Assembly: GCA_013239625.1 (NCBI GenBank)
Contig: MU053559.1
Location: 3,784,607 to 3,811,907, forward strand
DNA from: Lama guanicoe
Lineage: Eukaryota
Direction of reading: 5' to 3'
Length of the DNA stretch: 27,301 nt
Both the position numbers and the translations under genes were made by a program. Below the pieces are notes generated by a model. The model ran no database searches, was not told the origin of the DNA, and saw nothing but the letters and a program-made list of their open reading frames with translations. How positions within the stretch are numbered: position 1 is the first letter of the stretch; the number at the start of each line of letters is the position of its first letter. This document shows, one piece after another, positions 1-27,301 of this stretch.

Positions 1-790
1 GGGTACAGGAGTGGGGCTGGCCAAGGGCGGAGCGGACTTTTCTACCGACTCTCGGGGGGAGTCCGAGGGCGGAGCCGATTCTTCCACCGATACCCGGGCG
101 GAGCCGGGCGCTGAGGGCGGAGCGGACCCTTGGACTGGTACTCTGGGGGAACCCGGGGGTGGAGCCGATCCTTCTACCGATGTTCGGGGACTACCTAACT
201 CAGAGAGTTCGGTGGACAGTTGAGTCGACACTGGGGAGTTCATGGGCGTACGAGGTCCCTGTATCAAACTCCAGGGGCTCCTGAGCACTCGGGGCGGGGG
301 AGGGCCTTGTATCGACGCTTGGGAGGAGTCCGACAGGACGACAGATTCTTGTCCTGAACTCCCAGGGAGGCTGAGGTCTGAGGGCGGGTAGGACCCTTGT
401 ATCGACTCTAGGGAGGAGTCCAAGAGCCGGGGGAAGTCGGGTATTGAGAACTGGCTGGACTCTTGTACTGGCAGTCGCGGGGGGTTGTTGAGGGTAGGAG
501 GTACTTCTACCGAACTCTGGGAGGAGATGGATAGTGAGGACGGGACGAGCCCAAGTAGTGACATTTGCGGAATATTACGGGATAGAGGAGGTGACATTAT
601 TCTGATGGAGTCAGGCATCGAGGGCGAGATGGATTCTTGTACCGCCGCTCTGAGGAACTTTCTGGGTATAGGAGTCCCTGCTACCCGGGGGAACCCAGGT
701 ACTGAGGATGGGCCGGACTCATGGAGGGGCAACCTGGAGGAGCCTGAGGGCGAGACAGATCCCTGTTCGGATACCCGGGGGATGCTGGTG
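1..790 (-). repeat. Degenerate coding tandem repeat, 42/48-nt units (14/16 aa, consensus about G/D-S-P-R-V-S-V-Q/E-G/E-S-A-P-P-S)
   Basis: The motif ggg(c/t)ggagc(c/g)ga recurs at 25, 67, 115 and 157 (spacings 42, 48, 42). More diverged units (SIPRVSEQGSVSPS, GSSRLPLHESGPSSVP, NPPRLPVQESSQFSIP, DSSLESIQGSYPPSDL, DSSQASIQGPPPP) extend to ~790. Confidence 0.8.
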
Positions 791-1197
791 TCCGGGTTAG
801 AGGCTGGGACGGCCCCCTCAGAGTTGGGAGAACGGGTGACAGACATGGGGATCTGGTCGCTAAGGCGGAGGGCGCCAAAGTCCCAGAGGCCAACCTTGGT
901 GTTCGGGTCAGTTGTCAGGTCAAAATCCGTGCTTATTTGGGCGGACGCGCTGGCGCTTTGGGAGTATGTCACGTCTGGTGTGGACTCGTTCGACAGGGAG
1001 CTGGAAAACAGTCCGGAGACGGTCCGCCACTCAGATTGCATGCTCCACTCGGGAGTGGAGGGCAAGGCCGTGCCCAAGGTGGAGGCCGGGTCCGGGATCT
1101 GGGCAGTGGTGTCCCCGGCTCTGGGTGGACGCTCGGCCTCGTGCCGTCTCTCGCCGCTGTTGTTGCTGGGGGAGGCCTCTGAGTTGTGGGCGCTCAT
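1..1197 (-). CDS. 5' part (>=399 aa, runs off the left edge) of a Pro/Ser-rich, repeat-containing, probably disordered protein; long uninterrupted first coding exon or intronless gene
   Basis: Manual translation: ATG at 1197-1195 (context ggaacaATGa, A at -3), in-frame TGA upstream at 1251-1249, no stop codon from 1197 down to 1. Begins MSAHNSEASPSNNSGERRHEAERPPRAGDTTAQIPDP and leaves the window at ...GSARVSVEESAPPSDSPRESVEKSAPPLASPTPVP. It lies directly downstream of a CpG-island promoter, and its internal repeat periods are multiples of 3. Confidence 0.8.
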   Translation of the reverse strand, partial: MSAHNSEASPSNNSGERRHEAERPPRAGDTTAQIPDPASTLGTALPSTPEWSMQSEWRTVSGLFSSSLSNESTPDVTYSQSASASAQISTDFDLTTDPNTKVGLWDFGALRLSDQIPMSVTRSPNSEGAVPASNPDTSIPRVSEQGSVSPSGSSRLPLHESGPSSVPGFPRVAGTPIPRKFLRAAVQESISPSMPDSIRIMSPPLSRNIPQMSLLGLVPSSLSISSQSSVEVPPTLNNPPRLPVQESSQFSIPDFPRLLDSSLESIQGSYPPSDLSLPGSSGQESVVLSDSSQASIQGPPPPRVLRSPWSLIQGPRTPMNSPVSTQLSTELSELGSPRTSVEGSAPPPGSPRVPVQGSAPPSAPGSARVSVEESAPPSDSPRESVEKSAPPLASPTPVP

Positions 1198-1750
1198 TGT
1201 TCCGGAGTGCGCGCGGGCGGCGGTGCTGGGGGCAACTTTCAGCTCTCCTCAGGCCCTCCCTCTCACAGGCGCTCGCCTCTCCCGCCCAAGCTGTTCCCGA
1301 TCCGCCCTCTCGGAGACCTGCCTCGGGAGCCCCGCCCACTTTGAGGGGGCGACGCGGCGCTGAAGCGGCCTGGCCCCGCCCTTCCCGCCTGTACGCGGCG
1401 CGCGCGCGCGTTGGGGGCGCACTCCCGCCCGGTAAGGCCGGACGACGCCACCGAAGTGGGGGTGTGGCTGGATGAAGGTGTGGGCGGGGACACGTGGGGG
1501 TTTCAACCTGGTGCTTTTATTCTTACACTTTAACTAAAATAGGACTGGGCGGAGGGCGTCGGGGGTGGGTTTAGGGAAGCCGGTACTGAAGAAAGCGGAC
1601 CCGGACCGCGAACTCGCAAGGCGCCCCCCCTCACACACCTGGTCTGGCCCCTTTGTGACGTCACAAGGGGCCGGTGAGGTCTGCGCAGTCGCGCGCCCTC
1701 CTTGTGGGGGGAGGGGTGAAGTGAGAAATGTCCCTAGGGGGAGGCTTGGC
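1198..1750. promoter_or_regulatory. CpG-island promoter/5'UTR of the minus-strand gene, possibly bidirectional
   Basis: High GC and CpG content; several GC boxes (e.g. gggcgggg 1482-1489); E-box CACGTG 1491-1496; full CRE TGACGTCA 1656-1663; (CG)6 run 1399-1410; abrupt drop to AT-rich DNA after ~1750. Confidence 0.85.
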
Positions 1751-2393
1751 AGTTATTGGTTTTCTATACGGTTTTTCAAGCTGAAGTTCTTAAAATTGAA
1801 GCAAGTAGGCGAGAAAATTAAGAACTCAGCTATCACAAATTAAGTGGGACCTGCAATTTAAAAGCGAAGGTCAAAGGATGGCTAAGTTGCAGAACCAAAT
1901 TAAAAAAGATGTGTTTCCCCATCCTACTGAAAAGAGGAATATTTACTATGTATATTTTATTGTGCATCAGCCCTTGTCTTGCTAGTTTTATCCCTTCCTT
2001 AAATTTACATCTTATCCTCCTAGAGCTGAATACGTCATCACTAGAACCCTCAAAAAGATGTAATTTTGACATGCATTCAGAGTAAATGATGAGAACTCTA
2101 GGAAGTTAACTGGTATCTGTACCCAAGTGTAAACATTTCTCCTGCCCGCCTCCTCCCAACTCCCATCTGTATCAAATAATATCTTGAAGAAACTGTAAAG
2201 AAATACAGATTTAGTTTTTTCTTTATCCAGTTTTAAGAGCTTTTACTGTCTAGCAAAGGAGTTGAGACATGACTAAATTGGTATCATTTTTATCTTAGAC
2301 TTTGAAGCAAATAAAGAGAAAGTAACGGATATAAAAAATTAAGCTCTTTCTAATGTGATTCTGTCCACCTTTCCCCTTAGTCTCATCGCTTTC

Positions 2394-2445
2394 ATTTTTT
2401 TAATTGAAGTATAGTTGGTTTACAATGTTGTATTAGTTTCTGGTC
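2394..2445 (-). mobile_element. Very short L1 3'-end fragment (cetartiodactyl type) at the tail of an L2
   Basis: T-tract followed by aattgaagtatagttggtttacaatgttgtattagtttctgg, the same L1 3' terminus as at 7977, 11542 and 17474. Confidence 0.75.
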
Positions 2446-3315
2446 ATTCAAATATTTGATTTCATATTATGTACTAGGTACAGGGCAAGGTACTTGGGAT
2501 ACACAAGGGACATGAGACAGTTGGAGACTTTCCTTGAACATACAGTCTACTAGAGGAGCTATGGAAAGAATAAACCACATGCTTGGTGTGTCAATTCAAA
2601 TTCTGATAAATATTATTTTAGAAAGGCCCATAGTGACAAGGTGTTAGGGTGTCCTGACCATTCTGGGGGTTAACTTTGGGAGGGAGTATGTAAAAATGTC
2701 CTAGAAAGAGAGAACAATGTAGATAAAGGTCCTGTGATAGAAAGAAGCATGGGTCTTTGGAATAGCTGAAAGCCAGGGGGTGGAGCTTTGGCAAGAGGAG
2801 GAGCAGTGCAGGAGACAAAGCTGCAGAGGTCAACTGGGCCAAAGTAAGATCCTTGGTCTGTATTCTAAACCAGTAGAAGCCACTGCAAGACTTTAAGAAA
2901 GGGGCAATATGACTAGATTGAACTTTGAAAAGATCTATCTGCCATGTGAATGATGGGCTGAAGGGGACAAGAGTAGATAGATACAGGGAGACAAAAGTTT
3001 GGAATTCTTCAAAGAAAGAGGTGATGATGGCTTGGGCTAAGGTCGGTGGTGTCAGTGGAGCTGGAGTGATGTGGATGTATTAGAGACATTTACAGGTAAA
3101 ATTAACCAGGACATTACAGGACTTGGTTGTGGCTAGGATTTGGAAGATCATGAGCATGTTTTTGGATATGTTGAGTTTCAAGTGCCTTTGAGACATCCAG
3201 ATGAAGGTCATAGAGTAGGCAATTGAGCATAAAGCCTGAGACTCAAAGCAGAAGTTTGGCTGCAGGTAAAAATGTGGGAGTCATATTAAATAAATAATGG
3301 GTGGAATAGATGAGC
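2446..3315 (-). mobile_element. L2 LINE 3' fragment
   Basis: Begins with a cattcaaatatttg tail-like motif. Purine-rich body with typical reverse-L2 motifs (ttttggatatgttgagtttcaagtgcctttgagacatccag; agccactgcaagactttaag). Confidence 0.75.
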
Positions 3316-3512
3316 AGAAATATGAGTATTTTCTCTCTTCATTTTACTTGTTCGTATTGTATATTTTGTTAATCTTTTGTAATAAAAACAATAAAATTAC
3401 TTTTAAGATAAATGATTGCGATCTACCCTACAAGTATTATTTCCTCCCTTTCTGACTGCAATCAAATTACTTCTCTGTGCCTGTCTCCTCAACCTTAAAA
3501 TCTCTTAAGTTG

Positions 3513-3991
3513 TTGTATTTGTCAAGGTTTGAGAAGAAAACAGCAAACTTCGATTAGATGGTTTAAAGAGAGTATGTATCATAAAGGAAGTATTTTAAAA
3601 GATGTAGGAAGATGGTTGAGAAATCCCAAGGAATAATGCATGCCCCCAGGCTGGTGATAACAGGAAGGGATCACTATAGAGGGGTGAGGAGCAGAACAGT
3701 AATCAGACCTGATGACAGATGTGTTTGGAAAGGGCTACCCGACACAAGCTGTGGTTTTTAGTTCAGGGAGGCAGTCAGCCCACAGAAAACCCACAGGGGG
3801 AGCCAGAACATATAAATACCCAACCTCCCTCTCCTCCCTCCCTTCAATCTCCTGCTGGTCCTCTCCATAACCCAGCCAGAAGCTAGGAGGTAGGAGAACC
3901 TGGTGATGCTGTCCATACAGATCAGGGGACATAATAAGCTAGAGAAAAGTGGTAAATACACCTGAAAGAGCCAAGAGAAGATACCCAGTAC
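3513..3991 (-). mobile_element. ERVL solo LTR, LTR33-like, apparently splitting a MIR (MIR-like pieces ~3465-3512 and ~3992-4050)
   Basis: Motifs aaatacccaacctccctctcctccctcccttcaatctcctgctggt and ccagaagctaggagg resemble reverse LTR33. The flanks ctctgtgcctgtctcctcaaccttaaaat and gttgtagtgagggttcaatg resemble adjacent parts of the MIR core. Confidence 0.6.
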
Positions 3992-4059
3992 TGTTGTAGT
4001 GAGGGTTCAATGTGCAAATGAATATAAAATACTTAGATAACTACTCAATACCTGCCCAC

Positions 4060-5240
4060 ATTTTAATTTCTAAAAACTCCATTATATTCATGTCATGGAC
4101 TGTAATTTACTTAACCTTTATCCTCTAACATCAAGCATTTAGTACTTTCCATTTGTTTATATATATAAAACATAGGGGCTGAACATTTTTGTACATAATA
4201 TATTGAATATATTGTACATTGTAAATTCTTAGAATATCCTTCGGCTAGAACCCTAAAAGTAAAATTCCGGGATAAGAGAGTAGTGCCATTTTTAAAGCTC
4301 TTTGATTGAAATTACCAAATTTCTTGCTAAAGAGATTGTCCAGATTTATACCTCATCAGCAACGTCTAAGAAGGGCTGTCTTCTTGCTGCCCCAACGCAA
4401 CATTAAGCAAGTTAAATTTTTAACCTTTAACTTGAAAAGTCAGCATGGCATTGCTATTCTAATCAGCATTTCTTTGACTATTAATGAAGCACTTTTTTCA
4501 TATATTTAATAGCCATTTCAATTTCTCCTGTTGTGAATGATCACCGCCTGCCTTCCTGGAGTTGATTTCTGTAAGTACTTTATATAACAAGATATTAACA
4601 ATTTGTTTGGTATTTTCACTGCAGATAGTTTTTACAACTTATATTTTTGTATTGGTTATGGCATTTTATTTATGCAGAAATTTTAATTGCATGTGATTGT
4701 ATCTATTCTTCAGTGACTTCTTCCACTGCTTTTAAACTTAGAGACCAGAAGGATAAAAATCTATGTTCTCTTTTGTTATTTGATGGTTTGATATTTTAAA
4801 ACTGGTTTATTTAATCCTAATCTACTGATATGTATTTTGTTATGTGCTGCGAACTAAATAGACAATCCACACCCACCTCCAACACGCACACAAATAGTTA
4901 AACAATCAAAACAAAACTATCTGTTGAAAAATCCTTCCATTCTCCACTGATTTGTTTCACCTCATATAACATAAATACTGAGATCTGGTTTTGAACTCTT
5001 TCTTCTGCCATGTTGAATTGCTTATTTTTGCCACGTTGCCATCAATGCCACATTGATTTTCTTACTGTTGCTTTATAGTAGGTTTTACCAGAAAGAAGGA
5101 TTAATGCCTCCCCAATACTCTTCTTTACAAGTTATTTATTATATTCTTGCATATTATTTCCATTAATATGTTCTTATATATTTAAATACATTTTAGTATC
5201 ATTCCATCCATTAAAAACTCTTTTTGGTTAATTGAATCAA
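4060..5240 (-). mobile_element. Ancient L1 (L1ME-like) 3' region, highly degraded
   Basis: T-rich, with reverse-L1 motifs such as tgaacatttttgtacat, gcatttctttgactattaatgaagc and atctgttgaaaaatccttccattctccactga. Confidence 0.65.
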
Positions 5241-5293
5241 GATGATGGTTATTCCTAAACACGAATCTAGGACATTTACATGTGGCAGTCTCA

Positions 5294-5428
5294 GGGGGAA
5301 GGGCATAGCTCAAGCGGTAGAGCACATGCTTAGCATGCATGAGGTCCTGGGTTCAATCCCCTGTACCTCCTCTAAAAATAAATAAACCTAATTACCCCCC
5401 CAAGTAAAATAAATAAATAATACAATAT
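5294..5428 (+). mobile_element. tRNA-Ala-derived SINE, camelid Vic-1 type, full length with TSD
   Basis: Pol III A box TAGCTCAAGCGG (5306-5317), B box GGGTTCAATCCC (5349-5360), AGC anticodon-like loop and an A-rich tail. Exact 14-bp target-site duplication atgtggcagtctca at 5280-5293 and 5429-5442. Confidence 0.92.
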
Positions 5429-5599
5429 ATGTGGCAGTCTCATTTAACATCTTTTTTTTAAGATGTCTTAATTTTCAAGTTACTTACAGGAAACTGTTTT
5501 ATTTATCTCCAAAATAAAATAATTTTGTGAGGATGAGTGTTGAGTGTGTGTTTGTGTGTGGTTTCAATCTGTGGATTTTTTCATTTTGGGTTTTTTTTT

Positions 5600-6050
5600 A
5601 ATCCCCATGCTAGGACAGTTTTTCTTCTACTCTTACTTGGACTACTGCATCTGTTTTATGTGTTTTTTTTCCTGAGAAACACCTATAGTTATGTTATTAG
5701 GGCATCTTTCTATGTCTTTATCATTATTGTCATCTCTTCATCCTTTTTCTCTGAATTCTGAGAGAGCCAGTCACCTGTACCCTTTATATTACTCATTTAA
5801 TTTTCTGCAGTTAACTAATTCTGTTCTTTACTGCTTGTACTGTAGGTTTTGACTATGCCATTTCAGTTAGATTTTTTAAAAACTTTAAATTCTTATTTCA
5901 TCCAACTCATTTTTTATTTATGCCATGTATCTCTCAGTATATTTTTTTCCTTTTGACTTGCTGATTTTCTTTCTCAGGGACCTAGTTTTATGCATTTTCT
6001 GGGGACAGCATCCGCTGTTTTTGAGAATGCTCTTCTCTGTCTGCAGGTAT
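5600..6050 (-). mobile_element. Ancient L1/HAL1-like fragment
   Basis: Very T-rich, with ttctctgaattctgagagag and ttttctgcag-type motifs typical of reverse old L1 ORF1 regions. Boundaries approximate. Confidence 0.4.
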
Positions 6051-6069
6051 GTATTGCACTCCCATACAT

Positions 6070-6450
6070 TGCTAGTTCAAGTGCAGGATGGTACCACTCC
6101 TGTGGAGAGGAATTCAGTAATATCTAACAAAATCATGTATGCCCATATGTATGAAACTGGTTGCATACATTGATAAGCCTACATGATGAAACACTATGCA
6201 GCCATTAAAGAAAAGAAGGAAGATGGTTTCTAGGAACTGATATGACTGATTTTAAGAATATACGATAAAATCAAGGTATGAAAAAAGTACATAATATATC
6301 TTTATGTGTGTTTTTGTACCTTTGTGTAAAAAATGTATTTGCAAAAAGAAACATAGGAAGGATAAATCATAAATGGAGAAATGTATCAGAATGCAATGGA
6401 GGGGCACGGATGGGAGTAAGATTTCTCTGAGTATTCTTTTTTAAATAGTG
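6070..6450 (+). mobile_element. Ancient L1ME-like 3' fragment, sense orientation
   Basis: ggtaccactcctgtggagaggaattcagtaatatctaacaaaat and gaaacactatgcagccattaaag are typical L1 ORF2-end/3'UTR motifs. Confidence 0.65.
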
Positions 6451-6794
6451 CCATTCCCATTAGGGGTCTTCATGAGTTCAACTAAACCTCCAGACTCACA
6501 AAACTACCATGGGCTACATTTGGCATCTCACGCTTAACTTTTGGGAGAGTGGATTGGTACTCAGAACAACTAAACATGCAACAATAAAGAATTGCTTAGT
6601 AATAGGTCACAAAAATGCCACTGGAGATCATGTAGTCCTCAAAACTTATGTTTACACAGAATTTCTTCATGGCATGAGAAAACTATTATAAGATTGAGCA
6701 ACAAAAAGCATGATAAAAATGTAAATGGCAGGTGGTCTCAATTGTATAAACTAAAATGTGTAGGATGGAGAATCACTGAAACATTAAGCTAAAA

Positions 6795-6935
6795 ATTTTA
6801 GTTTGATTTTGAAATAATTATAGACTCACAGCAAGTTGCAAAAAATAGTAGAGAGAGATCCAGTGTACCCTTTACTCAGCTTCCCCCAACGGTAGCATCT
6901 TATGTAATCACAGTACTTTATCAAAACCAGGAAAT
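6795..6935 (-). mobile_element. L1MC/MD-like 3' end fragment
   Basis: ttttgaaataattatagactcacagcaagttgcaaaaaatagtagagagagatcc...tcaaaaccaggaaat resembles a reverse L1MC/MD terminus. Confidence 0.65.
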
Positions 6936-7060
6936 GTACTTACATAGGTTGGTACAGGTTCAGTGTACCATTTACTCAGGTTCCTCCAACGATAACATCT
7001 TATGTAACCATAGTTCTTTATCAAAACCAGGAAATGTATTTACATAGGTCGGTACATGCT
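6861..7060. repeat. 100-bp tandem duplication (2 copies)
   Basis: 6861-6960 and 6961-7060 align without gaps, with 12 mismatches in 100 nt by manual count. Confidence 0.95.
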
Positions 7061-7441
7061 CAACCAGGAACACTGTAGTTATTTCTGAATGAAAGTCCGT
7101 ATTAAGTCCTTAGCAGTCATCCTTGACTTACATACATATCACTATTGAAATGTTAACACTTTAGTTTTTTTAAATATTGTTATTTGGTAAAATCTGAGTA
7201 AGGGCGGTAGCCTAGTTAGTTGTATTGTCAATATCAATTTCCCGGTTTGGCCCTCCACTCTCCTCTCCTCTTTGTCTCCCCCCCCCACCACTCCCAATAC
7301 ACACATTCTGTGAACCACCAGCAAGAGTACAATGTTTCATTATGTAATTTTTTTTTTTTTACTGTGCTGCTTCTTGGGCTTCATTCTCCCTCTATGTGAA
7401 TTTTTGCCTGGATATTCTCTATTCGTTCTTCTAGACCAAAT
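7027..7441 (+). repeat. Copy A of an old ~400-bp dispersed direct duplication (copy B at 13936-14320)
   Basis: Collinear shared blocks: accaggaaat, ggtacatgctca, catccttgactta, catatcactattgaaatg, aatattgttatttggtaaaatc, accagcaagag, tgggcttcattctccctct, tgcctggat. Confidence 0.9.
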
Positions 7442-7451
7442 CTCCAAATGA

Positions 7452-7890
7452 GGCTGCTGCAGATCGGGTTCTCTGGGAAGCAGATACTGAGTTGGAACTA
7501 ACGATGCAAAGGGTTTGTTAGGAGTAACATCTGTGAAAGGAAATGGGCACTAGCAGGATTGGCCAGGAGCTGGCAGATAGCTATGTAGATCTAACAGCCT
7601 CTGTCGGCTCAGCGAGAGCTCCAAGCAAAGGATGCCCTTTAGAGGAGCCCTGCATTGGGTGGGAATGGCCAGTCCAGAGTACAAACGCCTGGCTGTCATT
7701 CACTGCGAGTTGCCCTAAGACTGCTTTTGCTTAATCACTGACTTGCACTTTCTTCTCCAAGAATATTGTGAAGTAGGCTCCAAAGCTGAGGCAGATCCTG
7801 AAGAAAATCACACCTAGAAACTAGCAGTTAACCACATGCCTCACTTCTGAGAAGAATCCTTTCTTGAAGGGGAAAATGATTGGCACATGC
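7452..7890 (-). mobile_element. ERVL solo LTR, LTR16-like
   Basis: Starts gggttctctgggaagcagatactgag and contains agctgaggcagatcctgaag and cctttcttgaagggga, characteristic of reverse LTR16. Confidence 0.7.
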
Positions 7891-7901
7891 CTGTCACAGC
7901 A

Positions 7902-8421
7902 CCTGGCCGCTTCCTGGGCATGTGACCCGTGCAGTCTCCCAGGGTCCCACATTCAGAAAGGCCCTGCCATTGTTTTTGTTTGTTTGTTTTGTATTGAAGT
8001 ATAATCAGTTTACAATGTTGTATCAATTTCTGGTGTACAGCATAATTCTTCAGTCATACATATATATACATATATTCCTTTTCATATTCTTTTTTCATTA
8101 TAGGTTACTACAAGATATTGAATCTAGTTCCTTGTGCTGTACAGAAGAAAGCTGATGTTCATCTATTTTCCTGCCATTGTTTTAATGCCCTGCCATCACT
8201 GTCTTGAAACTCTTAATCATTTTGTCTTTGAACTTGTGTTTTGTGAGCGAAGCCCAATGAGACAATGGCACATACTCGTGAACTGAGGAGATAAGCACAA
8301 AATTCATGTACTCTATTCTTTATCACCTCATTTGCATGTAACATTAGTGATGCCTTTTTTGAACAAGGGATTTTGCATTCTCATTTTGCACTGGGCCATG
8401 CAAATTATGAATCTAGCCCTG
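7902..8421. mobile_element. Non-autonomous hAT-Tip100 DNA transposon (MER91/Zaphod-like), interrupted by a short L1
   Basis: Left part gcttcctgggcatgtgacccgtgcagtc...cagaaaggccctg and right part tttgaacaaggga...cattttgcactgggccatgcaaattatg...gccctg match recalled MER91A features. Confidence 0.65.
7977..8169 (-). mobile_element. 5'-truncated L1 3' end (cetartiodactyl type) with TSD
   Basis: (TTTG)n-derived tail, then attgaagtataatcagtttacaatgttg. Exact 14-bp TSD cctgccattgtttt at 7963-7976 and 8170-8183, ending at a TTTT/AA endonuclease site. Confidence 0.9.
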
Positions 8422-8693
8422 ACAATAGCCCTCCTTCACCAGGCTCCAATCCTGAATAAATGTCTATCCTCTGATCCTACCCTACTGTGAATATTACATC
8501 TTCTACTGCACATAGTATAAATATATTAAAATTGCCTGTTCATGTATCTGTTGCTACATTATGGAGTACTAATTTTTTTTAGTATTCTCTACTCTTAAAA
8601 AGCATAAATTCCAAGAATTTATACATTGTTTCTGTTCTTTTATCTGACTTTCTCCCTCTTAACTTTCTACCCATCTCATACTCCATTGTAAAT

Positions 8694-9062
8694 TGTTAAA
8701 AAAGAAAATTCAGTAAATAGTTAAGATCTTATTGGCTTTATTCAATGATTCATGAATCAGGAAGCATCCAATCTGGCAAGGAGCACCAAGGCTCTGTACA
8801 AAATAAATGACTTTTATAGGCAGAAGGGAGCAGGAAAAAGAAAATTATATAGGCAAAAAAAGCATAATGGTGATTGCAAGGTTACTTTCCCTCAGGGGAT
8901 AACAGGGGTCTAGCTAAGTAACCCAACTAGTGCTTATCAGGCAATTCCTAATTGGCTAGTTTAAGATTCCATTTCTAGGAGAGCTGAAATTGTGATTAAG
9001 TCTAATATGATGACGTGGGGCTTAGCATAGGTGATCCCATTTTGGGCCTGTTGTTTTTAACA
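8694..9062 (-). mobile_element. ERV1 solo LTR, MER41/MER57-like
   Basis: TGTTAA...TTAACA termini; 4-bp TSD aaat (8690-8693 and 9063-9066); reverse-complement homologous to the LTR at 20876-21266. Confidence 0.85.
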
Positions 9063-9089
9063 AAATGAAAAGATTACTGTGATTATCTT

Positions 9090-9509
9090 TGTGGAAGAGA
9101 CAGTTATCCCCCAATATTGTTTTCCTTTCTTGCTTAGAAATAGAACCCACAGTTTTTGCTGCTCAGAATAAAGGCTGTCATTTCCCAGCCTCCCTTGTAG
9201 CCGAGTGTGACTAAGTTGTGGCAAATAGATGTAATGGGAAATATCATGTGAAACTCCCAGGAAGTTTTCTTAAAGGAAGTGATTGTCCCCTTATCTTTCC
9301 TTCCTATTACCTGGAATATAGATGTGAAGGCTGGAATTCATGTTGCTGTCTGGAAGCATGAGGTAAAAGGAGGCTGGCAGAGTAATAAGTTGGAAGGAAT
9401 CTGTGCATTTCTAGACTTCTTTTACATGAGAGATACACTTCTTTTTGTTTAAGCCATTGTTATTTGGGGTTTTCAGTCACAAGCAGTTGAACTTAATCCT
9501 TCTGATCTA
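9090..9509 (+). mobile_element. MaLR solo LTR, MLT1I/J-like
   Basis: catttcccagcctcccttgtagc, cctggaatatagatgtgaaggctgga and a 3' ttgtttaagccattgttatttgggg motif. Confidence 0.75.
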
Positions 9510-10974
9510 GTTCTTTAAATGAAAGTGGAACAGTCAAGACATATCTACTGTTGCCCTGCTCAAGAAGGATACTCCCAACTGTTCCTGTTCAGTTCCACCT
9601 TACCAGGGGCTAAGATTCTCCTTTCTTGCCTCCTATCCCCAACTTCTGATCAAGAGTGGGGTGGGGAAGGAGACTTACAAGGTTATCCTGAGGTTGTCAG
9701 TAGGCAAGGGAAGGGGGAGGATGGAATTCCTTTTACTCAGCAGTCTGGTTATTGTGACAGAAAATTCATTCCTCCCATTATTCACCCCTTGTTCTTCCAT
9801 TTGAGTCTCTACTTTGCCATCTCTTCACTTTGCCTAAACTCTGTCTCATTAACTCTCTGGGAGAGGGAAAACTGGCACACACATTTCTGAGACTCTTCAT
9901 TTGACACAAAAGTTAGAAGTTTCTTTGAATTTTTTTTTATGTATCTTTATTTCATCTTCAATGTGGACAGGAGGAGTGAAATTGGCCCTCAGCGTATCAG
10001 TGAGAGCAGAGAGGGCAGGGGAAATCATAGAACACAACCAGAATAATACTTTGAGATGCAGACCTATTGTGGGAAGGAACCACACTGAGTATCCTGGTGA
10101 TAACCAGTGATGGTATCATTGAGATATGACATATGTGGACCGAATTAAATTCTCAGAAGACTGTCTCACATACAAGAAGAAATAGAAATGTTGGTGGGTG
10201 AATTCCTTAATAAACAACAGGTGACAAGTTCAGCGTGAGGCACTGAATGTAGATCAATGAAGTAGGAACTACATAATCTCAACTGGTCAATGACTGAAGT
10301 TAAGTTTCTATACTCAGACCAAAAGAGCTGCTGGCCCCTTTAGAGAGGTTCTTCTGTGCAGTGACAGGATCAGAGAAAGGTAAGGCTTTCCAAGCACATC
10401 AACATCAGTTCTTTCCCAGACTTCTGGTCAGCAATGATATTGAATCAAGCTCTTTGGATAATTTTTTTAATGTGGTCTCTGGCTGTCTGCATCGATAGCC
10501 CCTGGAGGGTGTCTGACATTTATAAACGTGTTTACTCTTCCCTTCACCTAAATAGACAAGAGTCGGAGAACTCTCTGAGTCATGTAGCTCTAGGCAATTT
10601 GAAGTTCAGGCTCTTTAAATCATCCCTTTAACTTTCAATATTTCAGGACAGAATTTGAACAAGAAGAAAGATTAAAAAAAAAAAAAAGACAGGCAGTGCT
10701 CTCCTTTGAGGGGATAAACAATTAAGCTCAAATCAGCTTCACTTAAGAGATGCAGCTCCAGGCATCCCCACTGACTGGGACCAGGAGGGCAATGTAAAAT
10801 GGTAAGGTAAACAAACACTTATCTACACAATTGGATCAATCTGGAACTGGAAGGACAGGTAAACAAGACCTTCCTTAAAAGCATCATCTTAAGAGGAACT
10901 TGAATTATAAAACCAGATAACTGCTTTCAATTTCCTCAACTTGTTTTTGTATAAATACTGTTCAAAAAAACTGA

Positions 10975-11465
10975 GGGCAGGTGCTGGTTATTCTCCATTT
11001 CTCCCTTCACATTTTTCTACCTTTCTCTGCCCTGCTTTGACACCCATGAAATACACAGTCTGGCACCCCTGCCTTTTAGCTTCTGGTTGGGTTGGTCCAT
11101 GGGATGGGGGTTGCTGAGAGACTGAAGGGCAGGAGAGAAAGGTCAGGGTGTTTATTGCATTGCCATCAACATCTCTCCCCACCCCCACCCCCTACACATA
11201 TGAGGTCATGGCCATGGTTGCCTCCCTTTAACTCCCGTCCTGCTGTTTTTCACAGCTCCAGCTCTCAGCCTGGACCCCTTAACATCACTTCTTCCCCATA
11301 TCCAGTCAGATCAAGTAATGGCTCTCCACCATTGCTAGCCCCTGTGTGTCTCAGCATCCCTTGTTGGTTCCCTTAACGCAGCTCATACCTTTGTAAATAT
11401 CCCCTTCTTAACATGTCCATTCAAAAAATCCCAGCTGAATTTGTCTTGTGTTTCTGATCAGGAAT
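10975..11465 (+). mobile_element. ERVL solo LTR, LTR33-like
   Basis: gcttctggttgggttggtccatggga, aggtcagggtgtttatt and cccttgttggttcccttaac...acctttgtaaat motifs. Confidence 0.7.
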
Positions 11466-11541
11466 AATGGTCAACTGCATCAATATGACCCTTTGATAGG
11501 CAAGACTTCAGAGCTATGTTTACTTTCTATGTTCTATTTTT

Positions 11542-11730
11542 TTAATTGAAGTATAGTCAGTTTACAATGTTGTGTCCATTTCTGGTGTACAGCATAATGT
11601 TTCAGTCATACATGAACATGCATATATTCCTTTTCATATTCCTTTTCATTATAGGTTACTGCAAGATATTGAATATAGTTCCCTGTGCTATACAGTAGAG
11701 GCTTGTCTATCTATTACATATAGTAGTTAG
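11542..11730 (-). mobile_element. 5'-truncated L1 3' end (cetartiodactyl type) with TSD
   Basis: Highly similar to 7977-8169. TSD tatgttcta(t/g)tttt at 11528-11541 and 11731-11744 (1 mismatch). Confidence 0.88.
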
Positions 11731-12427
11731 TATGTTCTAGTTTTGAATGAATCTCTTAAAAATATTTCAAAAATGAGCTTGTAATCACAGTGTATATACA
11801 TGGTGACTATGCCATTTGAAATTTGCTGAGTTGGAAAGGAATGGAAAGTTTAAAAAGAGAAGGTGTGACCTGACAGCTGTTATCAGTTACCACGATCCTT
11901 TGCATGAGGGTGAAAGTTCTTTAGAACAGTTTGAATTGATAAGTGTGAGCATGAGTTAGCCTCATTATTTTCAGGTGCTTCACGTTCCAAATTAAAAACA
12001 AATTGGAGCTGACAGCTCTTGCTACAAGTACAGAGCACCTGTGTCTGTGGAAATCCTTCCAGTTTACATCTGTGATATATTAAGATAAGTTTTTTAAAAA
12101 TTTCCTGAGGGAACTAAAATCTGAAATCATGATTATTATAATAAAATTCTTTAAAAAGATGAGAATCACATAGGGATATCAGAGACAGGTGAAGCCAAGA
12201 GAGTTATGGATAAAAAGTCATAAACAGATACAATGCAAATAGCAGAATTTCCAGACACTGCTCAGACTCCCGACCACTTCTCTATGATTTGAAAAGGGGA
12301 GGGGTCTGGAAAGCCTTGAATATTTCTCTGCACATGCAGTTTGGTATATAATGCGGATTTTTCTCAGAACACACTAGCAGACTCAGGGCGGGGGGTGGGG
12401 TACAATAAGGCCACAGATTTTTAGAAT

Positions 12428-12890
12428 AGGGGTTCTTAATTGAGGGTCTACTAATAGGATTCAGGGGATCTGTAATCTTGAAAAGGGAAAATCTTACATC
12501 TTTACTTTCACTAACCTCCAACTGAAATTAGCATTTCTTTCCATTATCAATGTAGGTAGCAAACCATAGTGGTATTAGCAGCGCCTGTGACTTTGTCACC
12601 AACAGGAATCACAAGTATTGTTATATCATATAGTAGTTCTTGCAGCTATCTTGAAAATCCTTTATATTCATTTTAATACTTCAAAATTAGTCACAAAACC
12701 CACTGCTAGACCTTGCTATTTAATGCACTAATAAAGAATCACACATATTATTATATTAGAAAATTTTTAATACTTTGACAACTGTGTTTTGATGTAATTG
12801 GTTTCCTTTGTAATCTTAGATCTCTTACTTTATTAATTTAGAAACATTATTACCTAGACTGCCAAAAAGGCCCATGGCACAAAAACCTCT
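12428..12890. mobile_element. hAT-Charlie non-autonomous DNA transposon (Charlie4a-like)
   Basis: taggggttcttaa start; ttcactaacctccaactgaaattagcatttc; cctgtgactttgtcaccaa; agactgccaaaaaggcccatggcacaaaaa end. Confidence 0.7.
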
Positions 12891-13122
12891 AAAATCATCA
12901 GCCCTAGTCAACCAGCTCTAACTTAGAAATCTTTAAAAGTTTTCTAGTCTCTATTGATGTTTAGATCCCAATGACCACTTCAGTCATTAACTTTTGAATG
13001 ATCAGAACAGATGTTTGACTTCTTTTGAGTCTAGGAGGGAGTAACATCCATAGATAATGTTCCCAGGAATACTGTCCCTAGGATCAGAGAAATCCATTCT
13101 CTATTACTTTGCCTGTTACCAT

Positions 13123-13672
13123 TGAAGAGAAACAGAACATGCCACAACAAAATGTCACTTTGGCATAAAGATTATTTTGAACTGGAGGCAAATGAGAATC
13201 AACAGAAGCAAAATGAAGCCTTCCAGAGCTTTCCTTATCTAAATGAAAGCAGACACTTCTGAGAAATGAGGACTATCATAAGTCCCCTCTCCCAGGCAAG
13301 TTTTATGGCCATGAAGAAGATGGAAAGTCAGTACTGAAGTAGACTTACACAAATAACCCTTCCCTTCCATTAGTTTCTGCCCTTTATTTACCTTCCTACA
13401 TTTGCTACCCTTGGAAGCCTAAAACCCTTTTTGTCTTATTGAATCTCTGCAAATCTATTCTTCTGTTGTCAAGATACTATATAAGCCCAAGTCCTAACCA
13501 TTCCTTTGAGTTACTCATCACTGAGTGCTCCCATGTGTATGCATGATGCACATTTTAATAAACTTCTGCTTGTTTTTTTCCTTGTTAATCTGTCTTTCAT
13601 TAGTCTAATTTATAGGGCTCCATCTGAAGAATCCAAGATGGGAGAGGAAAAAGAGTCTTTTCCTCCCCTACA
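13123..13672 (+). mobile_element. ERV1 solo LTR, MER34-like
   Basis: TG...CA termini (tgaagagaaacagaacatgcc...cctcccctaca); 4-bp TSD ccat (13119-13122 and 13673-13676); TATA-like tatataa near 13478; AATAAA at 13557-13562. Confidence 0.88.
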
Positions 13673-13935
13673 CCATTTTGGAAACCTCACTTGCCCACAA
13701 TTGAGGAGCAAAGGACAAAGCTGCCAAGTTTAATAGGTCAAAGTCATGGTTTGCTTATAAATACCTGCTGTCTAAGCAGAAACAGCAAACAGCCCTTTGA
13801 ACACTTAGGCTAAAATATTTTCTGCCCAATTATCTTTGGACTATATGGAGTCATCACTGCAGGCAAGTTTCTAGTTGTTCCAACAGGACTGCTTCCACTG
13901 TCTGCATTTGGTTGCAATGGCTGTCTGCATTTCAT

Positions 13936-14320
13936 ACCAGGAAATATACTTGCATAGGTTGGTACATGCTCACCATCATCACTGAAGTTGATAGTCCATA
14001 TAAACCTTTAGCAAGCATCCTTGACTTATATTCATATCACTATTGAAATGCTAGTACTTCAATTTTAATAATATTGTTATTTGGTAAAATCCAAGCAAGG
14101 TTGGTGGTCTAGTTAATTGTATTGCTGATGTCAATTTCCTGTTTGGCCCCGTACTCTCCTGCCCCACTTCCCAGCCTCCTACACATACATTCTAGGTACC
14201 AGCAAGAGCAGCACAATGTCTTATAATGCCACACCTTTATCTGTGCTGCATCCTGGGCTTCATTCTCCCTCTTTATGAATTTCTGCCTGGATGATGTCTA
14301 TTTGTTCTTCTAGGCTAAAT
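13936..14320 (+). repeat. Copy B of the ~400-bp dispersed duplication
   Basis: Collinear, gapped match to 7027-7441. Confidence 0.9.
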
Positions 14321-15469
14321 TAATCATTATCTTCTTATGAAGCTGTTATCTATTAGTAAATGTTGTGGAGTCCCAGTTGTTTCAAAGGTCTGCCTTTCTA
14401 GGCAGCCCAATATCCTTTCTTTCCCCCTCCCCTCAAATAATCAAACTTAGGGTTTTTCTTCCCTTCGCTCATCTCTTTTTGTGTTCTTTGTCTTTTCCCT
14501 CATCTTCTTGCCTGTTTCATACTTGTGTTACCCCCACGCTCGCCACTGTCCATATCAGAACGTTTAGATGCGAACCTATTCTCTCTGTTTACATGAAAGC
14601 CATCAAAAACAAGATCCAAAGCCCATTCTCATCTTGTTTTCTCAAAGTCATTCGCCGAAAGGATCCAGAGAAGATTTAGGGTGAAACAGCAGTTCCAAAG
14701 CAGCCTCAGAGGGAAGATATATTCAGTAGTATTAATCCTTTGCTTTGAGAAAGAAGACAGATCCAATATTCCTAAACTGTTTAGGATATCTGCTTCCGTG
14801 GCTGGCACATCAAATCAGGGACAGCAGACCCCCAGGCTTCTGGCCTTTCTTTGCTATGACTCTCTCTCATTCTTTCTTTCTTTCTACTTGGCTCTTACCT
14901 AAGTGAAATGTAAAATCGTTCAATTGCATTTGTTTTAATAATAATGGATGCTTGGGGAAACTGGCCATGGGTGGAGTTTTACTAAAAGAGATTCTACAGG
15001 ATGCTGTGTGTCCTCACAGGCACTTCTTAAACTGCCTTTCCTTGCCTACTTAATAGGCTGCAATTTGTGAGGCGAGTGCCTGCTGTGTATTCCAGGCTCC
15101 TTTAAAATTTCTACATCCCTCTCTCTTGGATGGAGGAATTGAGATTATATTTGAGCCAGGATTTTATTTGCTCAGTCTTCCACTTGGCTCTCACCAAATC
15201 TTTGAGGGTGAGATTGTGTTACTGTGGATATTTTAATAGAATACCTATCTCTCGCAGGGGTATTATTACATAGCTGATAACCTGGTCAATAGAAAGTCAC
15301 TAAGTAATTAATTGTCCCTTCCACAGGATTCTTCCACCTCTACGGCTAGTCCTTATGTAGCTTCCCAAGCAATTCTTTAAAAAACAGGATGTGTAAATTT
15401 TATATCCCTTCTTAAAGAAATTCAGTCATCATATATTATTTTTTACAAACTTTGTTCTGTTGAATATTA

Positions 15470-16172
15470 TTCCTTCTATCTTATTTATATTTATTTTTAA
15501 GGGCTTTATTGACGTATAATTGACATAAAACAAACTGCACATATCTGAAGAGTATAATTTCATACATTTTACTGTATATCTATATATACAACTGAAACTG
15601 TCACTACACTTAAGAAAATGAACATGTCCATCAGCCCCCAAAGATTGAGCTACTTTTTCATCCTTCTCTCCTACCCCTGCCTACTACTAACACCCAGGCA
15701 GCCACTGATCTGCTTTCTGTTACTGTAGATTAGTTTGCCTTTTCTAGAATGTTGTATACATGGACTCAAAACAGAACATTTTGGCTTCATTCAGCATATG
15801 ATTTTGAAATTCATCCATGTTGTTATGTGTACCAACAGTTCATTCTTTATTGCTGATGTGTGGTATATGTAGATAATGGACGATCGTAGATATACCACAA
15901 TTTCTTAATCTGCTCACTTCATGATGGACATTTGGGTTAATGCCAGTTTTTGATTATTCCAAATGAAGCTGCTATGAATATTTACATGCAGGTTTTTGTA
16001 TAGACTTATGCTTTCATTTCTCTTGGATAATACCTTCAAGTGGAATGGCTGGATCATACAGCAGGAGTATGTTTAAACTTTTAAGAAGCTGCCAAACTGT
16101 TTTAAGAGGTTGTACTATTTTACATCCCTACCAACAACATATGAGTTCCAGTTCCTCCATATCTTTGCTATA
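15470..16172 (-). mobile_element. 5'-truncated L1MB-like element with TSD
   Basis: gctttattgacgtataattgacataaaacaaactgcacatat 3' terminus. Exact 15-bp TSD ttctgttgaatatta at 15455-15469 and 16173-16187. Confidence 0.88.
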
Positions 16173-17399
16173 TTCTGTTGAATATTAAGAGTGTTATCTT
16201 GACAACATGGACTTGCTCTAATTGCACTTAAGGAAGGTTTTTTTTGTTTGTTTTTCTTTTTGGTATAGGAGTGCCTGTAAATCTATGGTTGACATAAATA
16301 ATCATATTATTAGAACAAATGTTACCTGGTTTTAAAATTCAGGTTCCTATTACCTTCTTATAGAAAAACATATCCCACTGAGAAGAAATAAGGCAATAAA
16401 TTCGAGTATATAATATAAGAGAACAATTGACCTCATATTTCAATAGCCAAGGTACTTTAACACATATTAGGAATAGTTTTTGCAAATTTATATGACAAAA
16501 AGATAGATAATACATTTCTCATCACATTTGTTTTTGGTTTGAAATGTAAAATTAAACATTCAGAGTGTTCGATGATGAACGCATTTTGGGGGGAATATGA
16601 AAGTGATTTTCCAAGTACTGCTCTGGTAAAGGAAGAGATTTTTATATGTATCAAACTCATCCAGGGCAATGAGGCTAAGGAAGTAAGTTGCAGATCAAGC
16701 TATCTGATTAGCATTTTTCCCCTCAAGAATTATTGTTTGAAAAATGCAGAGAAATGCAGTAGAAGCTCATCTGTGTTTCTAGTACCTCACTGTAGATTTT
16801 ACACTAGAACATTTGTACGAAACATAAAGCCATTACCTTCACTTCTGGCTGTACACCACTGAAATAACATGGGAATTAACTGGTTAATGATGAAGCAGCT
16901 TTTCCCGCCAGAGCTAACACCAGCAGGATGAAGTCTCCCAGCCAGAAAGTCTTTGGGCTTTAACTGTTGAGGGCTTTAAGGGTTGAGAGTCACCATGAGG
17001 CAAAATCCCTTTGGTAGTTCAGTAAATAAAGTCTTTTTACTGCGTTTGTTACAGAAAATAGAGTTAGGCAATGATTCAGGGCTTTGGACTATTTAAAAAC
17101 CCTAAAATTCTTGAAAGTCATCCCATCATGGGACAATGTTTTAACCTCCTACTGCATTGTGTTCCAATCAAAGTTTCAACGAGCCATTCTGTCCAATTGC
17201 TAGAGACAACTGATGTGAATGAAGCACGTCCAACACAATAGGGACCACCTTAAAATTAAGCAAAACTGAGAGAGATAATATATTTTCAGTATAAAATTGT
17301 TGAGAGGAATAATACTTTAAGTGTAGGATATAATTGTTTCAAAACAGTGTCAGCTGGAAGAAAAATTTTCCGTTCAACAATAGAGAGGAAATACAGAAT

Positions 17400-18060
17400 A
17401 TATGTATCTTTTTTCTTTCACTTAGCATTAAGTTATGAGCATTTCCCCAATTTTTATGAACTCGTTGTGCCACTTTTTTATTGAAGTATAGTCAGTTTAC
17501 AATATTGTGTTAATGTGATGACTTTTTGTGTTTGCATAATAGCCCATCAAATGCATATATAGTCTTATTTAATGTCTCACATTTATTTGTTTTCATGTTT
17601 TTGCAAATTGAATTAATGCTGTGATGGAAAAAATATGTAGAACAAAGCTTTCCCCATATTTGGAACTGTTTCTTGAAAATAGATTCCAAGAAATGGAATT
17701 ACTTTAACAAAGGATATTAATCTCTCAGTTTTAATATCAAACATTAAAGCACTTCCCAAAAAGTCGGTGCCAACTTGCACCCTACTGGCAGAAAGAAGGT
17801 GTTTCATGAAACCTTACCAGAGTTAGACATTTTATAATTTTTTAATGTATGCTAATTTAATAGGGAAAATATTCCTTTGTTTTAATTGCATTTTTAATTG
17901 CTAAAGATTGTTCTTAATATTTGCTTGCATTTGCGTTACCTACTCATATGATTAAACATTTATATCTTTTGAAGTATCCATGCTTTTATTTACTGATGTA
18001 GATGAGCTTCTTAGACATTAAAAATATCAACTCTTGGTCTATCTACACACAATTTACTAC
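17400..18060 (-). mobile_element. Ancient L1ME-like fragment containing a ~40-bp younger L1 3' tip (17474-17515)
   Basis: tttcacttagcatt, aaatagattccaagaaatggaattact and gttttaattgcattt motifs; nested ttttttattgaagtatagtcagtttacaat. Confidence 0.6.
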
Positions 18061-18249
18061 AAATGAAAACCTCAGCACTTGTGCCTGGGTCTCCAGGTCA
18101 AAAATAGCCCCAGGCTGAAACATCCCTACAACTAAGTTTCACCTGAATCTTTTCTTTAATCGCGGTTTTGTTACCTTCCGAGTCAGTCCCCAACAAGAGT
18201 CCTTCTGCTGGATGTCATTCGAACTAGTAGACTGAGTTCGGTTCAGAAG

Positions 18250-18477
18250 CACAAGGAAGTTTTACTGTTCGATGAAAGGATGCAGAGGGCGGGAGTTCCA
18301 GCTCTAGAGTTTGGGCTCTCCCCACAGGCTGTGGGCGGGGCTCCTGTAGGGGGATCTAGTGTGGGGGGAGGGCGGTGAAGGGACGGGGGTTCTCCTTGGT
18401 GTGCGCAGGCGCAGGTGGGGGGGGCCTCCTCGGTATGCGCAGGCGCAGTGCCCGGTCTCTGCACACCGCCCGCTAAA
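18250..18477 (+). promoter_or_regulatory. CpG-island promoter with GC boxes and two NRF1-type sites
   Basis: TGCGCAGGCGCA at 18402-18413 and 18436-18447; GC boxes at 18287, 18333 and 18370; ETS-like aggaagt 18254-18260. Confidence 0.85.
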
Positions 18478-18624
18478 GCCGCCGCCGCGGCCGCCGCCGC
18501 GGCCGCTGCCGCTGCCACCATCTTGAATTGAGGTGTCACCACAGCCGCTCGCCCTAGGAACTCCCGTCTGAAGTACCCGGTACAAGGCCTCTGTACGCGG
18601 CTAAGCACAAAAGAAGAGAAAAAG
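18450..18624 (+). other. Probable non-coding first exon of a + strand gene or lncRNA
   Basis: GC-rich segment right of the promoter elements with no + strand ATG; YY1-like CACCATCTT (18516-18524); candidate donor AAG|GTTAGA at 18624/18625, followed by T-rich intron-like sequence. TSS position is a guess. Confidence 0.55.
18478..18516 (+). repeat. Interrupted GCN trinucleotide tract (13 units)
   Basis: gcc gcc gcc gcg gcc gcc gcc gcg gcc gct gcc gct gcc. Confidence 0.9.
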
Positions 18625-19579
18625 GTTAGACTTTATTTTATTACTCAGTTTCTATTTGTATTCCCCGGGAATTGTTAGTGGGCATGGCTGGTGACAGTTT
18701 CGTCGAGATCTCCTTTCCAAGTGTTTCCATTTACGTACTTCTGAAACAATATTCTAAGGAAGCTATTTTCGTCTGCGTTCGTATTTTAGCTATTTGCGTT
18801 CTTGGCCTTTCTGTTTCCCACACTTGTAATACCTTTTATATGTTATAAGGGTTTGTTTGAGGTCAAGTTCCCTATTCCCAGAAAGCTGACTGTGAGCCAG
18901 AGCTTAGCGTATAGCTTATTATATGGGAAGTAAATTCAGCATCATTCTCAGCATCAGCGTCTGTGGAGAAGTGAAAGGAAGCAGGACCTGCTGTGGGTGA
19001 ACTGCTGCAGACACAGCAAAGGTCCCTTCTTTTCCTCTGAGATCCCACATTCTCACTCACTCTGGACCCGGTAGCCCTTGCTTTAGTCATAAATCAGTCT
19101 TGAACTTGGATATTAAAGGAGTGGCTATCCAGGCATTGGCTTAAATGCTTCTCAGCTTTGAGGTGAAATTTCTAGGCCCCAACAGAGGATAGTCATTTTG
19201 CAGGGTTGTTTCTGTTTATATATATTACTATGTACAACCAGGGAACAGATGTACAGAGGTCCCTAGAAATAAAAGATGGCTGTATTCAGAGCCAGCTATA
19301 TCTATATTAAGACTGGGTAAATGCCTAATAAAGAATCATAGTTTCATTGCTCAAAAGAATGCCAAGTGCCACTCAAAGCAGATAAGGAGGAGTCATGGGA
19401 GACGTTAAGGGGAGTCTTGAAGATTGGAGCCACTCATGGAACATCTTATCCCACCCTTCTCCCTGGGATGGTGCAACCCCATTGGCTCTGCTTCTTCTCA
19501 TCCAGATTGCCATGCACTCATACAGAGTTTATATGGACCGTGTAAAGGACCACGTGGACCGTAGTAAGAAGCATACTGT

Positions 19580-19720
19580 ACTGCTCCTGGAGTCAGAGGA
19601 ACTTGACTCTAGGCTTTCTCCATGTGCAACTATAAAGAAATTGAGTAATTTCCCTGAGCCTCGGTGTTCTCTTCTGTAAGATGGGAGCAGTAGTCCTGGC
19701 CTGGTTGTTTTAATGGCATT
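19580..19720 (+). mobile_element. MIR SINE fragment
   Basis: ctggagtcagagg and the core tccctgagcctcggtgttctcttctgtaagatggg. Confidence 0.7.
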
Positions 19721-19977
19721 AAAATATTAATACTTTATTTCATGAGCATCATAGAAGGTGTTCTGTGCAAGTCAGTTTTTTCAGATCGATAGACCTGACT
19801 AGGTGGCATAATGTTAACTATTTTTAGTGGAAATCTTTAAAAACTACCATTATACACTTGACATTTTTGAAAATAGTTCACAGTAAACATAATCTTTTGC
19901 TGACTCTGGCCACCATTATGAACATCAGTTATCATATCATGACGTCATATGGTCCATATAAACTATGTTTTTCCTCA

Positions 19978-20125
19978 GTTTTTTTTATTGAAACACAGTA
20001 TACATCCAGAAAAGTGCACACACAGAACACAACTGGGAAATCAGCACTCAAATAGAGAAAACTTGCACCCCTCTGAGAGAAACCATCACTCTGACTTCTA
20101 CCAGCACAGATTAGTTTTACCTTAA
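19978..20125 (-). mobile_element. Old L1 3'-end fragment
   Basis: ttttttattgaaacacagtatacatccagaaaagtgcaca...aaccatcactctgacttctaccagcacagattagtttt. Confidence 0.6.
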
Positions 20126-20875
20126 ACACTGTCTAATTGAATTATATTTCTTTAACAAGGAGAATTTATCACCTCTTCTTATATGTTCACAACTTTTATG
20201 TTATGTGTAACTCAGTATACTTTCATTCTGTCTCGTTTAATTGGTTAGCTGTTTTTGATCAGTTCACTTATTCAAGCTACATTTCTGAATATGTGCTATA
20301 TGTCAGGCAGCGTTCTAGGAATTGGGGACAAGACACACATAGTCCCTGCCTTCGTGGTATTTACATTCCAGTGGGGAATACAAACAGAAAAAAAAACACA
20401 TAAAATTAATACAGATTGTCTTTACTGTTATGATGGGAATCATTAAAGTGCTATGACAGGGAATAAAGTCAAATACCTTTGGTGAAATTGTCAAAGAAGG
20501 TCTTTTTCAGGAGTGACATCTAAGTTGAGTAAGAGCCAGAAATGCAAAAAGCCAGGGGCAGAGAAACAGCACGTTCAAAGCCTGTGAGTTGATGAAGAGT
20601 TTAGCATATTCTAGGAACTAAGATGGGGCCCATGTGGAGGAGGTGTTTTGAATGAGGGAAGTATGTTAAGGATGAATTTGGAAAGGTGTACAGGAGAACA
20701 TTCATGTAGGGTCTTTCAGGGCATGATGGGGATTTTGGATTTTATTTTCTGAGCAATTGGAAGCCATTGGAAGGTTTTACGTAGTTGAGTATATTGATCT
20801 GATCTATGTTCCAGCTGCTGTGAGGAGAATGGATGAAAGGGGATAAGAGGGGATACAGGGAGGAGACAAGTTAGG

Positions 20876-21266
20876 TGTTAAAGACTAGACAACAGGCTCA
20901 AAATGGAGTTGCTTATGCTAAGCCCCAGGTCACCAAACCGAGACTTAATTACAATTTCGGCACTTCCAGAACTGGAATCTTAAACCAGCCAATCAGGAAT
21001 CACCTGATTAGCACTAGTCAGGTAACCTGCCTGATAAGCCCCTGCCATCCTCTAAAGGAAAGTAATCTTGGAGTAATCAATCTGCTTTTTTGCTGAGTCC
21101 AACTTCCTGGTTTCTGCTTCCTTCCTCCCATAAAATCTCTTGCCTTGTATAGCTCCTCCGAGCTTTTTTCTATCCTGGTAGATTGGATGCTGCCCAATTC
21201 ATGAATCACTGAATGAAGCTAATAAGATCTTTAAAATTTACTCAGTTGCATTTTTATTCTTTAACA
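20876..21266 (+). mobile_element. ERV1 solo LTR, MER41/MER57-like
   Basis: TGTTAA...TTAACA termini, CCAAT box (agccaatcag) and attcatgaatc motif; same family as 8694-9062. TSD poorly preserved (tagg/gagc). Confidence 0.82.
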
Positions 21267-21410
21267 GAGCACATTTTCACCTAGCAGTAGTATAGACGAA
21301 AAGAGCTAGTGATTTGAATCAAGGTTGAGGCAGTAGAGATGGAAATAGCAGTCAAATTCCAGACCTGTTTTGAAAATAGGATTGACAGGGCTACCCAGTG
21401 AGTTGGATAG

Positions 21411-21434
21411 TGTGTGTGTGTGTGTGTGTGTGTG
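21411..21434. repeat. (TG)12 microsatellite
   Basis: Direct reading. Confidence 0.97.
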
Positions 21435-21939
21435 TTGAGGTGGGGAGAGGGAGGTAGCAGAGGGTATGTGAGGGAAAGAAAGAAGTTTAAATGTTGACTC
21501 TTGGGGATCTCCTCAGAGCAGCTAGATGAAAAGTCACCATTTACTGAAAGGGGAAAGCTTTTTTTTACCCGTTCATAAAATTAATGACAATATCTTTTTC
21601 ATCAAAGTCTTCTCATAAAATCTATTATAGTGCTAGGTAAATGTTTGTTAAATAAATGAACTGAATATCCTCTCAGATCAACTGTTCCTTTTATAATTGT
21701 CAATATGCTTGTTCCTAATAAGTCCACACCTTCTAGTTTCTTGTTTTTAATCTTATGGGAAACCAGCTAACAAAATCCTCTCAACTTTCTGCGATTAAAT
21801 CTATAAACTTTTATCAGCATTCGCACCAGTCTTTTCCTCATTCCTTCCCCAGTAGAAACTGTGCTTTGAATCCTATCTCCTTTAGTATTCCTGTTATTTC
21901 TGGCTATTTTCATTTCCTCTCCCTCCCTCTTCATCTCCG

Positions 21940-23030
21940 CTTTCCTCCTCCCCTCCCTCCCACTTTTACTTTTAACCCTTCTTTTCTAAGCTGTCTTCCC
22001 CATCGAAATGTAAATGTGCTCATTTCTCCCGTTCAAAAGACTAAGGAAAACAGTCTCTTTTTGTCCCATGCTGCTTCACGTATCACTTATTCACTTCATT
22101 CTCATTTTCTTGCTCTCACTCTCCACTTTGCTCAACTCCCTTTCGCAACCAAACTCCTAGAGTGAGTTGTCTGTCCTTGATGTTTCTCCTGATTCAGCTC
22201 CCACCTGTTAGCAATCTGTAGTCTGTCTGTCTCTACCACTCTGCTCAAACTGGTGTTGCCAAGTTTATCAGTATGCTTTTTGTCGCTGATCTAATTAACA
22301 TTCCTCAGTTGTCATTTTAATTGGCTTTCAACAGCACTCAGTGTTCCCTCTGTCCCGAGGCCATCTTCTCCCTTCCCTTCTGGAACACCACACTCTTGGA
22401 TTTCTATTTATTTTTCTGTCAGCTCTCTCGCTGACTCTTTTTCTTCTGCCTGTTTCTGGATGTTTTTGTCTGTCACTATATTGCCCTCGGCATCCTCTCT
22501 TCCATCCCACGTCCTCTGATCAGGAGAGCTCATTTACTCCGCTGGCTTCCTTTACCAGCCACAGGGTGAATACTCCCCAGTCAGATGTCTCTTGTGAGCT
22601 CCAGATAAGATACATCTGACTGCCACCAAAATGTTGTAACTTGTGTGTAGGCACCATAAGCTCACTCAACAGGTCTAGAATAAAATTCTTCATCCCCCCT
22701 GCCATAACTGCTCCCCCTCCTCTATTACCTTAATGAATGACATCATCTCTTACCTGGCTGGATAATCAGCCTTCCCTCATTGCCTTCTCTGGTTGAGTTC
22801 TCCCTGCCATGTGTTCCCATAATTTCCCTCCAATGATGGCACTACATTTAAAAATTTATTTTATAGAACTATATATTTTATTACAGTCATTTGTTCCATT
22901 ATCTACACCCCCTCATACAATGCAAGATCCTCGAGGGCAGGAACTGTTTCTATTTCATTGTCATAATCCCAACAACTAGCCTAAAGAGTTTACCTATAGT
23001 GGTGTTATTTGTTTAATGAATGAATGAAGC
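21940..23030 (+). mobile_element. L2 LINE 3' fragment, sense orientation
   Basis: Pyrimidine-rich body, aatgcaagatcctcgagggcaggaactgt motif and ttgtttaatgaatgaatgaa tail. Confidence 0.78.
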
Positions 23031-23521
23031 CTGTTAGAATTGTGAATAAACTCAGAGTGACAGTTTTGGGCTCTCTAGTATGAATAACTCACATGGGACT
23101 TAGTGCATGGACTTTCTTTTAAGCTATTAAAGAGAAGGTGGGGAAAATGCATAGATGTTTCCTGTGTGGTGTTAGACATTTCCTTAGCACTCTTCCTCTC
23201 ATATTTATGGGGAAAAAAAGTTCCAGACCTGAAGTTAAGTAACTGCTTTCCTGATTTAAACCATCACTGCCTGCAAAAATAGTTAAAAATTAAATAGATA
23301 ACCTAAATTTCAGGGGAAATTACGCTGTTCTTTTAATAAGCCATTCTGCTAATTGTTCTAGCCAGTTCTTCCATTTTTAAAGTCTAGTATCATACTCAAA
23401 AATAAATTTGACAGTGCCCCTGTGTTTAGAGTTTTAAATGATTAAAGTCAATTTTTATTATGATATTTTCCTATAATTGTTCATATGCATTTTTATTTGC
23501 TGATTTGCTTCTATGTCTTAG

Positions 23522-24369
23522 TGTGAAGTAGTAGAAAAAATATATATTGGTCTCTGCTCTTGATTCCTGGCACAGAGTTCCTAAAGCTGTTGTAATTTCG
23601 TAAGTGATAAGAGCGCTAGGACATCTTTTGTTCTGATGAAGCAATGCTTGATGGGCTCCTGGATGGGGACTGGTCACCAGAAAGACCAAGCTATGACTAG
23701 AAACTTAGAACTTTCAGTCCCACCCCTTATCATACTCCAGGAAGGGGAGAGGGGCTGGCAATTGAGTTAATGATGGATTCTGCCTAAGTGATGAAGCCTC
23801 CATAAAAATTCCAAAGGCGTGGGGTTCAGGGAGCTTCTAGATTGCTGAACATATGAAGGTGCTGGGAGAGTGGTGCTCCTGGAGAAGGCATGGAAGCTCT
23901 GTGCCCCTGCCCACATACCTCGCCCTGTGCATTTCTTCTTTCTGGACTTTCATCTTTATCTTTTATCTTATCCTTTTATGATAAACTGGTAAATAGTAAG
24001 CATTTCCCTGAGTTCTGTGAGTCATTCTAGCAAATTATCCAACCCAAGGAGGGGGTCGTGGGAATTCAATTTATAGCAGGTTGGTCAGAAATACAGTTGA
24101 CAGCCTGGGGCTTGGGTTTGGCATCTGAAGTGGGGATGTGGCAGTCTTGTGGGATTGAACTCTTAACTTGAAGGATCTGATGCTAACTCCGGATAGATAG
24201 TGTCATAATTAAATTGAATTGAATTATTGGACACCCAGCTAGTGTCACAGAGAATTGCTTGGTGGGGGAAAATCCACCACACATTTGGTGGCCAGAAGTG
24301 TCAGAACTGAAGTGTTCTGTTTGAGTAATAAAGAAAACACACACAGGACAAGTGAGTTTTTCCTACTCA
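23522..24369 (+). mobile_element. ERVL solo LTR, MER21-like
   Basis: TG...CA termini; 5-bp TSD cttag/cttgg (1 mismatch); ttcctggcacagagttcctaaa and tttccctgagttctgtgagtcattctagcaaatta motifs. Confidence 0.82.
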
Positions 24370-25384
24370 CTTGGCAAGCCATACAGTTGAAGTGAGAAAA
24401 TAAACACTAAAAAAAAAAATCAATGCTAAGTGAGCATTGCATAATATTGGTGGAATATTACCTGGGAGGCTTTGTAATCTAAGACTACTAATTCCTTTAG
24501 AGCTCAACAATGTAGATTCCATTTTATCCTCTTTATTTTTGGTATTTTCTATATTTTCAAAATCTTTAAACATGTATGAAAGAGTCATTGCAATATGAAA
24601 TCTCTGTTTAAAAACTACAAAAGCAGCTCTATGTGACATGCATTTTTTCATACAGAAATCCTTGAACCATTATCTAAATAATACCATAGCTATCACTGCT
24701 TTCGTGGACTAGATTTCCTAAATATAGGACAATTATTAGTCACATGATGGGTACACATACTGTGCAAATGTATAGAAAATATATGAGACCAACATACATA
24801 TTTGGCATTATAAATACGACACAACTTGGCACATTGACAAATTTCCCTAAAATTATACATCAGGAAAAAAAAGAATTAAGACTAATCTTGAAATTGTATA
24901 ATCTTGGCCTTTCTCTGTGATTTGTAACTTACAGTAAAGCAGTCCTGCACACACACACATATATAGCACAACTTAATAATTACACACTGCACCTAGGGTT
25001 AGGTATCTTGGTGTATCACGAGATGAGTTACTCACTTCTGAAAACTTCCCAAGAAAGCCTAACCACTGACCAACAAATGCGTCTTTTGTTTTCCTCAGAC
25101 ATCAAGATTCTTAGATTTGCCAAATTCTGGGGTTACTCCTAGACCCATGGAAACCTATCTTTCTCTTCTGAGAATGTCTTGTTCACTGCCAAGTTTACTC
25201 CATAATACTTTTAGGAAGGGACAAAGAATAGAACAAAGTGTACACTGTGTATTATACTCTAAAAATGCTTTCCGTCTTACCCGCACATGATTGCATTAGG
25301 AGATGTCTGTAATAAGTGCTTATGCTTTACTCATAACTTCTAAATACAGATCAATTAATTTTAAATTAATGATATCTACCATTA

Positions 25385-25810
25385 GTATATTAGTTATGTA
25401 ATGCTGCATTACAAATCACCCCAAAACTTAGCAGCTTAAAGCAACAAACCTTTATTATCTTAATGGTTTCTGTGGGTTAGGAATGTAGGTGCAGCTTAGC
25501 TGAGTCCTCTGGCTTAGGGCCTCTCACGAGGCTGCAGTGAAGGCATTCACTGGGGCCACAGCCATCTCAATGTTCAACTGGACGAGGACCCATTTCCCAG
25601 CTCATTCCTGTGGTTATTGGCAGGATTCAATTCCTTCCGGGCTATTGGGCTGGGGGCCTCAGTTCCTCCCTGGCTGCTGGCTGGAAGCCATTCTCAGTTT
25701 CCTGTCACGTGGGTGTCTCCATAGGGCAGCTCACAACAGGGCAGCTGGCTGCATCAGGGCAGGTGAGAAGAGCCAAAGTGTGGACAAGGCAGAAGTCACA
25801 ATCTTTTTGC
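25385..25810 (-). mobile_element. MaLR LTR, MLT1E/F/G-like, truncated
   Basis: acaaatcaccccaaaacttagcagcttaaagcaacaaac and ggcagaagtcacaatcttt motifs. Confidence 0.78.
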
Positions 25811-26010
25811 TCTCATTTCTGGGAGTTTTCCTCATCCATATTTTCCAAACCTTCTATTGAGTTTTTAAATTTTTGCTATCTTGTTTTTGAATTCTAATAA
25901 CTTCTTTTGGTTGTATTTTCTGAATGTTCCTTTTGTTATAGTATCCTAGTATTTTTTCACAGGTGCAATATTTTCTCTTAACTCCCTGAAGACATTAACA
26001 ATTGAAATAT
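25811..26010 (-). mobile_element. Ancient L1/HAL1-like fragment
   Basis: ccttctattgagtttttaaattt...tttctgaatgttccttttgttatagtatcct pattern. Confidence 0.45.
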
Positions 26011-26049
26011 TTGTATCCATGATGGTTCACATAGAGAGGCAGAGCCATC

Positions 26050-26052
<3 letters not shown>

Positions 26053-26086
<34 letters not shown>
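26053..26086. repeat. (GT)17 microsatellite
   Basis: Direct reading. Confidence 0.97.
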
Positions 26087-26089
<3 letters not shown>

Positions 26090-26099
26090 AATTTTTGTG

Positions 26100-26550
26100 T
26101 CTGATGCTAGAATGGAAAGTCCACAGGGCAGGCAATCAGGAAGGAAAGATGACTGTAAAGTGGGGAAGAGGAAACACAGGCTAGCATGCACAAGGACAGA
26201 CTAAAATGCATGTCAGTTTTTGTAGCCCTTGACCTTAGTGGATGTGGCTATTATGCTTTGTCAAGGAGTTAAACACGTGCACACACCTGCCTCAGGAGAT
26301 GGAGGAGCTGCAGGAGAATCCAGGGAAAGATACAACAGTTGAAGGTCCAGCCACTGCCTCACACCAATGAGTGAGTCAGCAGATGAGCAACAACTTACGT
26401 GAGCTACAGAATGCCTTCTGCTTCCCTTCCGTGCTCCAGATTTCCCCAAAATCTCCCCTGTGGCTGACCCTAACTGAAAACATACATGAAATGAAATTCT
26501 GGAAAATGTAGTTCAGCCTAGCCAAGTTGACACATTATAAAGCCACCACA
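26100..26550 (-). mobile_element. ERVL LTR, LTR41-like
   Basis: Ends ggaaaatgtagttcagcctagccaagttgacacattataaagccaccaca (reverse of a TGTGGTGGCTTT LTR start); contains agtccacagggcaggcaatcaggaagg. Confidence 0.65.
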
Positions 26551-26991
26551 ATTACCAAACCACTCCTGTAGATTGCTAGCTAATCAATAATACCACAGCA
26601 CTTAAAAAAATGCATCCCATAGAGATTTATTCATCCAACATGTATTGAATCCCAATAGGTGCTAGGTACAGTCCCTGTCTTCAGGAAATTCACAGTTTAA
26701 TGGGAAAAGGAGAAAAAAAAAATCAATGGAGAGCAGGAGTCCAGAGGGAGTTCCAGAACTCTACATTCTCTGGTTATAGTAATCTATTCCTCAGTCTCCA
26801 TATCACCTTGGCAGAAATGAAAAGGAGACCAGAGCTCTGCATGTTTCTGGTAAAACCTCTGTATCTGACACCTGTTCCCGCATCACAGCCGGACCATAAC
26901 TATTTGCCTTGAGAGCCTCAGGAGTAATCTCACATGACCTGAAGCCCATGACAACTACCATCTCAACTCCCCATTTGTCTTCCATGCTTCC

Positions 26992-27301
26992 TTTTTTTTT
27001 TTTTTAACATTTTTTTTATTGATTTCTAATCATTTTACAATGTTGTGTCAAATTCCAGTGTTCAGCACAATTTTTCAGTCATTCACGGACATTTACACAC
27101 TCATTGTCACATTTTTTCTCTGTGAGTTATCATAATATTTTGTGTATATTTCCCTGTGCTATACAGTGTAATCTTGTTTATCTATTCTACAATTTTGAAA
27201 TCCCAGTCTATCCCTTCCCACCCTCCACCCCCCTGGTAACCACAAGTCTGTATTCTCTGTCTGTGAGTCTATTTCTGTCCTGTATTTATGCTTTGTTTTT
27301 G
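26992..27301 (-). mobile_element. Young L1 3' end (camelid-type), continues past the window edge
   Basis: Long clean poly-T, then aacatttttttttattgatttctaatcattttacaatgttgtgtcaaattccagtg...ggtaaccacaagtctgtattctctgtctgtgagtct. Confidence 0.85.

Follow-up and report, generated by a model that had tools for sequence, protein, structure and literature searches.

MAO-A is held on the outer mitochondrial membrane by a C-terminal helix. Sperm GAPDHS, another metabolic enzyme, possesses an N-terminal extension that stems from an alternative promoter and forms a Pro-rich arm. Canonical MAO-A comprises 527 residues (PDB 2bxr). The core promoter of human MAOA carries four Sp1 sites at -239/-14 (PMC6390082, PMC5671571). 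A second human transcription start site (TSS), about 1.3 kb further 5', contributes 5-8% of MAOA mRNA in HAP1 cells, and the long human transcript includes an extra, frameshifting exon IIA (PMC5874270). The human uVNTR is transcribed (PMC5874270, PMC6617726), its deletion leaves total MAOA mRNA unchanged in HAP1 cells (PMC5874270), and its effect on expression is inconsistent among reporter studies (PMC12254254, PMC6390082).

The window, i.e. the whole stretch of 27,301 nucleotides of Lama guanicoe DNA analysed here (contig MU053559.1), contains at its left end a minus-strand open reading frame (ORF, 1..1197) related to these systems as follows. Residues 409-935 of the database model P0018 match canonical MAO-A end to end, but are preceded by a 408-aa Ser/Pro-rich leader that matches no solved chain. 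Human transcript 204 begins some 1.3 kb upstream and includes the uVNTR, i.e. the region homologous to the ORF, but its published description assigns it a long 5' UTR and a 394-aa product truncated at the N-terminus (PMC5874270); the accessible part of that account mentions no upstream ATG or ORF. The primate VNTRs (human 30-bp uVNTR, rhesus 18-bp repeat) and the dog 90-bp repeat are located inside the homologue of the frame, but are treated as transcriptional elements in the available text of the literature, and the guanaco window lacks a VNTR at the uVNTR site. In architecture, a long MAO-A would resemble GAPDHS, with a disordered Pro-rich arm ahead of an intact metabolic enzyme.

An open reading frame at the front of MAOA

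The ORF consists of 399 stop-free codons, read from 1197 to 1 on the minus strand. It starts with the first ATG (1195..1197, with A at -3) past an in-frame TGA (1249..1251) that closes the frame upstream; no other ATG is found on this strand between 1800 and the start. Its length, its dominance of Ser (85) and Pro (62) and its content of three Lys and no Cys agree with the first-pass annotation of this DNA. The same annotation located the ORF directly behind a CpG island, which is present, but extends over about 1-1900 and encloses the ORF. Internal repeats were also claimed: a degenerate 90-nt period exists and is most pronounced over the final 207 nt (61% identity), but Tandem Repeats Finder reports no repeat in 1-1197. 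Within the 1197 nt, seven ATGs are in frame versus one out of frame. Among 5000 first-order Markov resamples of the ORF, read in six frames each, a single one reached an open frame of at least 398 codons in any frame (median longest 150). The opposite strand possesses an open frame of 323 codons (392-1363, plus strand) without Pfam match, a length reached by 13 of 5000 resamples; it is probably a shadow of the sense frame.

Neither the ORF nor the complete extension has a Pfam match, and the ESM Atlas yields no usable match for the leader. The leader contains 16 Ser/Thr-Pro sites and no hydrophobic stretch (19-residue hydropathy nowhere >0.95 in 1-408), and together with the lack of a family match this makes a disordered arm most likely. 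AlphaFold2 (26-sequence alignment) places neither helix nor strand in 1-419, in a model with a mean pLDDT of 34, low even over the enzyme and too poor to prove disorder.

By its match to database models, the ORF is identified as the first 399 codons of an in-frame extension of MAOA exon 1 that comprises 408 codons. Residues 1-399 of P0018 (935 aa) equal the window translation letter for letter and are followed by nine more residues and Met409, which puts the canonical MAOA ATG 27 nt left of the window; the continuity from ORF to enzyme is read from database models, the enzyme part lying outside the window. Residues 409-935 of P0018 match positions 1-527 of the solved MAO-A chain 2bxr_A with 1111 bits, compared with about 900 for MAO-B chains. 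The amine-oxidase domain PF01593 occupies 431-868 of P0018 (E 1.7e-82) and is present in 16/16 longer homologues of the ORF, 14 of which are named amine oxidase. The MAO-A-type residues Phe208, Ile335, Cys406, Tyr407 and Tyr444 are all found in the enzyme part, and a C-terminal membrane anchor is indicated by the best 19-residue hydropathy of 1.72 at 908. In the gene models the upstream ATG is in frame with the canonical start, without stop or intron between the two; the single-exon models P0095, P0093, P0131, P0136 and P0139 display an intronless run into the end of exon 1. The window's protein groups with pig and whales in the tree.

The first-pass annotation was thus right in expecting a long coding stretch free of interruptions, whose repetitive N-terminus leads to a folded domain outside the window; this domain best matches solved MAO-A chains. 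It erred in suspecting a lineage-restricted gene, as the ORF is an MAOA extension whose frame is open in many mammal lineages. A clear match to a well-known gene, named there as the end of any novelty, exists for the gene (MAOA) but not for the extension, for which neither a Pfam match nor a description in the literature searched was found.

The gene itself is known, and its long form is already part of the automated annotation of many species, sometimes misnamed. P0011, P0064, P0092, P0098 and P0132 are long MAOA forms or pieces labelled mucin-19-like, uncharacterized, TPRXL or WAS/WASL-interacting-like by their sources; the MAOA extension reading accounts for the mucin-like and uncharacterized names of some long models. 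In the literature searched no description of a long MAO-A form was found; most subscription journals lay outside this scope, so an earlier description is possible. MAOA is missing from the searched supplement files of two 5'-extension surveys (PMC9789052, PMC11317171). Pig P0022 (832 aa) has an MAOA front and a differing C-terminus, presumably MAOB-like, and is probably a chimeric model. Three reindeer MAOA models (P0094, P0101 and P0111), which come from a contig of identical length and two of which share the long front and end after early exons, make a local duplication possible.

Promoter region and transcripts

The ORF spans what MAOA papers call promoter or 5' UTR. CpG-island values (GC >0.5, CpG O/E >0.6) are reached by 16 of 17 300-bp segments starting at 1 to 1601, with a core at 1200-1700 (O/E 0.92-0.99). 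The region 1200..1900, which comprises this core and eight GC boxes (1220-1552), is likely the upstream promoter of a long mRNA, as suggested by the GC boxes, the order of the dVNTR primers and the human upstream TSS (PMC5874270). The primers of the human dVNTR can be placed at 1796-1777 and 1582-1560, with weak matches and in the expected order. At the other end of the ORF, a 90-bp repeat pair (1..207, minus strand) holds four GC boxes (at 120, 101, 72 and 30), comparable to the four human Sp1 sites; this stretch likely serves the short mRNA as core promoter while also encoding part of the long form. Among 20 of the 24 sequencing runs that contain part of 1-1500, five are recorded as RNA (2 studies) and share 0.42-0.46 of its words, a measure of word content only, silent on start site, strand and splicing.

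A second CpG island is located at 18200-18700. It contains a (GCC)13 run (18478-18516) with a YY1-like motif right after it, and two exact TGCGCAGGCGCA sites at 18402 and 18436, a count unmatched in 100 shuffles; the factors belonging to these motifs are presumably YY1 and NRF1. The island looks like a candidate promoter 17 kb upstream of MAOA. Elsewhere in the window, a tRNA-Ala-like sequence (5297-5372, within 5281-5442) sits, together with an A-rich tail behind it, between direct repeats of some 14 bp, features that mark 5281-5442 as a tRNA-derived SINE rather than a tRNA gene. A 100-bp unit is tandemly duplicated at 6861-7056 (89% identical).

Conservation of the frame among mammals

From 148 fetched proteins 19 were chosen, one per lineage, each required to cover the whole stretch between the first Met and the canonical one: the window's own, a close relative, pig, two whales, fox, panda, two pinnipeds, meerkat, cat, Rousettus, four bat-like records, mouse lemur, cotton-top tamarin and one rodent-like record. 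The last is so called after its enzyme start, which looks rodent-like, and groups with primates in the tree. Throughout these 19 no stop interrupts the frame between the homologous first Met and the canonical one; the extensions measure 387-599 aa, and their alignment shows 73 distinct gap blocks in its interior. The frame 0 of the window is the best match for 13 of 14 tested homologues; the 14th, P0146, is broken. In a profile search 5/18 matches (P0141-P0144, P0147) were unrelated low-complexity proteins and dropped, and a search with the lemur region added no new lineage.

Over the same 13 full-length taxa the tree length is 4.24 substitutions per site for the extension versus 0.59 for the enzyme, i.e. 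the extension evolves about seven times faster. Stops constitute 2-4% of the amino-acid-changing mutations in the ORF DNA and the extension has undergone at least 1316 replacements over 376 columns, so that 26-46 stop gains are predicted under neutrality; none is seen among the selected extensions, against a neutral expectation of at least 26, in a sample drawn by a protein search that favours open frames. Neutral simulation of substitutions left 2/2000 copies open at 60% identity and 0/2000 at 44%, and frameshifting indels, if added, would lower survival further; at the observed divergence an open copy almost never remains, GC-favouring mutation included. For the closest pair (93% identity) 609/2000 simulations stay open, hence this pair does not demonstrate present-day selection in the window's lineage. 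Across the 19 lineages the frame is retained beyond neutral expectation, subject to the ascertainment of open frames, as protein searches return only lineages whose frame is open.

By these comparisons of sequence the ORF is a real, conserved in-frame MAOA extension, probably translated from a minor longer mRNA into an MAO-A of about 935 residues with a predicted disordered Ser/Pro-rich leader. All long MAO-A forms are automated predictions, and the frameshifting exon IIA described in the long human transcript also speaks against this reading. The exon-1 motif occurs in 116 fetched proteins, redundant records included: 53 extend into the N-terminal region, 26 lack the extension and the other 37 are partial. 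In cattle, lynx, puma and monk seal the models comprise 527 aa; short models do not necessarily reflect a broken frame. P0140 and P0132, which end early, are probably broken frames.

The frame might also be an ancestral coding frame, or one retained solely to let the long mRNA go on producing enzyme, with a leader that is inert or decaying in several lineages, possibly that of the guanaco. This is unlikely, albeit with several observations in its favour: the two closest models differ at 29/399 residues in the extension versus 6/527 in the enzyme, few residues of the extension are invariant, the frame is broken in P0134 (by the hominid-type shift treated below) and in P0146 (first Met absent, frame shifted), and later starts are annotated in ruminant, hippo and mole models. 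The sheep, reindeer and hippo models are annotated to begin at the homologue of the internal Met118 (844..846, minus strand). A merely tolerated upstream ATG should be easily lost, yet this Met is aligned in 19/19 selected full-length extensions, and short motifs persist across orders, e.g. Trp57 in 16/19.

Less probable still, and rather doubtful, is an annotation artefact, i.e. a GC-rich promoter of stop-poor 90-bp units that is held by transcription-factor sites and open by chance, with predictors extending MAOA to the farthest ATG. The position of the ORF within a CpG island, a 90-nt period that is a multiple of three, GC boxes that spell conserved codons (the most conserved part, the last 60 codons, overlaps the Sp1 boxes), the treatment of the region as promoter or 5' UTR in human and dog papers and the 323-codon frame on the opposite strand fit such an origin. 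Against it speak the 13 and 11 stops in the other two minus-strand frames across the ORF, the first 130 codons, which lack the 90-nt period and still align in frame across orders, and the neutral simulations, in which the frame almost never stays open at the observed divergence even with GC-favouring mutation. The separate intronless MAGE- or RTL-like gene proposed by the first-pass annotation, for which only composition and a repetitive N-terminus speak, is rejected and retains a negligible probability, given PF01593 in 16/16 longer homologues, the MAO-A structure match, a frame that continues into MAOA Met409 and the lack of any MAGE or retrotransposon family match in Pfam.

The primate uVNTR and a putative long MAO-A

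By alignment, the ORF covers the site of the primate 'warrior gene' MAOA uVNTR, which is located in frame just after the upstream Met. The homologous site in the window is a length-variable Gly-rich segment at about codons 10-17 (1147..1170, minus strand), without repeat in the guanaco; this assignment is based on in-frame repeats in P0095 and P0134 and on the rhesus primers. In the single-exon tamarin model P0095 a Thr-Gly run follows right after the first twelve residues, and the frame is open to the canonical Met415. The rhesus forward primer (PMC10395878) includes the homologous ATG, and the 126-bp repeat begins 42 nt later; by arithmetic on the primers, the reverse primer is in frame too, 85 codons further along. 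The human uVNTR reverse primer matches the window at 14/20 positions (null P 0.056, weak alone), and the forward primer is unplaced on the window (13/20, P 0.34). Reported repeat units and allele steps of 30, 15, 6, 18 and 90 bp are all multiples of three, but hexamer-based units preserve the frame by construction, so this alone is no evidence of selection.

In the hominid-type record P0134 the 30-bp unit reads as a ten-residue repeat. Five published human primers can be found in this record in translation, and the amplicon that it implies measures 324 bp, the size published for the 3.5R product. Through its first 251 codons it agrees with the window frame (E 6e-32); from there on it matches the shifted frame of the window (E 4e-26), with a stop about 70 nt before the main ATG. 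Its last codons are unlike those implied by the human model P0137 (EAW59382, a frame-switching gene model of which the last 105 codons before Met were used), hence P0134 is hominid-type but not proven human. The distance from repeat end to ATG derived from two records is 1136 nt versus 1137 in PMC5237129, which fits the shifted register; the position of -1127 that PMC6390082 gives for the end of the repeat, counted on an older entry, does not. Product sizes in PMC4663245 keep the frame, yet are, by hand count, 15 bp longer than P0134 implies. Given these disagreeing distances and product sizes, a human frame shift is likely, not settled.

A long MAO-A form of the kind favoured above would arise from a start site in the upstream CpG island (GC boxes 1220-1552), giving a long exon 1. 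Scanning ribosomes would reach the ATG at 1197 first, with its A at -3 and a single out-of-frame ATG in the following 1197 nt. The 527-aa short form would derive from a proximal start site inside the last 240 nt, a stretch that would therefore be both promoter and coding. As MAO-A has its membrane helix at the C-terminus, the leader would be a free arm, and its Ser-Pro repeats would most likely tune turnover or docking of a minor enzyme pool, a guess from composition. Exact residues may matter less to selection than frame and composition, and in the hominid-type record a one-base shift would have uncoupled leader from enzyme.

More tentatively, MAOA may have possessed a second form, about 400-600 residues longer, since the boreoeutherian ancestor, with the primate uVNTR as a coding repeat in its first codons. 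Monkey alleles would then alter the length of a Thr-Gly arm, and the hominid one-base shift would leave an upstream ORF of about 400 codons, closed some 70 nt short of the main AUG. If this is true, VNTR alleles could act at translation, uVNTR promoter reporters contain a start codon that has gone unnoticed, and the alleles of macaque and human are mechanistically non-equivalent. Under the long-isoform reading, pig, dog, cat, whales, bats and some primates should possess a large, so far undescribed form of MAO-A. MAOA is heavily studied in behavioural genetics, and a conserved start codon and frame across its 'promoter' would provide a testable alternative for the effects ascribed to the uVNTR.
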